A stretch of DNA of 64,000 nt, taken from positions 5,762-69,761 of the forward strand of contig JBEAVQ010000003.1 in assembly GCA_041160865.1 (NCBI GenBank). Direction: 5' to 3'. The notes below the pieces were generated by a model. The model saw only the letters and a program-made list of their open reading frames with translations, ran no database searches and was not told the DNA's origin. The DNA comes from Pseudomonadota bacterium (GTDB lineage Bacteria > Pseudomonadota > Alphaproteobacteria > Caulobacterales > Aquidulcibacteraceae). A program made the translations under genes and the position numbers. How positions within the stretch are numbered: position 1 is the first letter of the stretch; each line of letters opens with the position of its first letter. Positions 1 to 64,000 of the stretch are shown in pieces.

Positions 1-414
1 GATTTCGCCCTCTGGAATCTGCCGCACAACGCGCAGTAAGCGATTCCGCACCGCGCCAAAGGGTGTCAATCGGGCGGACGCCTTCACTCTGAGCCGGTCT
101 GCCACCCCACCCGGATGGGGTTCAATCCACTCAATATGCTCCCAAGCCAGTCGCTCATACATGATCCTGCGATCAAACAGGCCTTGCTCATTCATCTCTA
201 CAAGGACAAAGCGGTTGCGGAATGTGGATAGAATAATCTCTTGAATGAGATTGAGCGCGCCAAAAGCCAGAGCCAGCAATTCATCCACATGTCGCCAAGG
301 CAGAAATTCACCCTGTGTTGCCATCGAAACTGCGATGTTCACAACCGCATAACCAATCGCCAGAACACCCAGTAGAATGCGCGGTGGACCAATTTTTGCC
401 TGAAATAGATTCAC
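1..414 (-). CDS. Hypothetical membrane protein, partial (runs off left edge)
   Basis: Manual translation from GTG at 414 (GGAG upstream): MNLFQAKIGPPRILLGVLAIGYAVVNIAVSM...LLALAFGALNLIQEIIL...; two hydrophobic segments, no stop before position 1; absent from the ORF track. Confidence 0.6.
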   Translation of the reverse strand, partial: MNLFQAKIGPPRILLGVLAIGYAVVNIAVSMATQGEFLPWRHVDELLALAFGALNLIQEIILSTFRNRFVLVEMNEQGLFDRRIMYERLAWEHIEWIEPHPGGVADRLRVKASARLTPFGAVRNRLLRVVRQIPEGEI

Positions 415-509
415 GCCTAACTCCAACTTCTGCCCCAATATATCCTAGGTTAGCATCGATCGTTTTGTCCGCTAGTTAGAATGGTCCTTCGAGCGAGGCC
501 AAAAACAGC

Positions 510-535
510 TTGACAAGTTATGTTGCAGCGCAGCA
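510..535 (+). promoter_or_regulatory. ccr promoter: -35 TTGACA (510-515) followed by PhaR-type box TGCAGCGCAGCA (524-535)
   Basis: Exact TTGACA; the 12-mer fits the recalled rhizobial PhaR consensus TGCRNYGCASMA. Confidence 0.5.
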
Positions 536-670
536 GAAGAGCTTGGCTGAGACAAGGTCTGATCGGGGCTTGAAGCGCATGTTTCTGCCTCTAAATCGGA
601 CTATCGAGAAACCAATTTCCAAAAAAGCGAAAAACCATCGCACCAAGCACGTTCAGCGGGAGAGTTCGGG

Positions 671-1966
671 ATGACGACAACAGATGTAGCGGCGCCGCCA
701 GTTTCGGGTGAGCCCTTGCTCGATCTCTATCCTGTCGGCAAAATTCCCCCTGCCTATCATGTGCCTAAAACCATGTGGGGCTGGGCGATTCGGAAAGAGC
801 GTCATGGCCGCCCGCTAAAGGCGATGCAGCTGGAAGTTCTGCCGACCCCTGAAATTGATAATGACGAAGTCCTCCTGTTGGTGATGGCGGCTGGCGTCAA
901 TTATAACGGTGTTTGGGCGGGGTTGGGTGAACCTGTCAGCGTTTTAGATGGCTATGACCAAGATTATGCTGTTGTCGGCTCTGATGCCGCCGGGATCGTT
1001 TGGGCCGTGGGCAAGAACGTTAAGCGCTGGAAGCCCGGCGATGAAGTTGTGGTCCATTGCAACCAAGATGATGGCGATGATGAAGAGTGCAATGGCGGCG
1101 ACCCCATGTTCTCAAACAGCCAGCGCATCTGGGGCTATGAGACACCAGACGGTGCCTTTGCCCAGTTTGCACGGGTTCAATCCCGCCAGCTGATGACCCG
1201 GCCTAAGCATCTGACGTGGGAGGAAAGCGCTTGCTACACCCTCACCTTGGCGACGGCTTACCGCATGTTGTTTGGCCACCGCCCCCATGTGCTCAAGCCC
1301 GGTCAGAACGTTTTGGTTTGGGGTGCTTCGGGTGGCCTCGGCGTGTTTGCGACGCAATTGTGCGCCGTGTCAGGTGCCAATGCGATTGGTGTGATCTCGG
1401 ACGAAAGCAAGCGCGACTATGTGCTGTCGATGGGGGCGAAGTCTGTCCTCAACCGCAAGGACTTCAATTGCTGGGGTCAATTACCACTCGTCAACGGGCC
1501 AGAATTCAACGACTATATGAAGGAATGCCGCAAGTTCGGCAAAGCCATCTGGAACGTCACCGACAAGCGCGACGTCGATATTGTGTTTGAGCATCCAGGC
1601 GAAAGCACCTTCCCAGTCTCCGTCTTTGTTACCAAGCGCGGCGGCATGGTCGTGATCTGTGCCGGCACAACGGGCTTTAATTTGACCATGGATGCCCGCT
1701 TCTTGTGGATGCGGCAAAAGCGCGTGCAAGGCAGCCACTTTGCCAATTTGCAACAGGCGAGTGCGGCCAACCAATTGGTGATTGAGCGCCGGATTGATCC
1801 ATGTATGTCGGAAGTGTTTGAGTGGGCAGATATCCCCCTTGCCCATGAAAAGATGCTCGATAATCTACATTTGCCGGGCAATATGGCAGTCTTGGTCTGT
1901 GCGCCGAAGCCTGGCTTGCGGACATTTGAAGATGTGCTGGAAGCCAGCGAATCCGTTCCTTGCTAA
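671..1966 (+). CDS. ccr: Crotonyl-CoA carboxylase/reductase (ethylmalonyl-CoA pathway)
   Basis: 431 aa MDR fold; VMAAGVNYNGVWA, WGYETPDGAFAQF, CYTLTLATAYRML, WGASGGLG, FEHPGESTF, WMRQKRVQGSHFAN. Confidence 0.95.
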   Translation: MTTTDVAAPPVSGEPLLDLYPVGKIPPAYHVPKTMWGWAIRKERHGRPLKAMQLEVLPTPEIDNDEVLLLVMAAGVNYNGVWAGLGEPVSVLDGYDQDYAVVGSDAAGIVWAVGKNVKRWKPGDEVVVHCNQDDGDDEECNGGDPMFSNSQRIWGYETPDGAFAQFARVQSRQLMTRPKHLTWEESACYTLTLATAYRMLFGHRPHVLKPGQNVLVWGASGGLGVFATQLCAVSGANAIGVISDESKRDYVLSMGAKSVLNRKDFNCWGQLPLVNGPEFNDYMKECRKFGKAIWNVTDKRDVDIVFEHPGESTFPVSVFVTKRGGMVVICAGTTGFNLTMDARFLWMRQKRVQGSHFANLQQASAANQLVIERRIDPCMSEVFEWADIPLAHEKMLDNLHLPGNMAVLVCAPKPGLRTFEDVLEASESVPC

Positions 1967-2011
1967 GTCTAACTTTGGTGAGGCTTGCCGAAAGCCAAAT
2001 GCAGGATACGA

Positions 2012-2039
2012 TCTCTCTCAAATAATGATTTGGGAGAGA
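2012..2039 (+). promoter_or_regulatory. Inverted repeat covering the Shine-Dalgarno of the TauD-family gene
   Basis: TCTCTCTCAAAT-aatg-ATTTGGGAGAGA (11/12 match, mismatch is G-U compatible); GGAG at 2033-2036, ATG at 2047. Confidence 0.45.
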
Positions 2040-2046
2040 CGTCACC

Positions 2047-2925
2047 ATGACTGTCCATGTGCCAGCGAGCCAGTTTACCCGATTTGAAGTCCGTCAATTG
2101 ACGCCCACGATTGGGGCGGAGTTACTGGGCATTGATCTGAGCCAAGACTTGGATGACGCCATGATTTCCGACATTCGTGCGGCCCTTCTTGCCCATAAAG
2201 TTGTGTTCTTTCGCGACCAAAATATTGACCGGGCCCAGCATTTGGCCTTTGCGCGTCGGTTTGGTCCCTTAGAGGTTCACCCAGCTACACCGCGCGATCA
2301 GCCAGACCCAGAAGTCCTTCGCATTGCACATGGCCCAAACTCGCGCGGGGTGGAGAATAATTGGCACTCCGATGTCACGTGGCGCGCAGAGCCTTCGCTG
2401 GGCTCAATCCTGCGTGCTATTGAATTGCCCGAGATCGGCGGCGACACGTTGTTCTCAGACATGTATGCAGCCTATGACGCGCTTAGCCCCGCCATGCAGG
2501 CATTCGTGTGCACGCTCGAGGCTGAGCATGATATCGCACGGGTTTTTGCCAAAAGACTCAATCAAGACATTGAGAAGCTTCACGAAAAATTCCCAGTCCA
2601 AACCCATCCGGTTGTGCGCACACATCCTGAGACGGGCAAGCGCGGCATTTATGTCAACACGGGCTTCACTTCTCGGATTCTTGGCCTGTCCAAGAAAGAG
2701 AGCGACTGGCTCCTCGAACATCTCTACAGCCTCGCCGCGGTGCCAGAGCGTGTTTGCCGCTTCCGCTGGGCTCCGGGCTCGCTGGCCTTTTGGGACAATC
2801 GCGCGTGCCAACATTATGCGGCATCAGATTACTTCCCAGCTGTGCGGATTATGGAGCGTGTTACCATTGCCGGCGATAAGCCCTATTTTGATCCGTCACG
2901 GGGATTGTCTGTTTGTGATGTTTAA
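2047..2925 (+). CDS. TauD/TfdA family Fe(II)/2-oxoglutarate dioxygenase (taurine or alkylsulfate type)
   Basis: WHSDVTW (HxD), GGDTLFSDMYAAYD, HPVVRTHPETG, WDNRACQHYA. Confidence 0.9.
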   Translation: MTVHVPASQFTRFEVRQLTPTIGAELLGIDLSQDLDDAMISDIRAALLAHKVVFFRDQNIDRAQHLAFARRFGPLEVHPATPRDQPDPEVLRIAHGPNSRGVENNWHSDVTWRAEPSLGSILRAIELPEIGGDTLFSDMYAAYDALSPAMQAFVCTLEAEHDIARVFAKRLNQDIEKLHEKFPVQTHPVVRTHPETGKRGIYVNTGFTSRILGLSKKESDWLLEHLYSLAAVPERVCRFRWAPGSLAFWDNRACQHYAASDYFPAVRIMERVTIAGDKPYFDPSRGLSVCDV

Positions 2926-2945
2926 GTATGGTTGGGCTGGTGAGA

Positions 2946-2975
2946 CAATTTGGTGGGTGGCCGCCCACCAAATTG
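2946..2975. terminator. Perfect 12-bp hairpin downstream of the dioxygenase
   Basis: CAATTTGGTGGG-tggccg-CCCACCAAATTG; no U-tract, so the terminator role is uncertain. Confidence 0.4.
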
Positions 2976-3100
2976 CCGACGTTGGTACGACCGTGCGGGG
3001 ATCGGGTTTTGAGGCCCGTTGTCATCAAGGTCTGCCAGCGTCACCAGCTTTGAACAGCTTGTTGACTTGATTGGGCTAGTTTTTGGCTAAGCCCGCAGAC

Positions 3101-3190
3101 AATCCCCGCCGAAGCGAAGCGCAGAGCGGGGGGCTCCGTGGGTCTTGCAGCATAAGGTCCCGGATCGGCTGACGCCGTCCTGGATGACAG
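3101..3190. repeat. Alphaproteobacterial palindromic intergenic repeat (REP/CIR-like, ...GGATGAC end)
   Basis: CCCCGCCGAAGCGAAGCGCAGAGCGGGG ... TCCCGGATCGGCTGACGCCGTCCTGGATGAC, between convergent genes. Confidence 0.6.
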
Positions 3191-3231
3191 TCTTGGGACT
3201 GAAGGGGTCTCTGCGCAAAGGCGCGCGGCCC

Positions 3232-4548
3232 TCACCGCGACGTAAGTTTCGCCGTCAAAGCCCCAAATGCTGCGTCATGGATCGCGGCGGTGAACAAGTT
3301 CGACAGCACGGGGTGACTTCCAAAGCGGACGATGACAATCTGGTTTGTGGGGTCGATATAGACACGCTGTCCCGCCACGCCGAACAGATTGAAGCTTTGA
3401 TTGGCATCATGACTGATCCAGAACTGGCTGCGATAAGACCAGTTAAGCCGCGCAGGGATGGGATTTGAGGCCCGGAAAGCGGCATTATCGCTGCCCGCCT
3501 TAATCCTCTTCACCACAGCGGCGGGAATAATCTGTTGACCGTTAAAGCGACCATCTTGGCGCAGCATCTCGCCCAAGCGGGCAAGGTCACGCGCTGTGAC
3601 ATTCAGGCCAGCCGCAGCGATTTCCTGCCCGGCAGGGTCAATCGCCCAAGTTGCGTCGTGCTCAACCCCCAAGCGCTTCCAAACCCGTTCAGAAACGAGG
3701 CTTGATAGGCTTTGCCCGCTGGCCCGCGCGATCACCCAGCCCAACGCGTCGGTTGCAGCAGAGCGGTAGCGGAATGGGCCACCGGAATCTGCAAAGCGGG
3801 TCTTCAGCGTCGGCAGCGCCTCATAAACGCCCTTTGGTGCCGGGATATTGGCAGGACCCCAGCCCCAAGCTAAGGCATAGCGGTGGATTTCCGCATTTGG
3901 ATTGGCGTAATTCTCGTCAAAGCTGACCCCGTCGCGCATATCCATAAGGTCGCGCACGGTCGCCGTTTCCCAAGCGGAGCCCGCAAGTTCGGGCACATAG
4001 CTGATAACTTTCGCAGTATCATCCAACTTACCATCATGGATCAGGAGCTCAGCCATGAGACCGACAAACGACTTGGTGACCGAGAACAACAGATGCTGGC
4101 TTTCGGGCGTCATGCCATTGGCATAGCGCTCATAAACGACTTGCCCTTTATGCAGCACCAACATGGCGTCAGTGTGGGTTTCGGCCTCAAATTGCCCCCA
4201 GCTGATTGTTTTGCCGTCCGGCGCGGTAAAGGTTAGCCCATCGAGTGACACGGGCTGGCTGGGCAATAGGCTGACAGGGCCACCGCGCGCCACGCCGCGG
4301 GTTGGAAACAACTCTCGCACATGCTGATAGCTCCATCCCGTATAAGGATAGGCGAGCGCATTTTCGCGCGTGACGCGCTTGTCCGACGGAGCTGGAAAGC
4401 CAACATTATAGCCAGACTTCGGCCAATCCAAACGAGGCTGCGGTGCTGGTGGCGTGCTTGGGGCTTGCGCGAATGCCTGAGCACTCATCAAGCAAACTGC
4501 TCCTAATATGGCGTATTTCCCGATCCGCATGTTCGTCTCTCCCATCAC
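3232..4548 (-). CDS. Secreted serine hydrolase, beta-lactamase class C / NylB-like
   Basis: Signal peptide (MRIGKYAILG...AFAQA), FSVTKS (SxxK), FRYRSAAT, GLNVTARDLARLG; start may be the third Met (4527). Confidence 0.85.
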   Translation of the reverse strand: MMGETNMRIGKYAILGAVCLMSAQAFAQAPSTPPAPQPRLDWPKSGYNVGFPAPSDKRVTRENALAYPYTGWSYQHVRELFPTRGVARGGPVSLLPSQPVSLDGLTFTAPDGKTISWGQFEAETHTDAMLVLHKGQVVYERYANGMTPESQHLLFSVTKSFVGLMAELLIHDGKLDDTAKVISYVPELAGSAWETATVRDLMDMRDGVSFDENYANPNAEIHRYALAWGWGPANIPAPKGVYEALPTLKTRFADSGGPFRYRSAATDALGWVIARASGQSLSSLVSERVWKRLGVEHDATWAIDPAGQEIAAAGLNVTARDLARLGEMLRQDGRFNGQQIIPAAVVKRIKAGSDNAAFRASNPIPARLNWSYRSQFWISHDANQSFNLFGVAGQRVYIDPTNQIVIVRFGSHPVLSNLFTAAIHDAAFGALTAKLTSR

Positions 4549-4734
4549 CTGCTTGATCTGTGTCGAGTCTAGGTAGGCTTTAGACTAATGGGTTACGGGC
4601 GAGGTGGCGAGCAGTGTTCGCACAGGACACAGAGTGCGCAAACAAGAGACTTCATCATTTATAAGGCAGATTTTGCTAATGCCCACAGGGGGCCCTCAAG
4701 TTTTACGGGACGTGTCCTTGGGAGATGGGCTAGC

Positions 4735-6321
4735 ATGACGTCGCTGAGCGTGCAAAATTCGAGACTAGCACAGATTGTAAGCCTCGCCTGCCTCTGGATT
4801 TTCAGCCTGATCCTAACACTCCAATTTCCCCCAACTTGGGATGTGGCGTGGCAGCACCACATAGCTAAAGAAGTTCTTCATGGGGGAGAGCTTTATCGCG
4901 ATGTGATCGACCTTAATCCACCCCTCTGGTTTTGGGCGGCGATCCCCAGTGTCTGGTTGGCAGAGATCACCCAGCAATCCTCCTTCGCGATTGCTTCCTT
5001 GTTTAATCTTTTGGGGCTTGCCATCGCACTGCCGTGTGTTTGGAGCCTTTTGCCACAGACTTGGACCCAGCTTGGCCGGACGATTTTTTGTGCGGGCCTT
5101 ATTCTCGCTATTGGCATCCTGCCCTTGGATGAGGCCGGCCAACGCGAACAGGCCTTTTCCTTGGCCTGTGTGGTTTGGGTTGCAATCTTTGCCGCGCGCC
5201 TAAAGGGGCAAAGAGTTTGGCTTGGTCTTGCCATTCTGGTTGGGTTGATTGCAGCCTATGGATTTGCGCTCAAACACTATTTTGTATTGGTGCCAATAAC
5301 ACTGGAGCTCTGGCTGGTCCTAAAGCAGCGTAAGGACTGGCGTCCTTTTAGGCCGGAGACTGTCACCCTCGCATTCAGCGCTATGGTCTATACCGTAGCC
5401 GTCTTGGCGCTTGTTCCGCATTACTTGACCGAAATCGTCCCCCTAACAACAGCGAGCTACCAAGGCCTCCGGGATTTTGGCGATCAACCCATGCTTGTCG
5501 CGATCTCGAAGATTATTGGGCTCTGTAGCATTGCATTCATCCCATTTATCTTGGTTATCTTGAACCGAAAGGTAGGCCCCTTTGAGCCGATTACCTTGGG
5601 TTTATGTTGGGTTGCTGTCGTGTGCGTTTTCAACGTTTGCATTCAAGCAAAAGGTTGGGGCTATCATTATATGCCTATCAAGGCAGTCATTATGCTCGCA
5701 GCCTTAGCCCTTGTCTTGCACAAGCCAAGCGCGCAGTCTGAGGGCGGTGTTCGCTTCAGCCGACTGGTGGCCGGTACTTTGATCTTGGGAAATGTGGTTA
5801 TCCCAGGGCTCAAGACTTGGGCATTTGTGCATGAAAACGCACCGTTCCCAGAGGGCAGCCCAACTCGTATTGTTCAGCAGATGCTGGAAAAGAGTCCCCG
5901 CGACAGCACAGTTGCGGTCCTGTCGTCGGACCCGGGCAATGCCTTCTACCGTCCATTTAAGCAGGGAAAGGCCATTTATTCTCGCTATTTCTCTTTGTGG
6001 ATGCTGCCCCAATTGCACGCCGACAAGAGCGTGAATGGGCAAGCGATTCTGCAGGATGTTCGGACGAAGATCACAGAGGATTTGATGTGTAGCCTTCCAG
6101 ACATGATTCTCAATGAAACCACGGCTGGCTACAATTCAGACTTGTGGTCGGCCCAGTTTATCGTGACTGACCCAATGGCCATCTTGAAACTCCACGCCGC
6201 CTTCGGAAACTGGCTGGATCAGAATTACAAAGAAGGCCCACAACCGGGGAAATCAATCCGGGCTTGGTTCCGGACAGACAGCGCTACACCCACAAAGCCC
6301 AAAACGTGCCGAAAAGCCTAA
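4735..6321 (+). CDS. Multi-pass membrane protein, GT-C glycosyltransferase-like
   Basis: About 10-11 hydrophobic segments; loop WDVAWQ...LYRDVIDLNPPLW; ALKHYF; QAKGWGYHYMP; soluble C-terminus; ATG 4735 has GGAG upstream (ORF track starts at 4588). Confidence 0.55.
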   Translation: MTSLSVQNSRLAQIVSLACLWIFSLILTLQFPPTWDVAWQHHIAKEVLHGGELYRDVIDLNPPLWFWAAIPSVWLAEITQQSSFAIASLFNLLGLAIALPCVWSLLPQTWTQLGRTIFCAGLILAIGILPLDEAGQREQAFSLACVVWVAIFAARLKGQRVWLGLAILVGLIAAYGFALKHYFVLVPITLELWLVLKQRKDWRPFRPETVTLAFSAMVYTVAVLALVPHYLTEIVPLTTASYQGLRDFGDQPMLVAISKIIGLCSIAFIPFILVILNRKVGPFEPITLGLCWVAVVCVFNVCIQAKGWGYHYMPIKAVIMLAALALVLHKPSAQSEGGVRFSRLVAGTLILGNVVIPGLKTWAFVHENAPFPEGSPTRIVQQMLEKSPRDSTVAVLSSDPGNAFYRPFKQGKAIYSRYFSLWMLPQLHADKSVNGQAILQDVRTKITEDLMCSLPDMILNETTAGYNSDLWSAQFIVTDPMAILKLHAAFGNWLDQNYKEGPQPGKSIRAWFRTDSATPTKPKTCRKA

Positions 6322-7064
6322 AGCTTGGCGGCAAACACTTTTGCAACATCGCCTTCGGTCATCACGCGCAAGCTGCCCGCGTCGAGGTCTTCTGGTAAGG
6401 TCAACGCCCCAATCTGATCGCGATGAAGTGCGGTGACATGGTTGCCGATAGCAGCAAACATGCGCCTAACCTGATGATAACGGCCCTCATTCAGCGTCAA
6501 AATAGCCGACCGCTCCCCCGTCACTTCTAACTCCGCGGGCAACAAGGGCTTGGTCTCACCATCCAGCATAAGGCCGCCAGCAGTAAAGGTGGCCACTTCA
6601 GAGCCATCCAGCGGCCGATCAAGCGTGACGACATATCGCTTGGGCACATGGTGTTTTGGCGAAATGATTTTGTGCAAGAGGTCGCCATCATCGGTCATCA
6701 GAATGAGGCCGGAAGTCTCCTTATCCAGCCGCCCGACCGTCGATAAAGCAGGATCGCGCGCGCGCCACCGGTCGGGTAGCAAGTCATAGATGAGCGTGCC
6801 CGCCTCTTTGCGCGAACAGGTTACGCCCAAAGGCTTATGCACCATGATGACCATGCCGGGTAAAGGGTCGAGTTTCTTGCCTCGGATGAGCAGGCGGGCC
6901 GGCAAATCAGCTTCAAGACGGACGCGCGCCGCCTCATCGCGCACGATCTCACCATCGAGGGTAATCCAGCCCGCCTTCGTCATCAGGCCAATGTCGCGCC
7001 TCGACCCATAGCCCATATTGGCTAAGAGTCGGTCGAGGCGGGCAGTTGGAACCGGACGGCTCAT
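6318..7064 (-). CDS. rsuA: 16S rRNA pseudouridine synthase RsuA family
   Basis: S4 domain RLDRLLANMGYGSRR; VGRLDKETSGL; LNEGRYHQVRRMF. Confidence 0.88.
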   Translation of the reverse strand: MSRPVPTARLDRLLANMGYGSRRDIGLMTKAGWITLDGEIVRDEAARVRLEADLPARLLIRGKKLDPLPGMVIMVHKPLGVTCSRKEAGTLIYDLLPDRWRARDPALSTVGRLDKETSGLILMTDDGDLLHKIISPKHHVPKRYVVTLDRPLDGSEVATFTAGGLMLDGETKPLLPAELEVTGERSAILTLNEGRYHQVRRMFAAIGNHVTALHRDQIGALTLPEDLDAGSLRVMTEGDVAKVFAAKL

Positions 7065-7969
7065 CGGATCGCCTGATAAACTTTAAAGCCTTGCGCCTCA
7101 GATTTCAGCGTGAGGCTGGCGAAGCGGGCCTTCAAAATCGCTTCATAGGGCAAATGGCGGTTCGCGGTCAGCCAGAGGGAGCCACCGGGGCGGAGCGCTT
7201 CTGCAGACCGCACAATCATCGCCATACCCAGCGCTTGATCCTCAATCCCCGCGCGGTGAAACGGTGGGTTCATGACGATGGCGTCAAAGGTCTGCCCCGA
7301 TGTGCCTGTGGCAACCAAATCGACCCAGACGCTCGAGAATCTTGGATCTTGAATTGTCTCATGCGCGGCAGCTATCGCCCTTCGATCAAGCTCAAACCCT
7401 GTTACCGAGGTGACTTTTAAGCTCTGTAGGACCAGTTGCGACAACACCCCTGCCCCACAACCGAAATCAGCCACTTTTCCCGACAAATGCGGCAAGACGT
7501 CCATCAAGGCTTTGGAGCCAGCATCCACACGGTCCCAACTAAACATCCCCGGCTGTCCCCAAAAGCCTAAGTCTGGCAGGGGACGCAATGCGCCTTCCGC
7601 CAGTGCTGCTTTAATGCCAAGTAGAGCCTCTGGGCGGGGGCCTTGGCAAATGCGGTGATGGCGTTTGGGTTGGTCTGAGACCATAACACCAAAACCCATC
7701 AAGTCTTTGGCGAGACGTGTGCCGCCCTTATCTTTTGGGGCCAATACCGTCAAAGGTGCGCCTGGCGCTAAAGCACGCAGGGCAAGCGCGATTTCATGGC
7801 GGCGCTCAATCGTATTGGAAGGTGCCCGCATCACGAGGCCCGCATAGGAGCCTTCTTTCAACGAATCCAATGTAACCGCGCCCGGATGCAGCGGGGAAAC
7901 CTGCACTCCGTTGTTGGGCACGCCGACTAAGCCAGCTGGAATATCGCCATAGATCAAACTTCTGCTCAT
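7061..7969 (-). CDS. Class I SAM methyltransferase, RsmC/MTS-like
   Basis: PGMFSWDRVDAGS, DFGCGAGVL, IVMNPPFH, LWLTANRHLPYE. Confidence 0.85.
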   Translation of the reverse strand: MSRSLIYGDIPAGLVGVPNNGVQVSPLHPGAVTLDSLKEGSYAGLVMRAPSNTIERRHEIALALRALAPGAPLTVLAPKDKGGTRLAKDLMGFGVMVSDQPKRHHRICQGPRPEALLGIKAALAEGALRPLPDLGFWGQPGMFSWDRVDAGSKALMDVLPHLSGKVADFGCGAGVLSQLVLQSLKVTSVTGFELDRRAIAAAHETIQDPRFSSVWVDLVATGTSGQTFDAIVMNPPFHRAGIEDQALGMAMIVRSAEALRPGGSLWLTANRHLPYEAILKARFASLTLKSEAQGFKVYQAIR

Positions 7970-8036
7970 AAGCCTGATCTGAGCCAGATTGCGCTCAGAT
8001 ACAAGTTCGGCTGGGCAGAGAAGTACGAAAGCGCGT

Positions 8037-8055
8037 TTTGATCCGAAGGATCAAA
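8037..8055 (-). terminator. Hairpin downstream of fliE
   Basis: TTTGATCC-gaa-GGATCAAA, 15-33 bp past the fliE stop. Confidence 0.4.
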
Positions 8056-8069
8056 GTTGCGCGTGACTG

Positions 8070-8378
8070 TTAAATCGGCATCCGCATGATTTCCTGATAG
8101 GCTTGGATCGCCTGATCACGGAAGGCCAACATGGTTTCCATCTGTACTTCGGCAGCGGCGACGGCCGTGACGACGTCGATCATTTCAGCCTTACCAGTCA
8201 CAGCTTGAGCAGCTTGGGTTTCTGCAGCCTTTGTAGCTTCGACCGTGGACGAAACTTGTTGTGCCAACATGGACGAAAAATTGAAGTTGGTATCGGCAAT
8301 CACTGGCCCCGTGCTGGGGGCAGCGCCACCGGCGGCGGCACCATAGGCCTTGGCTGCTAAAAGGGCGGCTGAATTCAT
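8070..8378 (-). CDS. fliE: Flagellar hook-basal body protein FliE
   Basis: DVVTAVAAAEVQMETMLAFRDQAIQAYQEIMRMPI; downstream of flgC. Confidence 0.93.
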   Translation of the reverse strand: MNSAALLAAKAYGAAAGGAAPSTGPVIADTNFNFSSMLAQQVSSTVEATKAAETQAAQAVTGKAEMIDVVTAVAAAEVQMETMLAFRDQAIQAYQEIMRMPI

Positions 8379-8406
8379 GACTCAGGTTTCTCCTGAAAAT
8401 AAGCGC

Positions 8407-8820
8407 TTAGCGGCGCAACAAATCTAGCGTGCGAGACATCATGGCCCGCGCGCTTTCCACGACATTTAGGTTAGCTTCATAGGCACGCTGGGCCTCGCGC
8501 ATATCGAGGCTTTCGATCAGCGTGTTGACGTTTGGCAGCTTCACATAGCCCTCGGGATTGGCACCAGGGTGTGTCGGGTCATAGCGCAAGCGGAAATCCG
8601 AAGTATCCTTCTGGACCTTGGTCATTTTTACTTCTGTTGTGCCATGCTCGCGGTTCAGAACTTGGCCAAATACGCTGACTTTGCGCTGATAGGGGTCGGC
8701 ACCGGGATTGGGTGCGGTGGAATTGGCGTTGGCGATATTTTCCGCAATCACCTTCATCCGCGCAGTTTGAGCGCGAAGACCGGAGGCAGCAACATTGAGC
8801 GCAGCATTCATATCTGACAT
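8407..8820 (-). CDS. flgC: Flagellar basal-body rod protein FlgC
   Basis: ASGLRAQTARMKVIAENIANA, YDPTHPGA, GYVKLPNVN. Confidence 0.96.
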   Translation of the reverse strand: MSDMNAALNVAASGLRAQTARMKVIAENIANANSTAPNPGADPYQRKVSVFGQVLNREHGTTEVKMTKVQKDTSDFRLRYDPTHPGANPEGYVKLPNVNTLIESLDMREAQRAYEANLNVVESARAMMSRTLDLLRR

Positions 8821-8831
8821 GGCTTATCTTC

Positions 8832-9275
8832 CTATTGCGGCTTGCGCGATGCCAAGCGCATCAGTTGCAAACCTTTTTGATAGAGGCCCAAAGCCGCGTC
8901 ATAATTCATGCGCGTATCGGCCACTTTGATCATTTGTTCTTCCAAGACGACAGCATTGCCATCCAGCGTCACTTCGCTGTCTGGCGTCTTAATCGCGCGA
9001 CCAGCTCCTGCTGCGGGCGCGCCGCCATCCAAGTGCCCCGACCGGGTCGCCGCCATTTTGACAGGAGACAAAGGTGCCGCCCCTGCTAGGCCGCTGCGTG
9101 ATTGCGGCATTTGCCGCGCGATTGCATCGGCAAAGGCGCGATTATCGAGGTCACGCGGCACATATTTAGGTGTGGACGCATTGGCGACATTCTCTGCCAA
9201 GAGCTTCTGACGTTCGTTCAGAAACCCCATACGTTCGCGCAGAACGTTAAAAAATGGCGTGTCGGTGATGCCCAT
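8832..9275 (-). CDS. flgB: Flagellar basal-body rod protein FlgB
   Basis: RQKLLAENVANASTPKY, DGNAVVLEEQM; start set at MGITD (9275) because the upstream part of the ORF overlaps the CtrA promoter. Confidence 0.93.
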   Translation of the reverse strand: MGITDTPFFNVLRERMGFLNERQKLLAENVANASTPKYVPRDLDNRAFADAIARQMPQSRSGLAGAAPLSPVKMAATRSGHLDGGAPAAGAGRAIKTPDSEVTLDGNAVVLEEQMIKVADTRMNYDAALGLYQKGLQLMRLASRKPQ

Positions 9276-9323
9276 GACATGATCCTTGCGATTGTTCGCA
9301 TCTGTAATGATGAAGTGATCGTA

Positions 9324-9339
9324 GTTAAGCACTGATTAA
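9324..9339 (-). promoter_or_regulatory. CtrA box facing flgB
   Basis: Minus strand TTAA-TCAGTGC-TTAAC = TTAA-N7-TTAAC. Confidence 0.8.
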
Positions 9340-9358
9340 TATCCTTGAAGGCCTTTTG

Positions 9359-9374
9359 TTAACTTTTGATTAAC
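9359..9374 (+). promoter_or_regulatory. CtrA box facing fliO
   Basis: TTAA-CTTTTGA-TTAAC, perfect consensus. Confidence 0.85.
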
Positions 9375-9454
9375 CGGAGCGGGCGACGCGGGATGAGGCG
9401 TGCAGAAGCACGCGCGATCTGGGTGGGATGGCATCTAGGATAGAGGGCTGACCA

Positions 9455-9778
9455 ATGGACTTTTTCGACCTCCTTCGGGCGACCGCTGCTTTGGCCGTCA
9501 CGCTTGGCCTCTTGCTCGGTGCCGCTTGGCTGGCCCGTCGTTATGGTCTGATGCAGGGCCAAATGCCGGGCCTAGCCAAAGGCCGACTGAAATTGGTTGA
9601 GCAGCTATGGCTAGATGCCGGGCGGACTCGTGCCATTCTCATTCAGTGCGATGATCAAGAGCATTTGGTCTTGGTCTCCACCACCGGGGCGAGCACGATC
9701 AGTTCCAAAGCCGTCGACCCGTTAGCTTCAAAGCCCCCTTCGCTCGCTGTCTCCTCAGCTACAGGCACCCAGTCATGA
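9455..9778 (+). CDS. fliO: Flagellar biosynthesis protein FliO
   Basis: N-terminal TM helix, RLKLVEQLWLD...EHLVLV; directly upstream of fliP. Confidence 0.85.
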   Translation: MDFFDLLRATAALAVTLGLLLGAAWLARRYGLMQGQMPGLAKGRLKLVEQLWLDAGRTRAILIQCDDQEHLVLVSTTGASTISSKAVDPLASKPPSLAVSSATGTQS

Positions 9779-10593
9779 CGTCAAAAGCCTCAAACAAAGC
9801 TGCCTCCGCCAAAGGCCAGTCACGGGCCGAGCTCAAACGCCTACTCAAGCGCTGGTTGATCATTTTTGCCTGCGCCATGGGGGCTTCCATGTTGGGGGTT
9901 GCCACCGCCGTGGCCCAGTCGATCAATTTGGATTTGGGTAGTGGGACCGGTCTGACAGAGCGGGTGGTTCAGACTGTTGCGCTGATCACCATCCTGTCAC
10001 TAGCGCCCTCTGTTGTGATCATGACCACCAGTTTTGTGCGGATTGTGGTGGTCTTGTCGCTCTTACGGACGGCGATAGGCCTTCAGCAAGCACCACCCAA
10101 TGCGGTAATGGTTTCGCTGGCTTTGTTTCTTACAGCCTTTATCATGCAACCGACCTTTGAGCGTTCCTGGAATGAGGGCATTGCGCCCCTGACCAAGCAG
10201 GAATTGACCATGGAACAAGCTTGGCCACGCACCACAGAGCCTTTAAAGCAATTCATGTTGGTCCAAACGCGAGAAAAGGACTTGGAGCTGTTCATCCGCT
10301 TGGCCCGCATCCCGACACCACAAAATCCCCAAGCCTTGCCGATGCGGGTGGTAACACCTGCTTTCATGATTTCTGAATTACGGCGCGCCTTTGAAATTGG
10401 ATTCTTGTTGTTTGTACCGTTTTTGGTGATTGATCTGGTCGTTGCTTCACTCTTGATGGCGATGGGCATGATGATGCTGCCACCTGTTGTGGTGTCCTTG
10501 CCGTTTAAGCTGATTTTCTTTGTGCTCGTTGATGGCTGGCGCTTGGTTGCCGAAAGCCTCGTGCAAAGCTTTAGGGCAGTCCCACCGGGTTAG
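9775..10593 (+). CDS. fliP: Flagellar export gate protein FliP
   Basis: MTTSFVRIVVVLSLLRTAIG, PAFMISELRRAFEIGF, LPFKLIFFVLVDGW. Confidence 0.97.
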   Translation: MTSKASNKAASAKGQSRAELKRLLKRWLIIFACAMGASMLGVATAVAQSINLDLGSGTGLTERVVQTVALITILSLAPSVVIMTTSFVRIVVVLSLLRTAIGLQQAPPNAVMVSLALFLTAFIMQPTFERSWNEGIAPLTKQELTMEQAWPRTTEPLKQFMLVQTREKDLELFIRLARIPTPQNPQALPMRVVTPAFMISELRRAFEIGFLLFVPFLVIDLVVASLLMAMGMMMLPPVVVSLPFKLIFFVLVDGWRLVAESLVQSFRAVPPG

Positions 10594-13500
10594 CGACCGA
10601 CCACCGGCGCAGGCGGGGGATCACGCGGTGCGTCAACACCTGAACGCGCATTAGGCCTGTTAGGCGCTTTCGCCCGATTTTGCGCTGTCTGTGGCGTAGT
10701 GTTAGCTGGACGCGCTGGGCTGCGCTGTGGCGCAGACGCGACAGCGGGTGAGCGTTGTGGCGGCAAGCTTGGACGTACGTCTGGCAACAGTGGTGCCGCT
10801 TCCTTTTGGGCTCCCTCAGGCTGAAGCGCCTTTGGTAAGACCGAAAGCAAGGCAGAAGTCAGGCGTCCATTAGGATTGCCATCCGTTGGTCCAATCGCAC
10901 GCGCTGCTTGAGTGGTTTCGGCTTCTGTTGGGGTCTCAATGCGGTTCAAGCGGTCCCGCAGCCGGCGCATCAGACCGTCATAGGGGGAGCCGCCGGTAGC
11001 AATTTTCACAGCCGACTGTAAGGACGCACTAGATGGAATGGCAGTGTCGGTTACCACTTTGAAGGCTTCTGCATAGGCACTTTTGCTCATGGCTGGTCCA
11101 TAAGCACGGACAAGCCCACGGTTAAAGCCATCTTCTCGCGCCATGGCTTGCGCGACTGCAACCCGCAATACTTCGCCTGCATCTTCGGGGGATAAGGATG
11201 GCCGTGCTGGCGGCAGAGAGGCCCTCGCATTGGCTGCCGCATTCGGCCAGTCGCCTGCCCGCATGTAAATCTCAGTCCGAACCCGCGCCGCATCGGGGGA
11301 TTCGTCAAACTCAATGGTCTCCAGCGCGTGATCTTTACGACCAAGTTCAGCCAAGCTTGCCGCTTCGATCAAACGACGCTGTTCATTCAAAAGCTCAGGC
11401 AAGAGCGAAACGCGGCTATTCCAGATCGCACGCAAGGCCTCTTCTGGACGGCGATCCATCAAGTAAAGCGCAGCAAGATCGCTCGCGACTTGGGCTTTAG
11501 AGAAACCTTCGAGGCGCTTGTCGACTTGGTGCTGCAACAGTTGCGTAGCTTGGGGTAACAGATCCAGCGCGACCAAGCGCTCAGCCAAGCCGCGCACCAT
11601 GCGGTCCCCATCTGGCCCAATAGGAGCTAAAGTTCGGAAGTCATAGAAAAGCGCCAAGGCTTGGATTGGGTCCATACCATCCGCGCCGCCTTCGAGGAAC
11701 AAGTACCTGAACTGTTTGAACAATTCATCGCGAAGACGACGGGCAGCTGGCAGATCAGGACGCAGAATCGAAGCGCTGGCCATCGTCATCAGGCCAGAGC
11801 GAATATCGCCAGCTTGGATATAGAGGCCACCCAAACGCCGCAGAATGTCCAATTCTAAATCGTCACCGCGCCACGTGAAGCGAAGGGCATCCAGAGCCTT
11901 GATTGATTCAATCGGCGGAATTTTGCCGCTCGATTCTCCAAGGTTTGCCTTTTCATAGGCCGCCCGCGCGGCAATCTCGCGATCAGGTGCGGTCGCAAGC
12001 TTGGTCAAGGCAACCAGCGCCTCGTTGACGCGGCCAGTGGCCCCCATGGCACGCGCAGCCAGTAGTGCTGCTTGCAATTGCGTCAGGGGGTTTTGGGCTT
12101 CGCGCTGAGCGCTATTTGCGGTCATGGAGGCTAACGCGCCATCACCCAATTCTAAGGCGGCATTCCCATTGGCGATGTTAAATCGGGCACGATATTCCTG
12201 TTCAAAATTCTGAAGCGCTGTCTTGCCGCGCTCAAAGCGGACACGAGCTTCGCTGGCATTGCCGCTCATCTGCGCAGCCAAGCCGGCCCACAACTGCGCG
12301 GCTGGATCTTCGGCGACTTCAGGCTCGCTGAACAAATCTAGGGCACCTTTCCCATGCCCGCCCATGAGGGTGGCAATACCTTCAAGGGCCAACAACTCGG
12401 GAGACCGCTCAAGGGCTGGAACGTCAGCGCGTAATTGCCGGATAACGCCAGAGGCTTCCACCCCCAAATCCCAGGCAATAAGGAACCTAGCCAGATCGAC
12501 TCGGGAGGTGATTTTATTATTGGTGTCGCCCAACTCAATTGCGGCTTTGCGACGCAATTTATTGAGGTTATTGGTGAAATCTGCCTTTGGTCCCAACTGC
12601 CAAGACTTAAAGTCGATATAGCCAGGTGCATTGGCTGAACCTTCACTCATGTCATCGTCTGCGGCCAAGCCTGACAAGGACATGCCGAGCGGGCGGACCA
12701 AGACAAATCCATCGACATCGCGCCGCAATTCAAAATCATCAGTCCTAGGCACAACCACCAGGCCGTGAAAGGTTTCTGGCAGAACGGCTTCCAAGTAAGA
12801 TCGTTGTGTGCCCAAGCTGCTATTGGGGCCTAATGCCAGACCGATCAGCAGGTTGTCGCCCACGGCTGGATCTGTGAGCATGCCGGTTGCTGCGCCATCA
12901 GGCACCAAAGCCTTTACCCGCGACGTGCCGTCTAAAGCTTGTTCGCGTACCAAACCAATAGAACGACCTGTTGCTTGTTTTTGAGGCGAAAGAACAACTT
13001 TCCACTTTGGACCGAAAGAAGTTGGTGTTGCTTGAACTTCCGGCGGCGCAATGATTCGAATGCCTGAAACACCCTCACCGCGCACTTTCTCAATTCTGCT
13101 GACGAACTTGCCACTTGGTACACGACCAACATCCATATCGGCCGCTGTCGCAAATAGCACATAGATTGAATCACCCCGGCGATACACGGCGGCTGGGGCT
13201 GGAGTTTCAAAATCAAACTCTAGCTGCAGCTCCTTGCCGACCATAGCGCTACTCATACGGACGCGACCCGATGGCGCAGGATCTGGCCGCTGTGCGAGTA
13301 AGGCTTCAGCATCGAGCTCGCTGGCCTTCGCTTCTTCGCTCATGGCATCTGGGTCTGGTGCTGCTTCCTTCGCCTCACCTGCTTTAGCGGCTTCTTTGGA
13401 AGCTTGCTTACCAGCAACAGATTTGGGAGCGGGCGAGCCAATCTTGCCGCTAGCTTCGTCTTGCAATGCCTGAATCGTATCGGCGTTTGCGCCTTCTGGC

Positions 13501-14366
13501 AGAATGTCGATCAGGATTGCATTACCGTCCCGGCTGTGACGCACAACACTGTTGGGTGCGACATCGAGCAGGAAGGAAGAATCGGTATCGGAATTATAGC
13601 GCGCTGCATCTTCGACCCGCGCAGGAGGTCGATTTCGGATCGCTGCGGTATCAAAGGCAAATTTGCCTGGCATCGCAATCGCTAAGCGGTCGCGCCGGCG
13701 GGCATAACCATGGGCAGGCAACGGAAACTGATTACCTACCCGCGACAGACGCAGACGGGTGAATTCCTTGGCCTCAAATACATCCACTTGAATTTTGGGT
13801 GCCCCGACCGGCGCAGCCCCATTGATCATTTTTTTGGGTGGGCCAGACCCATCATCGGATGGGCCTTCGCCCGCTTTGCCTGCTGGGTCCGCTGCCGCCA
13901 AAACTTTGGTCTCCCCCTCAAAAGGTGGCGGGGCTTCCGCATTTGACATCACGAAGTCAAAAGCTTGTACATTGCCAACGCGGCTGGCGATCACACGTGT
14001 TGGCTGTAACAGAGCAACCCGAATGGTGCGCTTGTCGGTGCTTAATGCCGCTGAGGCCACAAAATCTGGTGCGCCTTTGGCAAAGGCGTTCGGATCGGCC
14101 TCAATCGCACGCGGCAGCCGGATCATGGCTAGACCATTATTGGGTGTGGCAACCGCTGTGGCAGAAAGATTGGTCCCCGCAGGCCAAGCAATTAACAGGC
14201 GGGCATAGGTTGCTTCTTGGCTAGACGAAAGTGTAACGCCCTTAAGGCCTTGCAGCGCTGAGGGAGCAGCGCCGCCTGCTGGCGCAGCGTTTTGGCCATA
14301 GGCCATCGGTGGCGACGCAAGTGCCACACAGACAATATAAGCAAGTAACCGACGCAATTTGGCCAT
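10590..14366 (-). CDS. Large periplasmic flagellar-associated TPR protein (MotK/PflA-like, tentative)
   Basis: 1258 aa; signal peptide, beta-rich N-terminal half, acidic/Ala linker, Ala/Leu-rich helical repeats, Pro-rich tail; downstream of motE, same strand. Confidence 0.6.
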   Translation of the reverse strand: MAKLRRLLAYIVCVALASPPMAYGQNAAPAGGAAPSALQGLKGVTLSSSQEATYARLLIAWPAGTNLSATAVATPNNGLAMIRLPRAIEADPNAFAKGAPDFVASAALSTDKRTIRVALLQPTRVIASRVGNVQAFDFVMSNAEAPPPFEGETKVLAAADPAGKAGEGPSDDGSGPPKKMINGAAPVGAPKIQVDVFEAKEFTRLRLSRVGNQFPLPAHGYARRRDRLAIAMPGKFAFDTAAIRNRPPARVEDAARYNSDTDSSFLLDVAPNSVVRHSRDGNAILIDILPEGANADTIQALQDEASGKIGSPAPKSVAGKQASKEAAKAGEAKEAAPDPDAMSEEAKASELDAEALLAQRPDPAPSGRVRMSSAMVGKELQLEFDFETPAPAAVYRRGDSIYVLFATAADMDVGRVPSGKFVSRIEKVRGEGVSGIRIIAPPEVQATPTSFGPKWKVVLSPQKQATGRSIGLVREQALDGTSRVKALVPDGAATGMLTDPAVGDNLLIGLALGPNSSLGTQRSYLEAVLPETFHGLVVVPRTDDFELRRDVDGFVLVRPLGMSLSGLAADDDMSEGSANAPGYIDFKSWQLGPKADFTNNLNKLRRKAAIELGDTNNKITSRVDLARFLIAWDLGVEASGVIRQLRADVPALERSPELLALEGIATLMGGHGKGALDLFSEPEVAEDPAAQLWAGLAAQMSGNASEARVRFERGKTALQNFEQEYRARFNIANGNAALELGDGALASMTANSAQREAQNPLTQLQAALLAARAMGATGRVNEALVALTKLATAPDREIAARAAYEKANLGESSGKIPPIESIKALDALRFTWRGDDLELDILRRLGGLYIQAGDIRSGLMTMASASILRPDLPAARRLRDELFKQFRYLFLEGGADGMDPIQALALFYDFRTLAPIGPDGDRMVRGLAERLVALDLLPQATQLLQHQVDKRLEGFSKAQVASDLAALYLMDRRPEEALRAIWNSRVSLLPELLNEQRRLIEAASLAELGRKDHALETIEFDESPDAARVRTEIYMRAGDWPNAAANARASLPPARPSLSPEDAGEVLRVAVAQAMAREDGFNRGLVRAYGPAMSKSAYAEAFKVVTDTAIPSSASLQSAVKIATGGSPYDGLMRRLRDRLNRIETPTEAETTQAARAIGPTDGNPNGRLTSALLSVLPKALQPEGAQKEAAPLLPDVRPSLPPQRSPAVASAPQRSPARPANTTPQTAQNRAKAPNRPNARSGVDAPRDPPPAPVVGR

Positions 14367-14451
14367 CTGGTCTCTAAGTCAGATCTCTTGTTCCCGCCTC
14401 CAAGCCACGTCTGGCCCAGTTTCTAGCGAAATCTGCTTATGCCTGAATCCG

Positions 14452-14467
14452 GTTAAGCTCCCCTTAC
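14452..14467 (-). promoter_or_regulatory. Near-consensus CtrA box upstream of the TPR gene
   Basis: Minus strand GTAA-GGGGAGC-TTAAC (1 mismatch); GANTC site at 14445-14449. Confidence 0.5.
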
Positions 14468-14506
14468 CAGTCACGTAGACTTGGCAGAGTTAGAATCACC
14501 GTCAAA

Positions 14507-15481
14507 TTAGTCCTTGGGACGTTGGGCAGGGTCTGCAGGTGCCTGTCCCGTTGCCGCTTTTGCTGCAGGCTGTGGGGTCGATGGATTGTTCGGCGCTTTT
14601 GGCGTCGGCGCACGTGGTGCCGTTGGGCCAGCCCCTGCCGGACCTGTTCCTTTTGCATCCAGAGCGGCATTAGCCGCAGCCGAACCTTTTGCAGCAGGGC
14701 CGCCTTTGGCTTGGTTATTCAGCGCGGCTTGCTGAGCAGGTGCTTTAGCGGGAGGGGCTTTGGCTGCTGGCGGGGTCGCAGGTGCTGCTGCGTTCTGGGG
14801 CGCGGGTGGCGGATTACCAGCCATGACTGGCAAGGTCGGCGCGTCGATCTCTGCCAAACGACGGGTCACTTCGCGTGCACGCTCTGGCGACATTTTTGCC
14901 AGAATAAGCGACAGAGGTTGCTCCTTCATTTTCTGAGCGATTTTCAACAGGACTTCGGTGTCCAAACCTTCCCAAACAGCGGCCGCATCCTTGGGCTTCA
15001 TCTTTTCATAGACCCGGACGAGCGAGGCAATCCGCTGAGTTTCCAAATCATCAACTTGGCCTAAAAGCTTCTGAAGATTACTTTCTACGGCCTTCAAGGC
15101 ACTCATACGCTCTTGAATCTTTGCGTCCGTGGTGGCCAGCAGGTTTTCACGAGTGACAATATCACGCTCGCGCGTGTCGAGCGTTTGACGACGCTCTTGC
15201 AAGGTTTGCAGCAGCCGGAACTCAGCGGCACTAATGCCCGCTTCTTTGGCCAAATCGACAGGCAAGCACATGGGTGGCCCGGCTTTAGGGGCAGCAACCC
15301 CGGCAGCTGGTGTCCCAGCATCGGCAGGTGCGGCAGCTTCTTTTTTCGGGGCTTCGCCAGCGGCCATCGCATTGGTCGCATCAAATGCAACGCGGCCGAC
15401 TTGTGCCAAGCCGACCACGCCCAAACCTAAAGCCAAAGCCGTTAAAGGCCGAAGCTTAAACTTCATCTCAATCCACCCCAT
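14507..15481 (-). CDS. motE: MotE-family flagellar protein (coiled coil plus MgtE_N-like domain, Pro/Ala tail)
   Basis: LVRVYEKMKPKDAAAVW...LILAKMSPERAREVT; N-terminal TM/signal. Confidence 0.7.
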   Translation of the reverse strand: MGWIEMKFKLRPLTALALGLGVVGLAQVGRVAFDATNAMAAGEAPKKEAAAPADAGTPAAGVAAPKAGPPMCLPVDLAKEAGISAAEFRLLQTLQERRQTLDTRERDIVTRENLLATTDAKIQERMSALKAVESNLQKLLGQVDDLETQRIASLVRVYEKMKPKDAAAVWEGLDTEVLLKIAQKMKEQPLSLILAKMSPERAREVTRRLAEIDAPTLPVMAGNPPPAPQNAAAPATPPAAKAPPAKAPAQQAALNNQAKGGPAAKGSAAANAALDAKGTGPAGAGPTAPRAPTPKAPNNPSTPQPAAKAATGQAPADPAQRPKD

Positions 15482-15897
15482 GTTTCGGCCAACGGGCGAC
15501 CGCGCCGCGCCAGCCGGAAGTCTTCCTCTACTTCTTCTTCATCCCAACGCAGGTCGCGCTTTTGCCGAATTGATGCAGGTTCAGGCACCGGCGCCGACTT
15601 CAGCTCGACTGCGCGTGCGGTTGTAACGAGGAACTTCAAGGCCTCAGCGGCTGCGCGGGCCTCTTCAATGTTACGTTGAAGGTCATCTCCAGCGGCATCG
15701 GAGACAGACTTCAAAGCCGCTACAGAAGCTTCTGCCCGACCGACAGCCAAGGCGAGTTCTGTGGCAGCAGCAGCTACGCCGTCCTTGCCTTCACGAAGTG
15801 CTGTGATTTTGCGGTCCAGACGGATGCACAAAACCGCGACGGCCAACATCGCAAACGCCAAGATGATCTGCGCAATAGGGATATAGAGGTCGGTCAT
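15463..15897 (-). CDS. pflI: DUF6468 / PflI-like bitopic coiled-coil protein
   Basis: ATG 15897 overlaps the fliM TGA; N-terminal TM then coiled coil; same position after fliM as recalled for Caulobacter pflI. Confidence 0.55.
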   Translation of the reverse strand: MTDLYIPIAQIILAFAMLAVAVLCIRLDRKITALREGKDGVAAAATELALAVGRAEASVAALKSVSDAAGDDLQRNIEEARAAAEALKFLVTTARAVELKSAPVPEPASIRQKRDLRWDEEEVEEDFRLARRGRPLAETWGGLR

Positions 15898-17027
15898 TGG
15901 TTCATCAGTTCCCGTCTCGCCGAGTTTGTTAGTGGCCCATCCAAAGACAAAGCGATCGCACGGCCCATCTTGCCCATGCGGCCTTTGGTCAAAGCAATCT
16001 GTCCGCAACGCAATTCCACACTGCCGTCTGGGGGTTGGTTTAAGAACACGGTTTCACCGACCTTTAAATTCAGCAAGCGGCCGAGTGGCACCGGCAGTTC
16101 GTCAAGGACCGCCTCAACCTGCATGTCCGTCGACCAAAGTTCGGTAGCCAAGTGACCTTCCCAGATATTATCCCGACCAAATTTCTCACCCATGAATTGC
16201 TGGATGAGCATTTTACGGATCGGCTCAAGAGTTGCGTAAGGAAGCAAGAGCTCGACCCGACCGCCCCGGTCTTCCATATCGATCCGCATTTTGATCATGA
16301 TGGCTGCATTTGCAGGCCGAGCGATTGCAGCAAAGCGTGGGTTGGTTTCAATTCGGTCCAGCGAGAAGTCGACTTGCTTCAGGGGTTCAAACGCGGCCTG
16401 CATATCTTGCAGGATCACTTCGATCATTCGCGTGACCAGCATGCGCTCGATAGTCGTATAGGGGCGACCTTCGATCCGCATCGCCGTGGTGCCACGTCGG
16501 CCACCCAAAAGCACGTCCACGATCGAGTAAATCAGATTGGAATCAACTGTCATCAGGCCGTAATTGTCCAATTGCTCGGCACGAAAAACAGCAAGAATGG
16601 CGGGTAGTGGGATGGAATTCAGATAGTCGCCAAACCGGATCGACGAAATATGGTCGAGGGACACTTCAACGTTATCGGAGGTGAAGTTACGCAAGCTGGT
16701 CGTCATTAACCGCACCAAACGATCAAAGACGATTTCCAACATAGGCAAGCGTTCGTAAGAAACGAGTGCGGAGTTAATGATCCCGCGGATGCCGTTCTTT
16801 TCATCGCCATCATCATCGCCGAGGTCAAAACCCAAGAGCGAGTCAATTTCGTCTTGGTTCAGAACCCGTTCGGCACCAATGGCAGAAGCGGAAATGGTTT
16901 TACCGGTTTCACCACCGACCATGGCCTCCCATTCAGCAGCAAAGGCATCATCGCCACCGCCACCATCGCCCATAGCCTCCGCTTCCCAAGCAGCCGCCAT
17001 TGCATCTTGATCGAGATCATCCGCCAT
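15894..17027 (-). CDS. fliM: Flagellar motor switch protein FliM
   Basis: VLNQDEIDSLLG, YERLPMLEIVFDRLVR, ETNPRFAAI. Confidence 0.97.
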   Translation of the reverse strand: MADDLDQDAMAAAWEAEAMGDGGGGDDAFAAEWEAMVGGETGKTISASAIGAERVLNQDEIDSLLGFDLGDDDGDEKNGIRGIINSALVSYERLPMLEIVFDRLVRLMTTSLRNFTSDNVEVSLDHISSIRFGDYLNSIPLPAILAVFRAEQLDNYGLMTVDSNLIYSIVDVLLGGRRGTTAMRIEGRPYTTIERMLVTRMIEVILQDMQAAFEPLKQVDFSLDRIETNPRFAAIARPANAAIMIKMRIDMEDRGGRVELLLPYATLEPIRKMLIQQFMGEKFGRDNIWEGHLATELWSTDMQVEAVLDELPVPLGRLLNLKVGETVFLNQPPDGSVELRCGQIALTKGRMGKMGRAIALSLDGPLTNSARRELMNQ

Positions 17028-17665
17028 TAGTTAACCAACATTTCTTCGATAAGAACGGCATCAACTTGGGCAGGCGCAATCGCCAGATTGACGCGCTTCA
17101 AAAGCTCAAGCTGCAGACGAGAATAGCCGGCAGAACCTGCAATATCTTCCATACGGAGCTCACGAAGAAAGCCCGTGTATTGATCAAGAATGCGGGGCAG
17201 AAGCGGCTCAATCGTTGCTGCAGTTTCCATATCCTTGGTCTGCAACGTCAGACGAAGCTTAAGATAAGCGGGGCGCGAGTCAGGGGTTGCAATATTGACG
17301 ATCAGGTCTGGGAGCGTAACGAACCCTTCCCCATTAGGACCCTCTGCCAGTTCTATACCGCCTTCTTTCTTCTCGCCGCCTTTGCCTTCTTTGCCTTTTT
17401 CCTTTTTCTTTTCGTCTTTTTTCTTCTTGTCATCTTCCTTGCCCTTTTCACCATTCGCATCGGTAACGGCAGCAGGCTTTTTGGCGAAGACAAGGAAATA
17501 GGCCGCAGCGCCACCGCCACCTAAAAGCAAAATAGCAGGCAGAACGATGAATAAGATCAGCTGTTTGCCGGCAAGTTTCTTCTTGCCACCAGCGCCTTCT
17601 TCCCCTTCAGCGCCATCAGCGCCTTCAGGAGGGGCTTCACCCTTTTTCTCTTTCTTACCGGCCAT
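17027..17665 (-). CDS. fliL: Flagellar basal body-associated protein FliL
   Basis: TM helix, Lys/Glu-rich linker, LPDLIVNI...YLKLRL...LPRILDQY...VLIEEMLVN. Confidence 0.93.
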   Translation of the reverse strand: MAGKKEKKGEAPPEGADGAEGEEGAGGKKKLAGKQLILFIVLPAILLLGGGGAAAYFLVFAKKPAAVTDANGEKGKEDDKKKKDEKKKEKGKEGKGGEKKEGGIELAEGPNGEGFVTLPDLIVNIATPDSRPAYLKLRLTLQTKDMETAATIEPLLPRILDQYTGFLRELRMEDIAGSAGYSRLQLELLKRVNLAIAPAQVDAVLIEEMLVN

Positions 17666-17734
17666 CAGAGTCTCTCATTGGCTTAAACGAGCACCGACTC
17701 AGCGGGCACGCATGGGCGTTTCTGGACAGAGTGA

Positions 17735-17779
17735 GTTAAGCCAATCGTGGTTAATGAAATGTCACCAAATCTTAACCAT
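17735..17779 (-). promoter_or_regulatory. Clustered CtrA half-sites upstream of fliL
   Basis: Three TTAA(C)-type half-sites (17736, 17751, 17772) without canonical N7 spacing. Confidence 0.4.
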
Positions 17780-17780
17780 G

Positions 17781-17849
17781 CGGCAAAAACTGCCGAGAGA
17801 CAGACCAAAAACGCCTATTGCGGCTAATTCTTCACGGCATCATCTGCCG
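17781..17849. promoter_or_regulatory. Two ftr (FlbD enhancer) elements
   Basis: CGGCA-AAAAC-TGCCG (17781-17795) and CGGCA-TCATC-TGCCG (17835-17849), about 50-120 bp upstream of a sigma54 promoter, with an AT-rich tract between. Confidence 0.7.
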
Positions 17850-17898
17850 AATTCGAGTGCCATCCATTTTAGATTGTTGAGTTTTAATGATTAATTCT

Positions 17899-17914
17899 TG
17901 GCCCGGCGCTTGCA
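17899..17914 (+). promoter_or_regulatory. Sigma54 promoter of flgF operon
   Basis: TGGCCCGGCGCTTGCA = GG-N10-GC. Confidence 0.85.
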
Positions 17915-17986
17915 TGGCCTAAGGCCTGGCTCAGAGAAGTTGGTGCCAAAGCGCATCGTGAGCTCACCTAGAAGGTAAAATTAGAG

Positions 17987-18724
17987 ATGGACAATACACT
18001 TCTCATCACTGTTTCGGCCCAAAATGCCCTGAGGCGACAAATGGATGTCGCGGCAAACAATATGGCGAACGTATCCACCGCTGGCTTTAAGTCAGAATCG
18101 GTCTTGTTTGAGCCCGTCATTCGCCGGCCCGCCTCTATCGCTGAAAGACCAAGGACCGTTGAGTTTGTCCGCGATTACACAATTGCACGTGACTTCCGCC
18201 CCGGTGCCTTACAACGCACCGACAATCCACTTGATTTTGCCTTGGCTGGTGAAGGTTATTTCACCGTCCAGACGCCGCAAGGCAATGCCTATACCCGCGA
18301 CGGGCGCTTCCAGATGGACACCCAAGGCCGCATCGTAACGGGCGATGGCCGCGCCATTCTTGATACCAATGGCCAGCCCATTACCTTAGACCTTACCCAG
18401 GGTGAGCCTCTGGTCGCGAAGAATGGGTCTATCCAACAAAATGGCGTGACGGTGGCACAACTTGGCATTGCGCGGTTTGAGCGACCCGGTGCCCTCGACA
18501 AAGTTGGTGACAATCTCTGGAGACCTACAGGTGAAGCCGCCCAAGCTGCTGGCGACCCGCAAGTTGTCCAAGGCATGATCGAAGGCTCAAATGTCGTTGC
18601 GGTGACAGAGCTAACCCGCATCATGGAAATTAGCCGCGCTTTTGAAAGCGCAACCCGTCTGCAAAAACAAACTGAGGACTTGCGTGGCAGAGCGATCGAA
18701 CGTCTCGCCCGGGTTCAATCCTAA
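17987..18724 (+). CDS. flgF: Flagellar basal-body rod protein FlgF
   Basis: MDVAANNMANVSTAGFK, TDNPLDFALAGEGYF, YTRDGRF, IEGSNV. Confidence 0.95.
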   Translation: MDNTLLITVSAQNALRRQMDVAANNMANVSTAGFKSESVLFEPVIRRPASIAERPRTVEFVRDYTIARDFRPGALQRTDNPLDFALAGEGYFTVQTPQGNAYTRDGRFQMDTQGRIVTGDGRAILDTNGQPITLDLTQGEPLVAKNGSIQQNGVTVAQLGIARFERPGALDKVGDNLWRPTGEAAQAAGDPQVVQGMIEGSNVVAVTELTRIMEISRAFESATRLQKQTEDLRGRAIERLARVQS

Positions 18725-18745
18725 TCTGACTAAAGGACCAAGCAC

Positions 18746-19534
18746 ATGCGCTCTATGAATATCGCAGCTACCGGCATGTTGGCCCAACAGCTCAATGTTG
18801 AAGTCATTTCCAACAACATCGCCAACATGAATACAACAGGCTTTAAGCGCCAGCGGGCAGAGTTTCAGGATTTGATTTATCAAAACCTCGAACGTCCAGG
18901 TGCCACGACCTCTGACTCCGGTACGATTGACCCAACCGGTGTTCAAGTCGGCTATGGGGTGAAAACTGGGTCTGTCTATCGTATCGCCGAACAAGGCAGC
19001 CTAACCCGAACCGACAACAAATTTGACATGGCCATTAATGGCCGGGGCTATTTTCAAGTGCTTCTGCCAGATGGGCGGACGGCATACACGCGGGCAGGCA
19101 ATTTTTCCTCCTCCGCAACGGGGCAAATCGTGACGGGCGAGGGCTATATCGTTCAGCCCGAAATTCAGATCCCAGACGGCGCCCTCGACTTTTCCATTTC
19201 GTCCTCAGGTCAGGTCCAAGCGATTATCTCCGGCCAAACAGCGCCGCAGGATCTAGGCCAGATTACGTTGGCAGGCTTTGTGAACCCAGCGGGCCTTGAA
19301 GCTTTGGGCGATAATTTGTTGGTCGAAACCGCAGCATCAGGGCCTGCAACTATCGGTAACCCAACAGGGCCCGGCCTTGGCTCTATCAACCAAAACTATG
19401 TCGAAGCATCCAACGTCAATCCGGTGTTTGAGATTTCAGCCCTAATTATCGCGCAGCGGGCCTATGAAATGAATTCGAAGGTTATCAATGCGACCGATGA
19501 GATGATGCAAGCCACATCTCAAGTCCTTCGGTAG
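18746..19534 (+). CDS. flgG: Flagellar distal rod protein FlgG
   Basis: AATGMLAQQLNVEVISNNIANMNTTGFKRQRAEFQDLIYQ. Confidence 0.97.
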   Translation: MRSMNIAATGMLAQQLNVEVISNNIANMNTTGFKRQRAEFQDLIYQNLERPGATTSDSGTIDPTGVQVGYGVKTGSVYRIAEQGSLTRTDNKFDMAINGRGYFQVLLPDGRTAYTRAGNFSSSATGQIVTGEGYIVQPEIQIPDGALDFSISSSGQVQAIISGQTAPQDLGQITLAGFVNPAGLEALGDNLLVETAASGPATIGNPTGPGLGSINQNYVEASNVNPVFEISALIIAQRAYEMNSKVINATDEMMQATSQVLR

Positions 19535-19541
19535 GCCATAG

Positions 19542-20405
19542 ATGACGAATCCCCGCCCTTGGCCTCTCTTTAACTGGGTTGCCTGCCTCGCACTCTTTGG
19601 GCTGGCCGCTCCTGTAGTACAAACTGGCCCAAGCCATGCCCAAGTTGCCCAAAAAGGTCCTGTCATGTCGCTCAAGGCCAACCCGCGTTCGGATAAGTCC
19701 CAAATTACTTACGGCGATGTGTTCGACAATGCGGGGGCTTATGCCAATGCACCAATCGCGCGCGCTCCCGGTCCCGGTCAAATGCTTGTCTTTGGCGCGG
19801 CACCTCTGCAAGCGCGAGCTCGGGCAGCTGGCCTAAATTGGCCAAACCACGAAGGCGTGCGCCAAATTGTTATCAATGGACCCGAGCTTACCGATCCCCT
19901 GATCCCAATCCAACCAACGAGTTCGACCGCCAATGGCACCGATATGCGGCAAAGAGCCAGCGCGCCAGCAGGCCCTACCCGTCCAGAAGCCCTCGCTGTC
20001 CTTGGTCGTACGATCCAGCGTGGTGAAGCTATTCAGGCAGAGGATGTGGTGTGGATCGACACGCCCTCGACGGCCCCTCGCGACGCGTTGGCCGACCCAG
20101 AAGCTTTGATCGGCAAGACCGCAAAGCGTGTTCTGCTTGCCAATACCCCCTTGCGTGCGATGGACGTGATGGACACGCCATCTGTGCGTCGCAATGAGCC
20201 TGTGACCCTGATTTATGAAGCCGCCGGTCTCAAATTATCCGTTCGCGGCAAAGCCCTAGCCGACGCAGCGATTGGGGCCAATGTAAAAGTACTAAACCCA
20301 AAATCCAACAAAGTGCTGGAAGCCATTGTCGATGGCCCAGGCACAGCCCGTGTGATGTTAAGTCAGCTTTCGGCTCGGGTGCCTAATCAGAATGGAGCCA
20401 ATTGA
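19542..20405 (+). CDS. flgA: P-ring formation chaperone FlgA
   Basis: Signal peptide, SAF-like region, VRRNEPVTLIYEAAGLKLSVRGKAL...VKVLN. Confidence 0.9.
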   Translation: MTNPRPWPLFNWVACLALFGLAAPVVQTGPSHAQVAQKGPVMSLKANPRSDKSQITYGDVFDNAGAYANAPIARAPGPGQMLVFGAAPLQARARAAGLNWPNHEGVRQIVINGPELTDPLIPIQPTSSTANGTDMRQRASAPAGPTRPEALAVLGRTIQRGEAIQAEDVVWIDTPSTAPRDALADPEALIGKTAKRVLLANTPLRAMDVMDTPSVRRNEPVTLIYEAAGLKLSVRGKALADAAIGANVKVLNPKSNKVLEAIVDGPGTARVMLSQLSARVPNQNGAN

Positions 20406-21148
20406 TGCAAAAGTTCAGCATGGTGATTTTAGCGGCTCTAACCCTGACAGGCTGCGCATCCACACTTGAGGAAGTGCGCATCGCTGGTAAGCCGCCTGAA
20501 GTAACGCCGATTGAGAATCCCGCCTATGCGGCAACGGGGCGTCGCCAAGTTGTGATGCCAATGCCAACCCAACAGATAAGCCAAGCCTCGTCAAACTCAC
20601 TGTGGAAAGCGGGCTCGCGGCAATTCTTCAATGATCCCCGCGCCTCCAATATCGGCGATATCCTGACCGTCATGATCCAGATCAATGATCAGGCGCAATT
20701 GAACAACTCAACAGGTCGTACGCGAAAATCCACCCTGGATGGCGGCGTAACCAGTTTCTTTGGCTTGGAGCAATTGCCGGGCAAAGTCTTGCCCGAAGGG
20801 TTCGATCCTTCCACTATGGTTGGGGCGAGTTCCAACGGTGCGTTTGCAGGCCAAGGCCAAGTGGCGCGCAATGAGAAGGTCGATATGACCGTTGCTGCTA
20901 TCGTTACCCAGGTCCTGCCCAATGGTAATTTGGTTGTGGCCGGTCGCCAAGAAGTGCGTATCAACAATGAATTGCGCGAACTTTTGGTCTCCGGGATTGT
21001 GCGGCCCCAAGACATCACGTCGGCCAATCAAGTTCGCCACACTCAAATGGCTGAGGCCCGTATCTCTTACGGTGGACGTGGCCAGATCACGGCCTATCAA
21101 CAACCGCCTAAAGGTCAGCAAATCTTAGGAGCAATCAGTCCGTTTTAA
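20405..21148 (+). CDS. flgH: Flagellar L-ring lipoprotein FlgH
   Basis: Lipobox LTGC; SLW...RASNIGDILTV, VLPNGNLVVAGRQEVRIN, EARISYGGRG. Confidence 0.95.
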   Translation: MQKFSMVILAALTLTGCASTLEEVRIAGKPPEVTPIENPAYAATGRRQVVMPMPTQQISQASSNSLWKAGSRQFFNDPRASNIGDILTVMIQINDQAQLNNSTGRTRKSTLDGGVTSFFGLEQLPGKVLPEGFDPSTMVGASSNGAFAGQGQVARNEKVDMTVAAIVTQVLPNGNLVVAGRQEVRINNELRELLVSGIVRPQDITSANQVRHTQMAEARISYGGRGQITAYQQPPKGQQILGAISPF

Positions 21149-21169
21149 ACGCGGCCTGATCGCATCGGC

Positions 21170-21604
21170 TTAGTCGTCGCGGTGAATGCGCTCTGACCGC
21201 TCATGGCGTTCTTGGGCTTCCAAGCTCAAGGTCGCCACCGGGCGGGCCATCAACCGGCCCAAGGAGATGGGTTCACCGGTTTCATCGCAATAACCGTATG
21301 AGCCATCCTCAATCCGACGCAACGCTGCATCGATCTTGGAAATCAGCTTGCGTTGACGGTCACGTGCCCGCAACTCAATATTTTTATCGGTCTCAGCAGA
21401 GGCGCGGTCAGCTACATCAGGCAGAGAGGCGGTCTCAGTCTGCAGATGCGACAATGTATCCTTGGAGTCGGCCAGGAGCGACCCCTTCCAATCCTGCAAC
21501 TTTCTGCGGAAATACTCGCGCTGCCGTTCATTCATGAACTCTTCGTCGTCGGAAGGCACATAGTCACTTGGCACATCGGTGTTTGGCATAACTATCGTCG
21601 TCAT
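21170..21604 (-). CDS. dksA: RNA polymerase-binding factor DksA
   Basis: EEFMNERQREYFR, DVADRAS (DxxDxA), RQRKLISKIDAALRRI...GYCDETGEPI; start set at MTTIV (21604). Confidence 0.95.
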   Translation of the reverse strand: MTTIVMPNTDVPSDYVPSDDEEFMNERQREYFRRKLQDWKGSLLADSKDTLSHLQTETASLPDVADRASAETDKNIELRARDRQRKLISKIDAALRRIEDGSYGYCDETGEPISLGRLMARPVATLSLEAQERHERSERIHRDD

Positions 21605-21784
21605 GACGTACCCCTGCTTCTGCATGTGATCGATGAAGGCATCGCACGATCTCCTCGCGCTATAGTGAAGCCCGAGAGGGCTCGCAAGGCGCAAGAAACA
21701 TTGGGCTGGGCCCTCTACTGCTAAAAGACCAAGCTACTGGCCACAACACCAAGATGGGCTCTGAAAATCGACTGCCCGACACCC

Positions 21785-22204
21785 CTAAAGGGCGCGCTCT
21801 AGTTTGGCGAGTTCGACTTCAGCGCGCAGTTCCACATCATCGAGAAGTGCGTTCAAGGCTGGATCATCCACAGCATCGCGGTGCTCGCGCAGGGTTTGAG
21901 AGAGGCGCGCCACTTGTTCGCGATTGACGCCCCCACCCAAAATCGCAACACGTATCTCGTCCAATTGGTCCAGGAGGGTGGATGAGCGGCGGGTCGCGCG
22001 ACGGCGGCGCTCAACCACATCATCTTCGCCCTGCAAGGCCAAAAGCGCACCCACATTCGCGATTGAGGTTGCGGACATGGCGCGATTGACTTGCGCTGGC
22101 CCTCCTTCGACTTGCCCGGGCAGCACAAATCCAGATGCCGCGCCGCCAGTAGCACGACGAGCCCCGGAAACAGCGGATGTGGACGTTGGCGCATTAACTT
22201 TCAT
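21785..22204 (-). CDS. fliX: Flagellar assembly regulator FliX
   Basis: ALLALQG...RRRATRRSSTLLDQLDEIR...DDVELRAEVELAKL; divergent from flgI. Confidence 0.9.
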   Translation of the reverse strand: MKVNAPTSTSAVSGARRATGGAASGFVLPGQVEGGPAQVNRAMSATSIANVGALLALQGEDDVVERRRRATRRSSTLLDQLDEIRVAILGGGVNREQVARLSQTLREHRDAVDDPALNALLDDVELRAEVELAKLERAL

Positions 22205-22228
22205 AAATGCAATTCATGGGCCGCCCCG

Positions 22229-22244
22229 GTTAAGACCTGATTAA
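22229..22244 (-). promoter_or_regulatory. CtrA box upstream of fliX
   Basis: Minus strand TTAA-TCAGGTC-TTAAC. Confidence 0.8.
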
Positions 22245-22290
22245 TGGGTGACATAAGTTAGCGGGAAGACGGCAGAATGCCACCAGTCCT

Positions 22291-22305
22291 AGGCAAACCT
22301 TGCCG
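22291..22305. promoter_or_regulatory. ftr (FlbD) element upstream of flgI
   Basis: AGGCA-AACCT-TGCCG, about 75-90 bp upstream of a sigma54 promoter. Confidence 0.6.
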
Positions 22306-22378
22306 ATCCAATTGAAAGCCCGCGCCAAAACATGCCAATTAAGCTAATGTTTTAAAATGCTTTTTTCCATCAAGATTG

Positions 22379-22394
22379 CGGCATGGATTTAGCA
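22379..22394 (+). promoter_or_regulatory. Sigma54 promoter of flgI operon
   Basis: CGGCATGGATTTAGCA = GG-N10-GC; overlaps the ORF-track ATG at 22383, so the true start lies downstream. Confidence 0.65.
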
Positions 22395-22406
22395 TGGTCA
22401 AAAACA

Positions 22407-23546
22407 ATGACACAGATAATTACGCTCGTATTCCGTCTTTTTTCTGCAGCCCTCATGCTCGGGCTGATCAGCCTATGGTGTGCTTGGCCTGCCGCAGCTC
22501 TTGCCCAATCGCGTATTAAGGATTTGGTGCAGATCGAAGGGGTCCGCGACAACCAATTGATCGGCTATGGCATTGTGGTTGGTCTGCCTGGGACTGGCGA
22601 CGGTCTGCGCAATTCGCCCTTCACCAAGCAAAGCTTGGAAGCCATGCTGGAGCGAATGGGCGTCAACACCCGCGAACAAAATCTGCAAACCAAAAACGTT
22701 GCCGCCGTCATGGTAACGGCGAGCCTACCCCCTTTTGCCACTCAAGGCACCCGACTTGATATTTCGGTCTCAGCCTTTGGCGATGCCAAAAGCTTAGAGG
22801 GCGGCACCTTGCTCGTGACCCCAATGATGGGCGCAGATGGTCAAGTCTATGCTGTTGCCCAAGGCCAGCTGACAGTCGGTGGTTTTACGGCGACCGGCAA
22901 TTCTGGAACGAGTGTTAGCCGAGGCGTCAGCACCAATGGCCGCATTGCCAACGGTGCCCTGATTGAGCGCGAGCTTCATTTTGACCTTGCTGGTCAAACC
23001 GAGCTTCGCCTTGCCTTGCGCAACCCAGATTTCACAACCGCTCGCCGCATCGCTAACGCCATCAACACCAATTTAGGTGTCGCAGCCGCCTCGGTAGAAA
23101 ACCCTTCAACGGTCGTTCTTTCAAAACCCATTGGCTATCCAGGCGACATGGTCAGCCTGATCGGCAGGGTTGAGCGCCTAAATGTAACCCCTGATCAGGT
23201 TGCTAAGATTGTGGTTGATGAAGCCTCCGGCATTGTGGTGATGGGTGATAATGTGCGGGTCTCTACTGTCGCGGTAGCCCAAGGCAATCTGACCGTCTCG
23301 GTGCAGGAGACGCCCCTCGTCAGCCAACCTAACCCGCTGAGCCAGGGCGAAACGACCGTCGTGCCACGGTCCAGCGTCACGGTTGATGAAGATAAGGGCG
23401 ACCTCACCGTCATTCGGGGCGGCGTGCCGTTGCGCGATCTGGTCGAGGGCCTCAATTCTCTGGGCGTCAACCCACGTGACCTCATTCAAATTCTTCAGGC
23501 GCTAAAAGCCTCTGGTGCGCTGCAAGCTGACATCGAAGTGATGTAA
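22407..23546 (+). CDS. flgI: Flagellar P-ring protein FlgI
   Basis: RIKDL...GVRDNQLIGYGIVVGLPGTGD, KNVAAVMVTA, LQALKASGALQA; start uncertain (22407 or later). Confidence 0.96.
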   Translation: MTQIITLVFRLFSAALMLGLISLWCAWPAAALAQSRIKDLVQIEGVRDNQLIGYGIVVGLPGTGDGLRNSPFTKQSLEAMLERMGVNTREQNLQTKNVAAVMVTASLPPFATQGTRLDISVSAFGDAKSLEGGTLLVTPMMGADGQVYAVAQGQLTVGGFTATGNSGTSVSRGVSTNGRIANGALIERELHFDLAGQTELRLALRNPDFTTARRIANAINTNLGVAAASVENPSTVVLSKPIGYPGDMVSLIGRVERLNVTPDQVAKIVVDEASGIVVMGDNVRVSTVAVAQGNLTVSVQETPLVSQPNPLSQGETTVVPRSSVTVDEDKGDLTVIRGGVPLRDLVEGLNSLGVNPRDLIQILQALKASGALQADIEVM

Positions 23547-23560
23547 GGGAACCACAGAAT

Positions 23561-23902
23561 ATGGATAGTATCGCCCCCGTAATGCCTTTTCCAAAAACCC
23601 AGTCGACCTCGGTTGAGGTGTTGGGTGCACGCGCAAAAACGCTGAAGTCAAACGCCGAGATGGACAAGACCGCGCGGGAATTCGAACGCATGGCCTTGGC
23701 GCAGATGCTGTCGCTCATGGAGACAGACACTGACCTCTCGGATTCCATGTTTGGCGGTGGTGCGGCAGAGCGCGCATTTCGCCCCTTCTTAACCGAGGAA
23801 TATGCCAAGGGCTTCAGCGAACAAGGCGGGATCGGCATCGCCACCGCCGTGAAACGAGAAATGCTCAAAATCCAAGAACGTGCACAAGCAGCGGGAGTAT
23901 AG
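23561..23902 (+). CDS. flgJ: Rod-binding FlgJ-type protein without muramidase domain (Caulobacter CheL-like)
   Basis: KTAREFERM...MFGGGAAERAFR...EEYAK...GGIGIA. Confidence 0.8.
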   Translation: MDSIAPVMPFPKTQSTSVEVLGARAKTLKSNAEMDKTAREFERMALAQMLSLMETDTDLSDSMFGGGAAERAFRPFLTEEYAKGFSEQGGIGIATAVKREMLKIQERAQAAGV

Positions 23903-23905
23903 ATC

Positions 23906-24343
23906 ATGACCCTAATGGCCAACGACCCAAGCGATTTACTTGACCAATTGATCCTCTTAACGCGTCGGCTTGCTGATCTTGCAGAAAGACAGGCGGCACT
24001 GTTTGAAGGCAGTCGGTTCCTAGAGGCCCAATCCCTGAATGAGGAATCCGCACGTTTAGCCAATGTCTATGCATTGGAAAGCCGACGGATTGCCCAAAAC
24101 CCGAAAATGCTCGAAGGCGTGCCCCCCGTACTGAAGGCAACCCTGACGGTGGAGACAGAGCGCTTTAAGGCTGCCATGGAAGCCCATGAGCGGGCGTTGG
24201 GACGTCAGCGCGCCTTGGCTGAGGGCTTGGTCCGCGCAATTGCCGAGGAAGCAGTGGCAGCCCGCCCGACACCTGTGGCTTACGGCCCCGGCGCTCAAGC
24301 CTTCCGCGATACCAGCGCCGTTGCCCTTGATCGTCGGGCTTGA
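23906..24343 (+). CDS. flbY: FlbY / FlgN-like flagellar chaperone
   Basis: Helical 145 aa protein following flgI-flgJ, as recalled for Caulobacter. Confidence 0.6.
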   Translation: MTLMANDPSDLLDQLILLTRRLADLAERQAALFEGSRFLEAQSLNEESARLANVYALESRRIAQNPKMLEGVPPVLKATLTVETERFKAAMEAHERALGRQRALAEGLVRAIAEEAVAARPTPVAYGPGAQAFRDTSAVALDRRA

Positions 24344-24397
24344 GATAAAAATTTCTATCCGCAGCCGAATAGCTATGGATTGATAGTTAATGCTGAA

Positions 24398-24468
24398 AAA
24401 CCCTTCACCGCCTTCAGCGGAGCTTCCCCGCAAGCGGGGAAGCTGTCCCGAAGGGACTGAAGGGGTTT
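24398..24468. repeat. Multi-hairpin palindromic intergenic repeat
   Basis: Outer stem AAACCCTTCA/TGAAGGGGTTT enclosing CCGC-cttca-GCGG, AGCTTCCCCG-caag-CGGGGAAGCT and GTCCC-gaa-GGGAC. Confidence 0.65.
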
Positions 24469-24485
24469 CGACAAAACCACACAGC

Positions 24486-24513
24486 AAAAAGGCCGCCCCG
24501 AGGGGCGGCCTTT
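24486..24513 (-). terminator. Rho-independent terminator of petABC (possibly bidirectional)
   Basis: AAAAA-GGCCGCCCC-ga-GGGGCGGCC-TTT. Confidence 0.8.
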
Positions 24514-24537
24514 GTCATTGTAGAAGCCTGAATGACC

Positions 24538-25383
24538 TCAGTGCTCAACGTTGCGCCACACTTGGCGGTACGAGAACCACAGCAGGATGGTCAACACTAA
24601 TAGAAATGCCATCACGCCAAAACCTGTAATCTTGCGTTGGGTCTGATGGGGTTCAGAAGCCCAGCTCAAGAAGGCCACAACGTCACGGGACATTTGGTCA
24701 ACAGTTGGCTTGACGCCCTTATTGGCTTCAGTATCCGCATAGGTCACTTGTTCATCGACGATTGGAGGACCCATCGCAATCACGCCACCAGGCATATACG
24801 GATTATAGTACTTGCCCTCTGGAATGGACTTACCCTTGGGAGGCGTTTGATCATAGCCACTCAAAAGCGAGTAGACATAATCACCGCCGTTGTGACGTGC
24901 TTTAATCAGAGCCGACATATCGGGAGGCATCGACCCACCGTTAGCCGCTTTTGCTTGTGATGCGTTTTCAAACGGTGACACAAACTTGTCTGCTGGCAGG
25001 CCTGGACGTTCTTCCTCATTGCCGTCTGGATCCACCGCTTTCACGGTGTAGGTGGCAGCAATGGCCTTGATGACTGGGTTTTCGTTCGGGTTTGGATATT
25101 TGGGATCATAGAACGGGCCATGTTCATCACCGAGGTTACGGTAATGCAGTAAGTTCATCGAATGGCAGCCCGAGCAGACTTCCTTATAAACTTGGAAGCC
25201 GCGTTGTAGCTGGGCCCGGTCAAAGCGACCAAATGGGCCTTCCCAAGAGCCATTGACTTCCCGTGGATGCTTGACCTCGCCAGCAGCTTGCGAGCTGCTG
25301 GTGAAGGCCACGACAGACACAAGGCCTAAGACCCCGGCGATAAATCGGCGTGCGAAAGTTGGTTTCATTACAAAGTTCCTCAT
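24538..25383 (-). CDS. petC: Cytochrome c1
   Basis: [16 protein letters not shown] (CxxCH), [12 protein letters not shown]-terminal TM anchor. Confidence 0.96.
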
Positions 25384-26669
25384 TCCGCCGGTACAGTTGC
25401 AGCAGACACGCCTGCCGACTTCTTGTGGGATTGCAGAATCGAGTCAGCAATCGACGCAGGGGGGGTTTGGGGTTTCTCAATCACGCCCAATACTGGGAGA
25501 ACGACCAAGAAATAAGCGAAGTAGAAGATCGTACAGATCAGTGAGATCGCCGTCCAGGGTGGTTCAGCCGGCATGGCACCACATACAGCCAGCATCAGGA
25601 AGTTCAGCACAAAGGCGAACCACCACATGCGGGCGACTGGGCGATAGCGCATGGACTTGATCTTGGACGAGTCGAGCCAAGGCAAGGCGAACAAAATCAG
25701 GATCGCACCACCCATCGCAATCACGCCGCCGAACTTGGCATCAATGATCAAGACGTCGAAGGTAATCGCCCGAAGGATCGCATAGAAGGGCAATAGATAC
25801 CATTCAGGCACGATGTGCGCTGGCGTCACTTGGTTGTTGGCAGGGATGTAATTGTCTGGGTGACCCAAGGTGTTGGGGCCGAAGAAGACAAAGCCAGCAA
25901 AGATCAGCAAGAAGACGCAGATCGCAAACGCATCCTTGATTGTGTAGTAAGGATGGAATGGAAGGGTTTCTTTCTTCACATCTTGGACTTCAACACCGGT
26001 TGGGTTGTTGTTGCCAGGCACATGCAACGCCCAGATGTGCAAGACCACGACGCCTGCAATCACGAACGGCAGGAGATAGTGGAGCGAGAAGAAGCGGTTC
26101 AAGGTCGCATTGTCGACGGCAAAGCCGCCGAGCAACCAAGTTTTGATCGAGTCACCGATGAAAGGAACCGCACCCACGATGTTGGTGATCACGGTTGCGC
26201 CCCACAAGGACATCTGACCCCAAGGCAACACGTAACCCATGAAGGCGGTGATGATCATCAGCAAGAAGATGATGACACCCAAGCCCCACAAGATTTCGCG
26301 AGGTGCTTTGTACGATCCGTAATAAAGACCACGGAAGATGTGGATGTAAACGGCCAAGAAGAACATGCTGGCCCCGTTGGAGTGCATGAAGCGCACCAAC
26401 CAGCCATAGTTCACATCCCGCATGATGCGCTCAACGGAGTTAAAGGCCAGGTCGACATGTGGCACATAATGCATCGCCAAAATAATCCCGGTGATGATCT
26501 GGCTGGCCAAACAGACCGCCAAAATGCCGCCGAACGTGTACCAATAGTTCAAGTTCTTTGGGGTTGGAAAATCGACCAGCGTGTCATTCATAAACCGCAC
26601 GATCGGCAGCCGCGTATCCAACCACTTTTCGAGGTCGGACTTAGGCACATAGCTTGAAGGTCCACTCAT
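25380..26669 (-). CDS. petB: Cytochrome b
   Basis: [41 protein letters not shown]; start 26669 or 26684. Confidence 0.98.
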
Positions 26670-26676
26670 GTTCGTA

Positions 26677-27249
26677 TCATCCAATCTTTACGACTGTGCC
26701 GCCGGTATAGACGTAGGGCGGAATATAAAGGTTTTTCGGAGCTGGGCCCTTGCGAATGCGGCCAGCGGTATCGTAGTGCGAGCCATGGCAAGGACAGAAC
26801 CAGCCGCCGTACTCACCAATATAGCCGGGCTCAGCAATGCCGACAGGTATACAACCCAAGTGCGTACAGTTTGCTTCCATGATCAGATACTCTGGCTTAC
26901 CAGGCTGTTCATTGGACTGCATGGTGCGCTGATCGTCTGTTTGCGGATCCTTTAGATCTGCAGCGTCGTCTTTTTTACCTTGCGCGATTTCCTCAGCGGT
27001 CCGGTGACGAACGAATAGCGGCTTACCGCGCCACATGATCTTGGTTTGCGAGCCTTCAGCGACTTTGGACACATCAAACTCAATAGATGCCAAAGCGCGC
27101 GTATCGGCAGCTGGATTCATTTGATTGATGAGCGGCCAAGCCAGCATAGCGGCACCGCCCGCTGCTACGGCCCCCGTCGCGACATGGATCATGTCACGCC
27201 TTGTTGGTTCTCCGGCTTCGCCGGCTACTTCATGATTGGTGGCTGACAC
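26677..27249 (-). CDS. petA: Rieske iron-sulfur subunit
   Basis: Tat motif TRRD, CTHLGC and CPCHGS; GTG at 27249 with GGAG upstream. Confidence 0.97.
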
Positions 27250-27323
27250 CTTGCTACTCCCGCATTCACACACGTCCAAAACTCGTTTACCGATAAAAGT
27301 AGGGCAGTAACGCCTATTGAACG

Positions 27324-27339
27324 TGCGACGGAACGCCGC
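27324..27339. promoter_or_regulatory. RegA/PrrA/SpdR-type box upstream of petA
   Basis: TGCGAC-GGAAC-GCCGC, 75-90 bp upstream of the petA start. Confidence 0.7.
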
Positions 27340-27362
27340 ATCTCGCGGCACCCCCTCCAAAG

Positions 27363-27842
27363 ATGAGATTGCATAACGTGCGCCTAGCTCTCTTTCAACC
27401 AGATATCGCGCCAAATCTTGGTGCGGCCATTCGTCTTACCGCATGCCTTGGCGTTAGGTTAGACGTAATCGAACCTTGTGGTTTTCCCTTATCAGACAAG
27501 GCCTTAAAGCGCGCATCCTTGGATTATGGCGACAAGTGTAACTGGCAGCGTCACAATAGCTTTGCTGCATTTGCAGCAGCCACAATGCTAGGAAATAGCA
27601 GGATTGTATTGATCGAGACGGAGGGAAGCACGCGTTTGACCGATTTTGTCTTTGAACCGAGCGATATTTTGATGCTGGGGCGGGAAACCGAGGGGACACC
27701 TCCTGACGTCATCGCTGCTTGCCACGCCTGTGTGCGAATTCCTATGGCGTCGGGACTGCGCTCTCTTAATGTGGTGACAGCGGGAGCTATCGCCTTAACC
27801 GAAGCCATGCGACAAACTGGCGGATGGGCGACGCTGGATTAG
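27363..27842 (+). CDS. trmL: tRNA (cytidine34-2'-O)-methyltransferase TrmL
   Basis: LFQPDIAPNLGAAIR, LKRASLDY, LGRETEG, RIPMASGLRSLNV. Confidence 0.92.
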   Translation: MRLHNVRLALFQPDIAPNLGAAIRLTACLGVRLDVIEPCGFPLSDKALKRASLDYGDKCNWQRHNSFAAFAAATMLGNSRIVLIETEGSTRLTDFVFEPSDILMLGRETEGTPPDVIAACHACVRIPMASGLRSLNVVTAGAIALTEAMRQTGGWATLD

Positions 27843-27901
27843 CGTTGTAGGGAGGAAACCGGGACCACTTTCCTGGCAAAAGAACGACAAACGAGGGCAG
27901 A

Positions 27902-28771
27902 ATGAGCGAGCAAGACGACCGTAAAGCACAGGCAAGAGCATGGTTTGAATCCTTGCGTGATCAGATCATGCAGGCTTTTGAAACCCTCGAAGACGAAGCC
28001 GACCCTGCCCTTTACCCTGGAAGTCCCGGCCGATTTGTCCGCACGCCTTGGAATCGCAAGGAAGAAGCAGGCGGCGGCGGCGTGATGGGAATCATGAAGG
28101 GCCGCCTGTTTGAGAAAGTCGGCGTACATGTCTCCACGGTGATGGGCACGTTTCCAGCCGATTATGCCAAAACCATTCCAGGTGCCTCTGAGGATCCCAG
28201 CTTTTGGGCATCAGGGGTCAGTCTGATCGCGCATATGACCAATCCACGCGTACCGGCAGTGCATATGAACACTCGCATGATAGCAACAACTGAAAGCTGG
28301 TTTGGCGGCGGCGCAGATTTGACGCCCCTGATGGCCTACCAGCGTACACAGGACTACCCCGACACGCTGACCTTCCATGCAGCGATGAAGCAGGCGTGCG
28401 ATGCGCACAACCCTGCCTATTATGCGAAGTTCAAAGACTGGTGCGACACCTATTTCCATTTGCCCCACCGCGACGAACCTCGAGGAATCGGCGGCATTTT
28501 TTATGACCACCACAATACGGGCGCTTGGGAGAAAGATTTTGCCTTCACCCAAGACGTCGGACGCGCTTTCTTGTCCGTCTATCCTGAAATTGTGCGCGAC
28601 CGCATGAACGAGACTTGGACTGAGGATGAACGGGAAGCTCAGCTAATCCAACGCGGTCGTTATGTGGAATATAATCTGCTCTATGACCGGGGTACGACAT
28701 TTGGCCTCAAGACTGGGGGCAATGTTGAGAGCATCCTCTCGTCCATGCCACCAATAGTAAAGTGGCCTTAA
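27902..28771 (+). CDS. hemF: Oxygen-dependent coproporphyrinogen-III oxidase
   Basis: [52 protein letters not shown]. Confidence 0.97.
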
Positions 28772-28818
28772 ATAGCTCACCAGAAGCTGATTAAACTGTA
28801 GCCACTTTTGCTCAAGAC

Positions 28819-28848
28819 TTGGCGCGCTTTAGCGTTTCAGGCTAAAGC
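28819..28848 (+). promoter_or_regulatory. Probable sigma70-type promoter giving a leaderless transcript
   Basis: TTGGCG-N16-GCTAAAGC ending 6 bp before ATG 28855; no SD; overlapped by a perfect 10-bp inverted repeat (28824-28850). Confidence 0.45.
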
Positions 28849-28854
28849 GCCGTT

Positions 28855-30114
28855 ATGATCCTCCGTCTTTTGCCCCTTCTGCTGGGCCTATCAACCCCTG
28901 TTTTCTTCACACCTGTACTAGCTCAAGCTGCAGCCCCTGCGGCTCTGGATCGCCTGTACGATAAGGTCCACTGCGAAACAGCTGGCCAAAGTTTTACTGG
29001 CGCAGATTTGCGTCAGCGCCTGATTGGCCAATCAGGCCTGACCATGACGGTTGAGCTTTTGATCGCCATTGAATCGCGTAGCTTGGGACAGCTTGCGGCA
29101 ACGAGCAAAGACGCCGCCTTGTCGGGCTTGCTCACATCAACCGAGACAGTGTTATCAACGCCGATGGTAGCAGAGGCTCGCTTCTTATTAACAAGCCAAG
29201 CCCAACCCGATGCGCGTGCTAGCGCGATTGCTTTTCTCAATGGCGATACAGATGGGATCAGCTTGGCGTGCACCGCCGCCTCCACACTACCGCCACCGCC
29301 AACCCCGGCCGTTTTCGTGCCGCAAAAGGAACCAGCCGCCAAGCAACGCGGATTGATCCTCGCTGACAGCAAAAATGACTTCATCAAACCTGCACGCGAA
29401 CGTGGCTTTGCTACGCTGGGCTTTGAAGAAGATAAGGCCGCCGACACCCGCCTTTTGAATGCCAGCCTAGCGCTGGCCATTGAGCCCATGTTATTTGCCA
29501 AGCCTTCGGAGACGACTGAATTACGCTGGACGCCCTTCGTCCAATATAACCGTCGTGCTGCGCGCTCTGGGCGTGAGGAGTTCAATGATCTTACGCTCGG
29601 CAATAGCATTATATTCCGCAATCCTACTCAGCCAGGTCGGGCGATTGGCTTTGGCTCGCTGGCATTTCAAACCGACGATGCTGCAAAAGCTGCCGTGTGG
29701 GTTGGTGACGCTTTGATCGACTTCCCGCGCGTTCGACCCTGCACCCGTCGCGACGCGCTGGGATGGGCCATGCGCTGCAATCTATCGATCGTCGTCGACT
29801 ATGCCGACGTGCAAGACCCAGGAGACAGCCAAAAACTGGCCGAACTCGACGCCTACCTGCGGGGTGGAATGAACTTGGGCTTGAGTGCTGAGCAGGCTTT
29901 TGGTTTTGGCGTTATCACCATCACGAGCAGCTATAATGGCCGCTATGACATCACAAGCCGCAAAGCCTCTGGCGGGATTTTCTCCGTCGGCGCAGGCCTG
30001 CGACCCTCGGCAGGGTCCAATATCTCGCTAGAGACGCGTTACACGCGCGGCACGACTATCAACACCTTGCTAGATGTCGACAAAATCACGTTGCGACTGG
30101 GCTATCGGCTCTAA
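28855..30114 (+). CDS. Hypothetical secreted protein, probable outer-membrane beta-barrel with N-terminal helical domain
   Basis: Signal peptide ...PVLAQA; Pro-rich linker; alternating amphipathic strands; C-terminal ITLRLGYRL. Confidence 0.55.
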   Translation: MILRLLPLLLGLSTPVFFTPVLAQAAAPAALDRLYDKVHCETAGQSFTGADLRQRLIGQSGLTMTVELLIAIESRSLGQLAATSKDAALSGLLTSTETVLSTPMVAEARFLLTSQAQPDARASAIAFLNGDTDGISLACTAASTLPPPPTPAVFVPQKEPAAKQRGLILADSKNDFIKPARERGFATLGFEEDKAADTRLLNASLALAIEPMLFAKPSETTELRWTPFVQYNRRAARSGREEFNDLTLGNSIIFRNPTQPGRAIGFGSLAFQTDDAAKAAVWVGDALIDFPRVRPCTRRDALGWAMRCNLSIVVDYADVQDPGDSQKLAELDAYLRGGMNLGLSAEQAFGFGVITITSSYNGRYDITSRKASGGIFSVGAGLRPSAGSNISLETRYTRGTTINTLLDVDKITLRLGYRL

Positions 30115-30125
30115 AGCGTAAGAGT

Positions 30126-31490
30126 CTAATAGGCGCAGGTATCATAGATCTTGTGGATATTGCCACCCCATTCCCCGTGATAGCGCTCGAGCAAACGTTG
30201 CGCTGGAGTCATGCCGCTAGCAGCAATTTCGTCAAGCTCACTTAAGAAGCCTGTCTCATCATCACCTGAAGCATTGAGCTTCGCGCGTGCGCGCAAGCCC
30301 TGGCGGGCAATCGTCAACACATCCTTGGCGACATCTTGGGCACTGCGACCCCGAATGGGTGCCTTGAGGCCCAAAAAGGGCACCGTGCGACGCAGGCTCT
30401 CGCGGTCTTCCGCTGTCCAATCCTTGACGAGTTCCAAGGCTGCCTCGGTGGCCGCATCATCATACAGCAGACCAACAAAGAGGGCGGGCAAAGCACACAG
30501 CCGCGACCAAGGGCCCGCATCTGCGCCGCGCATTTCCAAGAAAGTCTTCAGACGGACTTCTGGGAAGCAGGTCGTCAAATGGTCTTCCCAATTCTTCATC
30601 GTCGGCTTTTCGCCGGGCAATTCGGGTAAGCGGCCTGCCATGAAGTCCCGGAATGAACGCCCTGCGAGATTGAGATACTCGCCATTGCGCTTGACAAAAT
30701 ACATCGGCACGTCGAGCGCCCATTCAGCATAGCGGGCAAAACTCATACCCGGCTCAAACACAAACGGCAGCATGCCCGTGCGATCTGGGTCGGTATCGCT
30801 CCACACATGGGCGCGATAGCTCAAGAAGCCGTTGGTGCGACCTTCTGCAAAGGGGGAATTGGCGAATAAGGCTGTGGCGATGGGTTGCAGCGCCAGCGAC
30901 GCACGGAACTTCTTCACCATGTCGGCTTCTGAACCAAAGTCCAAATTGGTTTGTACCGTGCAAGAGCGGAACATCATTTGTCGACCCAGTCGGCCGACCT
31001 TGGGCATATAGTCCCGCATAATTTTATAACGGCCCTTTGGCATCAGCGGAATTTCTTCCAAGCTGTGCAAGGGGTTGAAGCCCAGACCCAAAAAGCCAAT
31101 GCCGAGCTTGTCGGTGACAGTACGGACGTCACTGAGATGGGCACCTACTTCCGTGCAGGTCTGGTGCAAATGCTCTAACGGAGCGCCAGACAATTCAAAC
31201 TGACCGCCGGGCTCCAGCGTGATCGACGCCATGCCCTGCTTTAGGCCAATGATATCATCGCTTTCATAAATGCCATCCCAGCCCGAAAGGGTCTTCATCC
31301 CATCCAAAAGAGCGCGCACACCCGTGTCGCCCGCATAAGGGACAGGCGCGTGGGTGACTTTGTAGAAGCCGAACTTCTCATGCTCGGTCCCGATTTTCCA
31401 ATCAGATTTAGGCTTTGGCCCCGCATCAAAATAGGGCAACAAATCCTCAAATGTCTCGAGGGGGCGGGAAAGGTCTTCTGAATCAGCCAT
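30126..31490 (-). CDS. gshA: Glutamate--cysteine ligase (alphaproteobacterial/plant type)
   Basis: IGTEHEKF, ITLEPGGQFELSG, MPKGRYKIM, SCTVQTNLDF, EVRLKTFLEMRGAD; start set at MADSE. Confidence 0.95.
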   Translation of the reverse strand: MADSEDLSRPLETFEDLLPYFDAGPKPKSDWKIGTEHEKFGFYKVTHAPVPYAGDTGVRALLDGMKTLSGWDGIYESDDIIGLKQGMASITLEPGGQFELSGAPLEHLHQTCTEVGAHLSDVRTVTDKLGIGFLGLGFNPLHSLEEIPLMPKGRYKIMRDYMPKVGRLGRQMMFRSCTVQTNLDFGSEADMVKKFRASLALQPIATALFANSPFAEGRTNGFLSYRAHVWSDTDPDRTGMLPFVFEPGMSFARYAEWALDVPMYFVKRNGEYLNLAGRSFRDFMAGRLPELPGEKPTMKNWEDHLTTCFPEVRLKTFLEMRGADAGPWSRLCALPALFVGLLYDDAATEAALELVKDWTAEDRESLRRTVPFLGLKAPIRGRSAQDVAKDVLTIARQGLRARAKLNASGDDETGFLSELDEIAASGMTPAQRLLERYHGEWGGNIHKIYDTCAY

Positions 31491-31582
31491 GCACAAAGTC
31501 TCATACGACGTGAAGTTCACGCTGGTGTGAGTTAGGGCGCGTTTATGACAGGCGCAAGAAGGCCCCTTGGATTTTGCCGTTT

Positions 31583-32224
31583 TTATACTGTCAGGGCATG
31601 CGCAAACTGATGGTTGACGTCGCGGTGCTTGGCTTCATCGGCCCGCACCGCCAAGACCACATCACGCAGTCGCGCATCGGGGGCAAGCTTCCAATAGTCA
31701 ATCGCAATGGCTGGCGCGGCCACATTCTCCAGCCGACCCGCATCGATCTCAGCCAAGTAAGAGGTATAGCTGATCACCGCTTCTTCCTCAAAATAACCAA
31801 CCATACGATGGGCCGTACGGGGGAAGAAAAGATAGAGCACAAAGAAGGCATTGAAGAACACACCTTGCGCCAACAAGATCAATAAGCGCTCTAGCCAGTT
31901 TGGCTGGGCGATGGTCACAAATGTCATCAGGTGCATGCGCTCGTTTTGAGATTCATCCAGCAGCGTCTGGATCCAGCCGTGATCATCTTCCATGCGTCGG
32001 ATGCTGCGCATATGAACCAACATTCCGGCGACCATGCCCGGTACAGCCGCTACGGTTTCCAGCACCACAGCGCGGTGGCCATAGCGCTTGGCAAAAAAGC
32101 GATCAGCAAAGAAGCGTAGGGCACGCGTCAGGCCCAAAGCGACCCGGTCCGAGAGGTCTTGGGGGGCTTGATGAAACTCCAAAGGGTTTGCCGTTTCAAA
32201 AGAATAACCCGACGCCGTACTCAT
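31583..32224 (-). CDS. aox: Alternative oxidase (ubiquinol oxidase, di-iron)
   Basis: [40 protein letters not shown]. Confidence 0.95.
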
Positions 32225-32309
32225 GACTGTCTCCTGCTTTTGGGCACCTAGCGCGCGTGATTGCCCTCAGGTCCTAGCGTCAGATGGTGATTAGGCGCGC
32301 CTTCGAAAA

Positions 32310-32325
32310 TGCGACGCAATGTCGC
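32310..32325. promoter_or_regulatory. RegA/PrrA/SpdR-type box upstream of aox
   Basis: TGCGAC-GCAAT-GTCGC, perfect GCGAC/GTCGC palindrome, 86-101 bp upstream of the aox start. Confidence 0.75.
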
Positions 32326-32339
32326 TCCCTCTTTCGCCC

Positions 32340-33068
32340 TCAAATCCAATCGCCCCAAGCGCTTTGGATCAAGGTTAGCCCCGCAAAAATTGCCGTATCG
32401 GCTCGCAAAATACGTGGGCCCAGATTGACGGGGCGAACAAGTGGGCTCGCCCGCAATTTCTTTCGCTCTGCTGGCGTAAAGCCGCCTTCAGGGCCGGTCA
32501 AAAGCGCCACGCAGGCAGGCTTATCGGCTAAAGCTTCTGCGACCGATATGGCATCGCCTGCTTCATCAGCAAACAGGATCAGTCGCTGTTCTGCCTTGGG
32601 ATCAAACAAGCTCATGAGGCTTACCGCATCGAAAACCTCGGGAACAAACAAGGTGCCGCACTGCTCAGACGCCTCTGCCGCGCGACTTCGGAGGCGCTCA
32701 AGATTGAGCTTCCGAACGATGGTGCGCTCGGTCAATACAGGCCTGATGCGCGCCACGCCAAGCTCTGTGGCCTTTTCGACAATCGTATCGGTGCGGTCGC
32801 CCTTTACCGGGGCAAACAAGAGATCGAGATAACAAACGGAGGTTTGGGTACGGGTCTGTTCAGCACAGTCGGCTTCCGCGCCTTTTTTGCTAATCTGGGT
32901 CAAATGGGCCAGCCATTCTCCATCGCGGCCATTGAACAACAAAACCGCCGCGCCCACAGGCAAACGCAACACATTGGCTAGGTAATGTGCCTGCCCTGCG
33001 TCGAGCGGTACGGACCGATCTTGACCCAAATCAGAGGCGACATACAGGCGTTGGCTGGGCTTCATCAT
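32340..33068 (-). CDS. rsmE: 16S rRNA m3U1498 methyltransferase RsmE
   Basis: HYLANVLRL, IVEKATELGV, EASEQCG, LTGPEGGF, LGPRILRADTA. Confidence 0.95.
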   Translation of the reverse strand: MMKPSQRLYVASDLGQDRSVPLDAGQAHYLANVLRLPVGAAVLLFNGRDGEWLAHLTQISKKGAEADCAEQTRTQTSVCYLDLLFAPVKGDRTDTIVEKATELGVARIRPVLTERTIVRKLNLERLRSRAAEASEQCGTLFVPEVFDAVSLMSLFDPKAEQRLILFADEAGDAISVAEALADKPACVALLTGPEGGFTPAERKKLRASPLVRPVNLGPRILRADTAIFAGLTLIQSAWGDWI

Positions 33069-33144
33069 TCACTCATTTGGCTAGCCCCCTTGCGCGGGGT
33101 GTTAGGTAGCGTGCACACTTCAGACTTATGCCGGAGGAAGCAAG

Positions 33145-33957
33145 ATGGCCAACGACAAGAAGTCCACAAAAGCTGCAAGCGATGCTGCGAAATCCAAGAT
33201 GACCGACGCCGCGTTTCTGGAACAGTTAGAGCCTCTCCAAGTCGCGCTGGTCACCACCCAGCAATGGCTGATGGAAACCGGGGCAAAAGTGCTGATCATC
33301 TTTGAAGGCCGCGATGCGGCAGGCAAGGACGGCACAATCAAGCGCATGATTGAGCATATGGGTGCGCGCTCAACCCGCGTCGTCGCGCTGCCCAAGCCGT
33401 CTGATCGTGAAAAAACTCAATGGCATTTCCAACGCTACGCCGCCCATCTGCCAGCGGCGGGTGAAGTCGTGATATTTAACCGCTCTTGGTATAATCGCGG
33501 CGGCGTAGAGCCTGTCATGGGCTTTTGCACGCCTGAAGAGCATGCCGATTTCTTGCGCGATGTAGTGCCGTTTGAAACCATGTTGAATGAGTCAGGCACC
33601 CATATCATCAAGCTTTGGCTAGATATCAGTCGCGAAGAACAGGCCCGACGTCTGGAAGAGCGGCGCACAGATCCACTCGCCCGCCTGAAGATCAGCCCGC
33701 TGGATGCTGTCGCGCAAGAAAAATGGGACGACTACACCGCCGCGCGCGACGAAATGCTCAAAGCCACCCACACCGCTCGCACCCCTTGGTATTGCATCCG
33801 CGCAGACTCTAAAAAGCACGCCCGCCTCGCCATCATTCGCCACGTCTTGCACCAACTCGCCTGCCCCAAATTGGAGAGACAAGTTCCTGAGGCCTCGAGT
33901 GAGCTTTTGTTCAAGTTCACAGCAAAGGCCATTAAGGATGGGCGTCTGGCGGATTGA
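33145..33957 (+). CDS. ppk2: Polyphosphate kinase 2
   Basis: FEGRDAAGKDG (Walker A), FNRSWYNR, KLWLDISREEQ. Confidence 0.93.
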   Translation: MANDKKSTKAASDAAKSKMTDAAFLEQLEPLQVALVTTQQWLMETGAKVLIIFEGRDAAGKDGTIKRMIEHMGARSTRVVALPKPSDREKTQWHFQRYAAHLPAAGEVVIFNRSWYNRGGVEPVMGFCTPEEHADFLRDVVPFETMLNESGTHIIKLWLDISREEQARRLEERRTDPLARLKISPLDAVAQEKWDDYTAARDEMLKATHTARTPWYCIRADSKKHARLAIIRHVLHQLACPKLERQVPEASSELLFKFTAKAIKDGRLAD

Positions 33958-34025
33958 GGGGGGCAAACTGGGCGCGAAGCAACTACTGTCACAAAAGTGG
34001 TGCCGTTGATTTGTGCTTCAAGTTT

Positions 34026-34459
34026 TTAGAACGAAACAGGCTGAAACGCCCAAATCAATTGGCGAATATGACCGTTCTTTGATAAAAGGCACACCATCCC
34101 ACCATGCCACGTGTCTACGAAAAAGACATCTACTTCAAACTCGTTGCTTACTTGACGGAAGAAACAAATTCCCCCGCGTTGGGACCGCTGAAACTCCATT
34201 CCTTTGCGTTCAATCTGCTCCCGCGCTGTTTTCCGGTCTGCGCCAATCGAAACTCCAAGCTTGGCACCACTACTGATCAATCCGTTTGGATGAAACAAAG
34301 CCATACGCGCTTGTTCGTCAGCAGATAGCCACCCGCAAAAGGCAATAATAAAAGAAAAAATAATTATTAGAATGAGCTTAATGGCTGAGACTTTCGAAAC
34401 GGGCTGAAGATGATTTTATCCAGCGATTTAGAGATTGGGCGTTTTTCAGGATTTTCCAT
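34026..34459 (-). pseudogene. Orphan single-pass membrane protein split by a -1 frame change at CGA-AAG (pseudogene, programmed frameshift or assembly error)
   Basis: ATG 34459 with AGAGGT upstream; frame 0 stops after 30 aa; the -1 frame is open through a TM helix (KLILIIIFSFIIAFCGWL) into the 34026-34304 ORF; joined product 144 aa. Confidence 0.55.
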
Positions 34460-34640
34460 GGCTACTACCTCTAACTTTTTGCCGCTGTACTTTACCGGTA
34501 GGATAATCCGCCTTGCGCCTTGGGTGTGATCTTCAATCCAGCCTCGGAATGCACCATCGTCAAGCAAAGCCTTAAGTGAATTGACCTCTAACTACGCAGT
34601 TTGACTTTGAAACGTCACTTATCGTTTAGCCGTATTCGCT

Positions 34641-34785
34641 CTCCCCTCCCCCTATGGGAGAGGGGGCGGGGGTGAGGGTGCTCTACGAAATGGCGCGTTG
34701 CTCCTTGCTTTGAAGGCATCCGCAACGCGCGCCTAAACTGTGTGAGTGTAATGCCCTCACCCCACCCCCTCTCCCACTGCGAGAG
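34641..34785. repeat. MITE-like palindromic element with about 24-bp inverted arms
   Basis: TGGGAGAGGGGGCGGGGGTGAGGG (34655-34678) vs CCCTCACCCCACCCCCTCTCCCA (34754-34776); internal GCGCGTTGC/GCAACGCGC palindrome. Confidence 0.7.
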
Positions 34786-34796
34786 CGGCTTTAAGC

Positions 34797-35654
34797 TTAC
34801 CGCGCCCGCAAACCCTTTGGCACGAGATCATTCAACACCGCTGGCAGTGCCGCAATCAAGTCACCCGCAATCAAGCCCGGTCCAACCCGATTAGCCGCCG
34901 TCGCATGGATCCAGACCGCCGCGCAGGCTGCTTCAAATGCGGGCATAGACTGCGCCACTAGTCCGCCGATTAGGCCTGCAAGCACATCGCCAGTTCCGGC
35001 GCTGGCACAAAAGGGGGTGGCCAAATCTGACGAGGCTATGCGACCATCTGGGGCTGCGACCCAAGTCTCTGCACCTTTATGCACGACGATAGCTTGCAGG
35101 TCCTGGGCGAGCGTCAAACTCGCCTCCCGCTTCTTGTCCGGATCAAACGGCCCTGCGAGGCGGGTGAATTCGCCGCTGTGCGGGGTTAAGATGGTTGGGG
35201 CGGAGCGCGCTTGCACTGCTTGCCACAAAGGCCCGTCGCGACCGCTTTGCGCAATAAGGGTCAAGGCATCAGCGTCGAGTACCAAGGGCTTCGGAAAGCC
35301 CTGCACCATATCCAACACATCACTGGCTTGGTCGCCGGTCAGCCCGAAGGCAGGGCCCAACACGACCGCATCAAAATCCGCACACAGGCTCGATAGGCTT
35401 TGCTCAGGTAAGCGCTCGACAATCAAACGCTCTGTCTCATGACAGGCCAGAATGGAGGCAATCTCAGGGGAAGCGATCAAGCTGACCCACCCTGCCCCGA
35501 TGCGATGCCCTGCAGCGGCAGCTAGGCGCGCGGCACCGGTTTGCAACTTACCGCCACAGATGACGGCTAGCCGGCCGCGGCTATGCTTATGCGATTGTGC
35601 GCTTGGCCACGGAATGGCGCGGGCTTGCTCGATACTGATCACCAACTCTGTCAT
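34797..35654 (-). CDS. nnrD: ADP-dependent NAD(P)H-hydrate dehydratase, stand-alone
   Basis: HKHSRGRLAVICG, VVLGPAFG, LVLDADAL, ILTPHSGEF, SAGTGDVLAG. Confidence 0.9.
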   Translation of the reverse strand: MTELVISIEQARAIPWPSAQSHKHSRGRLAVICGGKLQTGAARLAAAAGHRIGAGWVSLIASPEIASILACHETERLIVERLPEQSLSSLCADFDAVVLGPAFGLTGDQASDVLDMVQGFPKPLVLDADALTLIAQSGRDGPLWQAVQARSAPTILTPHSGEFTRLAGPFDPDKKREASLTLAQDLQAIVVHKGAETWVAAPDGRIASSDLATPFCASAGTGDVLAGLIGGLVAQSMPAFEAACAAVWIHATAANRVGPGLIAGDLIAALPAVLNDLVPKGLRAR

Positions 35655-35693
35655 TCACGCCATCGTTTCAGAGGGAGGCGCGCCAAACATCCG

Positions 35694-36179
35694 CTAACGC
35701 GTCCGCTCAAGCTCAACGCCCGAACAAGCAGCGCCTGGCACCGCGCCTGGCTTTTCAACCCGTAGCCGGACACTCAAAATCCGGTTGTCCTTCAACACGC
35801 CTTCGCAGACTTTTTCGGCAAAGGTTTCAATCAGATGCAAATGCTCACCGGCTGCGACGGTGCGCACATGGGCGACAAGGCTGTCATAATCGACGGTCTC
35901 GGCCAGCTCATCACTGCCAGCGCGAACCGATGAACCGACTTGGACCTCCAAATCGACCACCAAAGGACGCCGCCGCCCCTTTTCATGCGCATAGACGCCG
36001 CATTCAGCCTCTACCATCAGACCTTTGACGAAAATCTTGGTCGAGACGGCGCGCGTCGGCGTGGCCTCCTCGCCCTTCGATTGTTCAGAAAACGGCTTGG
36101 CGGGTGGCTTGGCTGGACGGCGGATCATGCCGCCTTGTCGCATCACAACGCCCAGTTCAGAGGGGCCTGAAGATTTCAT
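35694..36179 (-). CDS. folB: Dihydroneopterin aldolase
   Basis: CGVYAHEKGRRRPLVVDL, ETVDYD, LIETFAE, VEKPGA. Confidence 0.9.
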   Translation of the reverse strand: MKSSGPSELGVVMRQGGMIRRPAKPPAKPFSEQSKGEEATPTRAVSTKIFVKGLMVEAECGVYAHEKGRRRPLVVDLEVQVGSSVRAGSDELAETVDYDSLVAHVRTVAAGEHLHLIETFAEKVCEGVLKDNRILSVRLRVEKPGAVPGAACSGVELERTR

Positions 36180-36943
36180 TCGTTGATCCCATCCACATCA
36201 GGTGTACGCCAAATCAGGCTTTGCCCACCATCAACGGCCATGATTTGACCCGTTATGGCCTCGGCATTTAACAGAAAGCAAACCGCATCTACCACACTTG
36301 CGACAGGACTGCCCGTGCCCAACAGCGTGGCATCGACTTGTTTTTGAAAATCTTCCTCAGACTGGCGGATGTTGCGTGCCGTCGGGCCCGGTGCCACGCC
36401 ATTGACGCGCACGTGGGGCGCTAGGGCTTGCGCCAACGTATGCGTCGCTGTGGCCAAGGCAGCTTTGGATAAGGTGTAGGTAAAAAACTGCGGCGTTAGC
36501 TTGAAGATGCGTTGATCAATCAGATTGATGATGGAGCCAGTCTGTCCCTCTGGCAAAGAAGCAGCCAAATTGCGCGCCAATTCGCAGGGAACGCGGACAT
36601 GGACATCAAAATGGCGGTCCCAGCTAGCGCGGGTAAAATCCGATGCCTCATCACCTTCAAAGATCGAGGCATTGTTGACCAGCCCGGTGATGGGGGCACC
36701 GGCCAGACTGCTGGCCCGCGTGATCAGGCTGGCAACATCGGCCTCCACCAAAAGATCCGCTTGCACGGTAAAGGCATTTGCCCCCTTTGCCCGCAAGCGT
36801 ATGGCCGCGGCTTCTGCAAGCGCAATCGAGGTGCTGGCATGAAGGACCAAGGTGTGACCCACCTCTGCTAGCTTTTCTGCGATGGCAAGGCCTAGGCGTT
36901 GGCCTGCACCTGTCACCAATACGGTTTTGGGATTTAATGTCAT
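36176..36943 (-). CDS. SDR family oxidoreductase (pteridine reductase/FolM-like)
   Basis: TGAGQRLG, LVNNASIF, YTLSK, RVNGVAPGP; adjacent to folB. Confidence 0.88.
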   Translation of the reverse strand: MTLNPKTVLVTGAGQRLGLAIAEKLAEVGHTLVLHASTSIALAEAAAIRLRAKGANAFTVQADLLVEADVASLITRASSLAGAPITGLVNNASIFEGDEASDFTRASWDRHFDVHVRVPCELARNLAASLPEGQTGSIINLIDQRIFKLTPQFFTYTLSKAALATATHTLAQALAPHVRVNGVAPGPTARNIRQSEEDFQKQVDATLLGTGSPVASVVDAVCFLLNAEAITGQIMAVDGGQSLIWRTPDVDGINE

Positions 36944-37086
36944 GGGGTTAAACTAGAGCACAGACGCTTGTAGGGCCAGCCCTGTTCAAAAGCCCGAAAT
37001 CAGCGGATACCTTCTCCACCGTAAGTACGACTTTCCTATTCCTCGATAAAGATTTAAGGCTTATAGAAACGAATTTATTATCTTAA

Positions 37087-39014
37087 ATGTGTTTTAAAAA
37101 TCCGGTTGCCGCCGTGGATGACTTGCAAACCCTTGATGATATCTTGAGCAATCTGCCGCATGGCATTTTTGTTCGATGCAAAGACGAAATTCTATTTGCA
37201 AACAAGGCCGCTGCACGGGTCTTTGGATTTAACACCGTCCGAGAGCTGACGGATCATCGCGCAGTCAACGCAATGATGGGCACGTTCGTGCAGCCTCAAA
37301 CGAGGCCAGAGCGCAGGTTTGCTTACTTTTCAACCAAGGACGGCGAATTGTTTTTCGCCGATGCAACCGAGCGGGTGATCGATTTTCCAGGTCAGCAAGC
37401 GGTACAAATTACACTCAATACGCCACTTCAATCGGCCGAAGATTTGTCAAATTCGCAAACCTTGGTGGAGCGTTATGCCTTGGCACTGCATCACGCTAAG
37501 CTTGGCGTTTGGGATCACGACTGTGTCGCCAACTCCCATTAGTTTTCACCATCCTGCCGCGACATTTTGGGCCTTCCCCAGGCAGACTCACGCACATTTC
37601 AGTCTGTATTTGAAGACCTGATCTATCCTGAAGATCGGTCTTTGGTGCGCGCAGCTTGTGCAAAGGCATTTGGCGAACGCGTGCCTATACGGCGCAATTT
37701 CGAATTATGTTGCCAACTGGTGAGATACGCTGGGTGTCGGCGACGGACACAAGCATCCATGACAGCAACGGCCTTGTATTGCGCTTTGCCGGTACAATCG
37801 TGGACATTAGCGACCAGAAGCACAAAGAGCGCGAATTGATCGAAGCGCGAACAACTGCCCAAGCAGGGCTTGAGGCCAAAAACCGTTTTGTATCAGGCCT
37901 CAGTCATGAGTTTCGTACCCCCATTTACGCGCTTATGGCCCTACAGCGACTCCTCAAGGAACAAGCAAACCGGCCCGAACTAACAAACTTGGTTGAGGCT
38001 TCTGAATTAGCCGGGGAGCAATTATTGTCGCTGGTCGATTCAGCGCTTGACCTTTCCGGGATAGACTCCAGCACGGTGGATGTCCGCACAAACCCGTTTC
38101 CGCTCGCCAAGACCTGCTTGACAGCGTGTGACGCCATGAATTTGCGCACCGCGGCGCGTCGGATTGACCTTCAACTCGATATAGATCACGCTGCGCAGGC
38201 CAATTTCCTCGGCGACTAAAAGCTGTTCTTGCGGACGCTACAAGCTATGTTGCGCCACGCGATTGAGCGCAGTGGGCCGGGCACCATGAAAGTGCGCCTC
38301 AGTGCTGGTGAGAATGGCCATGGTGCCTTGGTCGTCTTGCAGGATCTCGGTGCGCCTTATTCTAGTCTTGAAGCCCGCAGCCTGTTTGAGCCCTTCTCCA
38401 GCATTCAAACACCCGATAATCTCATCACGCAAAGCAATGGGATTGATCTGCCTTTGGCGCGCAAACTAGCGCGGGCCATGGGCGGCGACGTCACAATTGC
38501 CACGCGGGGCACCCGCAATGGTTCGATCCAATTCTATCTGCCGCTCGAACGGGTGGCGAGTAATCTGGATGAGCCGATTGTGTCGATCGATCATACCCGC
38601 GCTTTGTGCATTTTGGTTGTGGAAGACGATTTGATTAATCAAAGGATCATAGCCGTCATCCTTGAACAATTAGGCCATTCCTGCGTGATTGTTGCCGATG
38701 GTGTTATGTGTTTGGAGACAATCCAGAAAGCCCGCTTCGATGCCATTTTGATGGATTTGCAAATGCCCAACATGGATGGCTATTAAGCCACACGCCAGAT
38801 TCGGGCTATAGAGGCAGACTTGCAGGCGGTCGATTTTCCAGCGATGCCGATAATTGCTTTGATCGCTGATGCGCGACCGGAGACGCATGAGGACGCTTTT
38901 GCGGCGGGCATGACCGGCTTTTTGAATAAGCCGATCTCAATTCCAGAGCTTTATGAGGCTTTAGCCCCAATCGCCGCAGCCTTAGCCGAAGAACCCACAA
39001 CACAGCGTGGGTAA
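37087..39014 (+). pseudogene. Decayed PAS-PAS-HisKA-HATPase-REC hybrid histidine kinase
   Basis: In-frame stops at 37540-42, 38217-19, 38784-86 and a frameshift near 37685; SHEFRTP H-box, ILVVEDD and DAILMDLQMP receiver motifs. Confidence 0.88.
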
Positions 39015-39180
39015 ATCGGCAGGGGCCACTGGACTAGTCTAGGCGCTTGAACTCAATCAGGTTCAAGAGAGCCATGGCACCAACGGCCAAAACGAGTGCG
39101 AGGATGGCATACATTGTGGAAACTCCTTATGTCGTTGGGTGTCTCTCTAGCGGCATTGGCACGCGCCGCCAAGTCACCCT

Positions 39181-39648
39181 ATGCAAAGCCTCATGATAAA
39201 GTTTCTTCGCAAATCTGTGATACATACGTGGTTCCGACTGTCGCGCGGGGCGACCTTGGGTGTGCGCATTCTGGCGATAGACGCCCAAGACCGTGTTTGC
39301 TTGGTGCGCCACACCTATTTGCCCGGCTGGCACCTTCCGGGCGGCGGAGTGGAAAGTGGAGAACACGCGCTAGATGCGGCCATCAAAGAAGCGCGCGAGG
39401 AAGCAGGCCTGATTATTCGACCTGAAGACTTACGCCTGATCTCCATTCACACCAATTTTGCCTATTTCAAAGGCGACCATGTCTTACTTTATCGAGCCGA
39501 CGCGTGGACAACCCAGCCAACCGACCGCGCCCATGAGATCGCAGAGCATGGCTTTTTCTCGCTGAACGATTTGCCAATTGGCACAACGGCCAGCACCCAC
39601 CGCCGGCTTTCAGAAGCAAAAGACGGGCTTAGTTCGCCGACTTGGTAG
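39181..39648 (+). CDS. NUDIX hydrolase
   Basis: Nudix box GGGVESGEHALDAAIKEAREEAG. Confidence 0.88.
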   Translation: MQSLMIKFLRKSVIHTWFRLSRGATLGVRILAIDAQDRVCLVRHTYLPGWHLPGGGVESGEHALDAAIKEAREEAGLIIRPEDLRLISIHTNFAYFKGDHVLLYRADAWTTQPTDRAHEIAEHGFFSLNDLPIGTTASTHRRLSEAKDGLSSPTW

Positions 39649-40864
39649 AAGCTGTTGGCGCTTTTGCTGCGGCCTCTGCATCGATCAAATCTTGGACTTG
39701 CTTGTAGAAGACTTCCCGGGCTGCCCCCTCGGGCCCATCTGTCGCGCGGGTCCAATTGGCGTTGGAGGCAATCACCAACTTGCGCTTGGGATCTATAAAG
39801 ATGCCTTGCCCAAAAATGCCCTGTGCCGACACGCTGCCGTCATCATAAGTCCACCATTGATAGCCATAGCCACGCCCCGGCTCGCCATAATCCATTTTCT
39901 TGGTGGTCGCTTTGGCAAACCAGTCGGCGGGGACCACTTGGCTGTCACCAATCTTACCGCCAGCCAACACAAATTGCCCCATGCGAGCATAGTCGCGGAT
40001 TGCCATCTGCAAACAACAACCGGCAATCTCCTGACCCGTGCTGTTGAGGATCCAAGTTGCCTTTTGTTCCATGCCGAACGGCTTCCAAATCTTCTCAGAC
40101 AAATAGGTCGCAAGTGGCTTTTTGGTGGCAGAACTGACCAAAATGCCAACCAAATTGGTCTCGCCAGTATTATAGTTCCAAACAGTACCGGGAGCGTGGG
40201 CACGGGGTAGTTTGCGCATATAGCTGGTCGTGGCATCAACGCCATCATCAGCCTTTGCATTATTGAACTTCGCTACATCCGAGTTTGGGTTTTCATAATC
40301 CTCATTCCACGCAACACCCGACGACATGGTGAGCAATTGCTCCACCGTCACATCGTCATAGGCAGAGCCTTTGAGGCCCGGAATATAGGTTGAAACTTTA
40401 TCAGACAGGCTCTTGATATAGCCGTCCTGAATGGCGGCCCCCACCAAAGTGGAAGTGTAGGACTTAGCGACAGAAAAGCTTGTCCAGCGACCAGCGGCGT
40501 CAAAGCCGAGGCCATATTTCTCGAACCGGACCTTCCCATCTTGGATGATGACAATGCCAGACGAACGCTGTGCCTGCATATAAGCGTCGATATTCGGGAT
40601 CGCTAAGGGGGCACCAACAGGCAGGTCTGACGCCTTAGGCCCTGCCTCGACCACATGGCTTTTAGCCAAAAAATCCAACCGATCCATCGCCCGAAACGCG
40701 GCATCGCGCTGGGGAATAGACCAGAACAAAACATCCCTATTGGTCGGCAATTGCGCTAAAACGCCTTTGGTTTCTTTATCCAAGCCATTGAAGGCAAACG
40801 CACCCGCACCAGCCAAAACGAGCGCAGCAATCCCAAGAACCGGGGCCAAGAAACCTTTTTTCAT
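39629..40864 (-). CDS. Secreted serine hydrolase, beta-lactamase class C / NylB-like
   Basis: Signal peptide, SFSVAKS (SxxK), WNYNTGET (YxT), GIFGQGIFIDP. Confidence 0.88.
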   Translation of the reverse strand: MKKGFLAPVLGIAALVLAGAGAFAFNGLDKETKGVLAQLPTNRDVLFWSIPQRDAAFRAMDRLDFLAKSHVVEAGPKASDLPVGAPLAIPNIDAYMQAQRSSGIVIIQDGKVRFEKYGLGFDAAGRWTSFSVAKSYTSTLVGAAIQDGYIKSLSDKVSTYIPGLKGSAYDDVTVEQLLTMSSGVAWNEDYENPNSDVAKFNNAKADDGVDATTSYMRKLPRAHAPGTVWNYNTGETNLVGILVSSATKKPLATYLSEKIWKPFGMEQKATWILNSTGQEIAGCCLQMAIRDYARMGQFVLAGGKIGDSQVVPADWFAKATTKKMDYGEPGRGYGYQWWTYDDGSVSAQGIFGQGIFIDPKRKLVIASNANWTRATDGPEGAAREVFYKQVQDLIDAEAAAKAPTASTKSAN

Positions 40865-40872
40865 GAACGCTC

Positions 40873-41748
40873 CTATGCGTGTTTGCCGCGTACCAGCGCA
40901 TCATAGGTGTGGACCATATCTTCACACACACGGCCTGGCTGGTAGTGGATGCCAGCAATCTCTTTGACTGGTGTTACTTCTGCTGCGGTGCCTGTGATGA
41001 AGCATTCAGAGAAATTGCCGAGTTCCTCAGGCATGATCGTCCGCTCAACCACTTCATAGCCCTTTTTGCGCGCGAGGCGGATCACGGTCTGCCGCGTGAT
41101 GCCATTGAGGAAGCAATCGGGCACGGGGGTATGGATCGCCCCGTCTTGTATGAAAAAGACATTCGCACCAGTGGCTTCGGCCACATGACCGCGCCAATCG
41201 AGCATCAAGGCATCTGCATAGCCTTCCGCTTCTGCGGCATGCTTTGAATCTGTACAGATCATGTAAAGACCAGCCGCTTTGGCTTCACAGGGGGCGGTCT
41301 TTGGATCGGGCCTGCGCCATTTAGCGTGGGTCATGCGAATCCCGCTCATCTTATCGGCGAAGTAACTGCCCCATTCCCAGACAGCAACTGCGGCGCGGAT
41401 GGTGCTTTGTTGTGCTGACACGCCCATCATTTCGCTGCCCCGCCACATAACAGGGCGGATGTAGCAATTTTCAAAGCCGTTGCGGGCCATGGCTTCGGCC
41501 TTGGCGGACTCAATATCTGCCACAGTGAATGCGGGCTTCATCCCCAAAATCTCTGCCGACCGGAACAAACGCTCTGTATGGCGCAGGCTTTCAAAGATCT
41601 GACCGTCATAGGCGCGCTCGCCCTCAAAGATCGACGAGCCGTAATGGAGACCATGGGTCAAGACGTGCACTTTCGCCTCGCGCCAAGGCTTAAATTCGCC
41701 GTCCATCCAGATCCAGCCGTCGCGATCGTCGTAAGGAATGAAAGTCAT
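40873..41748 (-). CDS. ilvE: Branched-chain amino acid aminotransferase
   Basis: HVLTHGLHYGSSIFEGER, AKAAGLY, EATGANVF, LNGITRQT, TGTAAEVTP; start set at MTFIP. Confidence 0.95.
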   Translation of the reverse strand: MTFIPYDDRDGWIWMDGEFKPWREAKVHVLTHGLHYGSSIFEGERAYDGQIFESLRHTERLFRSAEILGMKPAFTVADIESAKAEAMARNGFENCYIRPVMWRGSEMMGVSAQQSTIRAAVAVWEWGSYFADKMSGIRMTHAKWRRPDPKTAPCEAKAAGLYMICTDSKHAAEAEGYADALMLDWRGHVAEATGANVFFIQDGAIHTPVPDCFLNGITRQTVIRLARKKGYEVVERTIMPEELGNFSECFITGTAAEVTPVKEIAGIHYQPGRVCEDMVHTYDALVRGKHA

Positions 41749-41844
41749 GTGTCTTGCGCCTAGTTCAGTGTATAGGTTTATCAAAGCTTCACAGTCGGTG
41801 GGCTTGAACCCAAATGCGATGAGACGCAATCTCTTGGACCAGCC

Positions 41845-42399
41845 ATGACTGTCAACACCTTACCGAACGCTTTTGCCAGATCAAGCAGCCCTGCCGCAGG
41901 CGGGCCACGCCTCTATTTACGCGAAGATGAGCTCGACCGCGGGGTTTCCTTGATTTTTAAGGCGGGTGATTTGTTGAAGGCGTCCACAGAAGCACTTAGA
42001 CAACAACACCAAGTTTCTTGGGCCGAAGCGCGTTGCCTGTGCGAATTATTGGGCCATCCCCTCCCAGTTCTAAAGCTTGCAGCAGAACTTGGACTGAGCA
42101 AACAAGCCATGTTAAAGACGCTCGACGAATTAGAATCGCGCACTTGGTTGCACCGCGCAGAAGATTCGCGCGATGGACGGCGCAAAATTGTTCATCTCAC
42201 CGCCCAAGGCACCACGGTCGCAACCGAACTGGCTTTGGCTATGCGCAGCTGTTTGGCCGCCGCATACCGGGTCGCAGGCAGTGAAGCTGTGGCGGGGTGC
42301 GACAAAGTCCTTTCTACGCTTATAGGGTCGCCCACCGGAATTACCTCGTCTGCAACATCGAACGTGTCACCAAAACCCACACCTAATAGAGCTCCCTAA
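41845..42399 (+). CDS. petP: MarR-family regulator, PetP-like
   Basis: PRLYLREDELDRG N-terminus, winged HTH, DSRDGRRKIVHLT; divergent from ilvE and coupled to an OmpR-type gene. Confidence 0.7.
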   Translation: MTVNTLPNAFARSSSPAAGGPRLYLREDELDRGVSLIFKAGDLLKASTEALRQQHQVSWAEARCLCELLGHPLPVLKLAAELGLSKQAMLKTLDELESRTWLHRAEDSRDGRRKIVHLTAQGTTVATELALAMRSCLAAAYRVAGSEAVAGCDKVLSTLIGSPTGITSSATSNVSPKPTPNRAP

Positions 42400-43094
42400 T
42401 GGCCCCTCGAGCACCAGCCGATCATCCAGCCCACCTGCTTGTTGTCGATGATGATGATCGCATTCGCAGCCTCTTGAAGCGCTATCTCAGTGGCCTTGGT
42501 TATTCAGTGACCGAGGCTTCAGATGCGGCTAGCGCCCGCAAGCTAATGGATGCCTTGATGTTTGATCTTGTTATCTTGGACGTGATGATGCCAGGGGAGG
42601 ATGGCGTTTCGCTGACCCGTTCCGTAAGAGGTGAGCGCGATACGCCCATCATTCTTCTGACCGCTTTGGGTGACCCAAGCCACAGGATTGAGGGTCTCAC
42701 TGCGGGTGCCGACGATTACCTCGGCAAGCCTTTTGAGCCTGAGGAATTGGCTTTACGCGTCGCAGCAATCTTAAAGCGCGCGCGCCCTGCTCCTGCAGCC
42801 GACCTGCTGCTATTAGGTTCTGCCACTTGGAACACCACCAAAGGCGAGTTGCGCCGAGATGGGGCTTTGGTGCGTTTGACCGATGCTGAACGAGATCTGC
42901 TGACCGCCCTAGCAGCCAGACCCGGCGCGACCATCACGCGGGAAGAATTGGCGCGCAAAGCAGGTGTGACGGTCGAGCGGTCGATTGATGTGCAGGTCAC
43001 CCGCTTGCGCCGTAAATTGGAAGATGATCCGGCAGAGCCTCATTATCTGCAGACGGTCCGTGGGCTTGGCTATCGGTTGATGCATGATGCGTAA
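42399..43094 (+). CDS. petR: OmpR-family response regulator, PetR-like
   Basis: LLVVDDD, DVMMPG, GADDYLGKPF, RSIDVQVTRLRRK, LQTVRGLGY. Confidence 0.8.
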   Translation: MAPRAPADHPAHLLVVDDDDRIRSLLKRYLSGLGYSVTEASDAASARKLMDALMFDLVILDVMMPGEDGVSLTRSVRGERDTPIILLTALGDPSHRIEGLTAGADDYLGKPFEPEELALRVAAILKRARPAPAADLLLLGSATWNTTKGELRRDGALVRLTDAERDLLTALAARPGATITREELARKAGVTVERSIDVQVTRLRRKLEDDPAEPHYLQTVRGLGYRLMHDA

Positions 43095-43121
43095 AACTGT
43101 TTTGCGGCAAGGCCTTTTACG

Positions 43122-44432
43122 ATGGACCTAAAGGCGCTGATCCCGCGCGGGCTTTTTGCCCGCTCACTCCTTATCATCGTCTTGCCCGTGGCGATCATGC
43201 AAATGGTCGTAACTTACTTGTTCTTTGATTTGCATTGGGAACAAGTTAGCCGGCGCTTGAGTGAAGGTGCAGCAGGCGATGTTGCCCTCCTTACCCAACT
43301 TTATTCTGACAATCCGACAGCTGAAAACCTCGTTGCCGTTACCAATTATGCACGGGCAGACTTGCGCCTCTCGGTTGCCCTACAGAAGCAGGCCAAATTG
43401 CCAGAGCGAGAGCGCCTTGCGGTGATACCCGCCTTTGACCGTACCTTGCGGCGGGCTTTGTCCGGGTCAGTACGGCAGAAATTCTGGTTTGATACGACGC
43501 GTTATCCCGATTATGTCGACATACGGGTTGAAGTGCCCGGTGGGGTTTTGCGCTTTTTAGCCTATCGCGACCGGGTTTTTGCCTCGACAGGTGGTATCTT
43601 TATTCTTTGGTTAGCAGGCGCGACCATACTTTTGGCCACGGTCTCAGTCCTATTCATCCGCAATCAAGTCCGCCCGATGGAGCGGCTGGCTGATGCAGCT
43701 GATCGGTTCGGACGGGGCGAGAATGTCAGCCTCAAGCCCGCAGGTTCAGCCGAAGTGCGTCGGGCAACCTTAGCCTTCTTGCAGATGCGCGGGCGCATTC
43801 AACGCCATATCGAGCAACGCACGAATCTGCTTGCCGGGGTCAGCCATGATTTACGCACCCCGCTTACGCGTCTCAAGCTGCAATTGGCCATGATGCCCCC
43901 TTCCAGCGATATTGACGAAGCACGCAAAGATATAGTCGAGATGGAGGGGATGCTCGAAGAGTATTTGGCCTTTGCGCAAGGCCAATGGTCGGAAGAACCA
44001 GAAGCGGTGGATCTGGCTGAAATTGGCCGAGCCATCATTCAAGATGCTTCCCGCGCTGGTCGCGAAATAGATGGGTCCGGCCTTTCTGCTAACCTGCCCA
44101 CCTCGGGCCGCCCGATCGCCTTAAAACGCTGCCTTTCTAACCTCGTTGAGAATGCCCTGTCCTTTGGTCAAACGGTAGCGATTAGTTCATCGGAGAGCAG
44201 CGACGCCATCTATCTTTATGTTGACGATGATGGCCCTGGGATTCCGCCTGAAAGCTACGAAGAGGCGCTAAAGCCATTTTCCAGGCTAGATCCGGCCCGC
44301 AACCAGAATCGCAAGGGGGTCGGGTTGGGGCTGGCGCTTGCTTATGACGCGGCCCGCTCACACGGTGGCAACTTGGCGCTGTCGCGCTCTACCTTGGGGG
44401 GTCTTCGGGTGAGTGTCCGTCTGCCGCTTTAG
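43122..44432 (+). CDS. EnvZ-like sensor histidine kinase (2 TM, HAMP, HisKA, HATPase)
   Basis: GVSHDLRTPL, SNLVENAL, DDDGPG, GVGLGLA. Confidence 0.92.
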   Translation: MDLKALIPRGLFARSLLIIVLPVAIMQMVVTYLFFDLHWEQVSRRLSEGAAGDVALLTQLYSDNPTAENLVAVTNYARADLRLSVALQKQAKLPERERLAVIPAFDRTLRRALSGSVRQKFWFDTTRYPDYVDIRVEVPGGVLRFLAYRDRVFASTGGIFILWLAGATILLATVSVLFIRNQVRPMERLADAADRFGRGENVSLKPAGSAEVRRATLAFLQMRGRIQRHIEQRTNLLAGVSHDLRTPLTRLKLQLAMMPPSSDIDEARKDIVEMEGMLEEYLAFAQGQWSEEPEAVDLAEIGRAIIQDASRAGREIDGSGLSANLPTSGRPIALKRCLSNLVENALSFGQTVAISSSESSDAIYLYVDDDGPGIPPESYEEALKPFSRLDPARNQNRKGVGLGLALAYDAARSHGGNLALSRSTLGGLRVSVRLPL

Positions 44433-45063
44433 GGTGCTTTGGGCGCAACGAACCCGATTTCAGAAACTCAGCGAATTGATCGCCGCAGTCCAACCGATCT
44501 TCGCTCTCGCGCAGCGTTTGGTCGAGGCCCGCCATGGTCTTAGACAAGTCGGCATCATCCTTCAGCCAGAGCGCTTCTGCTAGGCGCAACCGACGGGCAA
44601 GCCCTAGGACACGGGCGGCAGCCTTGAGGCTATCGGTTGAAATACCTACCGCTTCTAAAGCCCAAGCCGCGGTCCGCAGCCTTCTTGCGGCGCGAGCAAA
44701 CCCTGCAACAGGTTCTTGGGTATCAGCTTCTAGGATCGAAACCCAAGCGGCCCGTTGATCCTGCATCGCATCAAATCGTGCCATCAAAACATCAAACAAA
44801 CGATCCCGGGTTGACGCTTCTTCTTCGATATATACCGAAGCTTCCAGCATCGCACGATCCAACATTTGGTCGAGATATTCGACTACAGAAAAGCGCGTAA
44901 TCCCAGCTTCCGCGCAGGCCGAAAGGCTTTGTCCTGCCTGTTGGCAAAGGCTGAGCAAGCCGACATCAGCCCATGATTTTTCGGCGCACAGAGCCAAAGC
45001 CGCTTCGCCCAGGGCTTTAAGGAGCGTTGTGTGCAAGGATGGGTCGCGGTTGATCATGCGCAC
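44389..45063 (-). CDS. TetR-like helical protein
   Basis: N-terminal HTH-like AALALCAEKSWADVGLLSLCQQAG; RDRLFDVLMARFDAM; WLKDDADLSKTMAGLD. Confidence 0.6.
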   Translation of the reverse strand: MRMINRDPSLHTTLLKALGEAALALCAEKSWADVGLLSLCQQAGQSLSACAEAGITRFSVVEYLDQMLDRAMLEASVYIEEEASTRDRLFDVLMARFDAMQDQRAAWVSILEADTQEPVAGFARAARRLRTAAWALEAVGISTDSLKAAARVLGLARRLRLAEALWLKDDADLSKTMAGLDQTLRESEDRLDCGDQFAEFLKSGSLRPKHPKAADGHSPEDPPR

Positions 45064-45089
45064 AATATAGGGTGCAATGGACTGCGCGG

Positions 45090-45905
45090 CTACTTGCCCA
45101 ATTGGCGCGAGCGATGGATCGCCGCTTCAACCGCGCGCCGTACCAAGGTTACAATCCCGCCACCGGCCGTCAAAGCATCTGTTGCGGCGGCGGTTGTGCC
45201 TTCCGGGCTCGTCACAGCGCGGCGCAAATCCTGCGGGCTTTGCCCGGTTTGCTCCATTAAGGCTGCCGCGCCGATCACAGTCTGCCAAGCCAATCGCTCA
45301 GCCATTGAACGGTCTAGGCCTTCGGCTTCACCAGCTGCCGCCATGGCTTCAGCCAAAAGGAACACATAGGCCGGGCCAGACCCAGACACGGCAGTAACCG
45401 CATCCATCTGCTTTTCGCTTTGAAGCTTTTCCACTGTTCCGAGCGGACGCAAAAGGGAAACTGCCAAAGCTTCCGCCTCAGAGGGCACCGTCGGGCTATT
45501 CCAATAAGCCGTTACGCCTTTTCCGATTTGACCGGGCGTATTGGGCATCGCACGGATCACGTGGCTAGCGCAAAGAACCTCCGTAATCTTGGCCGTGCCA
45601 AGTCCGGCCATAATCGACAGCACCAATGTATGATCAGAAACCAGATGCTTGATGGTCTGTTCACCCAAACTTGGAAACAACTGAGGTTTAATGCCCAAGA
45701 CAACGCAGTCAAAAGGGGCGCACTCGGCAGGGTCCGGGTTCAAGACCCAGTTTTGCGCACCGATAATTTCTGACACTTCCGACGATGGATAAGGCTCATA
45801 CACCACTAAATCGAACGTATCGGACATCGGGACCCATCCGCGCAACATGGCTCCGCCCATCCGGCCACCGCCGACAAGCGCAATTCTCTTTTTCATAAAA
45901 CTCAA
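45090..45905 (-). CDS. proC: Pyrroline-5-carboxylate reductase
   Basis: GGGRMG, RAMPNTP, AVSGSGPAY, VTSPEGTT. Confidence 0.95.
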   Translation of the reverse strand: MSFMKKRIALVGGGRMGGAMLRGWVPMSDTFDLVVYEPYPSSEVSEIIGAQNWVLNPDPAECAPFDCVVLGIKPQLFPSLGEQTIKHLVSDHTLVLSIMAGLGTAKITEVLCASHVIRAMPNTPGQIGKGVTAYWNSPTVPSEAEALAVSLLRPLGTVEKLQSEKQMDAVTAVSGSGPAYVFLLAEAMAAAGEAEGLDRSMAERLAWQTVIGAAALMEQTGQSPQDLRRAVTSPEGTTAAATDALTAGGGIVTLVRRAVEAAIHRSRQLGK

Positions 45906-46423
45906 GCCTCTCCGGCGGTCTCAAACAAAGCTGCTTGGGCGGCCTCTTCAGGTGTTTTGCCCGCCCATAGCAAGAAGTTAAATGCAGGATAAAACCGCTC
46001 ACAGGCTTCCACACCGGCAGCCAGAATGGCCGCCACTTCAGCAGGCTCTGGCGTATCGCGGCCGATCAATGGCACCACCGCCCGCCACGACAGTGCATTA
46101 TCGTCGGAAGAAAGCTCGAAATGACCCAACCAAAGTGCTTCATTCAACAAGGCAAGCAAAGAAGCAATGTCGCCCCGGCGCATGCGAGGGGCCTTCAGGT
46201 CAAAGATTAGACTCAACGCCAAGGAAGGTGCGTCTTCGCGGGCAATAAAAATCCCATGCAAATCACAATAGGTCATGGAAGCGGCAAAGTGGATTTCTTC
46301 GTCTAAACGCTCATAAGCTTTGGAGTCAGCGGCCAGAACGGCTTCAACCGTATCTAGAGTGTCCACATCTTCGAAAAAATCTTCGTCTCGAAGCGTAAAT
46401 TGACGGTCCATGGTAACCTCCAC
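45902..46423 (-). CDS. YbjN-domain protein
   Basis: LLALLNEALWLGHFEL, ERFYPAFNFLLWAGKTPEEA...LFETAGEA; proC-linked. Confidence 0.8.
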   Translation of the reverse strand: MEVTMDRQFTLRDEDFFEDVDTLDTVEAVLAADSKAYERLDEEIHFAASMTYCDLHGIFIAREDAPSLALSLIFDLKAPRMRRGDIASLLALLNEALWLGHFELSSDDNALSWRAVVPLIGRDTPEPAEVAAILAAGVEACERFYPAFNFLLWAGKTPEEAAQAALFETAGEA

Positions 46424-46516
46424 GGTGGTTCGCTTACAAACGGCACACGAATCGCGAGCCGCTATTGGGCATGGTTGGCGGGAATGGCGCGCGCTGCAAG
46501 CGCTGCGCCAATGCTT

Positions 46517-46819
46517 TTAGCTGCTTTTGGCCGATTTTTTTGGTGCGGCTGTTTTTGTTGCCGCTTTTGCGGGCTTTTCCATCGAAGCCTCTAGCGCATC
46601 GAGACGCGCCTTCAGGCTATCAGCCTCGGCGCGGGCAGATGCGGCCAGATCTTTGACGGCGTCAAACTCATCGCGACGCACCAGATCCATGTCCACAACC
46701 ATGCGCTCCATTTGCGAGCGCCAGAAGGCACGGGCCTCTTCGCCCACGCCCTGTGCCACGCCCGCAGCACTGGTCGCTAATTTTGAAAATTCGTCGAGGA
46801 AAGGATTACGTGTTTGCAT
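46517..46819 (-). CDS. ubiK: Ubiquinone biosynthesis accessory factor UbiK / BMFP family
   Basis: MQTRNPFLDEF, MDLVRRDEFDAVK, coiled-coil C-terminus. Confidence 0.8.
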   Translation of the reverse strand: MQTRNPFLDEFSKLATSAAGVAQGVGEEARAFWRSQMERMVVDMDLVRRDEFDAVKDLAASARAEADSLKARLDALEASMEKPAKAATKTAAPKKSAKSS

Positions 46820-47040
46820 AAGGACCTTCTAGCGGGTCTATTCCCGTTGCGCTATGATAAACTTGCATCACCTGCGCGAGACCTGCTGTTCTAGCACAAG
46901 GTGCTTAAGATCGCCTTTGCCGTCACGGTGAAGTTTGTCTTAGCGTTTTCCAAGGCCTTTTAGCGTGGTGCTGTTTTTGTGCACGGCTGTAGTTGTAAGA
47001 GGCTTTGCATCTGTCCCTACTCCTTTGCTAAAGGCCTTGT

Positions 47041-47901
47041 ATGATCGACATGGCCATTCCGTTTCCCGAACTTTCCCCTTTTGTGTTCCAACTGCCGATG
47101 TTTGACCTGTTCGGGTTTGCACTTGGGCCATTTGGCTTGCGTTGGTATGCGCTGGCCTATGTCGCTGGCTTGGTCCTTGGTTGGCGGCTGATGGCGGGGA
47201 TGGTGAAAAAGCCCGGCCTATGGGGTCCAACTTCACCACTTGATGAGGAAGATATCGACGACTTCCTGTTTTATGCGACCTTGGGCGTGCTGCTTGGCGG
47301 TCGTGTTGGCTATGTCTTGTTTTATCGCCCAGAAATGCTGGCTGATCCGATGTCGGTGTTGCGGGTATGGGAAGGCGGCATGAGCTTCCATGGCGGCTTC
47401 CTCGGCGTCTGTTTGGCCGTGATCGGCACAGCACTGGGTCGAAAGAAGTCTATTCTTTCCCTGGGCGATGCCGTGGCCGTCGTGTCCCCCATTGGTTTGT
47501 TCCTCGGCCGGATGGCAAATTTTATCAATCAGGAGCTTTATGGCCGCGCAGCTGATGTGCCGTGGGCCTTCATCTTCCGCACCGACCCTGAAGGTCTGGC
47601 ACGCCACCCCAGCCAACTTTATCAGGCAGCGTTGGAAGGCCTCTTGCTCTTTATCGTGTTGCAAGTGGCTGTCGCACGGTTTGACATTTTGAAGCGCCCC
47701 GGCCAAGCCGCAGGCCTTTTTGTGGCTGGCTATGGCATAGCGCGCTTGATAGGTGAGCAGTTCCGCGAACCCGATGCAGGATTAATCTTGGATCTAACAC
47801 GCGGTGAACTCTATTCAGTGCCCATGGTCATTGCAGGCATTGCCCTTTTTGTTCTGGGTAGCCTGCGCGCTGGCAAAGCCAAGCCAGAACAAGCAGAATA
47901 A
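47041..47901 (+). CDS. lgt: Prolipoprotein diacylglyceryl transferase
   Basis: RWYALAY, GGRVGYVLFY, GGMSFHGG, GRMANFINQEL, HPSQLY. Confidence 0.96.
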   Translation: MIDMAIPFPELSPFVFQLPMFDLFGFALGPFGLRWYALAYVAGLVLGWRLMAGMVKKPGLWGPTSPLDEEDIDDFLFYATLGVLLGGRVGYVLFYRPEMLADPMSVLRVWEGGMSFHGGFLGVCLAVIGTALGRKKSILSLGDAVAVVSPIGLFLGRMANFINQELYGRAADVPWAFIFRTDPEGLARHPSQLYQAALEGLLLFIVLQVAVARFDILKRPGQAAGLFVAGYGIARLIGEQFREPDAGLILDLTRGELYSVPMVIAGIALFVLGSLRAGKAKPEQAE

Positions 47902-47906
47902 ACGCT

Positions 47907-49004
47907 GTGACCGTGCCAGAGCGCGCGCCGCCAACTGGGCTTGGAACCCGCTTGGCTCGTATGATTGCAGAGTGTGGCCCGATCAGCATTGACGCCTTCA
48001 TGGCCCACGCACTTTATGATCCCCAAGCTGGCTATTACGCTAAGCAGCAGCCCTTGGGCTCACGCGGGGATTTCACCACCAGCCCTGAGATCAGTCAGAT
48101 TTTTGGTGAGTTGATTGGGCTGTGGTTCGCACAAAGCTGGCTAGACCTTGGCAGCCCTTCCCCCTTCCACCTGATTGAATTGGGTCCGGGTCGGGGCACT
48201 TTGATGGCAGACATGCTGCGAGTCTGCCAAAGGGTCCCGGGCTTCATGGCGGCCTTGCAGCTGCATTTGGTTGAGACGAACCAGCAACTCAAAGAAGCCC
48301 AGCGCACCGCACTGGGAGTAATACCTGCACACTGGCACGACACGCTCGATGACGTGCCTGATGGTGATAGTTTTATCATCGCCAATGAATTCCTCGACTG
48401 TTTGCCTGTCCGCCAATATGTGCGAGGCGAGCAGGGCTGGCATGAGAAGTTGGTTGGCCTCGATGCGGAGCAAAGGCTTATCTTTGGCCTCGGCCCACTT
48501 ATGCCAGAGCCACCCACATGCGCCCAGCCTAATGACAGCGTCGGTGCCGTGCGTGAAGAGTCACCGGGGCTTCCAACGCTGGTTGAAACCATCGCCAAGC
48601 GTCTACGCACCGCCTCTGGACGTGCCCTGATTATTGATTACAGCGACGTGAGTGGCGAAGCCGGAGATAGCTTCCAAGCACTTTTCCGCCATCAAAAAAT
48701 CCACGCATTAGACCATGTTGGCGAAGCCGATCTGACAGCCCATGTCGATTTTGCTGCCTTGATTTCATTGGCCATCGCGAGCGGCCTCGGCACCTCTGGC
48801 CCAGTAACACAGCGCCAATTCCTGCAAAGTCTTAGCATTGAAGCGCGCCGCGATGCCCTCATTCGCGCAAACCCCCACTGCGAATCTGACCTGACTGAGA
48901 GTGTGGAAAGACTGATCGGAGAGGCGCATATGGGCTTGATGTTCCATGTGGTGGCGTTTGAGTCTCCCCTCAATGCCGCCGCTGGTCCATCCATTGGACT
49001 TTAA
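47907..49004 (+). CDS. SAM-dependent methyltransferase, MidA/NDUFAF7 (DUF185) family
   Basis: GYY...GDFTTSPEISQIFGE, ELGPGRGTL, ANEFLDCLP, DLTAHVDF. Confidence 0.9.
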   Translation: MTVPERAPPTGLGTRLARMIAECGPISIDAFMAHALYDPQAGYYAKQQPLGSRGDFTTSPEISQIFGELIGLWFAQSWLDLGSPSPFHLIELGPGRGTLMADMLRVCQRVPGFMAALQLHLVETNQQLKEAQRTALGVIPAHWHDTLDDVPDGDSFIIANEFLDCLPVRQYVRGEQGWHEKLVGLDAEQRLIFGLGPLMPEPPTCAQPNDSVGAVREESPGLPTLVETIAKRLRTASGRALIIDYSDVSGEAGDSFQALFRHQKIHALDHVGEADLTAHVDFAALISLAIASGLGTSGPVTQRQFLQSLSIEARRDALIRANPHCESDLTESVERLIGEAHMGLMFHVVAFESPLNAAAGPSIGL

Positions 49005-49010
49005 CCGACC

Positions 49011-49838
49011 ATGTCAGACGTCGCCACAAAGCTTACCCCCGCATTTCCATCCGAAGACGTGATCTTTGAACTCGCCCCTGTGCGATCAGCCATGCTGTCG
49101 CAATTGGCAGGGTTTGAGCATGGTTTTTATGGTCGCGTTGGCGGGGTGTCCTCGGGCATTTATGAAAGCTTGAACTCTGGCCCCGGCTCAAACGATGATC
49201 CGGCCAATGTGGCAGAAAACCGTTGCCGCATCGCCAGCCACATTGGCGTCTCGCCTGACCGCCTTCTGTCAGCCTATCAAGTCCATGGTACAGACGCCTT
49301 GATGGTCGATGGCCCTTTCCACGGTGAACGCCCGCAAGTCGACGCTTTGGTGACGCGCTGTCCATCGGTTGCGCCATCGGTGCTAACAGCTGATTGCGCG
49401 CCAATATTATTTGCAGACCCTGCCGCACGTATTGTCGCCGCAGCCCATGCGGGCTGGAAGGGCGCAATTGGCGGTATCTTGGAAGCAACGATCGCAAAGA
49501 TAGTGAAGCTTGGCGGCTCCCCTGCCCGCATCGTAGCAGCTGTTGGCCCTTGCATCGCCCAAGCCAGCTATGAAGTTGGCCCTGAGTTTGTGGCGACCTT
49601 CATCCAAGCTGATCCAGCGAACGAGCGTTTCTTCATTCCCGGAAACGACGATCGCTCGCTTTTCGACCTCAAACGCTATTGCGCCGCACGGTTGCGGGCC
49701 GCAGGCTTGGGTGCGGTTGACGTGCTCCCGCAAGACACGTGCGCTGAAGAATCCCACTTCTTTTCGAACCGCCGACGCAATCTGGCAGGCGAAGCCGACT
49801 ACGGACGAAATTTGTCTGCCATTCGTATCGTCCGATAG
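49011..49838 (+). CDS. pgeF: Purine nucleoside phosphorylase / PgeF (YfiH)
   Basis: QVHG, LTADCAPILF, AAHAGWKG, GPCI, FFSNRR. Confidence 0.92.
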   Translation: MSDVATKLTPAFPSEDVIFELAPVRSAMLSQLAGFEHGFYGRVGGVSSGIYESLNSGPGSNDDPANVAENRCRIASHIGVSPDRLLSAYQVHGTDALMVDGPFHGERPQVDALVTRCPSVAPSVLTADCAPILFADPAARIVAAAHAGWKGAIGGILEATIAKIVKLGGSPARIVAAVGPCIAQASYEVGPEFVATFIQADPANERFFIPGNDDRSLFDLKRYCAARLRAAGLGAVDVLPQDTCAEESHFFSNRRRNLAGEADYGRNLSAIRIVR

Positions 49839-49941
49839 CACTACAAAGGCTTGCGCGAGGGTCACTCTCTGCTTAATCGACCGCTCAAGCAATCGCGTTG
49901 CGCTGTGACTCGGATTGGCGTTTAGACGGGGATCGATCATC

Positions 49942-50874
49942 ATGAAATTGCTTGCAGGCAACGCCAATCAACCCTTGGCATCCTCCATCGCTGATTACCT
50001 CGATGTCCCACTCACGCGCGCCCAAGTGCGCCGCTTTGCAGACAATGAGATTTTCGCGACCATTGATGAGAATGTGCGCGGTGAAGACGTCTTCATCATC
50101 CAGTCGACCAGCGCGCCGGCCAACGACCATTTGATGGAGTTGCTGATCTGTATGGACGCGCTGCGCCGCGCGTCGGCCCGCCGCATCACCGCCGTCCTGC
50201 CTTATTTCGGCTATGCCCGTCAGGACCGGAAAACCGGTGGTCGGACGCCTATTTCCGCCAAGCTGGTCGCGAATTTGGTCACCACAGCTGGTGCAGACCG
50301 CGTGCTGACCATGGAATTGCATGCCGGGCAAATCCAAGGCTTCTTTGATATCCCGACCGACAATCTCTTCATCACCAATACGATGGAGCAAGATATTCGC
50401 CGCAACTATAAGACCGATGATCTGATGATCGTCTCCCCAGACGTTGGCGGTGTGGTGCGCGCGCGCGCCTTAGCTAATCGCCTTGGTGCCGACCTTGCCA
50501 TAGTTGACAAGCGCCGCGAGCGGGCCGGCGAGAGCGAAGTGATGAACATCATTGGCGACGTGTCAGGCCGAGCCTGCATCCTGTTTGATGACATTGTCGA
50601 TTCGGCTGGTACGCTGTGCAATGCCGCCGCCGCCATGATGGACAAAGGCGCTGCCTCGGTTTCAGCTTATGTGGCCCACGGCGTGATGTCGGGAGGAGCA
50701 TTTGACCGCGTCGATGCGTCAGCTCTGAAAGAGTTAGTTGTCTCAAACTCCATCGATCACGGCGACAAATTCTCGACGTCGAGCAAAGTGCGCTGCGTCT
50801 CCGTTGCGCCCCTTATTGGGGAAGCCATTCGCCGGATCGCGAATGAAGAAAGCGTTTCGAAGCTGTTTGATTAA
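49942..50874 (+). CDS. prs: Ribose-phosphate pyrophosphokinase
   Basis: [31 protein letters not shown]; start set at MKLLAG. Confidence 0.97.
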
Positions 50875-50923
50875 GGCTGGCGCTGGTTTCCGCGCTGCTC
50901 GTGTCGTGTCTCGGCATAAGACG

Positions 50924-51271
50924 CTAGCTACGGGTTGTTGCGCTTAACTCTGGAATATTGCTTTCCACCCAAAACACAAGCGACCGCACTTCTTGCCTCA
51001 GAGACTTGCCAAGCGGCGTCAATTCATAGGTGACATGAGGCGGCACAGTGCCGTGATCTTCACGCTTGACGATCCCTGTTGTCTCAAGATCTCGCAACGT
51101 TTGGGTGAGCATTTTTTGCGAAATGCCTTCGACCTTGCGCATCAAGGAACCATTGCGCGCGGGGCCATCGTCTAACGCATTGATAACCAGCAGCGACCAC
51201 TTACTTGCAACAAACGCCAGATAGCGTCGCGACGCACATTTTCGAGCAAGCACGTTTGGCGGCTGTCCCAT
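50924..51271 (-). CDS. HxlR/DUF24-family winged-helix regulator
   Basis: N-terminal Cys (KCASR), KWSLLVI, GISQKMLTQTLRDLE, PPHVTYELTPLG. Confidence 0.9.
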   Translation of the reverse strand: MGQPPNVLARKCASRRYLAFVASKWSLLVINALDDGPARNGSLMRKVEGISQKMLTQTLRDLETTGIVKREDHGTVPPHVTYELTPLGKSLRQEVRSLVFWVESNIPELSATTRS

Positions 51272-51296
51272 CTTCTTTCCTGCGCAAATTTTATAG

Positions 51297-51315
51297 GCAC
51301 CAAAAGGTGCGTACT
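51297..51315. promoter_or_regulatory. Candidate HxlR-family operator
   Basis: GCACC-AAAA-GGTGC-GTACT between the divergent regulator and its partner. Confidence 0.5.
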
Positions 51316-51372
51316 ATCATTAGGGTAATGGCTTGGCTAGCTTCTAGATCGTATAGCTAACTGGGGACAAAG

Positions 51373-51726
51373 ATGAACTTACTCAATAACATCGGCGCTA
51401 TCATCACAATGTTGATGGGCTGCTTGGGATTATTCTTTCCAAAGAAAGCATCTGAGTTGACAGGACTTTCGCCAGTTACGCCAGCTGGACAGGCGGAGTT
51501 TCGGGGAACTCTCGGCGTCACGTTTATATTTCTGGGATTGGTCCCTGTCGTCACACAGAACGACGTTGCGTTCCTAACTGTTGGCCTATGCTGGCTCGGC
51601 GCCGCAATCGGCCGCGTCATTTCGATCTTTTTAGACCATGGCAATGAAGCAAAGAATTGGATTGCAGTTGGGTTTGAATGCGCGATTGCAGCGCTGCTTT
51701 TAGTTGGGCTGTCGGTCGTCGTTTAG
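51373..51726 (+). CDS. Small 4-TM membrane protein (DUF4345-like)
   Basis: GQAEFRGTLG, AAIGRVISIFLD, four hydrophobic segments. Confidence 0.7.
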   Translation: MNLLNNIGAIITMLMGCLGLFFPKKASELTGLSPVTPAGQAEFRGTLGVTFIFLGLVPVVTQNDVAFLTVGLCWLGAAIGRVISIFLDHGNEAKNWIAVGFECAIAALLLVGLSVVV

Positions 51727-51741
51727 GCCGCTAGCCACCTC

Positions 51742-51767
51742 ATCGGCAGGCCCAAGCGCCTGCCGAT
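51742..51767. terminator. Hairpin between convergent DUF4345-like gene and icd
   Basis: ATCGGCAGG-cccaagcg-CCTGCCGAT. Confidence 0.6.
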
Positions 51768-51782
51768 AGGGGTTTTGTTGTC

Positions 51783-52997
51783 TTATTCAGCCATGGCTGC
51801 TTCGAGGTTGGTAGCGACTTTTTTCAAGAAGCCTTCGGTGGAGAGCCAAGATTGCTCATCACCGACCAACAAAGCCAAGTCCTTGGTCATGAAGCCATCT
51901 TCAACTGTAGCGATGACGACTTCTTCCATCTTGGTGGCGAACTTCATCAGCTCTGCATTGTCGTCGAGCTTTGCACGGTGGGCGAGGCCACGGGTCCAAG
52001 CAAAGATTGAGGCGATGGAGTTGGTGGAGGTTTGTTCGCCGCGCTGATGTTGGCGGTAGTGACGGGTCACCGTGCCGTGGGCAGCTTCTGATTCCAAGAC
52101 CTTGCCATCTGGCGTCATCAGAACCGACGTCATCAGACCCAGAGAGCCAAAGCCCTGTGCGACGGTGTCGGATTGGACGTCGCCGTCGTAATTCTTACAA
52201 GCCCAAACAAAACCGCCCGACCATTTCATAGCCGAAGCCACCATGTCGTCGATCAAGCGGTGCTCATACACCAGACCCAATTCCTTGAACTGGGCCGCAT
52301 AATCAGCGTCGAACACTTCTTGGAAGATGTCCTTGAAACGGCCATCATAGGCTTTCAGGATCGTGTTCTTGGTCGACAGATAGACAGGGTATTTGCGAGC
52401 CAAACCAAAGGCAAAGCTGGCATGGGCAAAGTCGCGGATCGAGTCGTCGAGGTTGTACATGGCCATAGCCACGCCAGAGCCTGGGTAATCAAACACTTCG
52501 TGCTCAATCACCTGGCCGTCTTCGCCGACGAATTTGATCGTGAGCTTACCGGGGCCTGGAACTTTGAAATCGGTGGCTTTGTACTGGTCAGCAAAGGCAT
52601 GACGGCCGATGATGATCGGCTTGGTCCAGCCTGGAACCAGACGCGGCACGTTGGCGCAGATGATTGGCTCCCGGAACACCACGCCACCCAGAATGTTGCG
52701 GATCGTGCCGTTTGGCGACTTCCACATCTTCTTCAGCTTGAACTCTTCAACGCGCGCTTCATCGGGGGTGATGGTAGCGCACTTAATGCCAACGCCATGC
52801 TTTTGGATGGCCTTGGCTGCGTCGATGGTGACTTGGTCGTTTGTTGCGTCGCGGTTCTCGATCGAGAGGTCATAATACTCAATCTCGAGGTCGAGATAAG
52901 GCGTGATCAGGAAGTCTTTGATCATCTGCCAGATGATGCGGGTCATTTCGTCGCCATCAAGATCGACAACTGGATTAGCAACTTTAATCTTCGCCAT
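51783..52997 (-). CDS. icd: NADP-dependent isocitrate dehydrogenase (type II)
   Basis: [54 protein letters not shown]. Confidence 0.98.
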
Positions 52998-53122
52998 GTT
53001 TTTCCCCTATTGGTCCACGAACGCCGCGGCCTGTAAGTGATATGTCCGCAAATCGGTTGGGTGGGCTATAGCACCTCCAGCGATGTGGAAAAGACGTCTT
53101 CAACAAGAGTGACAGCGACAAG

Positions 53123-54286
53123 ATGCGCAAAGATGCAGAACCGGCCCCCGCGCCTACAGCTTGGGCTCCTCCAAAGCCTGCTTTTGACGGCTCCCGTCCG
53201 GTGGGTGTAGGCCCCAATGGGCCGCTGTCGAAAGCCGAACAGGCTGCCCTACCCGGTTGGGGTGAGGCACCTGCCATTTGCCTTGTCCATCCGCAGATGG
53301 GCGAGAATATTGGTGCGACGGCTCGGGCCATGGCCAATTTTGGCTTTTCAGAGTTGATTCTGGTTAAGCCACGCGATGTCTGGCCCAATCCAAAGGCTTG
53401 GGCACTAGCGAGTGGCGCTGAATGGCCCTTGGAAAGTGCGCAGGTGGTTGAAACGGCCGAAGAGGCTCTGGCTGAAAAAACCTTTGTGATCGCGACCACG
53501 GGTACGCCCCGCCAACTCGACAAGCCGCTCATCGGACCGCGCGAAGCGGTCGCCCGCATGCGGGAAGCCATGCGCGCAGGGGAAAAGCCGGTGATCTTGT
53601 TTGGGTCTGAGCGTTCTGGCCTCGAGAATGATTTGATCATTGGGGCGGACCTCTTGGTGACGTTTCCCGTCGATGGCCGCTTTCCCAGCTTGAATCTTGC
53701 CCAATCGGTTGCGTGCTTCTGTTATGAGTGGGCGAGTGGGTCAGAGGCAAACGGCCCGCCCCCCGGTTGGACCATTGAAGAAAAGCCCACCGCCCCGCGC
53801 GCAGCCTTTGAAAGCTTTTTTGAGCATTGGGTAGCCGACTTAGACGAGACCCGCTTTTTCTGGCCAGAGGACCGCAAAAGCACGATGGTGGAAACCATGC
53901 GCAACGCCTTTGTGCGGGGCCGCTTCACGATGAATGAGATCAGCCTGATCCGGGGTGCGCTGCGCTCCTTGGCTGGTGGGCCGCGTCGTCGGGCGCTAGA
54001 GACCGATGCCGCCGTGCAGCGCGCCAAGCTGGAAAGCTGGGTCAAGGCGCGCCGCGAGGGTAATCAGCCAGTGTGCCTCGATCTTCAAACAGAGACAGCC
54101 AAAATCGGCGCAGGCCCGGTCGAAGCTGACTATGTCTACAGTGTTTTTGACGCCGATGATGGCGTCGTCATCGTTTGCGATGGCCTAGGCCAGCTCGGCG
54201 CTTGGATGGTGAAGCTATCTCAAGGGCGCATCAAAGCCGCGACTTATCAGGCCTTCGCCACAAGCGATAAGGCCGACGCGACTTAA
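53123..54286 (+). CDS. trmJ: TrmJ-family SPOUT RNA methyltransferase with extra C-terminal domain
   Basis: PQMGENIGATARAM, LFGSERSGL, SLNLAQSV; about 100 aa extension after GGPRRR. Confidence 0.85.
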   Translation: MRKDAEPAPAPTAWAPPKPAFDGSRPVGVGPNGPLSKAEQAALPGWGEAPAICLVHPQMGENIGATARAMANFGFSELILVKPRDVWPNPKAWALASGAEWPLESAQVVETAEEALAEKTFVIATTGTPRQLDKPLIGPREAVARMREAMRAGEKPVILFGSERSGLENDLIIGADLLVTFPVDGRFPSLNLAQSVACFCYEWASGSEANGPPPGWTIEEKPTAPRAAFESFFEHWVADLDETRFFWPEDRKSTMVETMRNAFVRGRFTMNEISLIRGALRSLAGGPRRRALETDAAVQRAKLESWVKARREGNQPVCLDLQTETAKIGAGPVEADYVYSVFDADDGVVIVCDGLGQLGAWMVKLSQGRIKAATYQAFATSDKADAT

Positions 54287-55374
54287 GCTTTCGGTTTTCC
54301 AGCCATAAAGCTAGGAATCTTCGCGCGGAGCCAGTTACGGGCTGGCTTTTCAACCAGTGCATGGGCAATCGCTGCCACGACAATGCTGGTCCAAACGCTT
54401 CCAATGCCAATCACCAAGGCCATCGTGCCCTTCGGCTCGCCGATCACACGCTCAACAATCTGATAAAGAGCAATATCGACGGGGAGATGGACCATATAGG
54501 CCGCAAACGAAATCTCGCCCAAATAGACCCAAGTCTTGGACGCCAATAGCGGCGCTTGGTTGGTTTTGGACGTCTCTGCAAGAAAGAACACAAGACCAGC
54601 TAAGCCCGGCCAAATCCAATAGGAAGGCCACCCCCATGCAGCAGCCATGGCTACCCAAATCGCGCTGATGGCTACACCAAGCCCTGCAACGCCCGCAGGC
54701 AAGCTCAAGTTTCGCCCCAAGAACCATAAAGCGATCCCCATTCCGAAGGACGGTACAATGCGGACAATCCCGCCCTTCCAAGTCATGTTCATCAGCTCAA
54801 TCTTGTAATGGCCCATCCAAGCGACGAAGGTGGCGAACACCGCCGCCATCACCACCACGCCGATCAAAGGCCGCTTCGCAAATAAAGCGGCGATGCCAAA
54901 GCTGATCGGGAAAGTCAGATAAGCAAACCATTCTGCTGAAATCGACCAAGAAGGGAAGTTCCACCCATCAGAAGCCACTAGGCCCCACGCATGCAACAAG
55001 GCGAGATGATAGGGAATTTGCTCCACCACGAAGGCGGAGGCCTTGAAAGTTGCGCCCATCAGGGACCCTGCCGCCCAAATGGCAATCATAGCGGCCAAGC
55101 AAATCAGATGGAGCGGGTAAATTCGTGCCAAGCGCGCCCATACAAAGCTGCGCCAAGAAAACGTTTTCGCTTCGACCTGCGGGCCGTAGACATGAGCCAA
55201 AACAAATCCGGATAAGATGAAGAAAAGATCGACGCCATAATTGCCAGCATGGACAATGCCGATAGAATCGCGTGGTCCTAGATCAAAGCGTTCCCAGAAA
55301 AAGTAGATCAAAAGCCAGAATGCAGCGACAAAGCGCAGACCGGTAAGTGGGCGAATATCGGCTGGATAGAGCAT
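54283..55374 (-). CDS. Acyltransferase 3 (OafA/YrhL-like) multi-pass O-acyltransferase
   Basis: LTGLRFVAA, GVDLFFILSGFVL, RLARIYPLH, WSISAEWFAY, LGEISFAAYMVH. Confidence 0.9.
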   Translation of the reverse strand: MLYPADIRPLTGLRFVAAFWLLIYFFWERFDLGPRDSIGIVHAGNYGVDLFFILSGFVLAHVYGPQVEAKTFSWRSFVWARLARIYPLHLICLAAMIAIWAAGSLMGATFKASAFVVEQIPYHLALLHAWGLVASDGWNFPSWSISAEWFAYLTFPISFGIAALFAKRPLIGVVVMAAVFATFVAWMGHYKIELMNMTWKGGIVRIVPSFGMGIALWFLGRNLSLPAGVAGLGVAISAIWVAMAAAWGWPSYWIWPGLAGLVFFLAETSKTNQAPLLASKTWVYLGEISFAAYMVHLPVDIALYQIVERVIGEPKGTMALVIGIGSVWTSIVVAAIAHALVEKPARNWLRAKIPSFMAGKPKA

Positions 55375-55568
55375 GTTAAACCTAATCTATGGATTTATAT
55401 TCGGACATTAAACGACTAATCTTGTTACTTTGATAAGACCTTCGTGACGCACAGAATTTTTCAGCCGTTTTATCGGCCGTTGCGCGTTTCGCTCGACTTT
55501 ACGTGCAATTCCTGCAATCACAGCGCCGAACACAAGGCCGCCCGTGAGGGCTGCGAGGCGCATGAACG

Positions 55569-56780
55569 ATGACATTTGATCAAAGCGACAATTCCCCGCG
55601 CAAGAAAAACGCGCTAGATACCAAGCCTTGGCTGCGCAAAGCCGACCCTGAAGCTACCCCACTGCCAGCAGATTCCATTGTCGAGCGCCCCGGTGAACGG
55701 ATCGCCAAGGCCTTGGCACGCGCGGGCCTATGCTCGCGCCGGGAAGCGGAGCGCTGGATTGAAGAAGGTCGGATCAGCGTCAATGGCGTAGTGCTGGAAA
55801 GCCCAGCCTTTAACGTCACGGCTCAAGATCGTATTGCAGTAGATGGCCGCCCCGTCGACAGCCCAGAACCGACGCGCCTGTGGCGCTATCATAAGCCAGA
55901 TGGCTTAGTGACCACCCACAAGGACCCGCAAGGCCGGGAAACGGTGTTTGACCATTTACCCCAAGACCTGCCGCGCGTGATTTCAGTTGGACGGTTGGAT
56001 TTAAGTTCCGAAGGGCTGCTCTTGCTGACAAATGATGGCGGATTAGCTCGGTCGCTGGAACTGCCCTCAACTGGTTGGCTGAGGCGTTATCGGGTCCGCG
56101 CTTTCGGTCGGGTTAGCCAAGAAGAACTGGCGCAACTGGCCGATGGCATCACAGTCGACGGTATCACTTATGGACCGATGGAAGCGGTCCTTGATCGGGC
56201 AGAAACCGCCAATGCCTGGATCACCGTCTCGATCCGCGAAGGCAAGAACCGTGAAGTCCGTCGCGTTCTGGAAGCCATTGGGTTGAAAGTAAACCGCCTG
56301 ATCCGCGTTTCCTATGGCCCGTTCCAATTGGGCAAAATGCCACCGGGCAGTGTGGAAGAAGTGGCCCCTTCAGCTTTGAAGGAAATGTTGGGAGCCCTTA
56401 TGCCAGACTTGCCACAGCGCTTTTCCAGCCGGCCAGCGCGGGTGCCGCGCCCAGAACTCGAGGCCCCTGCCCTTGTCAAAACAGGTCGTCGGGGTCCTAA
56501 ACCGCCGCCCAAGTCAGCTAAGACACGCGTTAGTCTGCTCGAAGAAGAGACAATGCGGCGTGAGGCGGGCAAAGCCAAAAGTCGCGCGGCACATGCAGGT
56601 TCAGGCACCCCTGCGGCAAAGGGGAAATCAGATTGGGCCGGAAAGTCCCAGGCAGGCTTCAAAAAGCCTTCGGAAGCGGGACCCACCTCAAAGGGCAAGC
56701 CTTACGCAGCGCCCTGGCGGGCAGGCGACGGGCCAAAACGCGCCCAAGCTTCCACAAAACCAAGAAAGCCAAGCAGATAG
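55569..56780 (+). CDS. rluB: 23S rRNA pseudouridine synthase, RluB family, with basic C-terminal tail
   Basis: RIAKALARAGLCSRREAE, VGRLDLSSEGLLLLTNDG, EGKNREVRR. Confidence 0.88.
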   Translation: MTFDQSDNSPRKKNALDTKPWLRKADPEATPLPADSIVERPGERIAKALARAGLCSRREAERWIEEGRISVNGVVLESPAFNVTAQDRIAVDGRPVDSPEPTRLWRYHKPDGLVTTHKDPQGRETVFDHLPQDLPRVISVGRLDLSSEGLLLLTNDGGLARSLELPSTGWLRRYRVRAFGRVSQEELAQLADGITVDGITYGPMEAVLDRAETANAWITVSIREGKNREVRRVLEAIGLKVNRLIRVSYGPFQLGKMPPGSVEEVAPSALKEMLGALMPDLPQRFSSRPARVPRPELEAPALVKTGRRGPKPPPKSAKTRVSLLEEETMRREAGKAKSRAAHAGSGTPAAKGKSDWAGKSQAGFKKPSEAGPTSKGKPYAAPWRAGDGPKRAQASTKPRKPSR

Positions 56781-57604
56781 AGGACGTAGGCGAGGCCTTG
56801 CATCGGGTCCATATCAGCCGGATTGCCGCCAACCATGGTGCCAAGTAGCAAAGCACTCATAAAATTGTTGGCGACATGGCCGCCAATGGCGGCCTCCAAG
56901 CCGTTTAGTCGCCAGGTGGAATAGCCAAACAGGAGGCCCATAAAGAACGTTACCACATAGGTGGCCCAACCCGGATGCCCGATGTGGAGAATCGAGAAGA
57001 TTACAGCGGTCACCAAAACCGCGACCAAGCCATGGGCGATGAAGCGCTGCACATGCTGTAACAGCCAGCCGCGAATATATACCTCTTCAAAGGTCGATTG
57101 CACGAACGTTCCTGCGAGATAGACGCCAGCCAAAAGCAACCAGTCACTTGCTGAAAACTGTGCCAGCCGCGCTTCAAAAGGCCCCATGCTTTCCTGATCA
57201 AAGGCCGCCGAGGTTACATAACTCAAAACCACAACGGCAAAGGAGGCGCTAATGGCTAAAGGCCAACGAAACCTAGATGCACCCGTGAACAGGGTCTTGA
57301 TTGGCGCGCGCTCGACATATTTGCGCCAAGCCATCAAGGCAAGAAAAGCGGGGCCAAACCCACCGACCATCAAGGCGAAAGAACCCATCGCTTCTTCAGA
57401 GGCACTAAACTCAGTCCCCTTTATTAAAAGCATGTTCCGCAGCGGCTCAAAAAACAAAGCCAAGATGACGATACTGATTTGCCAAACCAGAAAAATCCCG
57501 ACGCCGCCCGCGATGGTTCGCCACGTTTTAGACCTGTTCCCACGCATCGCTAGCAAAAAATGATCAGCCTGCGGTGGAATGGCTGGGGAACTTTCAAGCA
57601 TCAA
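56702..57604 (-). CDS. CPBP-family (CAAX/Abi) intramembrane metalloprotease
   Basis: FEEVYIRGWLL (EExxxR), FSILH, GGHVANN (HxxxN). Confidence 0.85.
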   Translation of the reverse strand: MMLESSPAIPPQADHFLLAMRGNRSKTWRTIAGGVGIFLVWQISIVILALFFEPLRNMLLIKGTEFSASEEAMGSFALMVGGFGPAFLALMAWRKYVERAPIKTLFTGASRFRWPLAISASFAVVVLSYVTSAAFDQESMGPFEARLAQFSASDWLLLAGVYLAGTFVQSTFEEVYIRGWLLQHVQRFIAHGLVAVLVTAVIFSILHIGHPGWATYVVTFFMGLLFGYSTWRLNGLEAAIGGHVANNFMSALLLGTMVGGNPADMDPMQGLAYVLYLLGFLGFVEAWARFGPSPARQGAA

Positions 57605-58371
57605 ATAACTCCTGCGGCGAGCCTATGGGCTCCGACGGAACCTCAATCTTAGTGGGTCGCACCACCCGTGCCAAGGCCACACAATCGACCCGCACAGCCG
57701 CGGCGCGCAATAAGGCTGCCGTGCAGTCCTGAAGCGTTACCCCAGTCGTCATCGCATCATCAACAAGAACAAAGGGCCGTCCTTTCACGGGCTGAGAAAC
57801 GTGAAATGTCCCAGTGACATTGCGTTTCCGCCCGCTGGCGGAGAGGCCATTTTGACTGGGCTTCGCGCGTTTGCGCTGCAAGAGTAGCGGATTGTAAGGG
57901 TGATCAACCCTCGTGGCTAAGGCAGCTGCCAGCCAGCTTGATTATAGCCACGCTGCCACCAGCGCGACCAATGCAAAGGCACTGATAGGATTTGATCGAC
58001 TTCAGCCACAAATGGGGCAGCCTCCAACATCCAAGCGGAAAATGCCCGCAACCATCCTTACGCCCCCCGTGCTTGAGGTTTAGGACCAATGGCTTGGATA
58101 AATCATCATACGCTAGGACCGCACGAGCCCGTTTGTAAAGTGGCAGCTGAGCTAAACAGACTGGGCGTAAAATATCTGGGCTTGTTGCTTCGGCAATCGG
58201 GAATTCGCAACACATACATCCAGGCACGTAGAGAACATCCAGCGCGCGCCAAAGGTCTGCTTCTAGGGTGCCCAAGCAGTCTACATGCGCATCTGATAGC
58301 AGCGAGCGAGGTGGCCAAATCAAATCAGCAAGTGTAGTTTCGAAGTGGTAAGGCATTTGAGATCGCGGCAT
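57594..58371 (-). pseudogene. comF: ComF competence protein pseudogene
   Basis: DLIWPPRS, LKHG, VPLHWSR...RGYNQA, LVDDAMTTGVT spread over three frames; frameshifts near 58051 and 57933. Confidence 0.88.
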
Positions 58372-58422
58372 CAGATCTCTACCTGTGGTTCTTTTCTCGG
58401 AAATAGCGCATAATCCCTCATC

Positions 58423-59346
58423 ATGGAAAGCCCTAATACAACGATGCTGTTTGATCGGAAGCTTCTGGCGTTCCGGCGAAACCGAGCCGCTAAAGGGTTT
58501 CGCGCGGTTTCATTCTTAAAGGATCGCGCGGTCGACGACGTTTGTGAGCGGCTGGACTTTATCAATCGCCGGTTTGAACTGGCCCTCGACATCGGTTCCC
58601 AAGGCGGGTTTTTGGCAGCGGCAATCGCCCGCCACGGCAACTTGCTCGACAAAATTGGGTCTTTAGCGGAATGCGATCTAAGCCCCGTTATGCTGGCCCA
58701 AAGTGGCGGAAGAGGCTTCGTAGCCGACGAAGACCACATGCCCCTAGCGCCACTCAGCTTAGACCTAATTGTTTCAACGCTCGGCCTGCATTGGGTGAAT
58801 GATGTGCCTGGCTTCTTGGCGCAAGCCCGCCTTGCTCTTCGCCCGGATGGCTTGTTGTTATTGATCTTTTTGGGTGGGCGCACCCTGCAAGAGTTACGTG
58901 CCTGTTTAGCGCAGGCAGAAACTGAAGCCTTTGGCGAAGCCTTCGCGCGCGTTTCACCCTTCGCCGATGCCCAAGATGGCGCTCAGCTGCTGCAACGGGC
59001 CGGCTTTGCCCTGCCTGTTGCCGATAGTGATGTCGTGACGGTGCGCTACGCCAACCTATTCGGCCTCTTGCGGGACTTGAAAGCAATGGGCGAGACGGCA
59101 GTTTTTCACCAAAAAGCACCGCGTAAGCTGACCCGTGGTATCATCGCGCGCGCCGCTGACCTCTATCAAGCCAAGCATTGCGATGGGGATGGAAAAGTGC
59201 GCGCCACGTTTGAGTTGATTACGTTGACGGGCTGGGCCCCACATGAAAGTCAGCAAAAGCCCCTACCACGCGGAAGTGCAAAAATGCGGCTTGCTGATGC
59301 TTTAGGAACCCGGGAAATATCAACTGGCGAAAAGCCAAGCGGCTAA
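58423..59346 (+). CDS. SAM-dependent methyltransferase, BioC-like/NDUFAF5 family
   Basis: LFDRK, LDIGSQGG, LHWVNDVPG, LRPDGLL, RVSPFAD, RATFELITLTGWAPHESQQKPL. Confidence 0.88.
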   Translation: MESPNTTMLFDRKLLAFRRNRAAKGFRAVSFLKDRAVDDVCERLDFINRRFELALDIGSQGGFLAAAIARHGNLLDKIGSLAECDLSPVMLAQSGGRGFVADEDHMPLAPLSLDLIVSTLGLHWVNDVPGFLAQARLALRPDGLLLLIFLGGRTLQELRACLAQAETEAFGEAFARVSPFADAQDGAQLLQRAGFALPVADSDVVTVRYANLFGLLRDLKAMGETAVFHQKAPRKLTRGIIARAADLYQAKHCDGDGKVRATFELITLTGWAPHESQQKPLPRGSAKMRLADALGTREISTGEKPSG

Positions 59347-59352
59347 AACCGT

Positions 59353-59529
59353 TTAGCGGCTGGCAGCGATAGCCGCAACAATCTTATTGGTAATCTGGTC
59401 ATACATGCCGTTGGTGTTACCGCCGACCAATTGCATGGCAGGAATCATCACGATCACCATAAGGGCTGCAATCAGGCCATATTCAATGGAGGTGGCACCG
59501 CGCTCATTTTTTAGCTTTTTGAAAATCAC
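59353..59529 (-). CDS. Flp-family type IVb (Tad) pilin, 58 aa
   Basis: Manual translation MIFKKLKNERG/ATSIEYGLIAALMVIVMIPAMQLVGG...; G/ATSIEY Flp motif; GTG overlaps mutT TGA (GTGA); too short for the ORF track. Confidence 0.88.
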   Translation of the reverse strand: MIFKKLKNERGATSIEYGLIAALMVIVMIPAMQLVGGNTNGMYDQITNKIVAAIAASR

Positions 59530-59942
59530 GACAAGCGCCTCTGTTCTAGATGCTCACGCAGAATTGAAACCAGCGGGATGTCAGCTTCTGGCATGGGATA
59601 GCTGTCTAAATCCTGAGGTTGGACCCATGCTAAATGCTGCCCTTCTTGGCCTTTCGGCTCTCCCCGCCAACGCTGCGCTGTCCATAGCGGCATCAGCAAA
59701 TGGAAATCGGGATAGGGATGAGATGCGAAAGTCAGCGGCCTAAGGTCCTTAGGCTCGACGTCCAAGCCCAGCTCTTCCGCCAATTCACGACACAAAGCGG
59801 CTTCTGGATATTCGCCAGATTCAATCTTGCCGCCTGGAAACTCCCAGAGCCCAGCAAGACTTTTCCCCTGTGGTCGTTGTGCTAACAACACGGCACCGTC
59901 CCCGTTAATCAAAGCCGCTGCCGCTACTAATAAAAGTCGCAT
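59526..59942 (-). CDS. mutT: 8-oxo-dGTP diphosphatase MutT family
   Basis: VLLAQRPQGK, WEFPGGKIESGE...ALCRELAEELG, FHLLMPLW, MPEADIPL. Confidence 0.9.
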   Translation of the reverse strand: MRLLLVAAAALINGDGAVLLAQRPQGKSLAGLWEFPGGKIESGEYPEAALCRELAEELGLDVEPKDLRPLTFASHPYPDFHLLMPLWTAQRWRGEPKGQEGQHLAWVQPQDLDSYPMPEADIPLVSILREHLEQRRLS

Positions 59943-60016
59943 TAGGCCCTATCCAGTCCCTACATAAGCCATAAATATTAAATATTCCCAATTCTTAGTC
60001 GCTAAATCCAATCCAA

Positions 60017-61249
60017 TTAGGATCGGTAGTCACCATTTATACTGATATACCCATGGGTTAGATCGCACGTCCAGACTTTTGCCTGGCCGCTCCCCAGACC
60101 TACGTCCACTAGAATATCAATTAATTGACCGCGCATATGCGCATCAACTTGGTTAACATCATAGGCAACGGCACCGCCTGCTTTGGCTGTCCATTGCCCG
60201 CCAAAGCGAACCGCAAGGTGGTCGATAGCAATGGATTCGCCCGCTTTGCCAACGGCCATAACAACCCGTCCCCAATTGGCATCCTCACCAGCAATTGCAG
60301 TTTTCACCAAGGGCGAGTTGGCGATCGCAAATCCGATTTGGCGAGCTGAGCGGTCATTAACCGCACCCTGCACCTCGATCTGGATCAGCTTTTGGGCACC
60401 TTCCCCATCGCGAACCACTTGCATGGCCAAATCATGGAAAATACCTCGCAAGGCTTCAGACACCAAAGCAGCGCGCGGGTCGCCTTGATCTTTTATCGGT
60501 GCCGCACCGCTGGCGCCCGTCGCAAAGACCAGCAGCGTATCAGACGTGGAGGTATCGCTATCGACCGAGATGGAATTGAAGGTTGTCTCAACATGGGCCG
60601 AGACCATGGCCTGCAATACGTCCGGTGCGATTGCGGCATCGGTGAAAACGAAAACCAGCATGGTCGCCATATTGGGCGCAATCATGCCCGAGCCTTTGGC
60701 CAGCCCAACGATATTCACCGCTGTTCCGTCAAGTACCAGCGTTGTCCCCACCCCTTTCGGAAAGGTATCGGTCGTAGAAAATGCCCGGGCGAGGCTTTCC
60801 CAATCGGGCGCGGCCAAGGCCTCAAACGCATTTGGCAAAGCATCGGCGACTGTTCTAGGTGGCAAAGGTGCCCCTATTACCCCTGTCGCCGCAAGAAAAA
60901 TCTCATGGTCGATCGCGCCGGTTAGACGGCAGGCCTCAGCAATTGTCGCGGCATTTTTGGCAAGCCCTGCCGGGCCTGTAAACGCGTTTGAGTTTCCAGC
61001 ATTGACTACTAAAGCGCGCGCGCGCCCGTTTTTGACTTTGGTCGCGCACCATTCGACATCGGCTGACCGTGTCGCGCTAAGCGTGAAAGCACCCGCCACG
61101 CTGGCACCCTCTGGAAATACCACCGTCATGAGGTCATTGCGTGTGCCGCCGTAGAGCCCGATACGGCTCGCAGATGCCTGCATGCCCGCGACAAGTGGCA
61201 AGGTCGGAAAAGCAGCGGGGGCGAGAGGGGAAACAGGGAGATTTTTCAT
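60017..61249 (-). CDS. argJ: Bifunctional ornithine acetyltransferase / N-acetylglutamate synthase
   Basis: VNAGNSNAFTG, AKGSGMIAPNMATML, DSDTSTSD, VVRDGEGA, NSPLVKTA, INGDYRS. Confidence 0.97.
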   Translation of the reverse strand: MKNLPVSPLAPAAFPTLPLVAGMQASASRIGLYGGTRNDLMTVVFPEGASVAGAFTLSATRSADVEWCATKVKNGRARALVVNAGNSNAFTGPAGLAKNAATIAEACRLTGAIDHEIFLAATGVIGAPLPPRTVADALPNAFEALAAPDWESLARAFSTTDTFPKGVGTTLVLDGTAVNIVGLAKGSGMIAPNMATMLVFVFTDAAIAPDVLQAMVSAHVETTFNSISVDSDTSTSDTLLVFATGASGAAPIKDQGDPRAALVSEALRGIFHDLAMQVVRDGEGAQKLIQIEVQGAVNDRSARQIGFAIANSPLVKTAIAGEDANWGRVVMAVGKAGESIAIDHLAVRFGGQWTAKAGGAVAYDVNQVDAHMRGQLIDILVDVGLGSGQAKVWTCDLTHGYISINGDYRS

Positions 61250-61333
61250 GAAGATCGCTCTAACCGCAGCGCCCTCTCAAGTCGACACGTTTTCGCGTTT
61301 GACCTGATGGTAGATTCAGGGCGAGAAGGCGAC

Positions 61334-62320
61334 ATGCGACACGAAAAATCTGCCCGACTTGTTGAACTGGCGCGCCATCTGGCCGCAACCACCTATGGCC
61401 TGACTTTGGATGAGATGGCCGAGAAGCTGGATGTTAAGCGCCGCACTATTGAGCGTATGCGCGATCAATTGGTGATGATGTATCCCGATTTGGAAGAAAT
61501 CTCTGACCCTCCAACCAAAAGATGGCGCCTGCCAAAAGGGTTGGACAGCTTTACCTTGGCACCCACCAGCGAGGAAATGGCGGCGCTAAGTACCGGCCAA
61601 AAGCAACTCGAGCGCAGTAATCCCCAAGCAGCAGGCGCGTTGGCCAGCCTGGAGACCAAGATGCTGTCGGCTCTGAAGTCGAATGTAAAGCGCCGCTTGG
61701 CCACTGATATTGAAGCCTTGATGCAAGCGGAAGCCATTGCCGTACAGCCGGGTCCACGGGCTAGTGTCGATAAGGATGTGCTGCAGGTCCTGCGCGATGC
61801 GCTTTTGGCCCTCAAGCAAGTGCGGGTGCATTATAGCGGCGGGTCAGGTGGCCCACGCCAGCGCGACCTGATCCCTTATGGCATTTTGTTTGGTGGCGAG
61901 GCCTATCTGATTGCGCGCGAGGCCCATATGGAGGAGACGACCGCCCCACGTATGTGGCGGATTGACCGCATCAGCCGACCTCTCATGCTTGATCTACCTG
62001 GCGGCGCGCCGGACGGTTTTGAATTACAAGCCTATTCAGAGCGGTCCTTTGGCGTATATCAGGAAGACACAGTCGATGTATGCCTGCGTGTTTTCCCCGA
62101 TTTTGCTGATGAAGCCAGCCGTTGGGTCTTTCACCCACAACAGAGCCTAGAACGGTTAGAAGATGGGGCTTTGTTGGTGCGTCTGCATGGCGGAGGCTTA
62201 AACGAATTAGCGTGGAGCCTGTTCCGCTGGGGTGGTAAATTGGAAATCTTGGCACCACCAGCGTTAAAGCGAGCCATGGCAAATGCGCTAGAGCTTGCGA
62301 CCACAATGATTAAGCCTTGA
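61334..62320 (+). CDS. driD: HTH-WYL-WCX transcription activator, DriD orthologue
   Basis: MRHEKSARL...GLTLDEMA...RRTIERMRD...DPPTKRWR, EALMQAEAIAVQPGPR, WRIDRI, SFGVY, GGLNELAWSLFRWG closely follow the recalled Caulobacter DriD sequence. Confidence 0.8.
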   Translation: MRHEKSARLVELARHLAATTYGLTLDEMAEKLDVKRRTIERMRDQLVMMYPDLEEISDPPTKRWRLPKGLDSFTLAPTSEEMAALSTGQKQLERSNPQAAGALASLETKMLSALKSNVKRRLATDIEALMQAEAIAVQPGPRASVDKDVLQVLRDALLALKQVRVHYSGGSGGPRQRDLIPYGILFGGEAYLIAREAHMEETTAPRMWRIDRISRPLMLDLPGGAPDGFELQAYSERSFGVYQEDTVDVCLRVFPDFADEASRWVFHPQQSLERLEDGALLVRLHGGGLNELAWSLFRWGGKLEILAPPALKRAMANALELATTMIKP

Positions 62321-62387
62321 TTGGACGCACGCCGCCTCACTGTTTGTTGCATTTCCTTGGCCGATCAAAACACATTAAAGAGCGACC

Positions 62388-62963
62388 ATGACAACGCCCT
62401 CCAATGCCTCCAAACTGCCTGCTGCAGCACCTGCGCCTCTCTGGGGTGTGTTGCTGATCGTGGTCGTGCTTGGTTTAGATCAAGCCACTAAGTACTGGGT
62501 CTTAAACCATCTCAACCTTTTGACCGTCGGAAAGATAGAGATTTCTTCCATTTTCGATCTGACGATGGTGTGGAATTATGGCGTGAGCTTTGGGGCCCTC
62601 AAGGCGCATGCCGACTGGCAGCGCTGGGGTTTGGTGGCGATGTCTGGCGCGATCGCAACCGTTTTTGCGGTTTGGCTGTTCAGGGCCCAACGCCGCCAGA
62701 CTTTTATCGCCTTGGCATTGGTGATCGGTGGGGCGATTGGCAATCTGATTGACCGCGTTCGATTCGGCGCTGTCGCAGACTTCTTGGATTTTTCGGGCTT
62801 CTTTTTTCCTTGGGTGTTTAATGTTGCCGATGCTGCCATTACGGTCGGCGCGATTTTGCTCGCCATCGACATGCTGATAAACCCTGAAGACACGCCACAA
62901 TCGAAACAAAATTCTGGCTCAAAAAATGATTCAAAGCGTGAGTCTGGGCCACCAGCGGCGTGA
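62388..62963 (+). CDS. lspA: Signal peptidase II
   Basis: LDQATK, WNYGVSFG, GGAIGNLIDRVRFGAVADFL, FNVADAAI. Confidence 0.96.
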   Translation: MTTPSNASKLPAAAPAPLWGVLLIVVVLGLDQATKYWVLNHLNLLTVGKIEISSIFDLTMVWNYGVSFGALKAHADWQRWGLVAMSGAIATVFAVWLFRAQRRQTFIALALVIGGAIGNLIDRVRFGAVADFLDFSGFFFPWVFNVADAAITVGAILLAIDMLINPEDTPQSKQNSGSKNDSKRESGPPAA

Positions 62964-63127
62964 ACATCTGGACCTCCGGGCGGCCTTGCGTCTAAGAAGG
63001 TGTGGTACGAACGATTTTAAGGGTCGAAAAGTCGGCGCGTTGAGGTCCCACATGGGCAAAATTCTCAATTGCTGCGCCAGAACTCGGCCCTTGAATGACA
63101 AGTTTTGAGAGACATGGAGCGAGTGCT

Positions 63128-63682
63128 GTGAAAAAATCTTATTCTGACCTGTTGGCAGTTACTGGTTTGGCCGTCATCGCTTTGGGCGGATGCACCAGCG
63201 TACGCCAAGCTTTGGGCAGCGAGAAAACAGCGCCTGACGAGTTCCGCGTTGTCTCAAAGGCTCCTTTGGTTGTGCCACCTGAGTTCAATCTCCGTCCACC
63301 TCGCCCAGGCGAAGCCCGTCCGATGGAATTGCGGGCCGATCTTCAAGCTCGCAGCGCTGTCTTCGGCGTTCAGATGGGCGCAACCGCATCCGATGGCGAA
63401 CGTCTGTTGGTTGAGAGAGCCGGTGGCACCAATGCTGATCCTCGGATCCGGGCGGTGATTGATGAAGAAACCGGCGGCGTGGCCCGCAAGCCGACCAATC
63501 TGTCGGACCGGATTATGGGTTTCGTCTCGCCCACCCCAAGCCAGCCTGCTGACCCCTTGCTGGCCGAGGCGGAAGCCGAGCGTTTGCGCCTTGAAAAAGC
63601 AGCGATCCGCAATGCTACGGGCGGCCAGCCAGTCAGCATTCAGCAGAACAAGCCCCGCGGGTTCAAACTGCCTGGCATGTAG
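63128..63682 (+). CDS. DUF3035-like lipoprotein
   Basis: GTG start, lipobox LGGC, APDEFRVVSKAPLVVPPEFNLRPPRPG. Confidence 0.8.
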   Translation: MKKSYSDLLAVTGLAVIALGGCTSVRQALGSEKTAPDEFRVVSKAPLVVPPEFNLRPPRPGEARPMELRADLQARSAVFGVQMGATASDGERLLVERAGGTNADPRIRAVIDEETGGVARKPTNLSDRIMGFVSPTPSQPADPLLAEAEAERLRLEKAAIRNATGGQPVSIQQNKPRGFKLPGM

Positions 63683-63760
63683 GCCTAGCCAGCTGGCCGA
63701 AACCGCTTCTGAATGCAGGATCGGCTGTTCGACTCAGGCCAGAAGGCGCATGGTCGCCCC

Positions 63761-64000
63761 ATGACCATTGCCCGTCTTCCGCCAGATGCCATAAATCAGA
63801 TCGCTGCTGGCGAAGTGATTGAGCGCCCGGCTGCGGCCGTCAAGGAATTGGTGGAAAATGCGCTGGATGCTAAGGCAACTTCCATCCGTATCTTGGCCGA
63901 AGACGGCGGGATCAGTCGCTTGCTGGTTGAAGACGACGGCGGCGGCATCCCTCGCGATCAATTAAGCCTCGCGGTTGAGCGCCACGCGACCTCCAAACTG
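63761..64000 (+). CDS. mutL: DNA mismatch repair endonuclease MutL, partial (runs off right edge)
   Basis: Manual translation [37 protein letters not shown]...EDDGGGI...RHATSK. Confidence 0.95.

Follow-up and report, generated by a model that had tools for sequence, protein, structure and literature searches.

Similar inverted repeats precede the genes of two quinol-oxidising routes, the cytochrome bc1 complex and the alternative oxidase (AOX), in a 64-kb stretch of a freshwater Aquidulcibacter genome of 3.16 Mb (GCA_041160865.1, contig JBEAVQ010000003.1; hereafter the window, meaning the whole stretch analysed), which raises the question of whether one quinone-sensing regulator acts on both routes and, if so, whether it raises them together or sets one against the other. 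The petA-side box (TGCGACGGAACGCCGC, read at 27324-27339) lies 75-90 nt upstream of the GTG start codon of petA, which encodes the Rieske protein (27249, minus strand), in the 113-nt gap between petA and the divergent trmL (ATG at 27363). The aox-side box (TGCGACGCAATGTCGC, read at 32310-32325) lies 86-101 nt upstream of the aox ATG (32224, minus strand) in the 115-nt gap between rsmE and aox, 14 nt past the rsmE stop (32340). The two boxes are identical at 13 of 16 positions, and the sequence bore out the coordinates, identity, distances and intergenic settings claimed by the first-pass annotation. Both carry the imperfect inverted repeat GCGRC-N5-GYCGC, fit TGCGAC-N5-GYCGC as well, and, read in gene orientation, match all specified positions of the published RegR box (GNGRCRTTNNGNCGC, quoted in PMC5506826). 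SpdR operators have been described in Caulobacter crescentus at cspD (proven site TGCGACGAAATGTCGC) and CC0517 (PMC4830024, PMC6530869), and the aox box differs from the cspD site by one spacer base. The AOX translation is intact at its four iron-ligand (Glu/His) motifs LETVA, NERMHL, FEEEA and RADEAKH, all of which can be read. Our analysis indicated that both boxes are probably operators of a RegA/PrrA/ActR-family regulator (SpdR in Caulobacterales), likely raising both quinol-oxidising routes.

Table 1 Features of the petA and aox region, in window coordinates.
Feature	Position	Strand	Basis
petA-petB-petC (cytochrome bc1 complex)	24538..27249	-	ORFs; Rieske subunit TIGR01416, 219.9 bits
RegA/SpdR-type box TGCGACGGAACGCCGCA; petA orientation TGCGGCGTTCCGTCGCA	27324..27340		sequence, SpdR matrix and conservation
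trmL and hemF (oxygen-dependent coproporphyrinogen oxidase), divergent from petA	27363..28771	+	NCBIfam matches
gshA (glutamate-cysteine ligase), 62 nt downstream of aox, same strand	30126..31520	-	TIGR01436, 661 bits
aox, alternative oxidase	31583..32224	-	Pfam PF01786, 290.8 bits
RegA/SpdR-type box TGCGACGCAATGTCGCT; aox orientation AGCGACATTGCGTCGCA	32310..32326		sequence, SpdR matrix and conservation
rsmE (16S rRNA m3U1498 methyltransferase), upstream neighbour of aox	32340..33068	-	NF008696, 301.9 bits

The bare RegR-box pattern was not enriched genome-wide (18 matches versus ~16 in Markov simulations, mostly in coding DNA) and therefore proves nothing by itself; the GCGAC-N5-GYCGC pattern likewise occurred at 31 loci, most of them coding. 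Since such plain counts lacked discriminating power, we relied on conservation and on a weight matrix that we trained on 52 sites of C. crescentus genes responding to SpdR(D64E) (S2 table of PMC6530869), whose training sites had a median score of 14.5 bits. With this matrix the petA box (18.0 bits) ranked 2 and the aox box (15.8 bits) ranked 8 in the whole 3.16-Mb genome, and the matches expected per 115-nt gap were 7e-5 at the score of the petA box and 3e-4 at that of the aox box. Strong non-coding matches were also found before regB (15.4 bits, kept in 10 genus genomes), senC/SCO1 (13.9 bits), coxB (14.6 bits) and a beta-carbonic anhydrase gene; a carbonic anhydrase is also among the SpdR-listed genes of C. 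crescentus (PMC6530869). The coxB site is conserved, yet it overlaps a σ70-like −35 element GTGACA with the −10 element GCTATTTC and, judged from this arrangement, may be the promoter itself. The matches that the first-pass annotation predicted at cyd and cco genes were not found: cydA was not preceded by any box, and the best site before ccoN was a weak half-site of 9.2 bits. Intragenic strong matches, for example at C180:23212 and C116:15008, were judged to be chance, and the matches at window positions 27808 (trmL end, before hemF) and 28693 (hemF end) were rejected, as their second half-sites drift like wobble positions.

Alignments showed that both boxes were kept in this genome and in 14 other genomes of the genus while the flanks drifted, making both of them phylogenetic footprints. 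Of the 14 other genomes, 13 had the petA box unchanged and one carried the variant TGAGGCGTTTTGTCGCA with the GTCGCA half-site retained. Comparable positions held a box at 10 of 15 other loci of the family and in 15 of 20 order-level genomes (Caulobacterales). The aox box formed the best-conserved block of the rsmE/aox gap in the genus alignment; it was unchanged in 13 genomes (this one and 12 others), and its two natural variants, GCGACACTGCGCCGC and GCGTCATTGGGTCGC (loci L021 and L022), change exactly N positions of the RegA consensus. Outside the genus, boxes scoring at least 12 bits preceded aox at 12 of 66 alphaproteobacterial loci, whereas a single one of 128 control stretches had such a box (Fisher p = 1e-5); at these loci aox has other neighbours than in the window. 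Consensus, independent weight matrix and conservation all support the assignment of the boxes to the RegA/PrrA/SpdR type.

The petA box also faces trmL-hemF and is common to both divergent units. Its distance to the trmL start was 21-28 nt in most genera having the box, and its spacing was steadier relative to trmL than relative to petA; trmL-hemF is a possible second target. No terminator-like site was found in the gap between aox and gshA, and these two genes are possibly co-transcribed.

Both partners of the expected two-component system are encoded in the genome and were identified as NCBIfam equivalogs, RegA at G000:C152:2938-3519 by NF033791 (ActR_PrrA; 309 bits against a cut-off of 250) and RegB by NF033792 (ActS_PrrB; 411.8 bits). 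RegB carries the features defined in PMC3000548: the quinone-site motif GGXXNPF, present as GGIANPF at residues 118-124, the redox cysteine, Cys277, within QRCRE with flanking basic residues, and the Arg/Gln pair of the first membrane helix (R43/Q50). Alignment of the RegA effector domain to the PrrA structure 1UMQ showed an identical recognition helix (NVSETARRLNMHRRTLQRILAKR), and the helix-turn-helix differs from that of Rhodobacter sphaeroides PrrA by one Ala/Ser exchange only. When named genome records were scanned for RegA, the matches listed included no member of the genus.

A sequence conserved at this position could instead act as RNA. On this reading the aox box would form a stem-loop that terminates rsmE, or belong to some other RNA element, and would resemble the petA box by chance. 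The minus strand does form a hairpin at the aox box (GCGAC/GUCGC, extended by G-U pairs; −19.2 kcal/mol, z = −2.1), placed 14 nt past the rsmE stop. The terminator scan of both gaps nevertheless found nothing, at the aox box because no U-run follows the stem, and Rfam returned no matches. The two natural variants disrupt the stem without compensatory change, the hairpin loop is invariant across the 13 genomes with an unchanged box, and aox is preceded by a similar box also where its neighbour is not rsmE. With neither the U-run nor the compensatory change of an intrinsic terminator found, we regard the RNA reading as highly improbable. It is also very unlikely, if slightly less so, that a different factor recognising a similar inverted repeat binds the boxes, or that RegA is dispensable for their function. 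This reading draws on one complete genus genome, G009, in which genome and pattern searches found neither regB, regA nor their flanking genes and in which both boxes are unchanged. However, regBA is present in its closest relative, G001, so that any loss would have happened too recently for the boxes to decay; alternatively, the regBA stretch may be missing from the copy of the G009 sequence that was searched. Furthermore, the matrix that ranked the boxes high was derived from SpdR-dependent genes only. We know of no other regulator with this inverted-repeat motif.

If RegA binds both boxes, it could still activate one branch and repress the other, partitioning quinol between bc1 and AOX as the first-pass annotation proposed. 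A simple σ70 consensus scan of the petA/trmL and rsmE/aox gaps found no promoter, and we assigned −10 and −35 elements from the genus alignments. By these assignments, the centre of the petA box would fall ~42 nt before the transcription start that a putative CTAYTT −10 element implies, and the aox box would precede a weak TTGGAC −35-like element by ~37 nt; a σ54 or ECF promoter for the conserved TTGGACC...GGCA block was rejected by reasoning only, from its wrong spacing and variable −10 positions. Opposite control would agree with the overlap of the petA box with the putative −35 region (near −42), set against the location of the aox box well upstream of its −35-like element. On the other hand, a site near −42 is equally typical of class II activation and of repression. 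Swem et al. (2001) reportedly found that RegA activates the R. capsulatus bc1 genes. Binding of RegA to the bc1 promoter region of that species (PMC5359404) also speaks against opposite control, whereas it is in its favour that RegA-family regulators, as established for the RegA and RoxR regulons, activate some oxidases and repress others (PMC11742914). We therefore consider opposite control unlikely: a reciprocal switch is unproven, joint induction of both quinol routes is at least as likely, and, by analogy, co-induction fits known RegA-family behaviour better.

From the sites, their conservation and rank with the SpdR matrix, and the presence of RegB and RegA with their key motifs, we infer both the binding of RegA to the boxes and the direction of control. 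In the preferred model of joint induction, a reduced quinone pool would lead RegB to phosphorylate RegA, and phosphorylated RegA would bind the inverted repeat TGCGRC-N5-GYCGCA before petABC, perhaps also for the divergent trmL-hemF, and before aox, perhaps serving aox-gshA. The bc1 and AOX routes would most likely be raised together, with AOX as a non-pumping overflow valve, and their joint raising would hold down the quinol level through direct negative feedback.

Bacterial alternative oxidases are common in aquatic alphaproteobacteria. To our knowledge, only nitric oxide and NsrR have been described as controlling them, in a few species. A RegA/SpdR operator at aox, if real, would link AOX to the one sensor that directly reads the quinone pool, and relief of quinol over-reduction would provide a simple rationale for keeping an oxidase that conserves no energy; aox would thus be a new candidate target of a known type of quinone-sensing regulon. 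A broader proposal, which we put forward tentatively and hold to be rather doubtful, is that RegB/RegA-AOX forms a widely conserved alphaproteobacterial feedback valve on the quinone pool, in which the over-reduction sensor induces AOX (perhaps with glutathione synthesis through aox-gshA) and bc1 is set in the opposite direction or in a graded manner. Mitochondrial AOX is induced by over-reduction, and such a valve would be a bacterial counterpart of this response in the lineage from which mitochondria arose. The operators would also bring the respiratory chain back into the Caulobacterales SpdR regulon, which is otherwise one of stationary-phase and adhesion genes, and the order-wide occurrence of the petA box suggests that respiratory control is the ancestral core of this regulon.

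The first-pass annotation knew of no described RegA/SpdR-controlled bacterial AOX, and our literature search found none either. It found no regulation of bacterial aox beyond the NsrR and nitric oxide cases, namely NsrR/nitric oxide in Vibrio fischeri and the NO-responsive aox of Sphingopyxis granuli TFA (PMC6472365, PMC7713065); NsrR belongs to the Rrf2 family and its signal is NO, unlike RegA/SpdR. A close system is SpdS/SpdR of C. crescentus, of the same order and with an orthologous regulator, whose motif CTGCGAC-N5-GTCGCAG (PMC4830024) is fitted by both the petA and the aox box. Its published regulon is made up of stationary-phase, chemotaxis, signalling and adhesion functions and does not include aox (PMC4830024, PMC6530869), and no bc1, cytochrome or oxidase gene was among the changes of at least 2-fold caused by SpdR(D64E) (PMC6530869), so that a box need not mean strong control. 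RegB/RegA of R. capsulatus and PrrB/PrrA of R. sphaeroides share with the Aquidulcibacter proteins the identical recognition helix, the redox cysteine and the GGXXNPF motif, and in the Rhodobacter systems, as in Aquidulcibacter, regB is preceded by a site. In R. capsulatus, RegA in its phosphorylated form binds to the bc1, cbb3 and quinol oxidase promoters and to those of cytochromes c2 and cy (PMC5359404). Aquidulcibacter differs in that photosystem genes are absent from this context and cydA is without a box, and AOX is not a member of the described Rhodobacter RegA/PrrA regulons. RegS/RegR of Bradyrhizobium japonicum shares the box and, unlike the petA and aox case, acts on fixR-nifA and denitrification genes. 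A functional parallel is RoxS/RoxR of Pseudomonas aeruginosa and Burkholderia cenocepacia, a RegBA-family system that activates CIO, a cyanide-insensitive quinol oxidase (PMC11742914). With the chain blocked, CIO offers a route round bc1, and its activation follows the same logic as that proposed for AOX, although CIO is a bd-type haem oxidase of beta- and gammaproteobacteria, whereas AOX is a di-iron carboxylate protein.

Both 16-mers proposed in the first-pass annotation were found exactly where it had placed them: the petA box TGCGACGGAACGCCGC at 27324-27339, 75-90 nt upstream of the petA GTG start (27249, minus strand), and the aox box TGCGACGCAATGTCGC at 32310-32325, 86-101 nt upstream of the aox ATG (32224, minus strand), with 13 of 16 positions identical. 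The gene map, built from ORFs and family searches in window coordinates, located the petA box in the 113-nt divergent gap between petA and trmL-hemF, and the aox box 14 nt past the rsmE stop codon. The window (G000:C60:5762-69761) belongs to a genome that named relatives assign to Aquidulcibacter, order Caulobacterales, where the RegA orthologue goes by the name SpdR.

Genes around the two boxes (window coordinates) and the regulator genes (contig C152 of the same genome, G000)
Feature	Coordinates	Strand	Basis
petC	24538-25383	-	ORF/family search
petB	25380-26684	-	ORF/family search
petA	26677-27249	-	ORF/family search
trmL	27363-27842	+	ORF/family search
hemF	27902-28771	+	ORF/family search
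419-aa ORF without assigned function	28855-30114	+	ORF/family search
gshA	30126-31520	-	ORF/family search
aox	31583-32224	-	ORF/family search
rsmE	32340-33068	-	ORF/family search
ppk2	33145-33957	+	ORF/family search
regB	G000:C152 1528-2895		NCBIfam equivalog cut-off passed
regA	G000:C152 2938-3519		NCBIfam equivalog cut-off passed

Read in gene orientation, both boxes fitted perfectly the RegR box consensus GNGRCRTTNNGNCGC (PMC5506826), a pattern that occurred 18 times, mostly within genes, in the draft genome (3.16 Mb, 55% G+C) versus ~16 times in third-order Markov simulations. Because simple pattern counts did not discriminate, we built a weight matrix from 52 sites of genes responsive to the phosphomimetic SpdR(D64E) of Caulobacter crescentus (S2 table, PMC6530869). 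In a genome-wide scan of both strands, the petA box came second (18.0 bits) and the aox box eighth (15.8 bits), scores at which 7e-5 and 3e-4 hits, respectively, were expected per 115-nt gap. The aox box differed in one spacer base from the C. crescentus cspD operator TGCGACGAAATGTCGC, at which binding has been proven by experiment. The consensus fit and the independent matrix ranks supported the RegA/PrrA/SpdR-type identity originally assigned to both boxes.

Orthologues of regB and regA were both present, on contig C152. RegB carried GGIANPF, Cys277 within QRCRE and, in its first membrane helix, R43/Q50, the features through which the R. capsulatus protein binds ubiquinone and senses redox (PMC3000548), and the RegA effector domain, aligned to the PrrA structure 1UMQ, had an identical helix-turn-helix NVSETARRLNMHRRTLQRILAKR; matrices and consensus sequences of Caulobacter, Rhodobacter and Bradyrhizobium should therefore be transferable to this genome. 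This contig also has repA-like and parA-like genes ~10 kb downstream of regBA (C152:13507-15886), and regBA may belong to a mobile element or secondary replicon, or lie next to one. In G009, a complete genus genome (UKL13-1, judged by its aox locus), searches for regB, regA, three neighbouring genes and the 8-kb stretch around regBA in its closest relative found none of them, yet both boxes were unchanged. The lack of a counterpart to G000:C152:636-7530 would reflect a deletion, the absence of a replicon or a gap in the sequence copy examined.

Phylogenetic footprinting, suggested as a check on the first-pass annotation, showed that both boxes were kept across the genus. In the aox upstream regions of the own and all 14 other genus genomes, the aox box was found at about -100 while the flanking sequence drifted; it was identical in the own genome and 12 of the 14 others, and the variants GCGACACTGCGCCGC and GCGTCATTGGGTCGC of the two most distant members were altered only at the fourth base of one half-site, corresponding to N of the RegA consensus. 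The possibility that this region acts as a folded RNA element or terminator on the minus strand drew support from the predicted fold of the RNA around the box (-19.2 kcal/mol, z = -2.1); however, a terminator scan called no terminator there, the region had no Rfam match, and both variants would disrupt the RNA stem with no compensating change.

Of the 14 other genus genomes, 13 had an identical petA box, and the variant in the 14th kept the GTCGCA half-site. More widely, TGCGRC-N5-GYCGCA of at least 12 bits, 70-160 nt upstream of petA, was present in 10 of 15 other family loci and in 15 of 20 genomes of other families in the order; judged by this recurrence, the petA site is old. A survey of 80 public aox loci detected a box (at least 12 bits, at most 300 nt upstream) in 12 of 66 non-genus loci but in only 1 of 128 control stretches taken from those loci (Fisher p = 1e-5). 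The 12 loci, labelled Hyphomonas, Caulobacterales, Hyphomonadaceae, Rhodospirillales and Rhodosalinus, represent several alphaproteobacterial lineages, a hint that the RegA/SpdR-aox link is widespread in alphaproteobacteria; gammaproteobacterial aox loci (Rheinheimera, Arsukibacterium, Thioalkalivibrio) had low matrix scores. Since aox has different neighbours outside the genus, the box tracks aox rather than rsmE. The genus-only rsmE-aox-gshA order (30126-33068), together with the order aox-rsmE-gshA in one Caulobacterales MAG (L085), suggests insertion of aox into an older rsmE-gshA pair. In an incomplete genus MAG, aox was found only as two short, diverged pieces (G007:C390:2644-3026; 52-64% identity) with one in-frame stop each, possibly a pseudogene.

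In the genus alignment, the petA gap contained a conserved CTAYTT, which we liken to the Caulobacter -10 element GCTANAWC; taking it as the -10, we infer that the petA box is centred near -42. Class II activators use sites near -42, and so do repressors. The aox box is followed ~37 nt downstream by a conserved TTGGAC, the -10 being weak and variable. Because both geometries are inferred and -42 suits an activator or a repressor, sequence alone does not give the direction of control, which leaves the quinol-branch switch of the first-pass annotation a hypothesis. Between box and aox (32240-32295, minus strand), further conserved blocks, ATCACCATCT, T.GGACCT...GGCA and GCGCG, may be promoter elements or the site of a second regulator. 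In G011 (loci L019/L078), a ~100-nt insertion with a perfect hairpin CACCATTTTTCGATTCCGAAAAATGGTG, which looks like a small mobile insert within the aox promoter, splits the box and TTGG block from the GGCAAT block, shifting the box to -202.

Across most genera with the petA box, its distance to the trmL start codon was nearly fixed (21-28 nt) while that to petA varied (71-100 nt), so trmL-hemF may be a target of the box in addition to petABC or in its place. In Rhodobacter, RegA is known to act on haem synthesis genes. As the 62-nt aox-gshA gap contained no terminator-like site, gshA (glutathione synthesis) may be co-transcribed with aox.

Among the top 20 matrix hits, 7 were non-coding or at a gene start versus 12% expected (p = 0.007). 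The strongest non-coding hits included candidate sites before regB (C152:1483-1499, 15.4 bits, 28 nt upstream, kept in ten genus genomes) and senC/SCO1 (C70:60101-60117, 13.9 bits, 15 nt upstream), and a hit where a beta-carbonic anhydrase gene begins (C188:26630-26646) matched the presence of a carbonic anhydrase in the C. crescentus SpdR(D64E) list. None of the C. crescentus genes that SpdR(D64E) changed 2-fold or more encodes a cytochrome or an oxidase (PMC6530869). Hits had been expected at cox, cyd and cco; the scan returned only the first, a 14.6-bit site 63 nt upstream of coxB (C131:19281-19323) with an extra half-site in tandem 26 nt further up, whereas the cydA upstream region had no site and that of ccoN only a 9.2-bit half-site. 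The coxB site, conserved in the genus, may be the promoter itself because it overlaps a -35-like hexamer, GTGACA, with GCTATTTC after it. The sixth-ranked hit, the strong palindrome CGCGACAGCGTGTCGCG (G000:C54:28804-28820, 16.6 bits), is non-coding and precedes a short-chain dehydrogenase gene by 218 nt.

Taken together, site type, regulator and bc1 target are already known and aox would be the new target, a well-supported candidate addition to the RegA/SpdR-type regulon; like the first-pass annotation, we found no report of RegA/SpdR/ActR/RoxR-controlled AOX in the literature searched. RegB is inhibited by oxidised ubiquinone, and a reduced pool leads to RegA phosphorylation (PMC3000548). The most economical reading would be that this quinol-level sensor jointly controls both quinol-oxidising exits, bc1 and AOX, the latter serving as a non-pumping relief valve. 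Such a mechanism, itself of no new kind, would explain the retention of AOX in bacteria by a clean feedback model that can be tested. In R. capsulatus, the promoters to which phosphorylated RegA binds include those of bc1, cbb3, quinol oxidase and cytochromes c2 and cy (PMC5359404). RoxS/RoxR, a related system that activates a cyanide-insensitive quinol oxidase bypassing bc1 (PMC11742914), is an analogue for the proposed AOX control. For bacterial aox, the regulation described involves NsrR and nitric oxide.
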